Positions 1 to 64,000 of a stretch of DNA of 64,000 nt are shown piece by piece (positions within the stretch are counted from its first letter, which is position 1; each line of letters starts with the position of its first letter). Source of the DNA: an uncultured Acidobacteriota bacterium (GTDB lineage: Bacteria; Acidobacteriota; Terriglobia; Acidiferrales; UBA7541); contig CAWCTJ010000010.1 of NCBI GenBank assembly GCA_963798585.1, positions 138,198-202,197 of the forward strand, read 5' to 3'. The notes under the pieces are model-generated. The model saw only the letters and a program-made list of their open reading frames with translations. It did no database searches and was not told the origin of the DNA. The position numbers were made by a program, and so were the translations under genes.

Positions 1-838
1 TGTGCAGGTGGCCAAACTTGCGCAGCTGATGGTACGCGACATTTACCACGCTCGACGGTACGGCGAAACCCAGGCCTTCGTTGCCGCCGGACTCCGAGAG
101 GATAAAGGTGTTGACGCCGACCACTTCGCCGTCGACGTTCACCAGCGGGCCGCCGGAGTTTCCCGGATTAATTGGCGCATCGGTTTGGACGTATACCGTG
201 GGGGAATCGAGGTCGGTCTGGCGAGCCACTGCGGAGATCACCCCCATGGTGACGGTGTTGCGAAGTCCCTGAGGACTGCCGAAAGCGAAAACTACCTCAC
301 CTTGGCGAAGCTTGCGAAAAGAGGCCAGGGCTAGGGCAGGAAGCTTGACGCCGTCAATTTTTAACACGGCAATATCAATGTCCCGGGCAACGCCGATGAC
401 GCGCGCGTTGACGATGTTGCTACGCGTCGAGAGAGCAGCATCCGCGCCGCTTTCATTGCCCATAAGTGGAAGCACCACGCGTATACGCTGCGCGCCGTTT
501 ACCACGTGCGCGTTGGTGACGATGTAACCGCTCGGATCAATTACGAAACCGGAGCCGATGGCGCGCTGCCGCCCGATGATCACGCTGGTACTACTGCGCT
601 CGCCCTCTTCAAGCGGACCATAGCCGGTGACCAGGATTTGCACCACGCTGGGGGAAACCTTTTTAATCAGGGTGTTAACGGATTCGTTGAGCTTGTGGAG
701 CGTGTCACCGGAGTTGTCGTCGGGCGTTTGCGCGCGCGCGGGAGTGGAGCATGCCAAGGCGAATGTGACCGCGCAAGTCACCGCTAGGAAGTAAAGTTGC
801 CGCAACATCTTGCGTCGACGCCAGCCTTGACAGAACAT
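1..838 (-). CDS. HtrA/DegP-family periplasmic serine protease (runs off the left edge)
   Basis: Not in the ORF track. Manual minus-strand translation gives a signal-peptide-like start ([29 protein letters not shown]), then [10 protein letters not shown] and [29 protein letters not shown] with the catalytic GNSGG motif. AGGAG precedes the ATG at 838. Confidence 0.92.
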   Translation of the reverse strand, partial: [279 protein letters not shown]

Positions 839-1249
839 ACCGGAGCTCCTTGGGATCACGCTATTGAGTTGGATGTTCTACCACGGGTGCTAAGGTACGA
901 CGAAAGTTCCACACCGACGGGGCACAGGATCGGGGCATGCGACCAAAGCACGCGACCAAGGCATAAGACAAAAAGCGAGCGCATGGCTACGACGGAAGAA
1001 TACACCGAAAGGTGCAACGAGACAGCGAGCCGCGCGGCTCCGGGCGAAGGGCTGTGGTTCAGCCCAGGCCGTGGCTTGGCTGACACTAGCGCTTCCCTTT
1101 TAGGCCCGTATTGGATAAGAATCATGGCAATCTTGTTGCGGTTCCGCGTGTACTGGTGCCCCGTCAGGCGCCTTTCCTTACGCCGCCTCCGCTAAATAGC
1201 AAAAACAGTTTGGCGATACTAACGATCACCAATTTGAGGTCCAGCCGTC

Positions 1250-3987
1250 ATGCCTAGATTGCAAACGATTGAAGACCGGCGTCTCGAAGAAGCGCGCACG
1301 CGCAAGAATCACTGGAAACGCTGGGGGCCTTATCTTTCCGAGCGGCAATGGGGCACGGTGCGCGAGGATTACAGCGCGTACGGGACGGCTTGGGAATTTT
1401 TTCCGCACGATCACGCACGGTCGCGCGCGTATCGCTGGGGAGAGGATGGCATCGCCGGGTTCAGCGACCGCCACCAATATATCTGCCTGGGACTCGCCAT
1501 GTGGAATGGCCGCGATCCAATTCTGAAAGAGCGGCTGTTCGGTCTTACCGGCAATCAAGGCAATCACGGCGAAGACGTCAAGGAATGCTATTACTACCTG
1601 GACTCCACACCCACGCACAGCTACATGCGCGTGCTTTATAAATACCCGCACGCGGCATATCCCTATCAACGGCTGCTCGACGAGAACAATCGCAGGTCGC
1701 GGAAGGATCCCGAGTACGAATTGATGGACACCGGAGTTTTTGCGGAACATCGCTATTTCGACGTGTTCACGGAATATGCCAAGGCGGACGTAGAAGATAT
1801 CCTGATTAAAATTACGGTAGCCAATCGCGGGTCGGAACCGGCGGCGCTGCACCTGCTGCCGTCGCTGTGGTTTCGCAATACCTGGTCGTGGGGCAAAGAT
1901 CCACGTCGGCCAGTCATACGTAAGACGAACGACATTCCTGGTGGCAAGTGTTCCGAAGTCCAGCATTGGCAGTACGGCAAACGCTGGCTGCTTTGTCAGG
2001 GAGAGCCCGAACTGCTCTTCACCGAGAATGAAACGAACTTCGAGCGGCTGTTTAACGCCAAAAGTGCCTCGCCGTACCGCAAAGACGCTTTTCACGACTA
2101 CTTAATTGGCGACAACACCGCGGCGGTGAATCCGGCACAGACAGGCACAAAGATGGCCGCGCATTATTTGTTGGCCCTGGCGCCGGGCGAATCGCAAACC
2201 ATAAAGCTGCGCTTGACGGATCTGGATCCGCTGTCCGAGTTGACGGAAAATTCGAGTGCCGTGGGTAGCGTGGCTTCTCCCGGCCATGTGGAGCGCCAAG
2301 AGGGCGTGCCCGCCGTGAATGACTTTACCGCTGGCTATGACGGGGTGTTCGCCGCACGACAAAAAGAGGCGGACGATTTTTACGCTTCACGCATGCCCAA
2401 GGGATTGTCCGAGGATGCCAAGAACGTTATGCGGCAATCGCTCTCCGGGATGCTGATTTCCAAACAGTTTTATCACTACGATGTGCTGACCTGGCTGGAA
2501 GGCGATCCGTCGCAGCCGCAGCCGCCCGCCGAGCGATGGCAGGGCCGCAACAAGAATTGGACGCACCTTTATAACGACGACATCATTTCCATGCCGGACA
2601 AATGGGAATATCCCTGGTATGCGGCGTGGGATTTGGCGTTTCATTGCATTCCGATGGCGCTGGTGGATCCGGATTTCGCGAAAGAGCAGCTGATTCTGCT
2701 TTTGCGCGAATGGTACATGAATCCCAACGGGCAGCTGCCGGCGTATGAATGGGCGTTCGGCGACGTGAATCCCCCGGTGCATGCCTGGGCGGCGTGGCGC
2801 GTTTACAAGATCGAGCGGCGCGTACGCGGCGTGGCGGATCGCGGCTTCCTCGAGAAAGTTTTTCACAAGCTCCTGCTTAATTTCACGTGGTGGGTGAATC
2901 GCAAAGATCCCGACGGCATGAACATTTTTCAAGGCGGCTTTCTGGGCCTGGACAACATCGGAGTGTTTGACCGCTCGGCGCCCTTGCCCACCGGCGGACA
3001 CATGGAGCAATCCGACGGCACCAGCTGGATGGCCATGTACTGCCTGAATATGCTGGCCATCGCGCTGGAGTTGGCCAAGGAAGATCCCGCGTATGAAGAC
3101 GTGGCCAGCAAATTCTTCGAGCATTTCGTGGACATCGCGCGGGCAATGAACGACGTCGGCAAAAAAGGGCATTTCGTTGTGGGACGAGGAGGATGGCTTC
3201 TTTTACGACGTTCTGCACTTGCCCAACGGCGAAGAGCACTTCATGAAGATTCGCTCAATGGTGGGATTGATTCCGCTTTTCGCCGTGGAAACACTGGAGC
3301 CCGAAGTGATCGACCGGCTTCCCGGTTTTAAGCGGCGTATGCAGTGGTTCATCGACAATCACACTGGCTTGCCGGAACATCTTGAAATCACGCAGCGTTC
3401 GGCGCGCGGCGTCCGCCGGCTCTTGTCGCTGGTGAACCGCAAGCAACTGGGGCGGGTGCTCAGCCGCATGCTGGACGAAAACGAATTTCTCTCGCCGCAC
3501 GGGGTTCGCGCGCTTTCCCGTTATCACAAGGATGATCCGTATGAGGTAGAGGTCAACGGACATATCAATCGCGTGGACTATGAGCCGGCGAGAATCCGGC
3601 ACGGGAATTTTTGGCGGCAATTCCAACTGGCGCGGACCGGTATGGTTTCCCGTGAACTACCTGCTGGTGGAATCACTGCAGAAATTTCACCACTATTATG
3701 GCGAAGATTTTAAGGTGGAATGCCCCACGAATTCGGGGAACGAAATGGACCTGTGGGGGGCGGCGGCGGAGATTTCCCGGCGATTGGTGCATATATTCCT
3801 GCGGGGCGAAGATGGCCGCAGATCCATGGCCGGCGACCAAGAGTTGTATCAGAGCGATCCGTACTGGAAAGATTTGCTGCAATTCTACGAGTATTTCAAT
3901 GGTGATAATGGCGCCGGTGTCGGCGCGAATCACCAGACCGGCTGGACCGGGCTGGTGGCCAAGCTTCTCGAACAGAGCGGCGAGTAG
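1250..3987 (+). CDS. GH63/MGH1-like glucosidase (split by two frameshifts)
   Basis: ORFs 1250-3331, 3177-3713 and 3580-3987 join into one protein. Motifs: [56 protein letters not shown]. Confidence 0.9.
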
Positions 3988-4068
3988 CTGGACGTGACTT
4001 AATCAGGCTATGCACCCCGTCGCGGTTTAGGGGCGCGGTTTAGAATTGTGGCAGTGAGCTAAGAAGAG

Positions 4069-6360
4069 GTGCGCATGTCCAAAGATACCTCGCAGGGATC
4101 GCGGCGGCCTGGGGCGTCGCAATCGTCGCCAGGTGCGCGCCGGGCGCAACCGAACTCGTCGCAACCGGGCGCGCCGCAAGCAACCGCTCCGCAAGCAACC
4201 CTGGCAAAAGCAGCACACGCTGGCGCCGCAAAGAATGCTCCCCCGATTCCACAGCCCGTGATTTTGTTTGGACGCGACATTTGCTGCGACCTGGACTCCG
4301 CCAAGGCGCGCGAGTGGCTGCTCACCAACGGCATTGGCGGATATGCCTCGGGGACCGTCGCAGGGAATGCTACGCGGCGATATCACGGATTGCTGATGGC
4401 CGCGTTGCAGCCGCCTGTTGGGCGCACGCAACTGGTCGCCGGCGTCGACGAGAATGCCCAATATGGTGGTGAAACGTTTGCGTTGAGCACGCACCGCTGG
4501 AGCAGTGGCACCGTCGATCCGCAGGGTTTCCGTTTGCTGCAGAGTTTTCATCTGGAAGGCACCACGCCGGTGTGGACCTACGCGCTTGCGGATGCCTTGC
4601 TCGAGAAGCGCGTGTGGATGCGCCAGGGCGAGAATACTACTTACGTGCAGTACACCATGGTGTGCGGTAGCCGCGCGCTTTCGCTGGAGCTGAAGGCCCT
4701 GGTGAATTACCGCGATTTCCATTCCATGACGCATGCCGGAGAATGGCGCATGGGCATCGCGCCGGTGAAAGGCGGGGTGGCGATTACCGCGTTCGACGGT
4801 GCGCGCACCTTCTATTTGAAGAGTACCTCGGGCAGTTGCGAACCGCGTGCGGAATGGTATCGCAACTATTTCTTTCCGGCGGAACAAGAGCGCGGCCTGG
4901 ACGATTCCGAAGATAATCTTTTCGCCGCGCTGTTTCGCGCGGAATTGCGAGTCGGCGAGAGCGTGACGCTGGTGCTCAGCACCGAAGAAAATTCTTTGCT
5001 GGACGTAGACACAACGCGGGCCGAACAGGCCAACCACGACGTAAAAATATTTCAAGCCTGGCAGCAGGCCAATTCCCCGGCGGATGCTGGCAAGGATTCC
5101 GAAGAAGTGTCGCTCGAGGACGCGCCCGCGTGGGTGTGGCAATTGGTGCTGGCCGCGGATCAATTTATCGTGAAGCGCGCTTTGCCCCCGGCGAGCGGCG
5201 AGTCCGCTGACTCCGATGAGACCGATGGGCGCACAGTTATCGCCGGATATCACTGGTTCGCGGATTGGGGTCGCGACACCATGATCGCTTTGCCCGGCTT
5301 GACGCTGACCACCGGGCGAACGGACGTGGCGCGCCGAATTCTGCTGGCGTTTGCCCGCTACGTCGACGGCGGCATGCTGCCAAACAATTTTCCCGATGCC
5401 GCGGGGCAGCCGCAGTACAACACCGTGGATGCGGCGATGTGGTATTTCGAGGCGGTGCGGCTGTATTTTGCCGCCACGCAGGATGCCGCAACGCTACAGA
5501 AACTTTTTCCCGTGCTCGCGAGCATCGTGGAAGCGCACGTGGCCGGCACGCGCTACAACATTCACGTCGATCCTGCGGATGGCTTGATTTATGCCGGTGG
5601 GCCCGGCGTGCAGCTCACGTGGATGGACGCGAAAGTGGGCGATTGGGTGGTCACGCCGCGCACCGGGAAAGCGGTGGAGATCAACGCACTGTGGATCAAT
5701 GCACTGGAATCGATGATGCAGTTTTCCCGCGTACTGGTAAAACCGTTTGAGATTTACGAAAAGCTAAAAACGCAAGCTACCGCGAGCTTCGCAAAATTCT
5801 GGAATGCCTCGCGCGGATGCTGTTACGACGTGATTGATGCGCCAGGAATTGGCGCGGATGCGTCGCTGCGGCCGAACCAGATTTTTGCCGTGTCGCTGCC
5901 GGTGAGTCCGCTGTCCAGCGAACAGCAGAAGAGCGTCGTGGATGTCTGCGCGCAGAAGCTGCTTACTTCACATGGCTTGCGTAGCCTGGCGCCGGGCGAA
6001 CCCGGTTATCAGGGGCATTATGGCGGAAGTCCGCTAGCGCGGGATGGCGCTTATCATCAGGGCACCGTTTGGGGCTGGCTGATGGGTCCGTACGTTCTCG
6101 CGCATCTGCGCGTTTACGGGGACCGCGACGCGGCGTTGCGCACCCTTGATCCATTGGGCAGACAGATTTACACCTATGGGCTGGGTACCATCGGCGAGAT
6201 ATTTGATGGCGATGCGCCGTGCACTCCGTGCGGATGCATCGCGCAAGCGTGGTCGGTTTCGGAGGTGTTGCGCGTTTGGCATGCTGCTGCCAATTATCGC
6301 GGCGTTCCGCGGAGCGCTGGCAAGCAGCCAGCGCAATCCCGCAAGGCACAAGCAAAATGA
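4069..6360 (+). CDS. Amylo-alpha-1,6-glucosidase / glycogen debranching enzyme (GDE_N + GDE_C) with a low-complexity N-terminal extension
   Basis: EWLLTNGIGGYASGT, RRYHGLL, IAGYHWFADWGRDTMIALPGL, LTWMDAK, AYHQGTVWGWL, QAWSVSE. Confidence 0.9.
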   Translation: MRMSKDTSQGSRRPGASQSSPGARRAQPNSSQPGAPQATAPQATLAKAAHAGAAKNAPPIPQPVILFGRDICCDLDSAKAREWLLTNGIGGYASGTVAGNATRRYHGLLMAALQPPVGRTQLVAGVDENAQYGGETFALSTHRWSSGTVDPQGFRLLQSFHLEGTTPVWTYALADALLEKRVWMRQGENTTYVQYTMVCGSRALSLELKALVNYRDFHSMTHAGEWRMGIAPVKGGVAITAFDGARTFYLKSTSGSCEPRAEWYRNYFFPAEQERGLDDSEDNLFAALFRAELRVGESVTLVLSTEENSLLDVDTTRAEQANHDVKIFQAWQQANSPADAGKDSEEVSLEDAPAWVWQLVLAADQFIVKRALPPASGESADSDETDGRTVIAGYHWFADWGRDTMIALPGLTLTTGRTDVARRILLAFARYVDGGMLPNNFPDAAGQPQYNTVDAAMWYFEAVRLYFAATQDAATLQKLFPVLASIVEAHVAGTRYNIHVDPADGLIYAGGPGVQLTWMDAKVGDWVVTPRTGKAVEINALWINALESMMQFSRVLVKPFEIYEKLKTQATASFAKFWNASRGCCYDVIDAPGIGADASLRPNQIFAVSLPVSPLSSEQQKSVVDVCAQKLLTSHGLRSLAPGEPGYQGHYGGSPLARDGAYHQGTVWGWLMGPYVLAHLRVYGDRDAALRTLDPLGRQIYTYGLGTIGEIFDGDAPCTPCGCIAQAWSVSEVLRVWHAAANYRGVPRSAGKQPAQSRKAQAK

Positions 6361-7244
6361 AGGCGCGATTTCTTGAGGGTGGCTTGCGCGGATTGAAGTT
6401 TAGTCGCCGGCGATGGTTGCAGTTGCTGCCGGCTCTCGTGGCTTTGTTGGCGATGACCGGCCTATCCGTCGCGTCGCGCCCCGCGCGAACGCCGCCTGCC
6501 CAAACACCTGGGGCCCAGCCGCAAACACTGAAGATCGCCGCGGCTGCCGACCTGCAGTTTGCCATGCAGGACTTGGCGCAGCAGTTTGCAAAAAGCGCCG
6601 ACGCGAATGCCATTGTAAAGATTGATGTGATTTACGGTTCGAGCGGAAATTTCTTCTCGCAGATTCAGAATGGTGCGCCATTTGATCTGTTCTTTTCTGC
6701 GGATATGGAATACGCCAAGAAGCTGGATGCCGCCGGTTTGGCGGAGCCCGGAACGTTGGCCAGATACGCCGTGGGGCGACTGGTGCTTTGGACGCCGCCC
6801 GGTGCCGCGGTAGACGTCACTAAGGACGGCTGGAAAACTTTGCTGGATGCGCGAGTGCAGAAAATCGCGGTGGCCAATCCGGAGCATGCGCCCTATGGCC
6901 GGGCTGCGGTGGCCGCGCTGCGCAGTGCGGGAATTTATGACCAGGTAAAAGATAAACTGGTTTATGGAGAAAATATTTCGCAAGCGGCGCAGTTTGCACA
7001 GTCGGGAAATGCGCAGGCCGGCCTGGTGGCCTTGTCGCTGGCGCTCTCGCCGGGGATGAAAGACGGCAAGTGGTGGGAAGTGCCGGCCGATGCTTATCCG
7101 CCGATCGAGCAAGGTGCGATGGTGCTGCAAAGCTCAAAAAATAAAGTTGCCGCGCGCGCCTTTCTGGAATTTGTAGAGAGTGCGCAAGGACGAGAGACGC
7201 TGAAAAAATATGGTTTTTCGTTCGAGACGCCCGCGAAGCACTAA
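6357..7244 (+). CDS. modA: Molybdate ABC transporter substrate-binding protein
   Basis: AAAADL, YGSSGNFFSQIQNGAPFDLFFSAD, IAVANPEHAPYGRAA, GENISQAAQF. The ATG overlaps the upstream stop (ATGA). Confidence 0.93.
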   Translation: MKARFLEGGLRGLKFSRRRWLQLLPALVALLAMTGLSVASRPARTPPAQTPGAQPQTLKIAAAADLQFAMQDLAQQFAKSADANAIVKIDVIYGSSGNFFSQIQNGAPFDLFFSADMEYAKKLDAAGLAEPGTLARYAVGRLVLWTPPGAAVDVTKDGWKTLLDARVQKIAVANPEHAPYGRAAVAALRSAGIYDQVKDKLVYGENISQAAQFAQSGNAQAGLVALSLALSPGMKDGKWWEVPADAYPPIEQGAMVLQSSKNKVAARAFLEFVESAQGRETLKKYGFSFETPAKH

Positions 7245-7245
7245 T

Positions 7246-7296
7246 CGACGTAAACTAGACCGCGACGTAATCAAGCGTCCGGCGTAATCTAGCGCC
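7246..7296. repeat. Three imperfect 17-bp tandem repeats between modA and modB
   Basis: CGACGTAAACTAGACCG / CGACGTAATCAAGCGTC / CGGCGTAATCTAGCGCC. Confidence 0.6.
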
Positions 7297-7328
7297 GCTG
7301 ACATCAACGATTCAGGGAAAGAGTCTTC

Positions 7329-8010
7329 ATGGGTCCGTTGTGGCTTTCGCTAAAGCTGGCCGCGTGCGTGGCGGTGCTTTTGCTTGTTATCGGCATGCCG
7401 ATTGCGTATTGGCTGGCGCAGACCACCTGGCGCGGGAAATTTTTGCTGGAGGCGGTCGTGGCGTTGCCGCTGGTGCTGCCGCCGACGGTGCTGGGATTTT
7501 ACGCGTTGCTGGCCATGGGACCGCGCGGGTCCGGTGGGAAAATTCTGGAACGCCGCGTTCGGGCACGGTTTGGCGTTTACTTTTGGCGGGTTAGTGATTG
7601 CGTCGATGTTTTACAGCTTTCCGTTTGCCGTGCAACCGCTGATGGGGGCGTTTGAGGGCGTTGACGGCAGGCTTTTGAATGCCTCGGCGGTTCTTGGCGC
7701 CAGCCCCTGGCGAACGTTTCGTTCCGTGATTCTGCCGTTGTCGCTTCCCGGAGTTGTCACTGCGGTGGTGCTGTGTTTTGCGCACACTCTCGGCGAATTC
7801 GGCGTGGTGCTGATGGTGGGAGGCAGTTTGCCCGGTGTGACGCGCACAGCATCCATCGCCATTTACGATCAAGTGCAATCGCTCGAATATGGCGAAGCCA
7901 ATCGCATGGCGCTGGTGTTGCTGCTCATTTCGTTTGTGGTGCTGTCGATCGTATACGCCGTAAACCGCCATGCGGGACGCCGTTTGTGGATGCCGTGGAC
8001 AACGAAATAG
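7329..8010 (+). CDS. modB: Molybdate ABC transporter permease (one frameshift)
   Basis: LPLVLPPTVLGFY in ORF 7329 continues as FAHTLGEFGVVLMVGG in ORF 7384. Confidence 0.92.
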
Positions 8011-8699
8011 CCGCGTCGTTGCAGGTGCGGGTACGCAAATCGCGAGCACCCGCATCGCGCGAGCTCCCACATCGACGGCCATTCGTCCTCGACGTTTCGC
8101 TGGAATTTCCTGCGGGTATCACCATTTTGTTTGGGCCGTCCGGCGCAGGAAAATCTACACTGCTCGACTGCATTGCCGGACTGCTGCGGCCGGATGCCGG
8201 AAGCGTGAGCATAGGGAAAGAGATTTTATTCGATTCCGCCGCGGCCGTGGACATTCCCGTTCATCACCGCAACATCGGCTACGTCTTTCAGTCGCTGGCG
8301 CTCTTTCCGCACCTGACGGTGGAAGAAAATGTCGGCTTCGGAATTGTTCATCTGCCACCCGCGGAAAGGAAGCAGCGTATCGATGAAATACTCGCGGCTT
8401 TCCGCGTCGCGGAACTGCGCCAGCACAAGCCGTCTGAGATTTCTGGTGGCGAGGCGCAACGCGTGGAACTTGCCAGGTCGCTGGTGACCAATCCGCGAGT
8501 CCTGCTGCTAGACGAGCCGCTGAGCGGCCTCGATGACGAGCTCAAAGCGCACATCATCGAGGATTTGCGCGCCTGGCGCACGGCGCGAAATATTCCCATT
8601 CTGTATGTGACGCACAGCCGAAGCGAAGCACGGGCTCTCGGCGACGGCATGGTGACCATGGAATCCGGAACGATTGTTTCGCAAGCGGAGAAATTTTAG
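7986..8699 (+). CDS. modC: Molybdate ABC transporter ATP-binding protein
   Basis: Walker A GPSGAGKST, signature ISGGEAQRV, Walker B LLLDEP. The start codon is approximate. Confidence 0.88.
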   Translation: MDAVDNEIAASLQVRVRKSRAPASRELPHRRPFVLDVSLEFPAGITILFGPSGAGKSTLLDCIAGLLRPDAGSVSIGKEILFDSAAAVDIPVHHRNIGYVFQSLALFPHLTVEENVGFGIVHLPPAERKQRIDEILAAFRVAELRQHKPSEISGGEAQRVELARSLVTNPRVLLLDEPLSGLDDELKAHIIEDLRAWRTARNIPILYVTHSRSEARALGDGMVTMESGTIVSQAEKF

Positions 8700-8717
8700 T
8701 GGGGAACGGCGAACAGG

Positions 8718-9069
8718 TCACAGCGACGAGTTCGGATTCTTACTCGGCGCGGATTTTGCCGGCACCGAGAATTTGATCTCGTCAGCCTCGAGAGTGTTGC
8801 CCTCGGGAGTCGCATGAATGACCACGTTGTCACCGACGGCCAGGTCGCTGGCCTTCGCGGGCTGGTCAGCGGCTGGGAGATGTAGAGTGTAGATCGTGGA
8901 TTTCACCAGCTTCACCTCGACGGCTTTGCCTTCCGTGCTTTTCACGGTGACGGAGGTGTCGCTGACGTTGGTGATCGTTCCCCGCACATGAACTTTGACG
9001 CCGTGAGCCGAACGCACTCGACGACAGCAAGGTCAAAAACATTCCGAGTAGTACTGAACGCATTCCCAT
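8718..9069 (-). CDS. Small exported beta-rich (OB-fold-like) hypothetical protein, frameshifted after the signal peptide
   Basis: The signal peptide in ORF 8866-9069 joins AHGVKVHVRGTITNVSDTSVTVK...DLAVGDNVVIHA in ORF 8718-9017. Confidence 0.65.
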
Positions 9070-9108
9070 GGGTTCTCCAAAAACAGCATAGCAGCTTGCC
9101 GACGGAAC

Positions 9109-9714
9109 CTAATGGTTGGATGGCGGGGAGCTGCCTGGCGTTGCGGGGGTGCCGTTCAAAAAGTCGTTCTCCTCCTGCTCCTCCTTGCGGTCCTCGGGGC
9201 CTTTGGGGTTGTAACGACTCATCTCCAAGCGTTCTTCGGGAGTCAACTGCGGAAGGTGGCGAAGGAACAGCACCAGCTTCCAGCTGTCATCCGTATCGCC
9301 GTGGCTCGCGAAGGCGGGCATGCCGGTGAAACGCACGCCATTCTCGACGATCCAAAAAAGTTCACCGTCAGAGAGTTTTTGTGTTTCTGCCAAGCGCATG
9401 TCCGGCGCTTTCGGGTACATGCCACGGCCCATCATGGTTTGGCCGCTGCCGTCATTACCGTGGCAGATGGCGCAGTGATCGGCGAAGTGCAGCCGGGCCT
9501 CGCGCAGGTTTTCCGCCGTGGGCGCTACAGGATTGACCATGGCGCGTGCATTGGATGGCGTGGCCAGGCGCCGGGCGTTGCGCGCGAGAACTTCTTCCAA
9601 TTTAGTGGGAGTGGCCGAGGCGCTCACTCCGTCGTGCAACAAGAGAGCTGCCGTTGCGGCGCCCAAACCCAGCACCGCCACCGCACCACCGAGAAGCACG
9701 GTGCTGATCTTCAT
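9109..9714 (-). CDS. Membrane-anchored c-type cytochrome
   Basis: N-terminal TM helix, haem motif CAICH, and GMPAF carrying the probable axial Met. Confidence 0.88.
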   Translation of the reverse strand: MKISTVLLGGAVAVLGLGAATAALLLHDGVSASATPTKLEEVLARNARRLATPSNARAMVNPVAPTAENLREARLHFADHCAICHGNDGSGQTMMGRGMYPKAPDMRLAETQKLSDGELFWIVENGVRFTGMPAFASHGDTDDSWKLVLFLRHLPQLTPEERLEMSRYNPKGPEDRKEEQEENDFLNGTPATPGSSPPSNH

Positions 9715-9916
9715 GCCGCCCGCCTGCTAACACTGACCATAAGGCAATTCAACCGAATGAAAGGTCAAAACAAAAGATCGAAAAACCGTTCAACCTACAC
9801 TACCAAAAAAGCGCAGAGCGTCACAGTGATCCGCGGCAGGACAACTTTGGAGCCGGTCCGGTTTTTGCCGCGTTTGAGATACGATACGCTAGGTTGTGAA
9901 CGCAAAGATCAAAACG

Positions 9917-10594
9917 ATGAGACAAAAACTCTACGCCACGCTGGACGCTGCCGTCGAAGGCATTCCCGATGGCGCGCGTATTATGTTCGGCGGGTTCGGC
10001 GGTTCGGGCTTCCCAAATAATCTGATCGAGGCTTTGGTGCGCCGTGGAACCAAAAACCTTACCGCCATCAGCAACAATTGCGGCACGCGCGAAGGAGAGT
10101 TGTCGCCGCTCTTCAAGCACGGACAGATCCGCCACGTGATTGCGGCGTTCCCCGGTCCGCACTCCTATTATTTTCAGGAGCGGCACGCGAAAGGCGAAGT
10201 CACCATTGAGCTGGTGCCACAAGGCATCTTGTGCGAAAGAATGCGCGCCGCCGCCGCGGGGCTGCTCGGTTTTTACACCACCGTTGGCGTGGCCACCGAA
10301 GTGGCCGAAGGCAAAGAAGAGCGCGTGATCGAGGGCCAGCGCTGCATTCTTGAAATGCCGATTCATGCCGACTACGCGTTCATTAAAGCGGATAAGGCCG
10401 ACGCACTGGGCAACCTAACCTACCGCCTGGCCGCCCGAAATTTTAATCCGATCATGGCCATGGCGGCGACGACGACCATTGCTGAGGTGGAAGAGGTCGT
10501 GGCGGTCGGCGCGATCGATCCGGAGCATGTGATTACTCCAGGAATTTTTGTGCACGGCTTCGTGGTGGCGAAAGGAATTCGCTATGCCGCATAA
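9917..10594 (+). CDS. 3-oxoacid CoA-transferase subunit A
   Basis: IMFGGFGGSGFP, ELVPQGILCERMRAAAAG, ARNFNPIMAMAA, HVITPGIFV. Confidence 0.92.
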   Translation: MRQKLYATLDAAVEGIPDGARIMFGGFGGSGFPNNLIEALVRRGTKNLTAISNNCGTREGELSPLFKHGQIRHVIAAFPGPHSYYFQERHAKGEVTIELVPQGILCERMRAAAAGLLGFYTTVGVATEVAEGKEERVIEGQRCILEMPIHADYAFIKADKADALGNLTYRLAARNFNPIMAMAATTTIAEVEEVVAVGAIDPEHVITPGIFVHGFVVAKGIRYAA

Positions 10595-11229
10595 ACTGCG
10601 CCTAACGCGCGAACAAATTGCCGCGCGTGCCGCACGCGAGCTTCCCGACGGCGCGTACGTGAATCTGGGCTGGGGCATTCCCAAATCTGATCGCGGATCA
10701 TTTGCCGGAGGGCATCACCGTATATTTCCACAGCGAGAATGGAATTCTGGGCATGGGCCGCCGCGCCAAACCGGGCGAGGAAGATCTGGACCTGGTCGAT
10801 GCCATGAAAGTGCCGGTGACGCTGATTCCCGGCGCATCTTTTTTTCATCAGGCCGATGCGCACTTGATGACGCGCGGCGGACACCTGGACGTGGCCGTGC
10901 TGGGCGCTTTTCAAGTTTCGGAGCGCGGCGACCTGGCGAACTGGAAGGTGCCCGGTGCGAAGGGGGTTGGAGCCATTGGCGGGGCCATGGATATTGCCGC
11001 GGGCACCAAGAAGGTGATCGTGTGCATGGAACACACCACGCGCGAAGGCCAGCCGAAGATTGTGCGCGAATTGACTTATCCGCTTACCTGCCTGGCGTGC
11101 GTGGACACTATCGTCACCGATCTGGCGGTGATTGATGTTACCGAACGCGGGCTTTTGCTGCGGGACTTGGCGCCGGGGTGGAGTGCCGAAGAAGTGCAAG
11201 AAGTCACCGGCGCGGAATTGAAAATGTAA
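10584..11229 (+). CDS. 3-oxoacid CoA-transferase subunit B (one frameshift)
   Basis: YVNLGWGIP followed by HSENG (catalytic Glu) and IGGAMDI. Confidence 0.92.
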
Positions 11230-11274
11230 CCTGCTTGGCGCGGTTGCCGTCGCGCGGTTTCCTCTCAGGGAGGG

Positions 11275-11344
11275 GAAAAGCAGATTCCTCGCTTCGCTCG
11301 GAATGACAATATTCGTTTTTATCGTCGGAATGACAATATTCGTT
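11275..11344 (-). repeat. REP-like palindrome of the GTCATTCC...GGAATC type, with a partial tandem duplication
   Basis: Reverse complement of the copies at 30678 and 34308. TCGGAATGACAATATTCGTT occurs twice (11298, 11325). Confidence 0.85.
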
Positions 11345-11353
11345 ATGCGGGCG

Positions 11354-11995
11354 TTAGAGGCGGGCGGCCACGCGCGCGGCGACCTGGTTCTCTGGAGTGC
11401 GGATGATCAATACCAGACTATCGGTCAGAGGCACACCCGCGCTGGGCACCAGTAACTGGTAAAACCATACAAACCTCTCGGGCAAGTCCTGGGCTTGGGG
11501 ATTAAACGGAAGAATTGGCCGCACGGAAAAACCCACCGGCGTGAAGTTGGTCAACGGCCGCAATTCCAGGCCGCGCTTCCAAGACAGTGATAAATGCAAT
11601 TCGCTGACGATGGCTCGCGTCAGATACATTCGCGACCCGGTCTGCTGCAGCTTCGAGGAGCAGGGCATGTCGAAAATCGTGAATGACAGCAGAATGTTCT
11701 CGGGAAATTGCGTCACCGTTTCTTTGCCGCGCAGGAAAACGGTATCCACGCCTTTGTCGTCGACGCGTTTCAAGTCGTCAAAGAAACGGCCGGAGGTGAC
11801 GTGGCCAGCCACGCGGAAACAAGTACCGTTGGGCAGCGAACCATCGGTCTCCAGAAAAACACCGCCGTCATAATTCCAGATGGTTTTGTCGTGGGCGGCA
11901 GTGCCGGGAGCCGCGAATGCCACGGCGAGGGCGACGAACGCCATCAGCGCGACGCGACAGGCAGTGAAGTGGTGAAGATCCATGGCGGACCACAA
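11354..11995 (-). CDS. Exported hypothetical protein
   Basis: 213-aa ORF with a hydrophobic signal peptide. No family recognised. Confidence 0.7.
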   Translation of the reverse strand: MWSAMDLHHFTACRVALMAFVALAVAFAAPGTAAHDKTIWNYDGGVFLETDGSLPNGTCFRVAGHVTSGRFFDDLKRVDDKGVDTVFLRGKETVTQFPENILLSFTIFDMPCSSKLQQTGSRMYLTRAIVSELHLSLSWKRGLELRPLTNFTPVGFSVRPILPFNPQAQDLPERFVWFYQLLVPSAGVPLTDSLVLIIRTPENQVAARVAARL

Positions 11996-12079
11996 TCCAG
12001 GGGACTTCAGGCAGCGAGTTTACACCGTGATTGGACGTTCGTCCAAGGCCAGCGAGTGCCCAAACAAGCGCGCATGGCC

Positions 12080-12335
12080 AGGGGGCCCCCCTCCCCCTTT
12101 TTTGTAAGTGTTCATTCTAATGGGATTAAAGTCCTTTATTTTGATACGGTTTCGCAAGTGTTCATTCTGGACGGTTTACGGGCGCTTTGAGTTATATAAA
12201 TAGTAACGAGCGCGCGTTAGGAAAAGGCCTCATTTTCTGGAGTTGGGTGATGCTTGGGCGGGCGCACTTCTGTACATGCAAAGAATAGCAAAGTGATGAG
12301 TACATTGTCAAGTACTGATTTGGGATAGTACTGTC
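12080..12335 (-). repeat. Promoter/repeat/G-run element, copy 1
   Basis: On the minus strand: TTGACA(12311-12306)-18-TATTCT with TGn, two ...AGAATGAACACTT repeats (12154-12178, 12104-12129), then AAAAAAGGGGGAGGGGGG. Positions 12098-12138 match 53225-53265 at 37/41 nt. Confidence 0.8.
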
Positions 12336-12352
12336 ACGGCCGGCGATAAGGC

Positions 12353-13761
12353 CTATGGGTGGGTCATTTCCTCGGGGCGGACCTGGGCGTCGAATTCTTC
12401 GGCGGTGAGGAAGCCGAGCTTTACGGCGGCTTCGCGGAGGCTGGTGTGTTCGTGGTGGGCGGTGTGGGCTACTTTGGCGGCGTTGTCATAGCCGATTTTG
12501 GGGGCCAGCGCGGTGACCAGCATCAGCGAGATTTGCACGTAGTGCTCGATTTGCTCGCGGTTGACGCCGATACCCTCCACGCAGTGATGCACGAAGCTGT
12601 TCATGGCATCCGTGAGCAGTTCCACGGAGTGGAGATAGTTGAAGATCATCACCGGCTTGTAGACGTTTAGCTCGAAATTGCCTTGAGAGCCGGCGATGCC
12701 GATGGCGGCGTCGTTGCCCATGACTTGTACCGCGACCATGGTCAACGCTTCGCACTGCGTGGGATTTACTTTGCCGGGCATGATGCTGGAGCCTGGCTCG
12801 TTTTCGGGCAACGTTAGTTCGCCGAGCCCGCAGCGCGGGCCGGAGGCCAGCCAGCGAACGTCGTTGGCGATTTTCATCAGCGAGGCCGCCAGCGTTTTCA
12901 GCGCGCCGCTGGCGAAGACGATTTCGTCGTGCGCGGAGAGCGCGGCGAACTTGTTGGGATGCGAGCGGAAGGGCAGACCGCTGAGTTCGGCGATTTTGCG
13001 CGCGGCGCGCTCGGCAAATTCCGGGATGCGCGTTTAGCCCGGTGCCCACTGCGGTGCCGCCGATGGCCAGTTCGTACAAGACCATCCAGCGCCACTGCCA
13101 TGCGCGCGCCATCGCGATCGAGCAGGCTGACCCAGCCGGAAAATTCCTGGCCCACGGTGAGTGGAGTGGCGTCCTGCAAGTGCGTGCGGCCAATTTTTAC
13201 GATGTCGGCGAATTCCTTGCGCTTTACTTCGAGGGCGTCGCGCAGCTTTTTCAGCGCGGGCAGCAAGCGGCGGGCGGTTTCCGTGGCGGCGGCGATGTGC
13301 ATGGCGGCGGGAAAAGTGTCGTTTGAAGACTGCGACATGTTTACATCGTCGTTGGGATGGATGGGTTTCTTGCTGCCCATTTCGCCGCCGGACAATTCGA
13401 TGGCGCGGTTGGAAATTACTTCGTTGACGTTCATGTTGGTTTGCGTGCCGCTGCCGGTTTGCCAGATGCGCAGCGGGAAATGGTCGTGGAGTTTGCCGGA
13501 GATGACTTCGTCGGCGGCGATGGAGATTAATTTGGTTTTTTCGATGTCTAGTTTGCCGAGGTCGTGGTTTACCAGCGCGGCGGCTTTTTTCAGGATGCCG
13601 AAGGCGCGGATCAGCTCCGGAGGCATGGTGTCTTTGCCGATGGCGAAGTGAATCAGCGAACGCGCCGTTTGCGCGCCGTAGTAACGGTCGGTGGGAACTT
13701 CCATTTTTCCCATGCTGTCGGATTCGGTGCGAGTGGGGAGTTGCTGGGCGATGTCGGTCAT
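12353..13761 (-). CDS. fumC: Class II fumarate hydratase (frameshifted)
   Basis: [32 protein letters not shown], signature [15 protein letters not shown]. Confidence 0.97.
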
Positions 13762-13969
13762 GAGCTGCTCCTGCGTGATTTGTGCAGTATAAGTTTAGCA
13801 GTAACAGCCTAGAAGAGATGTCGCGAAGCGGCAGGCGGGAGTACCGATCAACTTCATGTGTTGGCGTCGTTTGCAACACTGCGGTCGAACCGTCTGGCTT
13901 CTGCGCCGTGTTGTCGTTACCGTGGTTCTTGAGGGGAACCGACTACACCGAGTCGGTGTCTATTTAAGC

Positions 13970-15202
13970 GTGAAGATCTCATTTGCTCTAAGGCTGGCAG
14001 CGGTTGCATGTGTCGCTGTGATCGGAAATGCACCCACACTTGCTTGCCGATGCGGAAGCGCGTATCCCGGAATCAGCCGTTGGGAAAAAGCGAAACTGGA
14101 GGGCGACAACGCTAAAGTCATTTTTGAGGGCGTGCCTGAGCGCTTCGACCTGCAATGGAAAGCCCTAAATGGCAAGGTGGGAGAGCAAGTTTCAGCAGTG
14201 AACGATTTTGGCCACGGGTTCGATGATGGACCGGCAATGGTGGTTACCTTTCGATTGCAGAAGGCCTACAAAGGAGACGTTGGCCCCGAAATCCAAATTA
14301 AGACCGGACTTGGTGGAGGAGATTGTGGAGCGATTTATTCTACTGGACTGACCTATCTGGTGTTTGCTGGAGAGCTGAAGTCTGGGGAATTGGAAGTTAG
14401 TATGTGCAGCCCTGGGGGATGGGTGGGCGGCAGCGATGTCGGGACCGAATTACGTTATTTGAGGAAGCAACGTCCCACCCCAAGCGATTCGGTGAAGATC
14501 TGGCCTTGGGGCGCGAAGGGACACGCAGGCCAGGAAGAACTTAGAGAACAGGAGTGGAAGGGTGACCAAGAGCGATATTCGGCGGCTACCGGGAAGATCT
14601 GCGGAAAGGTTTTGGCCGAAGAGAAAAACAATGAGAATAGCGGCATGATCTCGTTTCTTTCGTCGGCAGGATATTCTCCACTTGAGCCCACCTACGTGAG
14701 TGTTAATCTCGACGGATCGTTTTGCTCCCGCCAACTGGGGCCGGGCAAGTACTATTTGCATTTTACGAGAGGCGCGAAGGGGACGCTGACGTCGGCAGTT
14801 TATTACCCAGGCGTGGGCGAGCGGGCCGAGGCAACGACAATCGATGTAGTAGCTGGAGAGACTACGTCCGGCGTCATATTCAAAGTTCCTGAACAGAAAA
14901 TGTATGCGGTGCGCGGGATCATCTCCACCAATGACAAGGCTGGGCTCGATGCTCGGAATGTTTCTGTTGCCCTGGTTCGCTTGGACGGCACGCTATATCA
15001 GGGCACGTACAGTCAATCGATAGATTTCCAAAGCGCGTTTCCTCTTCCGAGGGTCAAGTATTTTAGCTTCGACAACGTGCTCCCGGGTCGATATCTCGCG
15101 TATATTTCTGTGGTTGGCCGGGGGTGGTATACACACAGGGAAGAAGTGACGGTCACGGACCATATGAAGTTCATCTCGTTGGAACTCTTGCACAAAAACT
15201 AA
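13970..15202 (+). CDS. Exported protein with an N-terminal TIMP/netrin-like module and C-terminal carboxypeptidase-regulatory-like beta-sandwich domains
   Basis: Signal peptide, then ACRC, VTFRLQKAYKG, GGGDCG, YLVFA and MCS. Later GKICGKV, LGPGKYYL, YYPG and VLPGRY. The start is probably the GTG at 13970. Confidence 0.7.
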   Translation: MKISFALRLAAVACVAVIGNAPTLACRCGSAYPGISRWEKAKLEGDNAKVIFEGVPERFDLQWKALNGKVGEQVSAVNDFGHGFDDGPAMVVTFRLQKAYKGDVGPEIQIKTGLGGGDCGAIYSTGLTYLVFAGELKSGELEVSMCSPGGWVGGSDVGTELRYLRKQRPTPSDSVKIWPWGAKGHAGQEELREQEWKGDQERYSAATGKICGKVLAEEKNNENSGMISFLSSAGYSPLEPTYVSVNLDGSFCSRQLGPGKYYLHFTRGAKGTLTSAVYYPGVGERAEATTIDVVAGETTSGVIFKVPEQKMYAVRGIISTNDKAGLDARNVSVALVRLDGTLYQGTYSQSIDFQSAFPLPRVKYFSFDNVLPGRYLAYISVVGRGWYTHREEVTVTDHMKFISLELLHKN

Positions 15203-15236
15203 TGCGCCAATCAGGGATTGGCGGCCCCAGGGAAAA

Positions 15237-15316
15237 GCACAGCCATGATTGGCTGTGCCACTAAAGGCGAAAGGTCCACAGGCAAGAGTGCACCCTGCGG
15301 GTGTAAACCTGCTACC
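15237..15316 (-). repeat. REP-like palindromes (GTGG/GTAG-footed, minus orientation)
   Basis: GCACAGCCATGATTGGCTGTGC-CAC at 15237-15261, followed by a related degenerate unit ending CTGCTAC. Confidence 0.6.
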
Positions 15317-15407
15317 AAAGGCAACAGGGCCGCGCGTTCGGTCGGTGGGCATTGTGTATACTTAGAGATACCGACGCGACAGTATTTCAGGGGAGTTCGT
15401 GGGAACT

Positions 15408-16558
15408 ATGCCGGCATCGGCGCCGAAAACTGGAGCAACTGCAAAGGTACGCCTGCAACGCGCGCTGCGCTTTGTGCGCACCCGCACGCGCGAATTGCTG
15501 ATGATTGGCAAGGCGCTGGTTTCCACCAAGCATCCCGTCCTGGTGCACATCATTCCGATGCGGCGTTGCAATTTGGCTTGCGGGTATTGCAATGAGTATG
15601 ACGACGTGTCCAAGCCGGTGCCGATGGAGGAAATGAAGCGGCGGCTGGATTTGCTCGCGGACATGGGCACTTCGGTCATCACCATCAGCGGTGGTGAGCC
15701 GCTGATGCATCCCGAGCTGGAAGAAGTGATCCGGCACATTCGTTCGCGCGGGATGATTGCCGGGATGATTACCAATGGTTTTCTGCTGAGCGTGGCGCGG
15801 ATTCAGTCGCTGAACGCCGCCGGGCCTGGAACATCTGCAGATCAGCATCGATAACGTCACGCCCGACGAGATGTCTTTAAAAAGCCTGAAGACTCTGGAT
15901 AGCCGCCTGGAGATGCTGTCGAAGCATGCGATTTTTCAAGTCAACATCAATTCCGTTCTTGGGCAGCGGGGTGAAAAATCCGCAAGACGCGCTGACCATT
16001 GCGCATCGCGCCGTGGGATTGGGATTTACCAGTACGGTGGGCATCATTCATGACCACAACGGTCAGCTGAAGCCTCTGGGCGATGTGGAGACGGGAATTT
16101 TTGAGGAAGTGATGGAGCTCGGGAAGCGCTCGTATTCGCGCTTCAACGATTTTCAACACAATGTGGCGCGCGGCAAAGAGCATGAATGGCGCTGCCGCTC
16201 GGGTTCGCGGTATTTGTATATGTGCGAGGACGGATTGGTGCACTGGTGCTCGCAGCAGCGCGGCTATCCCGGGATTCCGCTGGCGCAGTACACGCCGGAA
16301 ATGCGGCATCGCGAATATGCCACGAAGAAATTTTGCGCGCCGCGGTGCACGGTTTCGTGCGTGCAACAGGTGGCGATGCTGGATAACTGGCGCGATCCGC
16401 AAACGCTGAAGCCCAATTGTCAGGCGCCTCAAGCCGCTCGCGCGCGCGCGGCCCCGCAGCTGGTGCAAATCGGCAGCACACCAAGCCGATTCCTAGGTGA
16501 ACCAATCTTTCAGCAAAAGGTTCCTTCTTCTGTATTTTCTCTCCGCGCACACGCGTAG
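15408..16558 (+). CDS. Radical SAM protein with a C-terminal SPASM/twitch-like Cys cluster (frameshifted)
   Basis: [23 protein letters not shown], and C-terminal CRSG...WC...CAPRCTVSC. Confidence 0.9.
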
Positions 16559-16604
16559 AGCTGCGCTATTGCGGTTCGCATGCCCGCTTAACAACAATGT
16601 CACC

Positions 16605-17560
16605 ATGCCCGGTCCGGCCATTGAAATCGACAATCTATCGAAGGAATACCCCTACGGTTTTCTCAATCTAAAAAAGAAAACCTCGCTGGAGGGGTTGACC
16701 ATGCACGTGGAAACCGGCGAAGTGTTCGGCTTTCTTGGGCCGAACGGCGCGGGGAAGTCCACCACGATAAAACTTTTGATGGATTGATTTTTCCCACTAG
16801 TGGCCACGCGCGACTGCTCGGCAAGCCCACCACCGACGTCGAAATGCACCGCGACATCGGCTATTTGCCGGAGCAACCGTATTTCTACGACTACCTGACC
16901 GCCGCGGAAGTGCTGGACTATTTCGCAAAATTTTACGATTTGACGCCGGGCGATCGCAAAGATCGCGTCCAGCGCATGCTCAAGAAGGTTGGCCTGGAGA
17001 CCGCCGGAAAAATTCAGCTGCGCAAATATTCCAAAGGCATGCTGCAACGCGTCGGGCCTGGCGCAGGCGATTCTGCACGATCCGCAACTGGTGATTCTGG
17101 ATGAGCCCATGTCCGGACTGGACCCCGTGGGGCGCCGCGAAGTCCGCGACATCATTCTCGAACTCAAAAACGCCGGGAAAACCATCCTCTTTTCCACGCA
17201 CATTTTGTCGGACGCGGAAATGCTTTGCGATCGCGTGGGCGTCATCGTCGGGCGGCAAGCTGCAAGGCATAGGCGCACCCGGAGAAATCGTGGGCATAAA
17301 GGCGCACGAGATGGAGATTCTATTTGCGCTTCCCGGGCCAAACAGCTCACCGTTGCTCGCCAAAGCCACGCGCACCGGCGATCGTTATCGTCTGCAAGTC
17401 CCCGAAGCAGGATTTGTACGCGGCCTTGGACCAGTTGCGCAACGCCGGCGCGAAAATTTTATTTGTCGCGCAAGTAAAACCCTCTCTAGAGGAATATTTC
17501 ATGCACCTGGTGGCCGCCGACCGCGCCCAGGCTGCCGCCGTCGAGGTAACCGGCAAGTGA
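16605..17560 (+). CDS. ABC exporter ATP-binding protein (PilH/XapD-like; frameshifted)
   Basis: [37 protein letters not shown]. Confidence 0.9.
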
Positions 17561-18337
17561 CAACGCACATCGGCGCAGTAGGTCTGAACACTTTTCGCGA
17601 AGCAGTACGCGATCGCGTGCTCTACAACCTGGTATTTTTCGCATTGTTAATGATGGGTGCTGCCGTCCTTGTAGGGCAGATTTCGATCGGCATCGAAGAA
17701 GTCGTTATCGTTAGCCTGGGCCTCAGCGCCATTTCGTTCATCGGATTGCTGATGGCGGTGTTCATCGGCGTCGGCCTGGTTTCGAAGGAAATGGACAAGC
17801 GCACGATTTATGCACTGCTCTCCAAGCCGGTGCGTCGCTGGGAATTTCTGCTGGGCAAATTTGTCGGGCTGGTCTTTACGCTGGCGGTAAACACGGTGGC
17901 GATGGCCGCTGGTTTGTTTGTAGCGTTGTTGTACGTGAAACACACGCTGGTGCGTTCGGACGCGGTGGTGCTCGTCGCGATCTATTTTATCTTGCTTAAG
18001 CTGGCCATCGTGGTGGCGCTGGCGCTGCTGTTTTCCTGCTCCACCACTTCGTTGCTCTCGATTCTTTATTGCGCGGGATTTTACGTCGCCGGTTCATTCG
18101 TGCAGCAGATGCGCACGCTGCGCAGCGACCTCGCTGGGCCGGTCACGGCTGCCATCATGCGGTGGCTCTCGTACCTCCTACCGAATTTTGAAAATTTCAA
18201 CGTCACCGGGCTGGCCGCGCACGGTGCGAAAATTCCCACCGCGTCTGATCGCGCAAAACACTCTCTACGCTGTGCTTTATTGCGCCGTGGTGCTTGCCGG
18301 CGCCGCGGCGATTTTTTCGCGCAGGAATTTCAAATGA
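17557..18337 (+). CDS. ABC-2 type permease (PilI-like; frameshift near the 3' end)
   Basis: NTFREAVRDRVLYNL, SKEMDKRTIYALLSKPVRRWEFLLGKF, multiple TM segments. Confidence 0.88.
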
Positions 18338-19251
18338 GTTCGCGCGGCGCTAGCGTAGGCGCCTCAATCGCGCTGCTACTTGCCTTGGTCCTGGGCTTTG
18401 CCGCCATCTGGCGTCTGCAGATTGCCATCGACGAGCAGCGCGCGGCCATCCTCGAAGAGCGCAACGACCTGCTAATCACCTCTCCGAAACTCTTAAAAAT
18501 GGCCAGTATCGAATACGCTCCGCTGCTGGCCGATGTTTATTGGACCCGCGCGGTGCAATATTACGGAGAAAAACACGCCGGCAATGATCCGAAGTACATG
18601 CTCGCTGTGGCCTTTGTTAAACATTGCCACCACGCTCGATCCCAACCTGCTGCCCGCATATCGTTTCGGTGCGATGTTTCTCAGCGATGCTCCGCCGCGC
18701 GGCGCTGGTCGGCCGGATTTGGCCGTGGAGCTGATCGAGCGCGGAATTCACGCCAATCCGGACTACTGGCGCTTCTACGAAGATCTGGGATTTATTTATT
18801 ATTTTGACGTGAAGGATTACGCCAAGGCTTCCCAGGCCTTTCTTGACGGCAGCAAACACCCGGACGCCAAAATGTGGATGAAAGTGATGGCCGCCAAAAT
18901 CGCCGCGGAAGGCGAGTATTTCGAAACGTCCGCATTCTTGTGGCGAGACATATATCAGTCGGCCACCGACCCGCAAACCAAACAGGGCGCCCTCGATCGC
19001 TTGCAACTGCTCGGGCCCACCAGGACTGCAAACAACTCGATCAGCTGGGCGACGAGTATGAAAAGCGCTTCGGACAGCGTGCGACGCGTATCAGCCAATT
19101 GATGCAGGCAGGGTTGTTGCCCGGCGCGCCAGCCGATCCTCGGGGGTTTCCTTACGAATTGGGCGACGACGGAAAGGCGCATTTGAACCCCAAAAGTCCG
19201 CTGCTGGAAAAGCAGAAACGCTTCGATCTGGTTCAACCGCTGATTAAATAA
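18334..19251 (+). CDS. Membrane-anchored TPR-like protein (PilG/XapA-like; frameshifted)
   Basis: N-terminal TM helix, ADVYWTRAVQYYG, ATTLDP, LGFIYYF, DPRGFPY. Coupled to the permease by an ATGA overlap. Confidence 0.75.
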
Positions 19252-19320
19252 TTGTGTAGCGCCGACGCTTTGTGGCTTGCCGCGGATTTCGCGCGTCTCA
19301 TGCACAACGCTGTGCCGCCG

Positions 19321-21862
19321 CTACTCGCTGACGCACAGCAGGGTCATCTCCGGATCGACAAGAATTTGTCGCGGCATGGCCGGCGTAGTGAAATGAAACG
19401 CAGTCTTCGCGCCCTCCGCCGTCACCGTTCCCAAAAAACACGATGGCCCGCCGCAGCTGGTCGGCGTAGAGCGGCACGGGCGCGACGAACGATCGCGGCA
19501 CGCCCTCTGCGCGAGCGTGCCTCTCACCACGAAAGCCCTCGTCCGTGGCTTTGCGCGGTGAATTCCACGTGATAGTGCGGAATTCCCGTACCGCGAACCC
19601 ATTCGTCAAAAAACCACTCCATCGAACGCCCGCCCTCCAGGTCCATCGCCGGGGTCATCACCGCTTCCACTTCCTTTTGCAGATCCGCGGTGGAGAGCGC
19701 GCGATAAGCGTATTTCGTGGCCAGCGTTTGCAACAGCTGAGTAAATCGCGCATCCGGGTCCTTCGCTTCGGGCTGGCGCAGCATTTCCCGGATCATATGC
19801 AATGATCCAACTGCCCTTGCTGTAGACCATCACGTCGTAGTCGCGCGGAGCTTTGGAAGAGTTCAGCCGCTATCCCAGCGTCAGTGCCCCACTATCGGCG
19901 GCATCCTCGCCACCGTTACCGGTTTTTTCAGCAGGGATTTGCGAAAGCGCTCCAGCCACAAGCGCAGCGCGTGCTCCTGGCCTCTGCGATCGTCCGCGAA
20001 CATCAGCGCCAGATAGCTGGCGATCGCTTCGTCGATCCATTGGTCCCGATAACTCGACCAACCCACCACGTTGCCCCACCACTGATGCGCCACTTCGTGA
20101 AAGGGCACCAGCTCCGTGAAATGCTCCTGACCGCTGGCGGAAAGTCCGGCTTCCCTTTGCGCTTCTGGCGAAAGATATGAGTAGGTGGAAAGATACAGCA
20201 GGCCGGGCCAGCCCTGTCCGAAGTTCCCGGGAATCTGCGAAACGCTCAGCGCGCGAAACGGAAATGGCCCGCTGAACTTTTCATAAAACTGAATACAAGC
20301 TTCGATCTCTTTGCCAAGTTGCCGCAATGCGGCCGCGGGACTGGGCGGCGCTGGGGTTTCGCCGAAATGGTCGGTCTGCCCTCCGCCGCGTTCCACGTCG
20401 CCAGCTTGCCCAACCGCATGCCATTAAGCGGTTCTGGTGCCAGGGACAAATTGCGGCGCAAGGATTCTTCCAGTTGTCGGTTGGCGAACATATTCACGGA
20501 GAAGTTCGGGCCTGCTACCGAGGCTGAAGCGTAGTCTCCGAGGTTAAAACCCGCCACCGGCACGGGATTTTCGGTGCGCCAGCGTCCCACGCGGTATTCG
20601 CCATCCACGCGCTCGTCGATCTTCGTACCGGTAGCGACCAACTGCATTTTTCTTGGCCACCGCATGGTCAGGTCGTAGCGCGCGAAATCTGACTCGTCGC
20701 CCAGATGCGGATACCAGCTGTCTCGCGCTCCGACTATCAGCACGCCATTGCCTGCATCCTCGATTACGTTTCCGCGATAATGAAAATACAAACGGACGTG
20801 TTGCCCCGCGGAAGCGACTTGAGGCAACACCACGAATACCGTATCCGTTCCGCGCTCGCCGACGTCGTGCGCAGGCAAGCCCTCGTTCTGAAAAAATGCC
20901 ACGGGTGCGCCTTGTTCCGAATTTGCCGAAGATGATGTCGACACTGAAGAGGTCGCCGAGAGTTCGTTTACATGGTCGACGTTCAACGCGCGCGCCAATT
21001 CGAAGCCTAGCAAACGCTCGCCGCCCGCGGTGGCTTGAACCTCCACGGTTGCCGTGCCTTCGAGCGCGTTGTCTGGTTCAATGGTCGTATCGATCGCATA
21101 GTTCAGCGCATCCCAACTGGCCGCTGCACCGACATCCCCGGGTAGTACGTAGGACACCCATACGTCGTACAGCGGAGCGCTCGTGGCCGGACCGCTGCTT
21201 TGCCGGAACTGTCCGAGCAAAAACGGTTCTCGCCGTTCTAGGTCGTAGAAGACATCGAACGGCCCGGTCACCGCGCCGTCGAGTCCGGCATAAAAATACG
21301 GCTTAGGATTTTGCGTTATCAGCCCATCCATGATCCGCAGGCTCTGGGAATTATTGTATTGGGCGACCGGTGATTCCCAGCGCGCCGCGAACCCGTCATC
21401 GTTCTCCGGCGTCAGCTTATGGTCGTGAAGTTCCTTGAGCAGTTCCTCGGCGGTGCCATCCGTGAACCTCATGTACGCCGAACTAAAATCCTCGTCGAGC
21501 ACCGAAGCATTCAGGAAACGCGCCATTTGCTGCTTTTCCACCGGGTCACGCGGCGCGGCCAGCGCATGCCCACGCCCAGAAAAAACCGCCCCAGTGATGC
21601 GGCCATCCAGCGCGCGAAAGAATCCAAGCTTGCCCTCGTCAAAGGATAGCGTGGCATCGCCGCGCCGCAGACTGATGCGATTTTCCACCTCCACGCGATA
21701 GACGGTCGCCGGGTCCACGCGCAACGCATTCAGCGCGTCGTACAGTTCGTGCGGAGTGCGCTCCCCGGCACCGCCCGGTGTGTTCGCGTCGGCGCACAGA
21801 ATTGTGCCGCACGCGAGGACGCACAAAATCAGCAGCACGCCGCGCGGTATTCGCCTACTCAT
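19321..21862 (-). CDS. Exported M1-family aminopeptidase (several frameshifts)
   Basis: HEVAHQWWG...WIDEAIA (HExxH-18-E), YSKG, signal peptide. Fragments 20246-21955, 19881-20396, 19524-19802 and 19321-19602. Confidence 0.85.
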
Positions 21863-21939
21863 CGCCCGAGTGTAGTCACTTTCGGCAATGCGGAACAGGC
21901 TCATGGGCGGTTGGCCCACCACAGCATTAGAATGGTGAA

Positions 21940-23585
21940 ATGCCTCGTTTGACATCGCTGCCGGGTTTGCTGCTGCATGCTTTGCCGCTGCCAGTTTTGC
22001 GGCTGACTGGTTTGCTGCTGTTTTGTTTAGACGCGGCCCGCGCAGGGATGGTGGCCCTGGTCAGGATCGTGGCGACTGCCCGGGGGCGGCACACCACGGT
22101 CGGGAACGGAGTATTAGCCGGCGTACTAGCCAAGGTCCCAGCCGCTGTGCCCACCGTTTTGCTGGTCGCGGCATTCACACTGTCGTTCGCCGCCGCTCCC
22201 ACATCCGCCGACACTATCGTCCTCAAGAATGGCCGCCGCATCACCGCTTTCAACGTCGTCGAAGCCGGCGACAAGATCAAATACGAAACCTCCGCGGGCG
22301 AACTCAGCCTGCCCAAATCCATCGTTGACCACATTGAAAAGGGCGGCGCCGTTCCCATGCCGGGCGCGCCGGGAGCCGACGCCGCCAATCTCGCTATCAC
22401 GCCTCCCGCCGTCGGGCCTTCCGCGCGGCGGCAGCGAAATCGCGCAGCTCGCCGTTCACGATGGTGCGGTCGACCGCGTGTACATCGCCAAACTCGAAGG
22501 CCAGGCGCGCACCGGCGGCAGCTTCGGCCGAAGTTCCCGCAGCGGTCGCGCATCACGCCGCGGCGATGTTCGAACTAGCCCATGGAGACATGGAACGCGC
22601 GCTCGCCGATGAGCGCACCGCGCTCACCTACGCCCCGCAGGAGCCGGCGCTGCTCATGAACGTCGCGTACTTGCACCTGCGCCGCAGCGAGTACACGCAG
22701 TCTCTCGAGTATCTCGAACGCGCCCGCCGCGTCGCGCCAGAGAATCCAGACATTCCCAAACTCGCCGGCTGGTCCTACTACGGCATGAACAAAATGGATC
22801 AGGCGGTAAATGAATGGAAGCGCTCGCTGGCGCTGCGCCCCGATCCCGAAGTCCAAGCCGCGCTCGATAAAGCGATGCGCGACAAACAGGAAGAAGAAAG
22901 CTACAAAGAAAACGAGAGCGCGCACTTCACTCTGAAATATAGCGGCACGGCCGAACCCGCCTTGGCTCGCGACGTCCTGCGCACCCTCGAAATGCATTTC
23001 GCCGCCATCGAATCCGAACTGAATTTCACGCCGCCGGATTCCATCGGCGTGATTCTCTACACCCAGCAAGCCTTCGCGGACATTACCAAAGCGCCCGGCT
23101 GGGTCGGCGCGCTCAACGACGGCCGCATCCGCGTCCCGGTGCAGGGACTGACTTCCATGACGCCAGAACTTTCGCGCGTCCTGAAACATGAACTCACGCA
23201 CAGCTTCGTCGGGCAAAAAACCCGCGGCCGCGCCCCCACGTGGATTCAGGAAGGCCTGGCGCAATGGATGGAAGGGAAGCGCAGCAGCGACAACGCCGCC
23301 AGCCTGACGCAAATTTACACCGACGGCCACGCTGCCTCGCTAGGCAATCTTGAAGGCGGCTGGATGGGTTTGAGTACCGACCAGGCCGCTTACGCCTACG
23401 CCTGGGCCCTGGCCAACATCGAATACATCGTCGAAACCGATGGCATGAGCGACATCGAGCGCATCCTGGACCGTATCGGCTCCGGCCAGTCCACCGAAGC
23501 CGCCCTCCGCGAAGTTCTGCATAGCGATTATGCCGACGTCTCGCAATCCACCGCCGATTATCTCCGCAAAAATTACGTCCACTAG
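21940..23585 (+). CDS. TPR-containing peptidase MA-like zinc metalloprotein (frameshifted near 22430-22520)
   Basis: ADTIVLKNGRRI N-terminal module, TPR-like helices, HELTHSF...PTWIQEGLAQ. Confidence 0.85.
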
Positions 23586-23938
23586 GTCTGAAGTTGCAAT
23601 CCCATGACGACCGACAATGAAGAATTGAGCTATATGGCGTCTACTTTCCGATCATCCAATTTCCGATTACCGCTCTGATCTGGCATGAGTCGAACCACCA
23701 GAAACTCGATAGACTCGCTCACGGCGACAACCGACGGAGGCGTCCAGATGCGGTTGCAGCAGATTTACCTTCTGCACCTGCGTCTTATCGTAGCCCTATT
23801 TCATACCACTGGTCATAGGCAGATAGCGCGCACACGGAGGCTCTCGACGGCTCATAGAGATCTATTGGCGAAAGCTGTAAGTGGGACAACAGTTGTCTGA
23901 GCACCAGTCGATCGGGATCAAAACTACCTAACGTCCGT

Positions 23939-24520
23939 TTGCCTCCTTCCCGGGAAGCGCGACAAGGTCATAATCTCGGCGTCCGAATTTCCGACCGCGT
24001 CGAAAGAAAAGTGAAGGAGTTGTGGATAAACTTTATGGAGCAACTGATATTGTCAGCTGGGACGTCCAATGTACAATCGACTGGAAGAGCAGACCGTACA
24101 CGACGAAGGATGCTATATCTTCATAGCCTTTTTACGTCAGCCGCGAAAATCGCACGCGTCGCAAATCCCTTCGCGATGACGAAGGTGAAGATTGAGGCCG
24201 ACCACTTCCTAAACGAGAAAGATGCGCAGACATACAGGTCCTATCACGAAGAAATGGGGCACACTAAGCCTGATCAACGGGACAATATCGTTCGCCATTA
24301 CCCCGAAACGGCTGACGACTTTCACGGCGATACCCTGTTATGGCCTCAGTTGCGCGTCCAGCATGTGACACTCCTCCAACCAATGCTCCAGGGTGAGACT
24401 CGGGTTGTCCCGGACGTCTTCGATATTGAGTCGGACTGGGCAGAGCGAGGAAAAGACATCACCCGTGACTTGGCGCGCAAATTTCCAGATTACTCGGAAA
24501 CGAATCCTAATCCTCGTTAG
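23939..24520 (+). CDS. Hypothetical protein of atypical composition, possibly the remnant of a longer gene
   Basis: 193-aa ORF in a lower-GC patch. No motif recognised, and the upstream frames are interrupted by stops. Confidence 0.4.
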   Translation: MPPSREARQGHNLGVRISDRVERKVKELWINFMEQLILSAGTSNVQSTGRADRTRRRMLYLHSLFTSAAKIARVANPFAMTKVKIEADHFLNEKDAQTYRSYHEEMGHTKPDQRDNIVRHYPETADDFHGDTLLWPQLRVQHVTLLQPMLQGETRVVPDVFDIESDWAERGKDITRDLARKFPDYSETNPNPR

Positions 24521-25815
24521 TGGCGCCTTAATGTTTCGGGCCGGACTAGTAGTTGAACGTTCACAAGCATCGCAGCAAGTAGGGCGCCGCGTTCAGCCAT
24601 CTTCGATACCACGACGTATTCATCGGGCGAATGCGCGCCATCGCCAACCGCGCCCATATCCATCGAGCGTCGGCACATCCAAAGCCGCGGTAAGATTGCC
24701 ATCTGAGCCGCCGCCTGCGCAGCATTCGCCCAGCTCGACGCCCATTTCCCGCAGCGATCGTCTTGGCTCGCGCAAAAAGGCCGCGCTCATTTTTCGTTCG
24801 AGTGGCGGACGATCAAACCCTCCACTTATTTCCAGCCTTGCGCCCCGATTGAACGGGCCGCAATCCGCGCAGACGTTTCTCAGCTTCCGCATATCCGCAA
24901 CACTCAGCGCCCGCAAATCAAAAACTGCCCGCGCGCTGGTCCGCGATCACATTCGTCCGCGTCCCGCCCTCGACGATATCCGCGTTCACGCTGATCCCGC
25001 GTTTTACATCGTTCCATTTCTCCAACGCGCGAAATCTGCAACGCCAGTTCATGGATCGCGTTCACGCCATCCCGCGGCGCTAATCCCGCGTGCGAAGCGC
25101 GCCCATGCACAATCAATTCCGCTTCGCCGACGCCCTTCCGCGAAGTCTTCAGCAGTCCCCGCGTGCCAAACGCCGGCTCCAGCACAAACACCGCATCGCT
25201 CCTGCCGCGCCTCGGCTTCCAGCAATTTCCGCGACGACCCGCTCCCAATCTCCTCATCCGAAGTCCACAAAAACACCACGCGCTTCCGCAGCTTTTCCTC
25301 GGAACATCTCAGCAGCCGCCTGCAATTCCCGCAGCGCCCGAAACGTAAACAGGGCCTGGACAATCCCGGCCTTCATATCAAAAACGCCAGGGCCATAAGC
25401 CTTCCCGCCGCTCACGCGAAATGGCATACTCCGCAGCGTCCCGGACGCATAAACGGTGTCGTAATGCCCCAGTACCAGCAGTTGCCCGAGTTGCGCGCAC
25501 GGAATGCGTCGCGTGCGGTTGCCAAACAATGCGCAAGTGATCACCGCGAACGCGCTGCGGCACACGCTCTACAACCGCCCCCGCCGCCCGCCATTCCTTA
25601 GCAATCAGCGCGCAGCAACGATCCGCCGCCGCTTTCTCCAAACTGGGCGACTCGCACTCCACAAATCGCCGCAAACACGCGAGCATCTCGGCCGTCTGCG
25701 CCCGCAATTTCTTCAACAAAATTTTTGCGTGATGGTTTCCGGCATGCGCCGTCGATGCTAGCAACGCTCGCCGCCCGCAGCAAGCGCCGCTTCCTGGTAG
25801 CCCAGGCTTCTCCAT
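24517..25815 (-). CDS. M20 metallopeptidase, carboxypeptidase G2-like (many frameshifts)
   Basis: Fragments carry ECESPS, LGHYDTV, GPGVFDMKAG, TSDEEIGS, HGRASHAG, GGGSDGN and GAHSPDE. Confidence 0.85.
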
Positions 25816-26046
25816 CCTGCGCCTTTAGCGGTGATGAACCTCCCGATTGGCGTCTTTTTGGTCTTTGCGACGGCCCACCCGCCAATCTGGAGATTGGCGC
25901 GCCCAGGGGCCTCCTGGCCGCCGTCGTAGCATAACCCCGGCTAGCAAGCGTCTCGCAAATCCGCCGCCAATTCGCATATAATAAGAAGTTTGCCAAGCCA
26001 TTCCCAAAGCGCGACAGGGGCGCTAGCATCTCTTCAGGAGAGACGC

Positions 26047-26533
26047 ATGCTGATGGACGCGGTAGCCATACAAAAACTTCTTCCCCATCGTTATCCGTTT
26101 CTAATGGTGGATGGCATCCTGGAGATCGAACCGCTGAAACGTATCGTCGGCGTCAAAAACGTCAGCATCAACGAATCCTATTTCCAGGGCCATTTCCCCG
26201 GCAAACCGGTCATGCCTGGCGTGCTGATCATCGAAGCCATGGCGCAAACCGGCGGCCTGCTTTGCCTGCTCGAAATTCCCGACCGCGACAAAAAATTGCT
26301 CTACTTCGTGGCCGTGGACGACGCGCGCTTCCGCCGTCCGGTCGTTCCCGGCGACCAACTGCGCCTTGAGATGAACCTGGTTTTCTGGCGCCGCGATTTC
26401 TGCAAACTCGAAGGCCGAGCCACCGTCGATGGCCAACTCTGCGCCGAAGCCACCCTCATGTGCCGGATGGTCGATCGCGATGCTCTTCAGCCAGGCAACG
26501 CCGCCGCGGAAACGCGAAACGTCCGCGAAATGA
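26047..26533 (+). CDS. fabZ: 3-hydroxyacyl-ACP dehydratase
   Basis: [42 protein letters not shown]. The stop is inferred at the ATGA overlap with lpxA. Confidence 0.95.
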
Positions 26534-27314
26534 CCGCGCCAGCCATCCACGCCCAAGCGGTCGTCGCGCGCGGAGCCAAGATCGCTCCCAGCGTGACCAT
26601 CGGCGCCTACGCCGTCGTTGGCGAAGACGTGCAACTCGGCGAAGGCTGCGTCCTGCATCCCCACGCCGTGGTCACGGCCCACGGTCGCGGGCCGCAACAA
26701 TATTTTCCATCCCTTCTGCTCCATCGGCGGCGATCCCCAGGATCTGAAATTTGCCGGCGAAAAAGCCCATCTCGTCATCGGCGACGAAAATACTTTCCGC
26801 GAATACGTCACCGTCAGCCGCGGCACAGTCGGCGGCGGCGGCACCACCACCATCGGCAGCGGCAGCCTGTTCATGGCCTACTCGCACATCGCGCATGATT
26901 GCCACGTCGGCAACCAAACCATTTTCGCCAACGGCGCCACTCTGGCCGGCCACGTCACCGTGGAAGATTTCGCCACCGTCGGCGCCTTTTCTCCCGTGCA
27001 CCAGTTCTGCCGCATCGGCCGCTATGCCTACATCGGCGCTTCCACGGTCATCACCCAGGACGTGCCGCCATTTTCCCGCGTGGTCACCGAGCGCGAGACC
27101 ACCAGCTACGGCATCAACGCCGTCGGCCTGCAGCGCAAAGGATTTTCCGCCGAGCGCCTCAGCGCGCTGAAGAGCGCTTACCGCCTGCTGCTTCGCGCCA
27201 AGCTCAACACTTCCCAAGCCGTCGACGAAATGAAAAAGACTCTCGCCGGCTCCGCCGACGTCGCAAGAACTGATCCAATTCATCGAAACCGCCGAGCGCG
27301 GCATCGTCAAGTAG
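26530..27314 (+). CDS. lpxA: UDP-N-acetylglucosamine acyltransferase (frameshifted)
   Basis: Hexapeptide repeats, IGGDPQDLKF, FREYVTVSRGT, HIAHDC, VHQFCRIG. Confidence 0.95.
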
Positions 27315-27336
27315 CGTGCCGCTTACCGCTCCATCC

Positions 27337-28243
27337 ATGTCTAACGCAATTCTACCTCCAGCCCGATGCAAAGATTTCCGCCACCGGATGGGGCCTTATC
27401 GCCGGCAACGGCCGCTTTCCTTTTCTGGTCCTCGAAGGTGCGCGCCAGCAGGGCATCGACATGGCGGTAATCGCCATCAAGGAAGAAGCCTCGCCGGAAC
27501 TCGCCGCCAACGCCAAACGCATTCATTGGGTCAGCCTCGGCGAACTCAGCAAGACCATCGACCTGCTGCATCAGGAAGGCGTCACGCAAGCGGTCATGGC
27601 CGGCCAGGTAAAGCACAACAAAATTTTCAGTTCCATCCGCCCGGACTGGAAGCTCGCCAAGCTGCTCTTCTCCCTCACCACCAAAAACACCGACTCGCTC
27701 ATCGGCGGCGTCGCCAAAATTCTCGAAGACGAAGCGCATTCATCTCGTCGACTCCACGCTTTTTCTCCAGCCACTGGTTCCCGCGGCCGGCGTTCTGACC
27801 CGCCGCTCTCCGAGCGATCAGGAAGCCTCCGACATCGCCTACGGCCTCGCCATCGCCAGAAACATTTCCGCCATGGACATCGGCCAAACCATCGTCGTCT
27901 CCGACGGCGCCTGCGTGGCCGTCGAAGCCATGGAAGGCACCGACGAAACCATCGACCGCGCCGCGCGCCTCACCTCGGGCCGAAGCTGGAAAAGCCTCTG
28001 GTTGTCATAAAGGTCAGCAAGCCCGGCCAGGACATGCGCTTCGACGTACCCGTCGTCGGCCTCTCCACCATCGAACACATGAAGAGCGCTGGCGCCACTG
28101 CGCTGGCCATCGACGCCGGACGCACGCTGTTATTCGATCGCACAAAATTATTGGAGTTTGCGGACGCCTGCGGGTATCGCTATCCAGGCTTTTCCGCCGG
28201 AGACAACTCCGGAACCAAGCGATATTTCCGTGGGAACAAATAA
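27337..28243 (+). CDS. lpxI: UDP-2,3-diacylglucosamine pyrophosphatase LpxI family (frameshifted)
   Basis: GLIAGNGRFP, VMAGQVKH, DIGQTIVV...AVEAMEGTD (alternate frame), KPGQDMRFDVPVVG. Follows lpxA. Confidence 0.9.
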
Positions 28244-28246
28244 AAA

Positions 28247-29282
28247 ATGAACGCTCCCACAGAACCTCAGTCGCAAAAAATCCGCGTCGCGTGTAGTCGG
28301 CGCGGGAGAATTCGGCCGCAACCACGCCCGCGTCTACCGCGAACTGGAAAGCGTTGAGTTTGTCGGCGTGTTCGATTCCGATCCCGCCAAATCTAGCCGC
28401 TGTGGCTGCGGAATTTCGCGTCCCCGTGTTTGACTTCCATCGCGGATCTGCCGCGGCCGCGCCGACGCCGTCAGCGTCGCCGTCCCCACCATCGCGCACG
28501 CGCAAGTCGGCTGCCAGCTGATGGACCTGGGACTCGACGTCCTGGTCGAAAAGCCCATGGCCGCCACGCTAGCGGAGGCCGACGAATTACTCGCCGCTGC
28601 AAAACGCAACAAACGCATCCTGCAGGTCGGTCACGTCGAACGTTTCAATCCCGCCGTCGTCGCGGTCCTGCCCATCGTCAACCGTCCGCTCTTCTTTGAG
28701 GTTCACCGTTTGGGCGTCTTCACTCCGCGCAGCCTCGATGTCGACGTAATCTTCGATCTGATGATTCACGATCTGGACATTCTTCTCGCCATCGTCAAGC
28801 AACCCGTCACCGAAGTTAAATCCGTCGGTATCCCCGTGCTCACCGACAAAGTCGATATCGCCCACGCGCGTCTCGAATTTGCAGGCGGCGCCGTCGCCAA
28901 CGTCACCGCCAGCCGCGTCTCCACCGAGCGCGTCCGCAAAATGCGCTTCTTCCAGCAGCACGAGTATATTTCTCTGGACTACGCTCGCCGTGACGCGCTG
29001 CGAGTCGGCGTCAAGCGCCCCGGCCCGCAACCCGAATTTGCCTTCGAAAAATTGCCCGCGCCGGAAACTGAACCGCTGCGCGCCGAACTCGAAGCCTTCG
29101 TTCATGCGGTACAAACCCGTCAACAACCCGTAACCGATGGCGCAGCCGGGCGCGCTGCTCTCGACCTAGCTTCCCGCGTCATGGCAAGCATCCTTGCCCA
29201 CGCGGAAAGCGTCCATATCTCTAGCAAACCGCCAGCGCCAACAGCCGGCGCACCCGTTTTATTTGAAAAAAGAGCGCAATGA
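28247..29282 (+). CDS. Gfo/Idh/MocA oxidoreductase (GnnA-like by context; 5' frameshifts)
   Basis: VVGAGEFGRNHARVY, VLVEKPMA, QVGHVERFNPA, DLMIHDLD, TASRVS. Confidence 0.9.
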
Positions 29283-30604
29283 TCCCCAGAACCCTCGTTC
29301 CCGTCGATGCCCGCCCGCCTGCCCAAAATGGCGCGGAACCTTCCACGCGCCGTCGTCCCACCGCGCTCGATGAACGCACCCTCGTTCCAGCCATGCTGCC
29401 GATCGTCGTCCTCGATGGCCGCACCACCATCCCCGCCAACCTCCCGCTGGAGTCCATCTCCGCGCGCGTCGTGGTCCCGCGCGATATCAATCGCGAAGCC
29501 TACGGCGTCATCGAAGATCACTCCATCCCGTTGCAGCCCACGGAACTGGATGAGCGCGTCATCGTTCCTACCGGTTCCAGGCTTCCCGAAATCGTCGCGC
29601 CCCCCGAGTTTAAGCCGCCAGACGACATTGTCGCGCCGGACGTTTTCACTTCCGGTGAAGTCCACCTCGTCGCCGAGACTGTCAAAGAAGAAACCGCCAA
29701 GTGGGATGCCATCAAGCTCGTCGCATCCATCGCCGTTCACATTCTTTTGGTTTTCGCTTTGATCCAGTTTCTCGCTCGTCGTCCAACCACTCGGCAAGAC
29801 GAGGAAATTGCCCGCCAGATATTTACGCCGCTCGTCGCTCCAAATATGTTGGATCTCGAACAGCCGAAATCGGTAGCTCCTCCCGCTCCGCACATTAAAG
29901 TGGACCCGCGTGTGGTAGCTACTGTTGCTCCTCCAGAGCCCAAGGTAGAGACGCCCAAAATTCCAGAACCCGCCCGCGAACTCCCGGCCGCTCCAGTGGC
30001 CAAGTCAACTGTGCAACAACCCGCGCTGGATAACGGCCCGACTCCAAAGTCCGAGACTCCCAAGCCGAAGCTGCAACTGGAAGTCCCGGATGTCCCGACG
30101 CCGAATTCCCATCTCCAGCTCCCGCAATCCGCCACTTCCGGCCAGTCGCTCAACGATCTGCTGCACGGTGGCGCGCAAAAGCCCTCTGGTCCCAGCGCCA
30201 TCGGCGGCGGCGGTCCAATCCATTCGGGGAGCGGTGGTCGTGGCGGAGCCGCCTATGGCGGCCTCGAAATGCTTACGCCCGATGAGGGCGTGGACTTCAG
30301 CGGGTATCTTCAGCGCGTCTATCTCACCGTCAAGCGCAATTGGTTCGCGGTCATGCCTTCCTCCGTGGAACTCGGCGAAAGAGGTATCGTCCAGCTGACC
30401 TTCCGCATCAACCGCGACGGCAGCGTGCCCGGCGCCGATCCGCAAATTCAGCGCAACTCCGGGAAAGAGCCTCTCGACCGTGCCGCTTACTCTTCGGTTC
30501 GCGCTTCCAATCCTTTCGAACAACTTCCCCCGCAATTCAGCGGCCCCTACATCGAGCTGCGCTACACCTACTTCTACAACATCGACCCCAACTCCGTGCG
30601 CTAG
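29279..30604 (+). CDS. TonB/TolA-family energy transducer with a long cytoplasmic N-terminus
   Basis: TM helix with SIAVH (SxxxH), a Pro-rich linker, and a C-terminal VKRNW...FRINRDG...SGKEPLDRAA...PFEQLP domain. Confidence 0.88.
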   Translation: MIPRTLVPVDARPPAQNGAEPSTRRRPTALDERTLVPAMLPIVVLDGRTTIPANLPLESISARVVVPRDINREAYGVIEDHSIPLQPTELDERVIVPTGSRLPEIVAPPEFKPPDDIVAPDVFTSGEVHLVAETVKEETAKWDAIKLVASIAVHILLVFALIQFLARRPTTRQDEEIARQIFTPLVAPNMLDLEQPKSVAPPAPHIKVDPRVVATVAPPEPKVETPKIPEPARELPAAPVAKSTVQQPALDNGPTPKSETPKPKLQLEVPDVPTPNSHLQLPQSATSGQSLNDLLHGGAQKPSGPSAIGGGGPIHSGSGGRGGAAYGGLEMLTPDEGVDFSGYLQRVYLTVKRNWFAVMPSSVELGERGIVQLTFRINRDGSVPGADPQIQRNSGKEPLDRAAYSSVRASNPFEQLPPQFSGPYIELRYTYFYNIDPNSVR

Positions 30605-30611
30605 TAGCCGC

Positions 30612-30832
30612 GTGACGTGCGACAACCACCATATGATGGCGTGCGCCAACCACCATGTGGCGTGCCACAACCACCATATTGTCATTCCTCGCAAAGCGAG
30701 GAATCTGCTTTTCGCTGCGCCAATTAACAGGTAAATGCAAACGCCCGATCTCTCTTAGCTCGATCTCGTTTGGGAGGGCCCGACTTCAGTCGGGCCGAAA
30801 ACCACTAAAGACGTGGGGCTTCAGCCCCTGAG
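30612..30832 (+). repeat. Repeat cluster: three 21-24-bp tandem units, a GTCATTCC REP and GGAG-type palindromes
   Basis: GTGC..CAACCACCAT x3, GTCATTCCTCGCAAAGCGAGGAATCTGC (30681), GGCCCGACTTCAGTCGGGCC, GGGGCTTCAGCCCC. Confidence 0.8.
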
Positions 30833-30943
30833 GTGAGAAGCTATAACCGTGAAGCTCGTCCGCCAACAAGTCCTCGGCAGCCTGCTCCTAGCGCTAATCG
30901 TGCTCCTCATTTTCTTGTTCCGCGCCCGCCACATCCTCTTCCC

Positions 30944-31936
30944 ATGAACGCCTCAGAGAACCCGCCACTGCTAGCCATCCTTGGCCCCACGGCCTCCGGC
31001 AAATCCGCCCTGGCGATCCACCTGGCGCATCAACTGAACGGCGAAGTCATCGCCTGCGATTCCACGCAACTCTACCGTGGCTTCGACATCGGCACAGGCA
31101 AACCCACATCCGCCGAACGTCAAGGCATCCCGCATCATCTGCTCGATGTTTTAAATCCCAACGAAGAAGCCACCGCCGGCGGCTATCGCGAAATGGCTTT
31201 GGCCGTCCTAAACGATCTCCGCGCGCGCGAAAAACTTCCCATTCTAACTGTAGGCACTGGCCTCTACCTGCGCGCCCTGTTCGAGGGCCTCGCCGACCTT
31301 CCGCAACGTTCCGAAGACCTCCGTGCCCGTCTTCGCGTCAGCATCGAAAAACACGGACCGGAATATTTGCACCGTCTCCTAAAGCGCCTCGACCCGCGAT
31401 CCGCGCATCGCATCGCGCCCGCGGACACGCAAAAATTGATCCGCGCCATAGAAGTCTGCATCCTAACCCGCAAGCCCCTAACGCAAGTCCACAGCGAGGG
31501 CCGCAGCCCGCTCCAAGGTTGGCAAATCATAAAAATTGGCCTCCAGCCCCCGCGCGAAGAACTCTACGCCCGCATTCACACTCGTATCGACAACATGCTG
31601 GCCGCCGGCTGGCAAGATGAAGTAACGCACCTGCTAGCCGCGACCTCGCCTGAAAATCGCCAGGCTGCCGCAAGCGCGCCAGAGAACGCCAAGCCCTTCG
31701 ATTTCCTGGGTTACCGCGAACTAGCCGCCGTCAGCCGAAACGAACTCTCCCTTGCGGAAGCCTGCGCCGCCATCCAACAATCCACCCGTCGCTACGCCAA
31801 GCGCCAGCAAACCTGGTTCCGCCGCGAACAGTCCGTAACCTGGTTCGCCGGTTTCGGCGACCAGTCGCAACTCCAAGCCGAAATTCTGCGGTGGCTAAAA
31901 CGTTGTAGCGGCGGGTCTTCAGACCCGTGCCTTTGA
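30944..31936 (+). CDS. miaA: tRNA dimethylallyltransferase
   Basis: GPTASGKS, DSTQLYRGFDIGTGKP, GTGLYLRAL, TRRYAKRQQTWFR. Confidence 0.96.
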   Translation: MNASENPPLLAILGPTASGKSALAIHLAHQLNGEVIACDSTQLYRGFDIGTGKPTSAERQGIPHHLLDVLNPNEEATAGGYREMALAVLNDLRAREKLPILTVGTGLYLRALFEGLADLPQRSEDLRARLRVSIEKHGPEYLHRLLKRLDPRSAHRIAPADTQKLIRAIEVCILTRKPLTQVHSEGRSPLQGWQIIKIGLQPPREELYARIHTRIDNMLAAGWQDEVTHLLAATSPENRQAAASAPENAKPFDFLGYRELAAVSRNELSLAEACAAIQQSTRRYAKRQQTWFRREQSVTWFAGFGDQSQLQAEILRWLKRCSGGSSDPCL

Positions 31937-32004
31937 CCTTAAGCATTTCACTGGACTTAAAAGTTGGCCTCCGACTTTGTAGCGGCCGGGCTTCAGTCCC
32001 GGCC
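31904..32004 (+). repeat. Two GTAG-type REP palindromes
   Basis: TGTAGCGGCGGGTCTTCAGACCCG and TGTAGCGGCCGGGCTTCAGTCCCGGCC. The second recurs at 34178. Confidence 0.8.
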
Positions 32005-32069
32005 TTAGCCTTTTTCAACCAGCCCACCCGCGCCGTAAACGTCACAGCGCAGCCACGCCAGAACCATTT

Positions 32070-32320
32070 TCCGCTAGACTTCCTAGATACCTTATGCTAT
32101 ATTTGCTCTCGTAGATAACCACGTTTAGGGTTCTCCTTCGTAGTTGCAAATTGGTAACGCCAAAGCCCCCTTTATCTACGTTTAACCCCTGTATTGTCTA
32201 TCTCTTTCGCAGAGTCGCAAAAACCAGAATTTCTTAACCCTTTAGAATCTATATCTTATAAATCGCATGCCGTGTAACTCCTTTACGGCCTATATGTTTC
32301 ATAAAGAAGGGGGTGGGGGT
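32070..32320 (+). repeat. Promoter/repeat/G-run element, copy 2 (diverged)
   Basis: TAGACT(32075)-17-TATATT with TGn. Three related repeats beginning TAAC..CT (32183, 32235, 32275). Ends AAAGAAGGGGGTGGGGG. Confidence 0.65.
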
Positions 32321-32462
32321 GAGTCGCATTTCCACCGTTCAGAAAGCTCCAGTGCCGGGGTGCCTAGGCGATCCTTCGCCCATGCTCTGCCAGCAGCGTA
32401 TAATCTTGACGACGGTCGTCTATCCTTCTATGACCCAGGAAAGCTCTCGTAGGTAATCGTTC

Positions 32463-33932
32463 GTGACCAAGTCCCCACAACAAGTCTCCAACGCCGAGCG
32501 CGCCCTGCTTGTCGGCATCGGCTGGAAACGCGCCCCGCGTTTCCCCGGCATGCCCGCGGGCGAACAAGGCCGCGAATCGCTGCTCGAGCTGGTGGAATTA
32601 GCCACCAGCGCCGGCGCCGCTATCGTCTCCACTGTCTTCCAGGTGCGCGAGTCCGCAGATCCGGCCACCCTTGTCGGCCGCGGCAAGCTCGACGAGATTC
32701 GCGCCGAAGCGAACGCCCACCAGGCGCAACTCATCATTTTTGACAGCAATCTTTCTCCCGTGCAGCAGCGCAATATAGAGGAACTCACCGAGCGGCGTGT
32801 CATCGATCGCACACAATTAATTCTGGATATTTTCGCGCGCCACGCGCGCAGCCGCGAAGGCCAGTTGCAAGTGGAATTGGCGCAGCTCAATTACATGCTT
32901 CCGCGTCTCACCGGCAAAGGCACCGCCATGTCCCGCCTCGGAGGCAAGAGCGGCGGCGGTGGTTCGGGAGGCGCAGGCGGCGGAGCAGGCCGCATCGGCG
33001 TCCGTGGCCCCGGAGAAAAAAAGCTGGAAACCGACCGCCGCCGCATCCGCGATCGCGTCAGCAAAATCAAAGCCGCCATCGAAGAAGTACGCAAGCAGCG
33101 CGCCCTCCGGCGCGAAGCCAGAAACGCCATTCCGCTCGGTACCATCGCGCTAGTCGGCTATACCAACGCCGGAAAATCCACGCTCTTCAACGCCCTAAGC
33201 AGCGCCGAAGTTCTGGTTTCCTCACGTATGTTCGCCACGCTCGATCCCACCATTCGCGCCGTGCGCCTGCCCTCGCACCGCCGCGTGCTGGTCTCGGACA
33301 CCGTCGGCTTTATCCGCGATCTTCCTAAAGGACTGCTAACCGCCTTCCGCGCCACGCTCGAAGAGGTGCAGGAGGCCGCGCTAATTCTGCACGTCAGCGA
33401 CGTCTCCAATCCCCATCACGCGGAACTCGACGAAGAGGTGCGCAAAATTTTGGATGAGCTCGGCGTCTCCAAGACGCCGGTCCTGCGCGTGCTTAATAAA
33501 ATCGATCGCCTAACATTGGAAGAACGCAAAACGCTCTCGCGAGAAACTGTCAAGGAATACGCGGAAAACGGAACCGACGATTGTACGCAGCGGGATGATT
33601 CACTACGCGATGGTTTGAGAAACGCCGGCCCGATTGGCGCTTCCGACTGTTCCCCGGTCCTGGTTTCCGGCCTGACCGGCGAAGGCATCGACGAATTGCT
33701 CCGCCGCATTGATCAGGCCATGCCCACTGACCCGGCCGTAGCCGTGTCGCTCCGCATGCCCTTGGCCGAAGGACGCAAACTCGCCCTGATCCATGCGCTG
33801 GGAAAGGTCCTGCGCTCGGAAGTCGATGATTCGCATATGTTTCTGGACGCCGAAGTGCCGGAATCCGTGGTCCGCAGCCTGCGCCTGAAGGACTATAAGT
33901 TTGCGGGAACTTTTCCCGTCCCGGTAGCGTAA
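32463..33932 (+). CDS. hflX: GTPase HflX
   Basis: DRTQLILDIFARHARSREG, GPGEKKLETDRR, GYTNAGKSTL, FATLDPT, DTVGFI, NKID. Confidence 0.96.
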   Translation: MTKSPQQVSNAERALLVGIGWKRAPRFPGMPAGEQGRESLLELVELATSAGAAIVSTVFQVRESADPATLVGRGKLDEIRAEANAHQAQLIIFDSNLSPVQQRNIEELTERRVIDRTQLILDIFARHARSREGQLQVELAQLNYMLPRLTGKGTAMSRLGGKSGGGGSGGAGGGAGRIGVRGPGEKKLETDRRRIRDRVSKIKAAIEEVRKQRALRREARNAIPLGTIALVGYTNAGKSTLFNALSSAEVLVSSRMFATLDPTIRAVRLPSHRRVLVSDTVGFIRDLPKGLLTAFRATLEEVQEAALILHVSDVSNPHHAELDEEVRKILDELGVSKTPVLRVLNKIDRLTLEERKTLSRETVKEYAENGTDDCTQRDDSLRDGLRNAGPIGASDCSPVLVSGLTGEGIDELLRRIDQAMPTDPAVAVSLRMPLAEGRKLALIHALGKVLRSEVDDSHMFLDAEVPESVVRSLRLKDYKFAGTFPVPVA

Positions 33933-33953
33933 ATAGAGTTAGGAGACACCACC

Positions 33954-34154
33954 ATGATCGCTCTAGTCCTCTGGTGCTTCTTGTTCATACTCTGCTGGCC
34001 CTTGGCCCTGCTGGCGCTGATCGCCTACCCGTTCGTCTGGCTGATCACGTTGCCGTTCCGCATTGTCGGAATCGCCGTCCACGGCGTCTTTGCCCTGCTC
34101 ACCGCCATCTTCCTGCTCCCGGTCCGCCTGCTCCGCGGCCCCCGCCTGATCTAG
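33954..34154 (+). CDS. Small hydrophobic membrane protein
   Basis: 66 aa, almost entirely hydrophobic, with an AGGAG RBS. Confidence 0.8.
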   Translation: MIALVLWCFLFILCWPLALLALIAYPFVWLITLPFRIVGIAVHGVFALLTAIFLLPVRLLRGPRLI

Positions 34155-34177
34155 CAACGCGCCCGCACCGAACGATT

Positions 34178-34342
34178 TGTAGCGGCCGGGCTTCAGTCCC
34201 GGCGCTCTTCTTCATTCTACCGTGCCGCCCGGACAAATCGATCGATGCGCCATGCGCGCGGCATTCGGCGATGCGCGCACAATTATCGTTTCGCGATAAC
34301 ATATAAAATTGTCATTCCGAGCGAAGCGAGGAATCTGCTTTC
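34178..34342 (+). repeat. GTAG-type REP plus GTCATTCC-type REP
   Basis: TGTAGCGGCCGGGCTTCAGTCCCGGC (34178) and GTCATTCCGAGCGAAGCGAGGAATCTGC (34311). Confidence 0.85.
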
Positions 34343-34363
34343 TGAAAATAACCGCGCACAACT

Positions 34364-35912
34364 TTGTTTTCATCACGGCACTCGCCATGCTGCCCATGGT
34401 TGCCCTACGCGCAAAAACCCGTGCGCCTCACCCCCGCGCAAATCGCGCAAGAAGTCCGCGACTACCGCATGAACAACGAAGACCGCATCATCCGCGAGCT
34501 CAGCGACTTCCTAGCCATTCCGAATCTGGCTTCCGACACCGTAAACATCCAGAAAAACGCCGCCCACCTCGTCGAACTGCTCGAAGCTCGCGGCATCGAA
34601 ACGCATTTGCTCACCATCAAAGACCGCGGCCCGGTGGTTTTCGGCAAACTGAGTTCTCCGGATGCCACGCACACCATCATTTTCTACGCCCATTATGACG
34701 GCCAACCGGTCGATCCCGCCGCATGGACCGACGGAGGCAAACCGTTCGAGCCCACGTTACGTAGCGATGCCATCGAAGCCGGCGGCAAGCGCATTCCGTT
34801 TCCTGAAAATCCGCCGCAGCACCCCGCGATTTATGGAGACGACTGGCGCATCTACGCGCGCTCCAGCTCCGATGACAAATCTCCGATCATCGCGCTGCTT
34901 GCCGCCATCGATGCGCTGCGCGCAAAAAATATTCCGCTCACGGTAAATCTCAAGGTCATCCTCGACGGCGAAGAAGAAGCCGGCTCTCCGAATTTGGAAC
35001 GCACGTTGCTGCTGCATCGAAATCTTCTCGACGCGGACGTGCTGATCACCGCTGACGGTCCGGTGCACCAGAGCGGCCGCCCGCTGATTTTCTTCGGCAA
35101 TCGCGGCGTCTTGGGATTCGACGTTACCGTCTACGGCGCCATTCGCGCACTGCATAGCGGCCACTACGGCAACTGGGCGCCCAATCCCGCGCTTGAGCTG
35201 TCGCGCCTTTTGGCGTCGATGAAAGATGAAACGGGGCATGTTCTGATCCCGGGCTTCTACGACGACGTCGTTCCACTGGGCCCCGTCGAACAAACAGCGC
35301 TCGAAGCCATGCCCGACAATGACGCACAGTTGGCGCACGATCTGCAATTTGCAAAACCGGATGGCGCAGGGAAGAAGCTGATGGAGTTGCTACAACAACC
35401 ATCGCTAAATATTCGTGGATTGAAGAGCGCCTATGTTGGCGAGCAAGCGCAAAACGTGGTGCCGGAAAAAGCCGAAGCCTCGCTCGATGTGCGCCTGGTC
35501 AAAGGCGAAGATCCCGACAAAAAATACGACCAGATTCTCGATTACATTCGCAAGCAGGATTTTTTCATCACCAGCGAAGAACCAACCAAGGAAGAACGCC
35601 TCGCGCACGACCACGTGGCAAAAGTAACCAAAGGCGATTTCAACTATCGCGCCTCGCGCACCTCGATGGAACTGCCCATCTCGCAATTGGTAATCAGCGT
35701 TGTCCAGGCCGCCACCAACAAAGATGCGGTGGTCGCGCCCACGCTAGGCGGCAGCGTCCCCATGTACATCTTCGAAAATCTGAATATCCCGTGGATCGGC
35801 GTCCCCATCGTCAACTACGACAATCACCAGCACAGCTCCGACGAAAATCTTGCGCCTCGGCCACCTTTGGCGCGGCATAGAAATCTACGCCGCCATCCTC
35901 GCCGGCCTGTAA
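34364..35912 (+). CDS. Exported M20/M25/M40 peptidase (frameshifts at both ends)
   Basis: YAHYDGQP, ARSSSDDK, GEEEAGS, LHSGHYGN, QHSSDEN. The likely true stop is 35912 (..IYAAILAGL*). Confidence 0.88.
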
Positions 35913-36061
35913 GTCGGACTTTAGGTGGCATAGAATCGCCCGCGCTCAAATGTGCTTCGCGCGAGGCTGTGCTTCCGGGCAATCGCCTGTAGCGCAGGTC
36001 GACTGCTTTTGAGCCCTGCGAGCCTTTCCTCCCCACGATGGAATGAGGTCAGTGCTCTTTC

Positions 36062-36626
36062 CTAAAGCGAAAGAAAGTTCTTCAGCAGTTGCTTGCCGGA
36101 CTCGGTGAGCACCGACTCCGGATGAAACTGCACGCCCTCGATCTTATGTTTCTTATGCCGCAGGCCCATGATGATGCCGTCGTCCGTCTCGGCGGTGATG
36201 GTCAATTCCTTTGGCAAAGACTTTCGCTCCACAATCAAGGAGTGATAACGCGTAGCCGTAAATGGATCATCCAAATCCTCGAAAACACCTTTGCCGTCAT
36301 GATGAATCTCGCTGGTCTTGCCATGAAACAGTTTCGGAGCGCGCACAATTTTCCCGCCAAACGCCGCGCCAATGGCCTGATGCCCCAGGCACACGCCCAA
36401 GATCGGAAACTTTCCCGCCAGCCGCTCGATCAACTCGACGGAAATTCCCGCGTCCTGCGGCGTGCACGGGCCCGGCGAAATCACGATTTTCTCCGGTTTC
36501 CGGTGTTCAATTTCTTCCACGGAAATTTTGTCGTTGCGATGCACCTGCACATCGCAACCCAGCTCTGCCCAGATACTGCGCCAGGTTATAGGTAAACGAA
36601 TCGTAGTTATCCAGCAGCAAAATCAC
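36062..36626 (-). CDS. trpG: Anthranilate/aminodeoxychorismate synthase component II (5' frameshift)
   Basis: ILLLDNYDSFTYNL, SPGPC, GVCLGHQ, RYHSL, QFHPES. Confidence 0.92.
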
Positions 36627-36686
36627 AGCAACCTTCTTCCGGTTTCGTTCTGCGTCTTTTCGTTACAGCACTACTTCTTTACTTCG

Positions 36687-38175
36687 TTACCTCGATCTTT
36701 CCGCGAGTTCCAGTGCTTTGAGCAGCGCGCCCGCTTTATTCACGCTCTCTTGATATTCTCCCGCTGGGCTGGAATCCGCCACAACTCCGCCGCCAGCTTG
36801 AATGTGGGCCACGCCATTTTTGATGACCATGGTACGCAGCGCGATGCATGAATCGAGATTGCCGGCAAAATCCAGGTACAGAACTCCGCCCGCGTAAATG
36901 CCGCGGCGGGTGCGTTCCAGCTCTTCGATAATCTCCATGGCGCGAACTTTCGGCGCGCCAGAAACCGTGCCGGCGGGGAAACAGGCCATCAGCGCGTCAA
37001 AACAATCGACATCCGTGCGCAACCGCCCGCGCAAACTGGAAACCAGATGCATCACGTGGGAATAGCGTTCGACCGTCATCAACTGATCGACTTTGACTGT
37101 CCCGTAATCGCACACGCGGCCCAGATCGTTGCGCCCCAGATCCACCAGCATGATGTGCTCGGCGCGTTCTTTTTCGCTGGCCAGCATCTCTTTCTCGCGC
37201 CGCAAATCCTCGGCTTCATCTTTTCCGCGCGGCAGCGTTCCGGCAATCGGCCGATAAAACACATCGCGCCCTTGCACTTTCACCAGCATTTCCGGCGAAC
37301 TGCCCACCACCGCCACGTCGTTCATCTGCAGATAAAAAAGATACGGCGAAGGATTCACCGCGCGCAGTTGCGCGGTAAATTTCAAAAGGCGTCGCGGAGG
37401 TTTTTGCCGAAAAGCGCTGGCTGATGACCACCTGAAAAATGTCGCCGGCGCGAATATATTCCTTGGCCTTGCGCACCGCCGCAAAATACTCCGGCTTGCG
37501 AAAGTTAGAGGTGACTTTGGATTGCGCGCGCTTCCGGCGGCGCGGTTCTTTGCTCGCGCGTTCCGCAGCCGCGGGTTCGTCGAGTAGCGTCCGGGTGCGC
37601 GCGATCTCTTTCACCGCCGCGTGGTACTTCGCGCGCAAGCTGCCTTTGCCCTCGGTATAAACGTTGCGCACCACCCACAGCCGGTGTTGAACGTGATCGA
37701 AGGCCAGAATGCCGTGATAAAACATCAACTGCGCGTCATACAAACCGATGTCGTCGCGCAGGCGGTTGGGCAGCCGCTCGATCATGCGCACCATATCGTA
37801 AGAAAAATATCCAATGGCGCCCGCCACCAGAGGCGGCAAGCCCGGCAAGCGCACTGGCCGAAAACGCTGCATCCGCGAGCGCAGAAACGTCACCGGATCG
37901 CGCTCTTCCCAGATTAACCGGTCATTACTCTCGAGTACGCATGCGCCATTGGCATAGCGAAACACTTCCTCGGGGTTCGCTCCGGCAAAGGTATAACGCG
38001 CAATTTTCTCCCCGCCCTCCACGCTTTCCAACAGAAAGGAATACCGGGCGCCCTGCGCAATGCGCAAATAAGCGCTGACCGGAGTGAGGAGATCCGCGGA
38101 GAAAACGTCGTACACCGGGATGAGATTTCCCTGCTTTGCGAGGCGCTGAAATTCCTTGAAATCCGGCTGAATCAT
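36687..38175 (-). CDS. trpE: Anthranilate synthase component I (frameshifted)
   Basis: [50 protein letters not shown]. Confidence 0.95.
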
Positions 38176-39701
38176 GCGCGGCCCCGCGATTTTCTCACCG
38201 CCGAGCGGGTCGCTCCGTGCGTAGCAACGCTCACTTCATCCTTCAGTGCGGAAAGCACCGCCGCACGCATCTCGGCTTGCGGCGCGCGCTTGCCGCTCCA
38301 CATCTCCCATTGCGCCACACCCTGCGCCACGAACATTTCTACTCCGGAAATTCCGACAATTCCCTTATGTGCCGCGATCTGCAAAAGTTCCGTCCGCAGT
38401 GGCCGGTAAATCAGGTCCATCACAACCCGACAGTGTAACTCGCGCGCCGCAAGCGGCGAAACGCCGGCATGCGGATGCATCCCGACCGGCGTGGCATTCA
38501 ACACCGCATCAAATTTTTCGGTGAGCAGCGCTCGCCGCGGCACCGCTTCTCCGCCGCACGCTCGCGCAAGTTCGCGCGCTGCCGCATCACGCCGCGCACA
38601 AATCACCACATGCGCTCCAGCGCGCGCCAGCGCAAACGCCGCGGCGCGTGCCGAGCCGCCCGCGCCAAAAATCAGCACGCGACTCCCCGCCAGCTTCATC
38701 CGCGTTTCCAGCGCGCGCAAAACTCCGATGTAATCGGTGTTCGATCCGTGCAACGAACCGTCACGCTGCACGGTGACGGTATTCACCGCGCCAATCTGCT
38801 CCGCCAGTCCGTCGCACGTGGCTAAATGTTTCAAAATCGTTTGCTTGTGCGGCAGCGTAACACTGAAGCCGCGAATGCCGATCTCCGGTACCGCGGCAAG
38901 GAACTCAGTAAGCTTGGGCACCAGAAATGGCAGAAAAACCGCATTCAAACCGCCCGCCACATAGCCGGTATTGTGCAGCAACGGCGAAAGCGAATGCCCG
39001 ATCGGCGAACCAATCACGCCGTAAACTTTCGTCGCGCGATTCAGTTTATGCGCGCGATAGAGCTCCTTCATTGCGCGCAACGATACTTGCCCTGGCGCTG
39101 TCGCTTCCCCAACCGGTGCATAAGCCAGCGCGCTCCCTTCGCGCAGCGCCAAAATCCGCAGCGGCAAGCCAACTTCTCCCATAGGCACGGCCACAAAATT
39201 GCGCGACTTCTTGGCCAGCTTCAGCAGCCGCAACCCATCCGCCAGGCATGTGGCGTGGGCCGCAATCTTCACCGCGTCGGCTTCTCCGGGCACGCGGGCG
39301 TGCAGCGACCTCGGCAGCGGCGGCGTGCGCGCAAAATCGTGCACGGATAAAAGCACGAGTCTTGGTACGGCATATTCCCGCACCGACTGATCCGGTAACT
39401 CGCGCAGCGTTTCGATCTCTACATCGCACCATGCGCAGCCCGCCGCGCGCGCCGCGATCAGCCAGAAGAGCTCACGCGCAATATCTCCGGCGAGCCGCCC
39501 GCCGCCCTCCACGCGGCGGCAAGTGGCAATGAAGGTTGCAGTCCCAAACCTCTGCCGGCTCAGCCAGTCGAGGAAAGTCTGCCGCTCCGCGTCGTTCCGT
39601 AGCCAGTCCAGCCGCAACTCGACCGTCGAAGTTAGCGCCAACGCTAGACCGACCTGTCGCCGCATCTCCCGCGCGTCCGGTGCCGCCACCACGCCGCACA
39701 A
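38172..39701 (-). CDS. aroE: Fused type I 3-dehydroquinate dehydratase / shikimate dehydrogenase
   Basis: N-terminal VELRLD...SVHDF...AVKIA...TAPGQ and C-terminal HSLSP, SVTLPHK, GAVNT, NTD, GAGGSA, all in one uninterrupted ORF. Confidence 0.92.
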   Translation of the reverse strand: MCGVVAAPDAREMRRQVGLALALTSTVELRLDWLRNDAERQTFLDWLSRQRFGTATFIATCRRVEGGGRLAGDIARELFWLIAARAAGCAWCDVEIETLRELPDQSVREYAVPRLVLLSVHDFARTPPLPRSLHARVPGEADAVKIAAHATCLADGLRLLKLAKKSRNFVAVPMGEVGLPLRILALREGSALAYAPVGEATAPGQVSLRAMKELYRAHKLNRATKVYGVIGSPIGHSLSPLLHNTGYVAGGLNAVFLPFLVPKLTEFLAAVPEIGIRGFSVTLPHKQTILKHLATCDGLAEQIGAVNTVTVQRDGSLHGSNTDYIGVLRALETRMKLAGSRVLIFGAGGSARAAAFALARAGAHVVICARRDAAARELARACGGEAVPRRALLTEKFDAVLNATPVGMHPHAGVSPLAARELHCRVVMDLIYRPLRTELLQIAAHKGIVGISGVEMFVAQGVAQWEMWSGKRAPQAEMRAAVLSALKDEVSVATHGATRSAVRKSRGRA

Positions 39702-39919
39702 GCGTCGCAGGCCCTGCCAAAATTCTTCATCGCCGGTCTACGTTCCCATCAGGCTCCCATCGGTCCCCGTAACTCGTTGAAAATAAGCCTACTAGCCCAA
39801 CCGTATCAAATGTGTAAAGCGCCCGCGTCCAATTCGTTGACGTCGTACTAGACCCCTGTTAATTTCGCTAAGCACAGTCCCCGCACGGCCCTAAGGGCGT
39901 GTTTTCGAAGGAGTTTGGC

Positions 39920-40813
39920 ATGCGCGCTAATTTAGCCGTTCTTGCAGTCACTATGTTACTCGGTGCCGCCGCAACCTCGGCACAAAATACCACGCAGGGT
40001 CTGCCGCTGCCCGGACCGATGTCGGCGGCGCCCGGCTACTCGGCGGCGAATTGCTCGGGCTTTTTTAGCGATGTGAAGGTTCCCGACGAGATCCGGCTGA
40101 TCTCCGGCGAGCAGTCCGAATATAAAATCACGTTCGCCCGCGGAGATTATATCTACATTAACCGCGGTCAGGATCAGGGTGTCCGGATCGGCGACCGTTT
40201 CATGGTGGTGCGCCACGAACCGGATCCGCTTACGGATAATGTGAACTGGTTCAAATGGCAGTCCAAGCTCGTCAAAGCCATGGGCACCTCCTATCTGGAC
40301 ACCGGGCAAGTCCGCGTGGTCAACGTGCAGCCCAAAGTTTCCATCGCCGAGATTATTTTCTCTTGCGACTACATGCAGCGCGGCGACATTCTCCGTCCCT
40401 ACGTCGATCGCCCCTCACCCCCTTACAAAGATGCCGCGACGTTCGACCATTTTGCTCCGGTCAGCGGCAAACCTGTCGGCTCGCTAGTGATCGGTTTCGA
40501 TAACGCCGATTCTTACGGCCAGAACAGCACGGTGTATCTCAATTTGGGCGCCGCACAAGGCCTTAAGGTCGGCGATTATGTGCGTATCTTCCGCCATCAA
40601 GGGGAAAAACGCGAATTAGCTCCGCAAACCGCGGATTACCAATACAAGATGTATGGATTTGGCAGCGCTCCGGAGCGATACACGTGGAAAGAATTGCCGC
40701 GTGAAATTCTGGGCGAAGCCATCGTGCTCAATGTCACGCGCAACTCCTCCACGGTGCTCGTAACATTCAGTAGCGCCGAAATGTATGCCGGAGATTACGC
40801 CGAAATCGAATAA
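39920..40813 (+). CDS. Exported beta-rich protein with two FlgT-C/TsaP-like repeats
   Basis: Signal peptide. YIYINRGQDQGVRIGD and VYLNLGAAQGLKVGD are repeats of each other. Confidence 0.7.
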   Translation: MRANLAVLAVTMLLGAAATSAQNTTQGLPLPGPMSAAPGYSAANCSGFFSDVKVPDEIRLISGEQSEYKITFARGDYIYINRGQDQGVRIGDRFMVVRHEPDPLTDNVNWFKWQSKLVKAMGTSYLDTGQVRVVNVQPKVSIAEIIFSCDYMQRGDILRPYVDRPSPPYKDAATFDHFAPVSGKPVGSLVIGFDNADSYGQNSTVYLNLGAAQGLKVGDYVRIFRHQGEKRELAPQTADYQYKMYGFGSAPERYTWKELPREILGEAIVLNVTRNSSTVLVTFSSAEMYAGDYAEIE

Positions 40814-40837
40814 CTTCCGCATTTGGAGAGTAAAGAT

Positions 40838-40875
40838 AAGGGCCGTCGATAACCATATCGACGGCCCTTTCTTAC
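40838..40875. terminator. Intrinsic, probably bidirectional terminator
   Basis: AAGGGCCGTCGATA-ACCA-TATCGACGGCCCTT followed by T-rich sequence, between convergent genes. Confidence 0.85.
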
Positions 40876-40939
40876 TTGTGCGCGCTTAAATGGGATTGGA
40901 TTCGCAACTGTAATCCCTACACAGCTCCAATCGATGACC

Positions 40940-41569
40940 TCATTCGCTCACTACGGCATCCCGGGGATTCTTGCGCGCTTCCAGCAAGCGCAGCGTTCTG
41001 CGCTGCTTGATGCGATCATCCACCTTGGCCCAGAAGCGCATAAAATACTGTGCCGCGGAAATCAGTGCACTGGCCACCACCAGCCACAATAGGATGTTGG
41101 CGATCCAGTGCAGCCTGGGATGACGCGCTCCGGCGATCAACACCGCGACGGCGCAAACCTGCAAGACCATCTTGGTCTTTCCCAGAGCCGAAGCCTCAAT
41201 CGTGAAGCCTTCCGCCGAGGCAATATTTCTCAAGCCGAGTACGGTAAATTCCCGTCCGATGATGATGACCACCATCCAAGCGGCAACCAGCTGCATGCCC
41301 ACCAGCGAAACGAACGCGGCGGAGATCAGCAATTTGTCGGCAATCGGATCCAGCAAAATTCCCAGCGTGGTCACTTCGGACCTGCGCCGTGCGAGGTAGC
41401 CGTCTGCCCAATCCGTGGCCGCTGCGGTCAGCAGAATCAGGACGCCCCAGAATTCGAAGTGGATGGTAAAGCCCCACATTTCGATATTTGGGCTGCGCGT
41501 CAGCAATATCACGATCAAGACAGGTACGAAGAATATCCGGAGCAGCGTCAATGCGTTGGGAAGGTTCAT
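40940..41569 (-). CDS. pgsA: CDP-diacylglycerol--glycerol-3-phosphate 3-phosphatidyltransferase
   Basis: MNLPNALTLLRI and TDWADGYLARR...LGILLDPIADK. Confidence 0.95.
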   Translation of the reverse strand: MNLPNALTLLRIFFVPVLIVILLTRSPNIEMWGFTIHFEFWGVLILLTAAATDWADGYLARRRSEVTTLGILLDPIADKLLISAAFVSLVGMQLVAAWMVVIIIGREFTVLGLRNIASAEGFTIEASALGKTKMVLQVCAVAVLIAGARHPRLHWIANILLWLVVASALISAAQYFMRFWAKVDDRIKQRRTLRLLEARKNPRDAVVSE

Positions 41570-41869
41570 GGGCGTCAGACGGCGGGCTCAGGCCGCCTGG
41601 GTGTGCGAAACATCGCCGCAAATTCACTATAGTCTCCGCCCCTGTTAGCGTCAACGACTGCTGCGGCGGCGAGAGGCGAGAACGTAAAACTTGCCAATCG
41701 CGCTTTGGCTCGCTGCGCAACGGAATTGGAACATTCAGGCAGAAACTTTGAGATCGAGCGAAGTCGAGCCCCGACTAAGCACGTACCCCTAGGTACTCAC
41801 CTCTAAACAAAGGAGTTCGTGGAGCGGGTCGGTATTCTCCGAGCAACCGCCCGTCGACCATTCTCCATC

Positions 41870-42059
41870 TGTGCAAATGTGGAATCTGGGATTCGTGTTA
41901 CGAAACCTTCATATTTGCAGGCAAATCTGGTGCAGTTACCTATAAACATCTCATTTATAGGTACTTATTGGCCGCTCGCATGGGCAAGATCGCCGGCTAC
42001 AAAACACCGTTTGCAGCGGTGCCAGTTACGTACTAGCGCTTTCCACAATGTTTTCCACA
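41870..42059. promoter_or_regulatory. Pairs of DnaA-box-like 9-mers in opposite orientation around an AT-rich palindrome
   Basis: TGTGCAAAT and TGTGGAATC (41870-41886), TACCTATAAA-7-TTTATAGGTA (41937-41963), CTTTCCACA and TTTTCCACA (42039-42059). Confidence 0.4.
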
Positions 42060-42217
42060 GAGTACTCGGACTCGTCTGGGGTCCCGCAAAACCTCCTGTA
42101 ACTGCCTTCTTGTGAGCTTTTTGCCCGAAGTATCGATTTAATAACTAAGGCCTCGAGCAGAAAATCTGGTGATTTTTCCGCGCGCGCTTTCCTCGCGACG
42201 GCCGAGCAATTTCGCAC

Positions 42218-43246
42218 TTACGGATTCGTAAACTTTATCAGCGCCGCCAGTTTTTCCCTCGCCTTACCGGAGCGAATCGCCTCTCGCGCCATGAACACAC
42301 CATCGCGAAAGTCCTTCGCCACTTCTGCGGCCACCAGCGCCGCCGCGGCGTTGATCAGCACCACGTCTTGCGCAGCGCCCGGTTCACCGCGCAGCACCCT
42401 GCGAATGATTTCCGCATTTTGCTCCGCGGTGCCGCCGGCGAGAGCCTCCAGCGAGGCGTACTCTACACCAAAAGTTTCCGGCGACACAACGTACCGCGAA
42501 ATTTTTCCGTCGCGCACTTCGGCGACGAGAGTTTCGCCCACCAGCGAGATTTCGTCCATGCCACCAGCTCCGTGGACCACGAATGCTCTTGCGATGCCGA
42601 GCTCGGCTAGCGTTGCGGCCAACACATCGACAATTTCCGGCGATGGTACTCCTAAAATTTGTGCTGGCGCGCCCGCCGGATTCGTTAGTGGACCAAGCAG
42701 ATTGAAGACCGTGCGAACGCCAATCTGCTTGCGTGCCGGAGCGGCATGGCGCGTGGCGGTATGCGCCGCTTGCGCGAAAAAGAAACCGATGCCGATTTCG
42801 CGGATGGCGCGCCCATATTCTGCAAAGGGCAAATCAATGCGCACGCCTAGCGCTTCCAGAACGTCCGCGGAACCCGCCCGCGAACTCGCCGCGCGGTTTC
42901 CATGCTTGGCCACACGCGCGCCTGCCGCCGCGGCCACGATCGCAGCGGCCGTGGAGATATTAAAAGTGTTCGCGCCATCTCCGCCTGTTCCGCAGGTGTC
43001 AACCATGTTCTGCGGATGAACCTCATCTTCGGCGAACACCGGCGTGGCTCGCCTCCGCATGGCGCCGGCAAAACCTGCCAGTTCCTCGGCGCGAACCTGC
43101 CGACGGTTTAGCGCCAGTAAGAAACGCACGATCTCTGCGGTGTCCAGATGGCCGTTAAGCAACTCATCGATCAGCGCGCCAGCTTCCGCGCGCGTCAGAA
43201 ACTGCCCGGCTTCTAGTCTTTCAATCGCGGAGGATTTCAGATGCAC
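42218..43246 (-). CDS. trpD: Anthranilate phosphoribosyltransferase
   Basis: DTCGTGGDG, FNIST, KHGNR, RTVFNLLGPLTNP, GMDEIS. Confidence 0.96.
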   Translation of the reverse strand: MHLKSSAIERLEAGQFLTRAEAGALIDELLNGHLDTAEIVRFLLALNRRQVRAEELAGFAGAMRRRATPVFAEDEVHPQNMVDTCGTGGDGANTFNISTAAAIVAAAAGARVAKHGNRAASSRAGSADVLEALGVRIDLPFAEYGRAIREIGIGFFFAQAAHTATRHAAPARKQIGVRTVFNLLGPLTNPAGAPAQILGVPSPEIVDVLAATLAELGIARAFVVHGAGGMDEISLVGETLVAEVRDGKISRYVVSPETFGVEYASLEALAGGTAEQNAEIIRRVLRGEPGAAQDVVLINAAAALVAAEVAKDFRDGVFMAREAIRSGKAREKLAALIKFTNP

Positions 43247-43268
43247 TCCCGGTGGCCTTTTATTTCAA

Positions 43269-43808
43269 TCAGAGCTCTTTGGCCATGTGGACTTCGTCAT
43301 AGTAACGGCCATCCTGCTTGAGAGCTTTTTTTTCGATTCCATACTCTACGAAACCGAAGCTGGCATAAAGTCGCCGCGCTTCGTGGTTTTCGCTGACCAC
43401 CGACAGCTGGATGAGCTCGATGCGCGGGCGCGCAAATTCGATGATGGCCTCGATCAACCGTCTCCCGATACCAGCTCGTCGGGAGTTTGGCCGAACATAC
43501 ATGCCCACGAGCCGCCCCTTATGCGCCTCTTTTGTACCGGTAGCGAATAATATTCCCGCGGTACCGACAATTTCAGCGCCATGGAAAGCGCCGAACATAT
43601 CTGAATTGCCCAGACGCTCGGAAAACCACGTGAGCGACTGCGCATTTTCCCGCTCGAAGGTGCTGCCAAACGCTTCCGGCGAGCGGTGCAGCCCTTCCAG
43701 CCGGATGTCTCTATACGACGCGGCATCGGAAAACATCAAGCGGCGTATTTGCACGGAGTCGGTCCGCACGTCAGGCTGGGCGCGAGATTCCGCTTTGGAA
43801 TTTTCCAT
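43269..43808 (-). CDS. GNAT-family N-acetyltransferase
   Basis: The last ~180 aa of ORF 43269-44588: GMYVRPNSRRAGIG, NHEARRLYASFGF, YYDEVHM. Confidence 0.9.
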   Translation of the reverse strand: MENSKAESRAQPDVRTDSVQIRRLMFSDAASYRDIRLEGLHRSPEAFGSTFERENAQSLTWFSERLGNSDMFGAFHGAEIVGTAGILFATGTKEAHKGRLVGMYVRPNSRRAGIGRRLIEAIIEFARPRIELIQLSVVSENHEARRLYASFGFVEYGIEKKALKQDGRYYDEVHMAKEL

Positions 43809-43910
43809 CAGAATCGCCCGTTTTCTCGCGCTTCCTTGCTCCGCCTCGCCGTTTCCGAGTAAACTGCTTTGTTCGGAGAGCAACAAAATTCTAGCACTGA
43901 TGGATGCGCA

Positions 43911-45080
43911 ATGAAGATTCACGAGTACCAGGCTAAAGCGATCCTCGCACGTTACGGGGTCACCACGCCGCGCGGCGAAGTCGCTTTCACGAAAGAAGAA
44001 GCCCGCGAAGCCGCCCAGCGCCTCAAGTCCCATATCGTCGTGGTTAAGGCGCAGATTCACGCCGGGGGTCGCGGCAAAGCTGGTGGCGTAAAGCTGGCGC
44101 ACTCGCCGGACGAAGCTGCCGAGATCGCCAGCCGCATGCTGGGCATGAACCTGGTCACCATTCAGACTGGCCCCTCGGGACGCATCGTCAAGCGGCTGCT
44201 GATCGAGGAAGGGCTGGACATCAAGCGCGAACTGTACCTTAGCCTGCTGGTGGACCGCGCATCCGGCAAAGTAATTCTGATGGGCAGCGCCGCGGGTGGC
44301 ATGGAAATCGAAGAAGTCGCCAAGGATCATCCCGAATCCATTCTGCAGGAAATCATCAGCCCGATTGTGGGACTGCAGCCCTATCAAGCACGCAAAATCG
44401 CTTTTGGCCTGGGTCTGCCCGGCGAAGTGGCCACGCACGCAGTTCCGTTCTTGCAATCGCTCTATCGCGCGTTCATCGACACTGACGCCTCCATGTTGGA
44501 AATCAATCCGGTGATTGTCACCGGGGACGGCCGCCTCGTGGCGCTCGACGCCAAGATGACGCTGGACGACAACGGACTCTTCCGCCACAAGGAATTGCGC
44601 GAACTCCGCGACCTGGATGAAGAAGATCCGCTGGAAGTCGAAGCCTCCAAGTACGGACTGAATTACATCAAGCTGGACGGTTCGGTGGCCTGCATGGTGA
44701 ACGGCGCGGGCCTTGCTATGGCCACCATGGACATCATCAAGTACGCTGGTGGCTCCCCGGCAAACTTTCTCGATGTCGGTGGAGGAGCCTCCGCCGATCA
44801 GGTGAAAAACGCCTTCCGCATTCTCATGAGCGATCCCAGTGTACGCGCGGTATTCATCAATATTTTCGGCGGAATTTTGCGCTGCGATGTCTTAGCAACT
44901 GGCGTAGTCGCCGCCGCCAAGGATCTGAAATTCAAGGTTCCGGTAGTGGTCCGCATGGAAGGCACCAACGTGGAAGTGGGTCAGAAAATTCTCCGCGACA
45001 GTAAGCTGAATTTCACCATCGCGGACGGCATGAAGGACGGCGCGCAAAAAGTCGTGGCGCTTGCGGGAGGTGCACGATGA
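43911..45080 (+). CDS. sucC: Succinyl-CoA synthetase beta subunit
   Basis: [45 protein letters not shown]. Confidence 0.98.
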
Positions 45081-45946
45081 GCGTTTTAGTGAATGAACAA
45101 ACGCGCTTAATCGTGCAGGGCTTCACAGGCCGCGAAGGCACTTTTCATGCGCAACAAATGATCGAGTACGGCACCCACGTTGTTGGCGGTGTCACTCCGG
45201 GAAAGGGCGGAACGAAGCATCTGGAACGCCCGGTATTCAACACCGTCGCTGACGCGGTGAAGGGAACTGGCGTGAACGCGACGGTAATTTTTGTTCCGCC
45301 GCCATACGCCGCGGACGCCATTCTGGAAGCCGCGGATTCTCAAATACCTTTAATCATCTGCATTACCGAAGGTATCCCGGTGCTCGACATGGTTCGCGTA
45401 GCCGCCGCCGTGGACTTCAAGAAAACGCGTCTAATCGGACCCAATTGTCCAGGTGTAATCTCGCCCGGCAAATGCAAAATCGGCATCATGCCCGGCCGCA
45501 TTCACAAGCAAGGCCACGTCGGCGTGGTGAGCCGCAGCGGCACGCTAACGTACGAAGCGGTGCATCAACTCACGGAGCTCGGCATCGGGCAATCCACCTG
45601 CATCGGCATCGGCGGCGATCCCATAATCGGCACCAATCACCTCGAGGCCATTCGTCTTTTGAACGACGACCCCGATACGCACGCCATCATCTTGATTGGA
45701 GAAATCGGCGGCAATGCCGAAGAGCGCGCCGCCGAATTTGTGAAAGCCCACGTGAAAAAGCCGGTCATCGGTTTCATCGCCGGCCAAACCGCTCCGCCGG
45801 GCCGTCGCATGGGCCACGCTGGAGCCATCATCAGCGGCGGCCAGGGAACCGCGAAAGACAAATACGCCGCGATGTCCGCCGCCGGCATCAGGTGTGTGGA
45901 GACTCCGGCCGACATGGGCTCCACCGTCGCCGCCGCGTTAAAATGA
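45077..45946 (+). CDS. sucD: Succinyl-CoA synthetase alpha subunit
   Basis: [29 protein letters not shown]. Confidence 0.98.
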
Positions 45947-46026
45947 AATAGCTTGTAGGCGCGGGGTTTTAGCCCGGCATTTCTGTCCGCCAACCAACAA
46001 ATTGAAATCTCGGAGGCAAGTTTACT

Positions 46027-46446
46027 GTGGCACTCGAACGCACTTTTGCAATCATCAAGCCCGACGCAGTTACCGCGCATCAGCAAGGCGAAATCCTGGC
46101 GCGCATCCAAAAACACGGGTTTAAGATCGTGGCCATTAAATCTCTGCGCCTAACCAAAGAAGAAGCCGGCGGCTTCTACCACGTGCACAAAGCCCGCCCC
46201 TTCTTCGGCGAACTCACCGACTTCATGTCCTCCGGCAAAATCATTGCCATGGTCCTGGAAGCCGACAACGCCATCGCCAAATGGCGCGACGCCATGGGCG
46301 CCACCGACCCGAAGAAAGCCACCCCCGGCACCATCCGCCACGATCTCGGCACCAGCATCGGCACCAATTGCACGCACGGTTCCGATGCCGCTGAAACTGC
46401 GGCCTTCGAAATCTCGTATTTCTTCGCTGGTTTGGAACTGATCTAG
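46027..46446 (+). CDS. ndk: Nucleoside diphosphate kinase
   Basis: ERTFAIIKPDA, PGTIR, HGSD. Confidence 0.98.
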   Translation: MALERTFAIIKPDAVTAHQQGEILARIQKHGFKIVAIKSLRLTKEEAGGFYHVHKARPFFGELTDFMSSGKIIAMVLEADNAIAKWRDAMGATDPKKATPGTIRHDLGTSIGTNCTHGSDAAETAAFEISYFFAGLELI

Positions 46447-46503
46447 TTAGCAAGGCTAACCCGCGGGCCTGTGGCGCGTCTCTTTAAGAAAAGCGAGAAA
46501 AAA

Positions 46504-48540
46504 ATGACCCTCACCGTCGTTCTGATTCGAGTGCTAGCCTGTGCAGCGCTGTTGCTCGCCGCCGTCCTGCCGATCGCCAATGCGCAGACCGCAACCTACG
46601 GTCCCCACCTTTGGGATAAGCCGCTCGATCCCAACATTTTCGAACAGCGCGTCAACGATCATCTGAACCGCGTGCAGAAATCTCTGGACCAGGTGCTCTC
46701 TGTAAAGGGCGCTCGCACCATCGAAAACACGCTCGTCCCCTACGACGACGCCATCATGCAACTGGACACCACCGGCAACCAGTCCGGCTTGATGCAAATC
46801 GTCAGTCCCGACGCCGCCATCCGCGATCGCGCGCAAGCCATGGTGCAAAAAGTCAGCGCCGTGGCCACCGCGCTTGCGCTAAACACCGACATTTATCACG
46901 CGCTTTCCGCCATGGACGTCTCCACCGCCGACGCCGCGACGCAATATTATGTAAAACGCACGCTGCTGGAATTCCGCCTCGCTGGCGTCGACAAAGATGA
47001 AGCCACGCGCGCCAAAGTAAAATCGCTCAGCGATGACCTCACCCGGCTCTCTTCGCAGTTCGGCCGCAACGTTCAAGAATCCCAGCTGAAAGTAGTTGTC
47101 AAAGATCCCTCCGAGCTGGCTGGTCTACCCACGGACTTCATCGCCGGCCACAAGCCCGCCGCTGACGGCACCATTACGCTCACCAGCGATTCTCCCGACG
47201 TCACCCCCGTCCTGCAATTCGCCAGCAATGCCGAGCTTCGTCATCGCATCTTTCTCGCCTACAACAATCGCGCCTATCCGCAAAATCTTCCGGTCCTCGC
47301 CGATCTCCTGAAAAAGCGCGAAGAACTCGCCAACCTGCTTGGCTACAAACACTGGTCGGATCTGAACGCCGCCGATAAAATGGCCGGCAACTCCGAAACC
47401 ATCAGTCGCTTCATCGACCAGCTCGACGCCGCTTCGCGCCCCGCTGCCGATCGCGAATATCAAATGCTACTCGCGCTGGCCAAGAAGGATCAGCCCGGTC
47501 TCGCTGCCATTTCCATGCAAGACCGTGGATATTATTTTGAGCAGCTGCGCAAAAGTGCTTTCGATTTCGATTCGCAGTCCGCGCGCCCCTATTTTCCATA
47601 CGATCGAGTGCAGCAGGGCGTTCTTGATGTAGCTGCAAAATTATTCAAGATCACGTTTCGTCCCGTTAAAGACGCTATCGTTTGGGATCCTTCCGTCAGC
47701 ACCTTTGATGTCTTCGATGGCGATCACCAACTCGGCCGCATTTATCTGGACATGCATCCGCGCCCCGGCAAGGATCAGTGGTTCAGCTCCGATCCCATTC
47801 TCGACGGCAAGCGCGGCCAGCAGCTTCCCGAAGTTACGCTGATCTGTAATTTCTCCGGCGGCAAGCCCGGCGAACCCGGCTTGATGACGTACAGCGAGGT
47901 CACCACTTTCTTTCACGAGTTCGGCCACCTGATGCATTGGATTTTTCAAGGCCAGCAGCAATGGGCGGGATTCGGCGGTAATCTCGAAAGCGATTTCGTC
48001 GAAGCCCCTTCCCAGATGCTCGAAGAGTGGATGCACGATCCCAAAGTCCTCGCCACCTTCGCGCGTCATTACCAAACCAACGAGCCTATCCCCGCCGAAC
48101 TGGTCGCCCGCGCCAATCGTGCCGACGCCTTCGGCCGCGGCCTGTGGGTCCGCATCCAGCTTCTCTACACCACCGTCTCGTTTGACCTGCACAACACCCC
48201 GCCTGATCCCGCGCAAATCGAGAAGAGTTTTCCCACCAACATAAAACGCTTCCTGCCGTATCAACCCGTCGACGGCGATCACCAATTCGCCTCCTTCACT
48301 CACCTCACCGGATACTCCTCCGCGTACTACACCTACCTGTGGGACAAAGTCATCGCACAGGATTTTTACAGCAAGTTTGACCACAACAATTTATTGGCAC
48401 CGGAGGTCGCGTATCGCTACCGCACCACGGTCCTCGAAAAAACCGGCTCGATGCCCGCCGGCGACCTAGTAACCAATTTTCTTGGCCGCCCGCAATCCAT
48501 CGACGCCTTCAAAGTCTGGATGAACCAGGAATTCCAGTAG
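46504..48540 (+). CDS. Exported M3-family (thimet oligopeptidase-like) peptidase
   Basis: FHEFGHLMH, DFVEAPSQMLE, GYSSAYYTYLW, signal peptide. Confidence 0.93.
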   Translation: MTLTVVLIRVLACAALLLAAVLPIANAQTATYGPHLWDKPLDPNIFEQRVNDHLNRVQKSLDQVLSVKGARTIENTLVPYDDAIMQLDTTGNQSGLMQIVSPDAAIRDRAQAMVQKVSAVATALALNTDIYHALSAMDVSTADAATQYYVKRTLLEFRLAGVDKDEATRAKVKSLSDDLTRLSSQFGRNVQESQLKVVVKDPSELAGLPTDFIAGHKPAADGTITLTSDSPDVTPVLQFASNAELRHRIFLAYNNRAYPQNLPVLADLLKKREELANLLGYKHWSDLNAADKMAGNSETISRFIDQLDAASRPAADREYQMLLALAKKDQPGLAAISMQDRGYYFEQLRKSAFDFDSQSARPYFPYDRVQQGVLDVAAKLFKITFRPVKDAIVWDPSVSTFDVFDGDHQLGRIYLDMHPRPGKDQWFSSDPILDGKRGQQLPEVTLICNFSGGKPGEPGLMTYSEVTTFFHEFGHLMHWIFQGQQQWAGFGGNLESDFVEAPSQMLEEWMHDPKVLATFARHYQTNEPIPAELVARANRADAFGRGLWVRIQLLYTTVSFDLHNTPPDPAQIEKSFPTNIKRFLPYQPVDGDHQFASFTHLTGYSSAYYTYLWDKVIAQDFYSKFDHNNLLAPEVAYRYRTTVLEKTGSMPAGDLVTNFLGRPQSIDAFKVWMNQEFQ

Positions 48541-48572
48541 CGATTTCGCTGGTTGTCTGTCACTCAAGCTTC

Positions 48573-48657
48573 AGCGCCGTCGGCGCGGCATAAGTTAGCC
48601 CAGCCCGGCAGGGCTGGGTCTGGGATGCCGGAATCATGAGCGCTGTAGGCGCGACAC
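48573..48657. repeat. REP-like palindromic element
   Basis: AGCGCCGTCGGCGC...CCCAGCCCGGCAGGGCTGGG...AGCGCTGTAGGCGC. Confidence 0.6.
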
Positions 48658-48731
48658 ATCGCATTCAATGTGTGATCGCAGAAGGCACCCATCCGAATCC
48701 GCATCTGGAAAAATAAATTACAATTACGGAC

Positions 48732-48965
48732 ATGTTCCCGCTCCGCGAACTGGGCCGCGTCCTCCTAATCCTGTCGGCACTGTTGGCCGTAATCGGAGCC
48801 ACGCTCTATTTCTCCGGTCGCCTCCCCTTCCGCCTAGGCAAACTCCCCGGCGACATCGTTCATCGCGGCCAGCACACCACCTTCTATTTCCCGGTCGTAA
48901 CCTGCCTGGTCATAAGCGTCGCCCTGTCTCTGCTTCTCTGGCTGATCTCCCACTTCCGCCGCTAG
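48732..48965 (+). CDS. DUF2905-type small membrane protein
   Basis: LGKLPGDI...FYFPVVTCLVIS. Confidence 0.88.
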   Translation: MFPLRELGRVLLILSALLAVIGATLYFSGRLPFRLGKLPGDIVHRGQHTTFYFPVVTCLVISVALSLLLWLISHFRR

Positions 48966-48970
48966 AGTTT

Positions 48971-49025
48971 TTGGAGTGCGACGGTTTACCCTGTGCGCTT
49001 TGCGCGGAGGGCTCGACCCGCTTTC
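48971..49025 (+). repeat. GGAG-type REP-like element, direct repeat of 50031-50084
   Basis: TTGGAGTGCG..GGTTTACCCTG.GCGCTT.GCGCG.AGGGC..GACCCGCTTT occurs at both sites. Confidence 0.8.
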
Positions 49026-49142
49026 ACGGTGACAGGCGAAAAGGCAACTCGCGCCCACATCACAAAACCGATCACCGCCAACCCGCGTCTAACCCGATGT
49101 ACCATCGTTTCGTTGACGCATCCTTCTCCAAGGAGGTCTCGC

Positions 49143-50015
49143 ATGCGCCGTCGTACCTTCCTTCATCACGCCGCGCGCGGAATCGCCGCCGCCAGCCTTG
49201 CTTCTCACACTTTCGCGCCGCGCCTTCTTGCACTGCCCGCGCTCGACAAAAAATTCTCCGCTACAGACCGCGTCACCCTGGGTCGTACAGGCATCGCCAC
49301 CAGCCGCCTAGCTATGGGGACCGGCACTGTTGGCGTGGGCCACCAATCCCACCAGACCGCCCTCGGAGTCGATGGCCTCTCCCGCCTGCTCCTGAATGGT
49401 TACGACCAGGGCCTCCATTTCTTCGACGCAGCGGACTCCTACGGCAGCCACCCGCATGTCGCCGAAGCCCTCCGGCACGTAAATCGCAGCAAAGTCACCG
49501 TGCTCACCAAATCCTGGGCCCGCGATCCTGCCGAAATGCGCGCCGATATCGACCGCTTCCGCCGCGAACTCCGCGTGGACTACATCGATCTCTTCCTGAT
49601 GCACTGCCTCACCGAAGCCGATTGGACTACCCGTTATCGGCCGGTAATGGACGTTCTGGAGGAAGCCAAGCACCAAGGCATAATCCGCGCACACGGTTGT
49701 TCCTGCCATTCCATCGAAGCCCTGCGCGCCGCCGCCGCGTCACCCTGGGTCGACGTCGACCTCGTCCGCATCAATCCCGTCGGCGCGCACATGGACGCCG
49801 ACCCTGACACGGTTGTTAGCGTGCTCCGCCAGATGAAGTCCTCCGGCAAAGCCATCATCGGCATGAAAATTCTAGGCCAAGGCGCCCTCCGCGACCGCCA
49901 GGACGAAGCACTAAAATTCGCCCTGGGCCTGAACCTCCTCGACGCCTTCACCATTGGCGCCGAATCCATCGCCGAACAAAACGATCTGGTCCGCCGCATC
50001 AGCCTCGCAGCTTAA
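49143..50015 (+). CDS. Aldo/keto reductase with a Tat-like leader
   Basis: MRRRTFL, LGRTGIATSRLAMGT, FDAADSYG, DYIDLFLMH. Confidence 0.9.
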   Translation: MRRRTFLHHAARGIAAASLASHTFAPRLLALPALDKKFSATDRVTLGRTGIATSRLAMGTGTVGVGHQSHQTALGVDGLSRLLLNGYDQGLHFFDAADSYGSHPHVAEALRHVNRSKVTVLTKSWARDPAEMRADIDRFRRELRVDYIDLFLMHCLTEADWTTRYRPVMDVLEEAKHQGIIRAHGCSCHSIEALRAAAASPWVDVDLVRINPVGAHMDADPDTVVSVLRQMKSSGKAIIGMKILGQGALRDRQDEALKFALGLNLLDAFTIGAESIAEQNDLVRRISLAA

Positions 50016-50030
50016 TTCCCATTGCCGTAA

Positions 50031-50084
50031 TTTGGAGTGCGGTTTACCCTGAGCGCTTCGCGCGAAGGGCGTGACCCGCTTTTC
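50031..50084 (+). repeat. GGAG-type REP-like element, second copy
   Basis: Matches 48971-49025. Confidence 0.8.
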
Positions 50085-50197
50085 CAACGTAAAATTTTGC
50101 ACACCCCATCGCGGCGGAGCAGTTGCCTCAGCACCTCTTCTTTGCGCCCTCTGCGTGCTCTGCGTAAAAAAAACGCATCTATATTTCGTTGTCGCGC

Positions 50198-50680
50198 CTA
50201 CTTCCCGTCCTTCACCCCAAACTCCGCCCGAATAAATGCCTTGACCCCCTCTGGCCCAGTCAATCCCAGACACACCAGCTTGCCCTCACGCTCAAGATCA
50301 ATGTGAAAATAAAAAAACGGACAGCACTTGCTCTCCACCACCACCCATTCCGCCAATTCCGCCACCGACACATTCTCAGGGGTAAACTGGAACTCATATC
50401 CCTTGGGCGTTTCCACCACCGCGTCGCGCGCCGCAATCAACTTGCGCGTCATTTCTTTGTGCCGCGCCCGCTCTTCCGGCGTCAGCGCCCTAATCCTGCA
50501 GTAAAACTTGCCCTGCGTGCTCCTCTCCTGCTGCTCCACTCCCGCCGTCGCCGGCACAGATTGCGCCGCATCTAACACCACACCACTCAAGCACAATCCC
50601 AAAAGTAGCGCCGCAGTGGCCGCGGCCCACGAATCCGCCAAATGTTTCCCCGAGTTGCTCATAAGTTTCCTCGCTAACAT
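50198..50680 (-). CDS. Exported hypothetical protein with a CCPFF motif
   Basis: Signal peptide, FYC...ESKCCPFFYF...LTGPEGVK. Divergent from the MerR gene. Confidence 0.8.
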   Translation of the reverse strand: MLARKLMSNSGKHLADSWAAATAALLLGLCLSGVVLDAAQSVPATAGVEQQERSTQGKFYCRIRALTPEERARHKEMTRKLIAARDAVVETPKGYEFQFTPENVSVAELAEWVVVESKCCPFFYFHIDLEREGKLVCLGLTGPEGVKAFIRAEFGVKDGK

Positions 50681-50704
50681 GAATTTGCCCGCAACCTCTC
50701 CAAC

Positions 50705-50735
50705 ATGCTAGAAGTTAAAGTCAACTTTAAGTCAA
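50705..50735 (-). promoter_or_regulatory. MerR-type promoter with a 19-bp spacer and dyad operator
   Basis: On the minus strand, TTGACT-19-TAGCAT with the palindrome TTAAAGT-TG-ACTTTAA lying over the spacer. Confidence 0.88.
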
Positions 50736-50895
50736 GCGCGCCCTCATCTTTTGTAGGGGCGCAACATGTTGCGCCCCAGCTTGGCAAGATGGGCAAAGTC
50801 CCAGAAGCTCGGTGTGGATTTTGAAACTGCCAGACTCAAGCCTGTCGAAGTTGTGGATCTCGCTGGGCGAATCGCTAAAAACGAGAAGAAAACAG

Positions 50896-51393
50896 ATGAA
50901 AATAGGACAACTAGCCTCCCGCGCCGGCCTAAATGCCTCCGCCATCCGCTACTACGAAAAGCTAGGCCTGCTACCGCAGCCGCAACGCCAAGGCAACCAG
51001 CGCCGTTACCCCGCGGAGGCCCTGAACCGCATCCTGCTAATCCGTTTCGCCTCCGAAATGGGTTTCACCCTAAACGAAATAAAACTTTTCCTGAGCGGCA
51101 TCAAAGAAAACGCCCCAGTGGGCCCCCGCTGGAAAAAACTGGCCCACCGCAAACTAGACGAAGTAAAACAACTCATGCAGCGCTCCCGCCGCCTAAAATC
51201 CCTCCTAGAACATCTCCTCCACTGCCGCTGCTCCTCCCTAAAAATCTGCGTCCAGCGCCTAAGCCTCAGCCCCAACCTCCGCTCGCTGCAAAAGCACCAT
51301 GCCAAACCTACCCAAAAATCTCCGCGCGTCACGAACTCCTGGGACGAAATCCTCGTCCAAGCGGACGCGCAAAAATCCCCAAAGACTTCCTAG
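50896..51393 (+). CDS. MerR-family regulator, SoxR-like
   Basis: MKIGQLA...SAIRYYEKLGLL...QRRY HTH and C-terminal HCRCSSLKIC. Confidence 0.92.
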   Translation: MKIGQLASRAGLNASAIRYYEKLGLLPQPQRQGNQRRYPAEALNRILLIRFASEMGFTLNEIKLFLSGIKENAPVGPRWKKLAHRKLDEVKQLMQRSRRLKSLLEHLLHCRCSSLKICVQRLSLSPNLRSLQKHHAKPTQKSPRVTNSWDEILVQADAQKSPKTS

Positions 51394-51484
51394 CCCACCG
51401 CGACCGTCGCACAACAAAAAAGCGCGCCCCATTTGAACAGTATCCGCAATATACCGTCTCCTTAAAGTTATGTAGAATCGGTTC

Positions 51485-51922
51485 GTGCTGACTCTCGAGC
51501 AAAAGGCTAGAGTTGCGAGCTCGCTACGCCTCGCGGACGGACTCATGCAAACGGTCTTCATCTCGTCCTCCGCTTCGGAGTACGAGATTCGGAACTCTAT
51601 GTCTAGACTTTATTACGCTTTCTTCCACGCCAGTCTGGCGTTACTGCGAAGCCTACAAGTTGACACTGATAAGTTTTCCCGTGACCATGGGAAAGTCCAC
51701 GCCGCTGTGCAAGCTAGGATGGGGAAGTATCTAGGCACCTGCTTGAAAAAGCTGTACCATCTTCGAAAGCTGTGCGATTACGACTCGGATTTGTTTGAGC
51801 GAGAATATGGTCGAGATGTCGAAAGCGCGCGCCACGATCTCCTGCCGTGGATAAAGCGGGAAACGACTAACTTCCACTGGCTACATCGGGAAGCCCGGAA
51901 AGTGCTTGAGAAGACCAAATGA
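51485..51922 (+). CDS. HEPN-domain protein
   Basis: RNSMSRLYYAFFHASLALL, HGKVH, LYHLRKLCDY: the RxYYxxFH / RxxxDY pattern of small HEPN proteins. Confidence 0.85.
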   Translation: MLTLEQKARVASSLRLADGLMQTVFISSSASEYEIRNSMSRLYYAFFHASLALLRSLQVDTDKFSRDHGKVHAAVQARMGKYLGTCLKKLYHLRKLCDYDSDLFEREYGRDVESARHDLLPWIKRETTNFHWLHREARKVLEKTK

Positions 51923-52836
51923 TTTTAATTGCAGATCAACTCCAAGACATCCTCGAACGGCACCTGCGAGAGGCAGACTTGGCGAAGTTTTACGACCGAG
52001 GTCGAAGTCAATATCTGGACCTCGACGGAGAAGTGTTTGCGGAGGTTGTTCTCCAAGATGGTTCGGTACTCGACGAGGCCGAAAGACTTGTCCGTAGGAC
52101 CGCCGAGGAATTGGCGAAACAAGGAATTAAGGTTGACAGCATTGTGCGAGCCTTGTGGGAGATTGTATCCATAGAGTATTTGGGTCGCTCCCGCACTCCA
52201 GATTTGAAGCAATATCGTGCGGCCGTCGAATTCCGGGTGCTACTTCGCTCCGGGACTCGCCAGCACCAAGTTTTTGTAGATGTATTTTGGGGGGCTATAG
52301 ACGTGCTCAGGCATAAGCTTGGCATGAACGATCCAGCGACATCCCCCGAACGCAATTTGCCCGACGGCCATATCCTCAGCGAGATGGTCGAACCAGCGGT
52401 CCGCCAATTCCTCGACCAGCAATTGGCCCGCGGTGGCACCAGCTACTGGAATCCGCTACTTCCCCCGTACCGAGTGGATTTAACAGACACGGACATGTCG
52501 TTTTTGTTGGGACAGAGCACCGCCTTCGACGAACTTCGCCAGGCAATCTCCGATGCCTTCGATCCGCCGGCTTTGGAGAGTTTTCTCGATAGCCTGTCGG
52601 TTTCCGGTATCAAGGTTCGTGACTTCGACGCAGTTCTCCCAGCGCTTTCAAGCATGCTGGGCGGCGCGTACCGCAGTACCGATACATTTGCGATCAGCGC
52701 GCGTGACCTATATCGGCGGATGGAACGCACAGAACAAGAGCTTTTGAAAAAGTATTTTCAAGGGAAAATTCAGCAATTGCGATCGGATCCTAGGTTCGCA
52801 GAGGTAGTAGTCAATTTCTCTCAGATTCTCGATTGA
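51919..52836 (+). CDS. Hypothetical 305-aa protein coupled to the HEPN gene
   Basis: Intact ORF with an ATGA overlap to the HEPN gene and atypical codon usage. Confidence 0.8.
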   Translation: MILIADQLQDILERHLREADLAKFYDRGRSQYLDLDGEVFAEVVLQDGSVLDEAERLVRRTAEELAKQGIKVDSIVRALWEIVSIEYLGRSRTPDLKQYRAAVEFRVLLRSGTRQHQVFVDVFWGAIDVLRHKLGMNDPATSPERNLPDGHILSEMVEPAVRQFLDQQLARGGTSYWNPLLPPYRVDLTDTDMSFLLGQSTAFDELRQAISDAFDPPALESFLDSLSVSGIKVRDFDAVLPALSSMLGGAYRSTDTFAISARDLYRRMERTEQELLKKYFQGKIQQLRSDPRFAEVVVNFSQILD

Positions 52837-53044
52837 TACTTCTGCTTTCGCCCGTGCGAAACAAGCTGCCGATTCCGTCCACTGTTTAATTCTCAACCTT
52901 CGCCAAAAACGCACCGAAGGCAAAGGTTTCCCCTAGATTGAGTTCTAGATTCCCGATTCGGCACGGTAACCCAGGAAAGTCAGCCACGCTTTCGTGTACG
53001 TCTTATCCAATTCGAATGTGCTCCACTCATCTCCTTGTAGACAA

Positions 53045-53288
53045 AGCTCTTACTATTAATTACTTGACAAGCAGTACCGATATGCTATAATTCTGTGTGA
53101 ATTTAGTTCTCCATCGCTCGGCCTACGCTAAACCAACCGCAGCCCGTCCCACTGTTATCGTCCGAGTAACTAGCAAGGCCATCCCTAACTCCTGTAGAAT
53201 CCGCACTTATGCAAGTGTTCATTCTAAAGGACTTTAAACCCTCCAGAATGAACACTTACAAAAAACCCATAGGGGGGTGGTCCCTGCC
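53045..53288 (+). repeat. Promoter/repeat/G-run element, copy 3
   Basis: TTGACA(53064)-16-TATAAT(53086) with TGn. Repeats at 53186 (+), 53211 (inverted) and 53235 (+). Ends AAAAAACCCATAGGGGGGTGG. Confidence 0.8.
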
Positions 53289-53405
53289 GTCCACGAGCGT
53301 CGCTTCCGTAGCCGCCTTCCGCCAACGCCGAGGTCGACCGCCCCTCGCCGCCATTTCCTTACCTCTTACTTCCTTACTTCGCCTTTCAGACTCTGGTGTC
53401 TCAAG

Positions 53406-54764
53406 ATGAGCCAACTCACCTTCAACCTCATGCCGCAGCGCCGCATCCTCACCGTCAGCGAACTGACCGGCAGGGTCCGCGACCTGCTTGCCAAGAATTT
53501 CACGGACATCTGGGTCGAAGGCGAAATCTCCAATTGCCGCCCCGCCCAATCCGGCCACATTTATTTCACCCTGAAGGATGATCGCGCGCAGGTGAAGTGC
53601 GTTTTCTTCAAGCAGCAGCAGCGTGGCATCAAGTTTCGCCCGGAAGACGGCTTGCACGTCACCGTGCGCGGCTCACTCAGCGTTTACGAATCGCGCGGAG
53701 AATATCAGATTTATGTAGAGACTCTCGAACCGGTAGGACTTGGCGCGCTGCAGCTGGCTTTCGAGCAACTGAAAAAGCGCCTCGAAGCCGAAGGCCTCTT
53801 CTCGCAAGAAAGAAAAAAGCCGCTCCCGCTGCTGCCGAGTCGCATCGGCCTGATCACCTCGCCGCGTGGCGCCGCCGTCCGCGACGTGATTCGCATCCTG
53901 CGCCGCCGATTTCCCAATGTCTGTCTCACGGTCTACCCTGTGCGCGTACAGGGTGACGGCGCGGCCAAGGAAATCGTCGAAGCGCTTCGCCATTTCAATC
54001 GCAAAAGCACTGTCGACGTCATCATTCTCGCCCGCGGCGGCGGCTCCATCGAAGATCTCTGGTCCTTCAACGAAGAAATCGTCGCTCGCGCCATTTCCGT
54101 TTCGCTGATTCCGATTATTTCCGGTGTCGGCCACGAAACCGATTTCACCATCGTCGACTTCGTCGCCGACGTGCGCGCCTCCACGCCTTCCGCCGCCGCC
54201 GAACTCGTCGTGCAAACCCGCCGCGAGTTCGACAAGCACATCGCCGATCTGCGCGAAACCATCGCCAGCCTGATTCGCTACCGCCTCCTCGAATCCTCCC
54301 GTCGCGTCCATGAACTCGCCGGTAGCCGCGGCTTCCGCCGCCCGCTCGATCTCCTTCGCCAACAGCGCCAGCGCGCCGACGAGATGACCTCGCGCCTAGC
54401 ACAAGGCCTCCGCGCCCGCCTGGAACAATCCCGCAAGCGTTTCACCACTGCTCACGTGCGCATCGTCTCCTTCGATTTCCGCATGCGCATCGCGGCCTTC
54501 CGTCTGCGTCTCGAAAAGCGCGCCGCCGAGCTGGGCGTTCGCGGCGAGCGCCTCGTGCGCGCCAAACGCGAACGCTTCGAGCGTCTCCGCCTGCAGCTCA
54601 ACGAACGCAGCCCACTAAAAGTCCTCGAACGCGGCTACGCCATCGCCACAGATGCCGCCGGCAACATCCTCAAATCCGTCGAAGGGGTAAATCTAGGAGA
54701 CGCCGTAACCGTTCAACTCCGCCACGGCCAGCTCACCACCGAAGTGAAGGAAAAGAAGGGATGA
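53406..54764 (+). CDS. xseA: Exodeoxyribonuclease VII large subunit
   Basis: WVEGEISN, SGHIYFTLKD, ARGGGSIEDLWSFNEE, GVGHETD, TPSAAAE, LERGYAI. Confidence 0.97.
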   Translation: MSQLTFNLMPQRRILTVSELTGRVRDLLAKNFTDIWVEGEISNCRPAQSGHIYFTLKDDRAQVKCVFFKQQQRGIKFRPEDGLHVTVRGSLSVYESRGEYQIYVETLEPVGLGALQLAFEQLKKRLEAEGLFSQERKKPLPLLPSRIGLITSPRGAAVRDVIRILRRRFPNVCLTVYPVRVQGDGAAKEIVEALRHFNRKSTVDVIILARGGGSIEDLWSFNEEIVARAISVSLIPIISGVGHETDFTIVDFVADVRASTPSAAAELVVQTRREFDKHIADLRETIASLIRYRLLESSRRVHELAGSRGFRRPLDLLRQQRQRADEMTSRLAQGLRARLEQSRKRFTTAHVRIVSFDFRMRIAAFRLRLEKRAAELGVRGERLVRAKRERFERLRLQLNERSPLKVLERGYAIATDAAGNILKSVEGVNLGDAVTVQLRHGQLTTEVKEKKG

Positions 54765-54769
54765 TGTCG

Positions 54770-55021
54770 CTATCGGTAGATTTCGCCGCGATAGTCTACT
54801 CGCAGAACGATCCCCGTTTTTGCCGCGTCATTTATTTCGTAAACGACCCGGTAATCTCCACGCGAATTCGCCAATCCTTGGAATCCGCCAGCTTAGGCAG
54901 CCAGACGGCCGCGGGTCGCCACCCAGGATAGCGATTTTCTTCTTTATGGATTCTAGTGGATCGGATCAAGCGCCGCGAGTTCTTTTTGGCCGCGCGGAAG
55001 TACATAAAGCGCGTAAGTCAC
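54770..55021 (-). pseudogene. RelE/ParE-family toxin pseudogene
   Basis: Manual translation across one stop and several indels: MTYALYVLPRGQKELAALD...DPRPSGC..KL...WRIRV/GDYRVVYEIND...LRVDYRGEIYR*. Confidence 0.85.
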
Positions 55022-55218
55022 TTGCGGTTTCGTTCGATTTCGGCAATCGCTTCGTCGAAGGGGATCGGTGTTTCACCGAATGCTCTGGCTTCTTCAGCTT
55101 CGCGGATAGCTTCGAGGTCTTCACGATCTTCCGAGAATCTCTCGTCCTCTTCGACGCTTATGATTACCGCAACCTGCTGTCAACGGTCATTTACTATGAA
55201 TTGTTTCGGGCTTGCCAT
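55018..55218 (-). pseudogene. Antitoxin pseudogene (RelB/Phd-like)
   Basis: MASPKQFIVNDR*QQVAVIISVEEDERFSEDREDLEAIREAEEARAFGETPIPFDEAIAEIERNRK*. GTGA overlap with the toxin. Confidence 0.8.
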
Positions 55219-55283
55219 AAGGAAACTCTCCCAGGTGCTACTGCACGGATTTAGAGTCGGCAATAGGAGGTGCGCAGAGATCA

Positions 55284-57100
55284 CTAATCGTCGTCGGACG
55301 AGGACGCTACCTTAAGGACCGCGAGGAAAGCTTCTTGCGGAATATCCACCTGGCCGACACGCTTCATGCGTTTTTTACCTTCTTTTTGTTTTTCAAGGAG
55401 TTTGCGTTTGCGCGAAATATCGCCACCGTAGCATTTGGCCAAAACGTTCTTGCGAATCGCCGAAACCGTTTCACGTGCGATCACCCGGCTGCCGATTGCG
55501 GCTTGAATCGGCACGTCAAACATTTGCCGCGGAATCAATTTGCGCAATCGCGTGACCAATTCGCGCCCGCGGTCGTAGGCAAAGTCGCGGTGAATGATCA
55601 GCGCCAGCGCGTCCACTGGTTCGCCACCGACCAGCACATCCAGCTTGATCAAATCGGATTCGTGGTACCCGGCCAAATGGTAATCCAGCGAGGCGTAGCC
55701 GCGTGAAACACTCTTCAAACGATCATAGAAATCCAGCACGATTTCGTTCAGCGGCAATTCGTACGTCAGCATCACGCGCGTGGGCGAAAGATGCTCAAGG
55801 TTCTCTGCACGCCGCGCTTTTCGTGGCACAACTGCAGAATCGCGCCGACCGAATCCACGCTGGTGATGATCATGGCTTTGATGATGGGCTCTTCGATTTT
55901 GGCAATGTCGCTGGGATTCGGGAATTTTCCCGGACTGTCGATTTCCGTAATTTCTCCTGTGACGCGCGTTATGCGATACAGCACGCTCGGTGCGGTGATA
56001 ATTAAGTTCAGCCCGAATTCCCGCTCCAGACGCTCTTGCACGATTTCCATGTGCAATAGCCCGAGAAAACCGCAGCGGAAACCGAAACCGAGCGCCACGG
56101 AATTTTCTGGTTCGTAAAAAAATGCTGCATCATTGAGCTGCAATTTTCCCAGAGCGTCGCGCAGCGGTTCGTACTCATCGGCCAGCACGGGAAACAGTCC
56201 GGCGAACACCATGGGCTTGATGGCTTCAAATCCCGGCAGCGCGGCTGCCGGCCGTGCGGCTTCAATGACGGTATCACCCATGCGGGCGTCGGCCACGGTT
56301 TTGATATTCGCGACGATAAAGCCCACGTCGCCGGCTTCCAGTTCTTCGAGCGCCACGGGTTTGGGAGTGAGCGTGCCGAGCTGTTCGACTTCGTAAGTGT
56401 CGTTGCCGGCCACTAATTTTATTTTTACGTGATTGGTCAGCCGGCCTTCCATCACGCGAACCAGCACCACGGCGCCGCGATAAATGTCGAACCAGGAATC
56501 GAAAATGAGCGCCTGCAACGGATTTTCCGCGCTGCCTTTTGGCGCGGGAATTCTTTTTACGATGGCTTCGAGAACATCTTCCACGCCTAGCCCGCTTTTT
56601 GCACTGATCAACAGCGCGTCTTCGGCGGAAATGGCCAGTACGCTTTCGATCTGTTCTTTGACAACTTCGGTTTGCGCGGCGGGCAAATCAATCTTGTTGA
56701 TCACCGGCAAAATGGTGAGGTTGTGCCCCGCGGCAAGAAAAGTATTGGCAACGGTTTGCGCTTCGACGCCCTGGCTGGCATCGACCACCAGCAGAGCGCC
56801 TTCGCACGCGGAAAGCGCACGGGAAACTTCGTAGGAAAAATCGACGTGGCCAGGCGTGTCGATCAGATTCAAGCGATAGGTATTGCCGTCTTTGGCCTGG
56901 TAATGCAGGCGAATGCTTTTGGCTTTGATGGTGATGCCGCGTTCCCGCTCCAGATCCATGGAGTCGAGAATTTGCTCTTGCCCGCCCATTTCACGGGAGG
57001 TCAGCGCGCCGGTCATTTCGATCAGACGGTCGGCGAGCGTGGATTTACCGTGGTCGATGTGCGCAATGATGCAGAAATTGCGGATGAATTGTGGATCCAT
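55284..57100 (-). CDS. lepA: Elongation factor 4 (one frameshift)
   Basis: [63 protein letters not shown]. Confidence 0.98.
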
Positions 57101-57319
57101 TTATCTTTTTTGGCCGGCAGGATGTTGTTCGTTGAAGAACATCCGCGCGGGCATTGCCGGCGGGCCTGCTCGCTGCGGAAGCCGGATTGCAGCGCAAAAA
57201 CCTTGCCGTGTAAACATTCAGTTTGCCATAAATTGCAGACTGCGTCAGCTTGCGGACGAGTGGATGTCAGAAGGTTCCGCGTCCTCGTTGCGACGGCTCG
57301 GGCTGGGGGATAATTGGGT

Positions 57320-57583
57320 ATGGACACTCGTTGCGCGCGTTGCGATGCTCCGATGAGTTGTGATCCTGCGGGAAATTGCTGGTGCAAGGAGCTGCCGCAC
57401 GGCCCGATGCCCGTGACGAATATTCTGGACCTGCAATCTCGCCAAGCTGTGGTGCAGCATTTCCTCGAAGCTCAGGATAAACCTGCACCCGTACAGGAGG
57501 CACGTGCGACGGGTTGCTTGTGTCGCGATTGCCTAGAGAACGACCTGCGGGCGCAAGGGTTGCTGGGCTCGAGGCCGGACTGA
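57320..57583 (+). CDS. Small cysteine-rich CWC-type protein
   Basis: CARCDAPMSC...CWC...CLCRDC. Confidence 0.75.
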   Translation: MDTRCARCDAPMSCDPAGNCWCKELPHGPMPVTNILDLQSRQAVVQHFLEAQDKPAPVQEARATGCLCRDCLENDLRAQGLLGSRPD

Positions 57584-57789
57584 AGCGGTACGAGGGCCAC
57601 GGTGCCGGATATGCATCGTATCGCCGCGATTTTTGCCGGGTCTTGAGCTGAGGTATATAGTTAAAAAGAGTGGATTTGGCGCAATGCTGTTGCCGCACTG
57701 CGCTCGGCCGAATCCACCAGACAACTGTATTTTCTGGAAGTGTAACCAGACGCGGGACTGGGAGTTCCACGCAAAGGGCGTAGCCACGA

Positions 57790-60457
57790 ATGGCTGCAGA
57801 CATCAGCAAAAACCTGGATCGCGCGAAGCGGTTCTTGGAGAAGAATCGCGTTGAGGACGCCATCGAAGCGTACCTCGCGGTGCTGGACGAGTCTCCGCAG
57901 CATCAGGAGGCCACGCAGGCGCTGGGGGACTTGTACGCGCGCGCGGACCAACCCGATCGCGCCGCGGTGTATTACGGCATGTTCTTCGATTTGCTGGTCG
58001 AGCCGAAGGATGAAACGAAAGCGCTGGCGATCTACAACCGCTTCCTGAAAAGCGGCGCGCAGCCGCCGGAGCGCATCGCGCGCTTCGCCTTCCTGCAGCA
58101 AAAACAGAATCGCGGCGAAGAAGCCATCGAGCAGTACGGCAAAGCGGCGGAACTCTTCACGGCGGCATTGCGAGAAGAGGATGCATTGTTCTGTTGGGAG
58201 CGCATTGCGCTACTCGATCCGGAAAATCTGTCGCGGCAATTGCGGCTGGCGGAGGCCGCGGAGCGTCTTGGGAAGAACGCTTTATCGGCGCGGACATTCT
58301 TGCGCGCGGCACAGCTGGCGACGGCGGGCGGCTCGTCTAGCGACGCGCTGAAATTGCTGGGACGCGCACACAAACTGGCGCCGCAGGAGCGCAGCGTTTC
58401 ACTGCTGTACGCGGAGGCAAAACTGAAGTCCGGGGCAGCGGCGGAAGCTGCGGCGCTTCTGGAGCCTTTTGCCGCGACGGAGAGCGACGTGACGTTTCTG
58501 GATATTTTCGGCGACGCGTTGATGCACGCGGGAAATCTGGACCGCGCCCGCGAGGTTCTGGACCGCCTGCTGCGGGAAAAGAACGAGGGCGTCCAGCGGC
58601 TTTTTGAACTGGCGGACTGTTACGCGGCGGCCCAGCAAGACGCCAAAGCGGTGGAAATATTCTTGACGCTGAAGCGGCGAATGTTCGCCGACAAGAAGCA
58701 GAACGAATTCGCGATGCAAATGGATGCGGTAGCAGCGAAGCATCCGCAATCGCAAGCGATTCTGGAGTTTTGGGCGGCGCTATATAACGAATTGAACCGT
58801 GAATCGCAGTATTTTGAAATCCTAATTAAATTGTTCGACGTGTACGTGAAGGCGGGGAATATTCCCAAGGCCGCGGAAGCCATCGAGCGCCTGGTGGATA
58901 TCGACGCGTACGACTACCGCAACCAGGAACGGCTGGACGCGCTGCGCGGCAAAGTGGATGAAGGATTTGTGCAGCGTGTGGCGAGCCGCCTGGCTAAATC
59001 GGCAACCTCCACGGCGCCTCCGACAACGCAACCGCAAGCGGCGCCCAGCCAGGTGACGGAATCGCCGTTAGCGGTCACCGAAGAGGGACGCAAACTGCAG
59101 GCGCTGGACGACCTGATCGTACAGACCGAGATTTTTCTGCAGTACTCGCTGCAGAGCAAGGCGCTCGAACGCATGCAAAGAATCGCGGCAATGTTTCCCG
59201 GTGAAGAGGCGCGCAACGCGCGGCTGGCGAACCTCTATCAACTGGCGAACTGGACGCCACCAGTGTCACAAGCGCCAGCGAGCGCGGCGACGAAATCCGA
59301 CGCTTATCCGGCGCGGCAGTCTCAACAGGCTCAACAATCTCCGCAGCCAGCCACAGATTCCGCAGACATCGCAAACGATGCAGGCGACGCGGTCGTCGAC
59401 AGACAGTGCCACGCAGACCACGAGTAAGACTGGGGTGTACAGCGTTGAAACGTTGCGGGACCTGACAAAAATCTCCGACATCAATCAAAAGATCTTTCGG
59501 CAACAGACGCCCAGGGCGATGTTGAACACCGCGGTGAATGAGGTGGGGACGTATCTGAAGGTGACGCGGGCGCTGGCGGTGGTGGGCGCTCCGGGGCGCC
59601 CGCCGGAAATGGCCGCGGAATATTGCGCGCAGACCGTCAAGCCGGCGCCGGGCGCGCAAGTGGTGTTTCTGCTGGCGCACATGGAAAAAGCGCAGCCGGA
59701 TGAGTTCGGTGGATTGATCGTGGAAGCGACGGAGGGCTCGATCTTGAGTGAGTTGGGACTGGTGACGGCCCTGGGGGTGATGATCACGGACAAAGAAACG
59801 CAGACGCCCGCAGGGATGCTGATCGTGGGACATGCGGAGGCGCACAAATGGCGGCCGAATGAAGCATATTTTTTGCAGGCTATCGGCGACCAGATGCTGA
59901 TGAGCGTGAGTCACACGCGGCTGCGCTCACTCGTGCGCCGGATGGGGGTTTCTGACGAGCGCACCGGACTGCTGAGTCGCAGTTCGTACCAGAGCTGTTT
60001 GCTGAATGAAGCGGACCGCTCGCGGACGCAGAACACGCCGCTCTCTTTGGCCATTTTGCAGATCGATCATGGCGCGGAGCTGGTGCGCAACCAGGGTGAA
60101 ACGCAGATGGAGCGGTTTCTCGAACAGTTGGCGCGGTCACTGCAGCCCATTGTGCGCCAGAACGATGTGGCGATTAAATATACGTCTTGGTCGCTGGCGT
60201 TTATTTTGCCGGATACGACGTTGCCCGGAGCGCAGAACCTGGCGGACAAGTTGTTGCGCGCGGCATCCGGGTTGCGGCCGCCTTGGGATTCGACGTTGAT
60301 CACTCTGAGCGCGGGGATTGTCGAAGCGGTGGTAAAGCCGGATTACGACAGCGAAGATATTGTGACGGATTTGATCAATCGCGCGGAATTTTCGATGGAA
60401 GAGGCGCGGAAGAAGGGCGGGGATACTGTGGTGGTGCAGGAGACGCCGAAGGTTTAG
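57790..60457 (+). CDS. TPR + GAF-like + degenerate GGDEF signalling protein (frameshift in a Gln-rich linker)
   Basis: Long TPR-like region, a GAF-like segment (VGH...HKWRPNEAYFLQAIGDQ), then DERTGLLSR, SLAILQID, TLSAGI and ARKKGGD. The GGDEF site reads YTSWS. Confidence 0.85.
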
Positions 60458-60541
60458 CTGGAGTTTGACATTTGTCGCGCAGAGCCGACGGTTGCGTTGG
60501 AGATCTCTTCCGGCAAATTCTCAGAAAAATCAAGGAGAGAA

Positions 60542-61730
60542 ATGTTTCCTACGGATGTGGTGATAGTTGCGGGAGCGCGGACGCCGATGGCGCGGTATAC
60601 CGGGTCATTTTCGGATGTTAGCGCGATTGAGCTGGCGGCGATTGCTTCGAGTGAAGCGATCAAGCGGTCTGGCGTGGACGCGGGAGAGTTTGATCACGCG
60701 ATTTTCGGGAATGTGATGCAGACCAGCGCAGATGCGCTTTATGGCGCGCGGCATGTGGGACTGAAGGCCGGATTGAAGATCGAAACGCCGGCGGTGACGG
60801 TGAATCGTTTGTGCGGATCGGGGATCGAGGCGATTTCGCAGGCGGCGCAGCGATTGCTGCTGGGCGAAGCGTCGATGGTGCTGGCGGGCGGAATGGAAAA
60901 TATGACGCAGGCGCCGTTCGTAATTCGCGGGGCGCGGAATGGTTTGAAATTAGGCGGCGGCGCGCTGGAAGATTCGCTGATGGCGGGGTTGACGGATACA
61001 TTTTGCGGATTGCCGATGGCGCTTACGGCGGAAAAATTGGGCGAGGAGAAGGGCATTACGCGCAAGTGTGCGGATGCTTACGCGTTGCGGAGCCAGCAGC
61101 TGGCGGACGCGGCGTACAAGGCGGGGCGGATTCAGGAAGAGTTGGTGAGCGTGGAAGTGAAGCAGGGGAAGAAGACGATTATTGTGGCGGAAGACGATCA
61201 CCGGCGGCCGGAAACAACGCTGGAAACTCTGGCGAAATTGCCGCCGTCGTTTAAGAAGGATGGAATGGTTACGGCAGGGAATGCCAGCGGGATTGTGGAT
61301 GGAGCGGCGGCGGTGGTGGTTACGCGCGAATCGATTGCGAAAGAGCGCGGATTGAAACCGATTGGGCGGATTATTTCCTGGGCGACCGCTGGCGTGGATC
61401 CGAGCATCATGGGAATTGGGCCGGTGCCATCGTCACAGAAGGCGCTGCAAGTTGGCGGGGTTGACGATTGCGCAGATGGATCGCGTGGAAGTGAATGAGG
61501 CGTTTGCGGCGCAATATTTGGCGGTGGAGAAAGAGTTGGGGTTGGTGCGCGACAAGACGAACGTGAATGGCGGGGCGATCGCGTTGGGACATCCGCTGGG
61601 GGCGTCTGGGACGCGGTTGGTGATGACTTTGTTGAATGAGTTGCGGCGGAATGGTTTGCGTTATGGATTGGCGACTGCTTGCATTGGTGGCGGGCAGGGA
61701 ATCGCGATGATTGTGGAGAACTTGCACTGA
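60542..61730 (+). CDS. Acetyl-CoA C-acyltransferase (thiolase; one frameshift)
   Basis: [41 protein letters not shown]. Confidence 0.96.
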
Positions 61731-61767
61731 AAATCGTACCCGCCAAGACACTTCATCGTTCGCGGAT

Positions 61768-62193
61768 TCAAAACAACTGGGTTTCCAACGTTGCGATGAA
61801 TTGAATTCCTGGAACAAATTTACCAAGAAGCCGTTTATCGTTGGTCAAAAAAAGATCCACCTTTGCCTGGGCGGCGCAAGCCAGATGAATTGCATCCGCA
61901 GGCGCGACTCCTTGCGTCGCCCGGATTCTGGCGTAATGCTCCGAGGCTTCGAGGTTGAATGGAATCACCTCGGAAATCACGCTTTGCAGAAGTCGCCGCG
62001 ACTCGTCCGCTGCTCGTACGGCGCCCGCGCGGTAGACACCAGCGAGTACTTCGCCAAAGGTGAAAGCACTGGTGATCAGTTCGTCCCCACGCTCCTTCAT
62101 CTTTGCGTGGACCGCTCCAGTGCGTCTGGCAAACTGCGGATTGTCTTCCAGCCAATACACAAAGAGCATTGAATCCCAGTAGATTCGGCTCAC
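61768..62193 (-). CDS. PIN-domain (VapC-like) toxin
   Basis: IYWDSMLFVY, TFGEV, ADAIHLACA, FLTND. Confidence 0.92.
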   Translation of the reverse strand: MSRIYWDSMLFVYWLEDNPQFARRTGAVHAKMKERGDELITSAFTFGEVLAGVYRAGAVRAADESRRLLQSVISEVIPFNLEASEHYARIRATQGVAPADAIHLACAAQAKVDLFLTNDKRLLGKFVPGIQFIATLETQLF

Positions 62194-62594
62194 GAGCTTT
62201 CCTTCTCGGCGTAAAAACTCTCTCGCTCCCCGCGGAGATAGGCTTCACCACCTCCAAACCCGGCAAAGACATTCTTTAGCGATCCTCGCAGCTCGGTCCA
62301 TGGGTCCGAATTAGCCTGTGACGCATCCAGAGCGTCAACAAATTCATAGGTATAGGTTACGGTTGTGCTCTGCCCCGAAGTTGGGCCGGTGCTTTCCACT
62401 AACTTCAGACCATTTTGTTTTAGGAATACACTGCGCCCAAGAGCGCTGCAAACTGCGGGCACTCGACCATACAACTTGAGATCCCGTACAACGTCGCCCG
62501 CACGAATCGAAAATCGCCGTAGTTTTTGATTTCGAGCAGTTACGACATATTTGTTCCGGACGTAGGTTCGAATGTCATCCGCCATCTTTGCCAT
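62190..62594 (-). CDS. Putative antitoxin / DNA-binding partner of the PIN protein
   Basis: Coupled to the PIN gene by a 4-nt overlap. N-terminal domain with IRAGDV...RVPAVCSAL...GPTSGQSTT and a short C-terminal tail GGGEAYLRGERESF. Confidence 0.75.
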   Translation of the reverse strand: MAKMADDIRTYVRNKYVVTARNQKLRRFSIRAGDVVRDLKLYGRVPAVCSALGRSVFLKQNGLKLVESTGPTSGQSTTVTYTYEFVDALDASQANSDPWTELRGSLKNVFAGFGGGEAYLRGERESFYAEKESS

Positions 62595-62624
62595 AGTGAT
62601 TCCCTCTTTTGAATACCTTGCTGC

Positions 62625-62659
62625 ATTGCTAGAATAGCATGAAATAGCATGCATATCAA
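62625..62659 (-). promoter_or_regulatory. Sigma70-like promoter of the PIN operon with overlapping repeats
   Basis: TTGATA-17-TATTCT with TGn. CATGCTATT occurs twice, and an inverted TGCTA..TAGCA overlaps the -10. Confidence 0.7.
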
Positions 62660-62810
62660 GATTTTAGCCTTCGCAATTGGCAAACGTGACGACGTCGCAA
62701 TGAAGGTTGCACAGCGCGACCCTGGACGGTCCGCAGTCGAAACGAGATTCTGGTAAACTTTCCGGGCCCGCGAAGACGTTTGACTGCCGTATGTTCGAGG
62801 GAAATCAATC

Positions 62811-63692
62811 ATGGCGATTCAGAAGGTTGGAGTGGTGGGGTGCGGGTTGATGGGGTCGGGAATCGCGCAGGTTTGCGCGGTGGCGGGATTTGCAACCGTG
62901 GTGCGGGAAGTTGCGCCGGAGTTGGTGGAAAAGGGATTGAAGGGCGTCGACAAGAATTTGGCGCGGCTGGTGGAGAAGGGGACAATTACCGCGGCGGTTT
63001 CGGGGGAAGTTCGCGGGCGGCTTTCGGGGACCACGGTCATCGATGATCTAAAAGATTGCGATCTGATCATCGAGGCGATTATTGAACAGCTGCCGGCGAA
63101 GCGGGAATTGTTCGCGGCATTGGATAAGATCTGTCCGCCGAGCACGATTTTTGCCAGCAACACTTCTTCGCTGACGATTACGGAAATTGCGGCGGCAACA
63201 AAACGGCCGCAGCGGTTTGTGGGGCTGCATTTTTTCAGCCCTGTGCCGGTAATGAAATTGGTGGAGGTGGTGCGCACTATTGCTACAGCGCCCGCGGTTT
63301 ATGAAGAAATGGTGGCGTTTGGCGGGAAGCTGGGAAAAACGCCGGTGCGCGCGCACGACAGCACGGGATTTATCGTGAACCGCTTGCTGGTGCCGTATCT
63401 GCTGGACGCCATCCGGGCACTCGAAGAGGGCGTGGGATCGATTGAGGATATCGACAGTTCGATGAAGCTCGGTTGCGGGCATCCCATGGGGCCGCTGACG
63501 CTCTTGGATTTTGTGGGACTTGATACCACCTATTACATAGCGAATATTATGTTCGAGGAATTTCGCGAGCGCAGATTTGCCGCGCCCCCGCTACTGAAGC
63601 GGATGGTGCTGTCAGGATGGCACGGTCGCAAGTCGGGCAAGGGTTTTTATGATTATGCAGACGCGCAGAATCCGAAGGCGATGAAGTTTTAG
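62811..63692 (+). CDS. hbd: 3-hydroxybutyryl-CoA dehydrogenase
   Basis: GCGLMGSGIA, ASNTSSL, GLHFF, GFIVNRLL, HPMGPL..LDFVGLD. Confidence 0.93.
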   Translation: MAIQKVGVVGCGLMGSGIAQVCAVAGFATVVREVAPELVEKGLKGVDKNLARLVEKGTITAAVSGEVRGRLSGTTVIDDLKDCDLIIEAIIEQLPAKRELFAALDKICPPSTIFASNTSSLTITEIAAATKRPQRFVGLHFFSPVPVMKLVEVVRTIATAPAVYEEMVAFGGKLGKTPVRAHDSTGFIVNRLLVPYLLDAIRALEEGVGSIEDIDSSMKLGCGHPMGPLTLLDFVGLDTTYYIANIMFEEFRERRFAAPPLLKRMVLSGWHGRKSGKGFYDYADAQNPKAMKF

Positions 63693-63707
63693 CGGCAGAA
63701 AACTACG

Positions 63708-64000
63708 ATGACGGAGAAATTATTGCCGGGGAAAATTGAGGGCGGATTGAGTGCGGAGGGATTGCGCTTTGGGATTGTGGTGAGCCGATTCAACAGTTTT
63801 ATTACCGACCGCTTGCTGGCTGCGGCGGTGGATGCGCTGGAACGTTCCGGGGCGGCGAGCGCGGATGTGGACGTGGTGAGGGTGCCGGGCGCGTTTGAGT
63901 TGCCGTTATTGGCGAAAAAGATGGCGCTCACCGGGCATTACGACGCGCTGGTGGCCATTGGCTGCGTGTTACGCGGCGCTACCTCGCATTACGACTATGT
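63708..64000 (+). CDS. ribH: 6,7-dimethyl-8-ribityllumazine synthase (runs off the right edge)
   Basis: Manual translation: RFGIVVSRFNSFITDRLL...VPGAFELP...IGCVLRGATSHYDY. Confidence 0.96.
   Translation, partial: MTEKLLPGKIEGGLSAEGLRFGIVVSRFNSFITDRLLAAAVDALERSGAASADVDVVRVPGAFELPLLAKKMALTGHYDALVAIGCVLRGATSHYDY

Follow-up and report, generated by a model that had tools for sequence, protein, structure and literature searches.

Repeats of the REP/BIME, MITE and Correia types are intergenic, occur in many copies and have subfamilies and empty sites. By published accounts, GTAs package host DNA from no defined starting points, and a bacterial chromosome has a single origin with a skew arm on either side. 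In RcGTA and CcGTA, a single-copy, vertically inherited head-tail-lysis cluster occupies a fixed locus (PMC6854486; 10.1101/2023.11.12.565669), the small terminase apparently has no specific DNA-binding domain and carries a C-terminal TerL-binding tail, which in RcGTA binds the TerL ATPase domain (PMC6854486), and a terminator-like hairpin early in the operon points to antitermination. Bartonella BaGTA couples a domesticated phage particle to replication begun inside the chromosome, with one phage-derived origin and its own helicase (PMC2697382). In pac and pseudo-pac packaging and in lateral transduction (P22, PICIs), processing is directional from a terminase site, pseudo-pac sites being chance look-alikes (PMC12946183). 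A literature search, with most subscription papers and supplements outside its scope, returned no description of the element, cluster or skew pattern presented here, and the available part of PMC5900883 lists acidobacterial prophages with no such system among them.

The genome analysed here (G000, Ca. Acidiferrum, Acidobacteria; 4.43 Mb, 75% complete) contains a family of evenly spaced cassettes that have a polar skew gradient and appear to set the local skew sign. They share a promoter with a single-copy, inherited podovirus-like cluster, and are tied to it also by an ORF with a co-varying tail that is largely identical to a tail encoded in the cluster. Like RcGTA and CcGTA, the cluster has head, tail and lysis genes at a fixed locus and a hairpin early in the operon, and comEC is present in the genome; RcGTA has a 14-kb cluster, whereas the one described here is podovirus-like and about 30 kb long. 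BaGTA is similar in that a domesticated phage particle would be coupled to replication begun within the chromosome, with about 100 dispersed polar sites here instead of one phage-derived origin, and a search of the genome with one phage-type helicase family (PF13481) had the host DnaB as its best hit. In contrast to pseudo-pac sites, the cassettes are complex, conserved, evenly spaced and promoter-bearing, and part of them come with an adaptor gene. They differ from REP/BIME, MITE and Correia repeats in having no terminal inverted repeats, no transposase partner having been seen, and in their even spacing, their polar skew gradient and a promoter in common with a phage operon. The cassettes may work like GTA pac sites or like many run-off origins, and belong with either class by likeness only.

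The window, by which we mean the whole 64-kb stretch of DNA analysed (G000:C10:138198-202197), holds three copies, all of them where the earlier note had placed them. The features discussed below are:

12086..12311, minus strand: copy 1, type A, after fumC (sequence, alignment)
32075..32319, plus strand: copy 2, diverged subtype, between miaA and hflX (sequence, relatives)
53011..53016, plus strand: TTCGAA motif upstream of the copy 3 promoter, a mark of type-C copies (sequence, family motif)
53064..53091, plus strand: predicted sigma70-type promoter of copy 3, TTGACA and extended -10 TGCTATAAT (sequence)
53097..53237, plus strand: leaderless GTG frame of copy 3, 46 codons, spanning the first two repeat units (sequence)
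53186..53210, plus strand: repeat unit 1 of copy 3, TAAC-N6-AGAAT-S...CACTT (weight matrix, sequence)
53213..53236, minus strand: inverted middle unit of copy 3, pairing with unit 3 as a 13-bp stem (pattern, fold)
53235..53259, plus strand: repeat unit 3 of copy 3, 49 nt after unit 1 (pattern, weight matrix)
53260..53279, plus strand: terminal A-run, CCCATA and G-run of copy 3 (sequence)
53406..54764, plus strand: xseA, downstream of copy 3 (family assignment, skew, relatives)
55000..58000, no strand: origin-like GC-skew flip, C-rich turning G-rich, 2-5 kb downstream of copy 3 (skew, family kernel)

Copy 3 is a mixed case, with a type-A repeat block and a type-C-like start. Its -35 (TTGACA) lies at 53064-53069 and its extended -10 at 53083-53091, and the TTCGAA motif stands 48 nt before the -35, versus the 18-28 nt usual in type C. 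The counterpart of its frame in the relative G036 has 88 codons and overlaps the start of xseA. The A-run covers 53260-53265 and the G-run 53272-53277. The 13-bp stem is perfect, as had been claimed (AAGTGTTCATTCT, 53213-53225, with AGAATGAACACTT, 53245-53257), and the transcript 53095-53290 folds with z = -2.9, a value equalled by 2 of 200 shuffles. The 37/41 identity reported between copies 1 and 3 was reproduced by alignment (4 of 41 positions differ in the block 53225-53265); two bases further 5' it is 35/41. Copy 1 has the +1 motif GTACAGAAGTGCGCC, units at 12163-12178 and 12113-12128 and a G-run at 12086-12097, while copy 2 has a weight-matrix score of 14 and TAGACT as its -35. Across the window the unit pattern is matched 4 times, where chance would give 0.02. 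xseA shows a strong C bias (fourfold-site skew -0.56), and the skew flips at about 56 kb, copy 3 lying just before the flip; a second element was looked for by eye at 55-58 kb and none was seen.

An nhmmer search of the genome gave 98 hits at E<=10 and a single one once the genome was reversed, and the last block alone has 35 genome matches (none with the reversed pattern). Our catalogue comprises 100 copies: 96 weight-matrix sites and 4 added by hand, copy 2 included. The common layout is a near-consensus sigma70 promoter, a variable leader, at least two units TAAC-N6-AGAAT(C/G), an A-run and a G-run. The linkage of promoter, repeats and G-run seen in the first three copies was kept in the larger set, with the promoter in 78 and the G-run in 80 of 96 sites. 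Of 70 same-strand unit spacings, 64 are 40/41 nt (36) or 49/50 nt (28), about four or five helical turns, which suggests protein sites on DNA. As in iterons, the direct repeats are in helical phase; in Pfam and PHROGs, the cassette ORF has no match to a Rep initiator family. The IHF consensus is WATCAA-N4-TTR. In its strict form it has 9 matches in the elements, 10-fold over background, and the main unit has a 3-nt spacer instead (74 matches, 80-fold).

Types A and B have a conserved motif at +1 (GTAGAGAAGTGCGCC), and type C begins at +1 with a start codon and is preceded by TTCGAA. The type-C frame is open from the leaderless start to the first unit in 21 of 26 copies, against 2 and 5 for the other frames, in a count where the +1 frame is biased by ATGA/GTGA; with these frames, and with the 46 codons of copy 3, the description of the element as non-coding could not be upheld. 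A structured ncRNA was also rejected, as secondary structure is not conserved across copies: the fold z of the repeat block ranges from -9.7 to +0.8 in 36 type-A copies, and the stem, absent from about half of the type-A copies, is not a feature of the family. The earlier interpretation is retained as to a dispersed, probably protein-bound and transcribed site, and dropped as to a structured ncRNA; it had not included the zinc-finger ORF of full-length copies, the terminase-type tail of that ORF, or the domesticated phage cluster with the common promoter. Neither transposase nor terminal inverted repeats were seen in the copy contexts inspected, in agreement with the earlier note, and an IS or MITE was rejected on these grounds. 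We also considered and rejected a promoter serving the downstream gene; the classes of flanking-gene orientation are even (30/26/22/20), and cassettes are oriented independently of their neighbours.

At G000:C4:93745-94074 (minus strand) the block of two units plus G-run is triplicated in tandem, with a period of about 125 nt. In another subtype the G-run is missing, and CATCATACTGAGCGCAAAG and its complement form a long, nearly perfect inverted repeat:

G000:C19:68644, C16:83844, C10:236531, C6:65350, C3:232184, C18:176972: sites of the CATCATACTGAGCGCAAAG inverted-repeat subtype

The 74 gaps between cassettes have a mean of 43.0 kb and a CV of 0.45, compared with a null mean of 0.89. None of 2000 random placements was as even, and 3 gaps are below 15 kb where 21.7 were expected. 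The headful size of P22 is close to this spacing. The skew has a polarity as well. Read on the element strand, fourfold-site skew at the element is -0.30 in same-strand and -0.31 in opposite-strand genes (gene calls by a purpose-written caller, covering 75% of the genome). The deconvolved kernel peaks at -0.115 and decays within 25-30 kb on the upstream side and 4 kb on the downstream side; its R2 of 0.17 exceeds the maximum of 0.073 in 100 orientation shuffles, although it accounts for only 17-20% of the skew variance. The upstream side is C-rich (negative skew) in 82 of 93 copies. Thus the earlier link between elements and local skew holds in that the gradient follows element polarity; that the elements cause it, we infer. 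Gradients of types A and B are one-sided; in type C the skew turns G-rich (+0.06) 4 kb downstream, in the manner of an origin.

The pattern is repeated in relatives. Upstream skew is negative in 7 of 9 copies in G003, and in G171, a member of another genus, cassettes read by eye stand at C-to-G flips; at G171:C1:1338529-1343432, one such flip is straddled by two back-to-back cassettes. One element in G056 has its C-rich tract on the wrong side. G010, the intended negative control, has one diverged element in 331 kb, with neither terL nor the zinc finger found when looked for, and shows the same spread of 4-kb skew (sd 0.10); in G055 the spread is smaller (0.063). Together with the 80% of variance left unexplained, the spread in G010 speaks against a simple cause. 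At xseA, the median skew is -0.60 with the element and -0.36 without it (p 0.02; kin are not independent, G051 was dropped for a misplaced match and G063 left out), and close relatives without the xseA element retain the skew. Sharp G-rich peaks with no catalogued element occur in the source genome on C6 (about 4, 340 and 748 kb) and C10 (about 80 and 276 kb), and could be lost copies, undetected copies or the result of another cause.

The cluster was located through a weak PF03237 hit; PF03354 and PF04860 gave no match in the genome.

G000:C4, 45-75 kb: podovirus-like cluster, about 30 kb (PHROGs, Pfam, NCBIfam, Atlas)

It comprises TerL (PHROG E 2.5e-34), genes in the portal and scaffold positions, a podovirus-type major head protein, tail genes and lysis genes, among them an SLT lysin. 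The head protein matches at E 1.7e-7 in PHROGs, at E 3.3e-8 to NCBIfam capsid_maj_Podo (below cut-off) and at 0.99 to viral clusters in Atlas, and has no match in the GenBank phages and PDB sequences searched. The cluster lies between the same host genes in all six genomes compared. Within the genus, terL is found in 55 and the capsid gene in 44 of 121 genomes, nearly always single, with capsid identities of 81-97%; 15 of 21 family genomes have the capsid. Because the host locus is fixed and the copy single across genus and family genomes, we regard the cluster as domesticated, and, as in GTAs, its phage structural and packaging genes have stayed at one host locus and been passed on vertically. 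Scans of 29 ORFs in PHROGs and 16 in Pfam, with most ORFs unmatched, turned up neither an integrase nor a repressor or replication module. The cluster promoter is the type-A element promoter with its +1 motif, followed by a hairpin and a T-run, in 5 of 6 genomes. In the source genome many frameshifts interrupt the cluster, from decay or assembly error; fumC (window 12353-13761, minus strand) is also split, into two ORFs, and the two cases together suggest indel errors in the assembly. Upstream of the cluster, an HTH-like gene (G000:C4:78612-78998, L042:2613-2999, minus strand; 59-90% identical in five relatives; weak match to an excisionase family, E 0.036) is a candidate activator. Between terL and the portal-position gene a gene pair is inserted (G000:C4:68936-69572, plus strand), presumably MazEF-like.

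The cassette-borne ORF encodes a zinc-finger motif, C-x9-C-x11-C-x2-H, with 11 matches at 10 loci in the source genome. Of eight motif hits, seven follow an element G-run and one follows the element promoter, and relatives show the same coupling. In the AF2 model the finger is accompanied by helices 34-56, 66-81 and 87-119 (pLDDT >90) and a low-complexity end. The family has 1939 representatives at E<=0.001, is present in 85 of 121 genus genomes, and matched no named family in Pfam, PHROGs, NCBIfam, PDB sequences, Foldseek (pdb, viral) or Atlas, nor, by Pfam, PHROG or fold, any known small terminase. Pfam zf-primase aligns with the finger at E 4e-5 to 0.15, below cut-off, and the likeness to the Mcm10 zinc finger is weak (E 0.055 in a PDB search).

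Small-terminase genes are expected directly before terL, whereas the zinc-finger ORFs are dispersed behind cassettes and another gene occupies that position. Its profile match to the zinc-finger proteins is limited to a 17-column tail, and the zinc-finger ORF on C14 has 17 of 21 residues in common with the gene before terL. The tails are matched within each genome (IDMTGAPRPIR in G000, IIFDMPGP in G006, PRIVF in G001), and the tail pattern occurs in 28 of 150 representatives, against 0.1 in shuffles; many zinc-finger proteins have no tail. Complex prediction for the zinc-finger tail region and the TerL ATPase domain of G006 scored 0.52, versus 0.00 for the best control, with runs agreeing in at least 92% of contacts and a partner pLDDT of at least 76. 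The pass mark was attained by 116 of 157 solved pairs and by 2 of 215 mismatched ones, but only 18 of those solved pairs, along with both mismatches, passed at <=0.60; the model lends weak support to a contact between tail and TerL. In another family, the gene before terL at L051 (G019:C109) has an HTH-like N terminus and a similar tail, VVVRAPRP, and is likely an ancestral one-piece small terminase.

Among relatives, the zinc finger is present in 51 of 54 terL+ and 32 of 65 terL- genomes, and at least 6 units per Mb are found in 29 of 54 and 11 of 65, respectively (G062 left out; kin are not independent in either count). Few units of the searched pattern occur in 25 of the terL+ genomes. The 11 unit-rich terL- genomes include G056, G077 and G083, which are near complete. 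In G056 the cluster is deleted and the operon promoter kept, and G008, G012 and G013 have lost the head and tail genes from the locus but still have abundant elements. A small-terminase profile, run without a positive control, had no match in five terL- genomes.

We favour, at about an even chance of being right, the reading that the cassettes are dedicated terminase-loading sites of a GTA-like podovirus cluster, with local strand-biased DNA synthesis. Cassette promoters would fire together with the capsid operon, and zinc-finger proteins from about ten full-length loci would bind the helically phased units in trans, assisted by an IHF/HU-type bender, providing the DNA recognition apparently missing from the small terminase that the cluster itself encodes. 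The zinc-finger tail would recruit the ATPase domain of the large terminase, and TerL would cut at cassettes and package host DNA. DNA synthesis would start at or just downstream of the cassette, either in place (run-off-like) or from the cut end after transfer. Both cutting and synthesis would be strand-biased, so that the skew is written over time, and a spacing near one capsid load would be upheld by gain, loss and homogenisation of copies. In most bacteria the G-rich strand is the leading strand; if that applies here, synthesis would run backwards from the cassette. A cut end resected for a few kb before priming a fork could leave the 4-kb downstream tail.

Terminase loading at cassettes predicts discrete packaging starts, contrary to the random packaging expected of a GTA. 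The extra step of DNA synthesis must be assumed because the upstream gradient is unlike the trace of plain headful packaging, and skews of -0.3 to -0.6, which require very frequent events, count against this reading. So do the PF13481 search without a phage-type helicase, the unit-rich terL- and unit-poor terL+ genomes, the skew spread of G010, the elements that stay abundant after loss of head and tail genes, the frameshifts in the cluster, the small share of variance captured by the kernel, the tail-less zinc-finger proteins, the misplaced C-rich tract in G056 and the failure of the zinc-finger protein to match known small terminases. More tentatively, and with some doubt, we suggest that in a whole bacterial family the chromosome has been reorganised around about 100 evenly spaced, polar start cassettes together with a modular adaptor, a zinc finger plus terminase tail, such that copying and packaging begin one capsid load apart and cassettes, not oriC, dominate the mutational strand bias. 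Much of the genome would then be inherited via many local origins or particle-borne exchange. The cassettes would give exact coordinates at which packaging may be programmed or initiation occur at many sites, and would account for the oscillating skew of these genomes. The cluster, undescribed in the literature searched, family-wide and domesticated in abundant soil bacteria, may represent a new lineage of GTAs. Even under another mechanism, the spacing and the skew kernel call for an explanation.

A fairly unlikely alternative is that ordinary growth itself makes use of the cassettes, as local origins from which the chromosome is copied at many points; the zinc-finger protein would be the initiator, priming would occur by transcription or an R-loop at the G-run, and the tail would be a phage relic. 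The skew is strand-independent and replication-sized, and the flips of type-C copies are origin-like, yet the gradients of types A and B run backwards from the promoter, opposite in direction to ColE1-type priming. Mean skews near zero, only -0.027 to +0.058 in the 15 contigs >100 kb and -0.034 and +0.014 in two stretches of G171 2.1 Mb apart, would fit many such origins, as would the even spacing and the weakly Mcm10-like finger. Elements outlast the loss of terL or capsid; on the other hand, many relatives have few or no elements, copy 2 is missing in a close relative with no visible cost, and dnaA and dnaB are present. Local origins also leave the genome-matched terminase tails and the shared operon promoter unexplained.

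That the cassettes are selfish non-autonomous satellites, which hijack the domesticated terminase for packaging and spread, much as phage satellites employ a small terminase of their own, and owe their spacing to competition between copies and not to any benefit for the host, is in our view unlikely. None of the other 27 hflX loci read has copy 2, and in one of these, in the close relative G036, its stretch of about 440 nt (about 31936-32374) corresponds to 18 nt, an empty site as expected of a satellite; the flanks have diverged too far for a target duplication to show. At xseA, on the contrary, roughly half of 29 species retain the site: the pattern finds an element at 14 of 29 loci, and two more were recognised by eye. 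The repeat subfamilies at this same site differ between species, so that positions can be old and sequences homogenised. ORF-bearing copies resemble autonomous elements beside many short ones, tails track the resident terminase, and the tandem triplication on C4 would agree with spread, although copies within the genome are diverse, with no recent bursts. Furthermore, no transposase, integrase or terminal repeats were seen beside the copies read, and the last-block DNA pattern is missing from the viral contigs searched (0 stretches).

Regulatory small RNAs or stand-alone promoters, with skew from transcription or chance, are very improbable and largely refuted by the strand-independent upstream gradient, since strong consensus promoters with a conserved +1 motif and the long stems of part of the copies are set against stemless type-A copies, no Rfam match, orientation independent of downstream genes, even spacing, and a skew that reaches 25 kb upstream of the promoter and is equal in genes on both strands.

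Some further features of the window were recorded. Just upstream of copy 2 are two GTAG-tagged palindromes (about 31905-31935 and 31979-32005), which we take to be REP-like; the first, also found in G036, forms the left boundary of the empty site. In Rfam at the gathering score, where the element is unmatched, the sole hit in the window is Acido-Lenti-1 RNA (RF01687) at 48573-48618 on the minus strand, with 54.8 bits, above that score. Two small gene pairs on the minus strand, at about 54800-55200 and at 61768-62654, presumably resemble RelE-type and PIN-type toxin-antitoxin modules.
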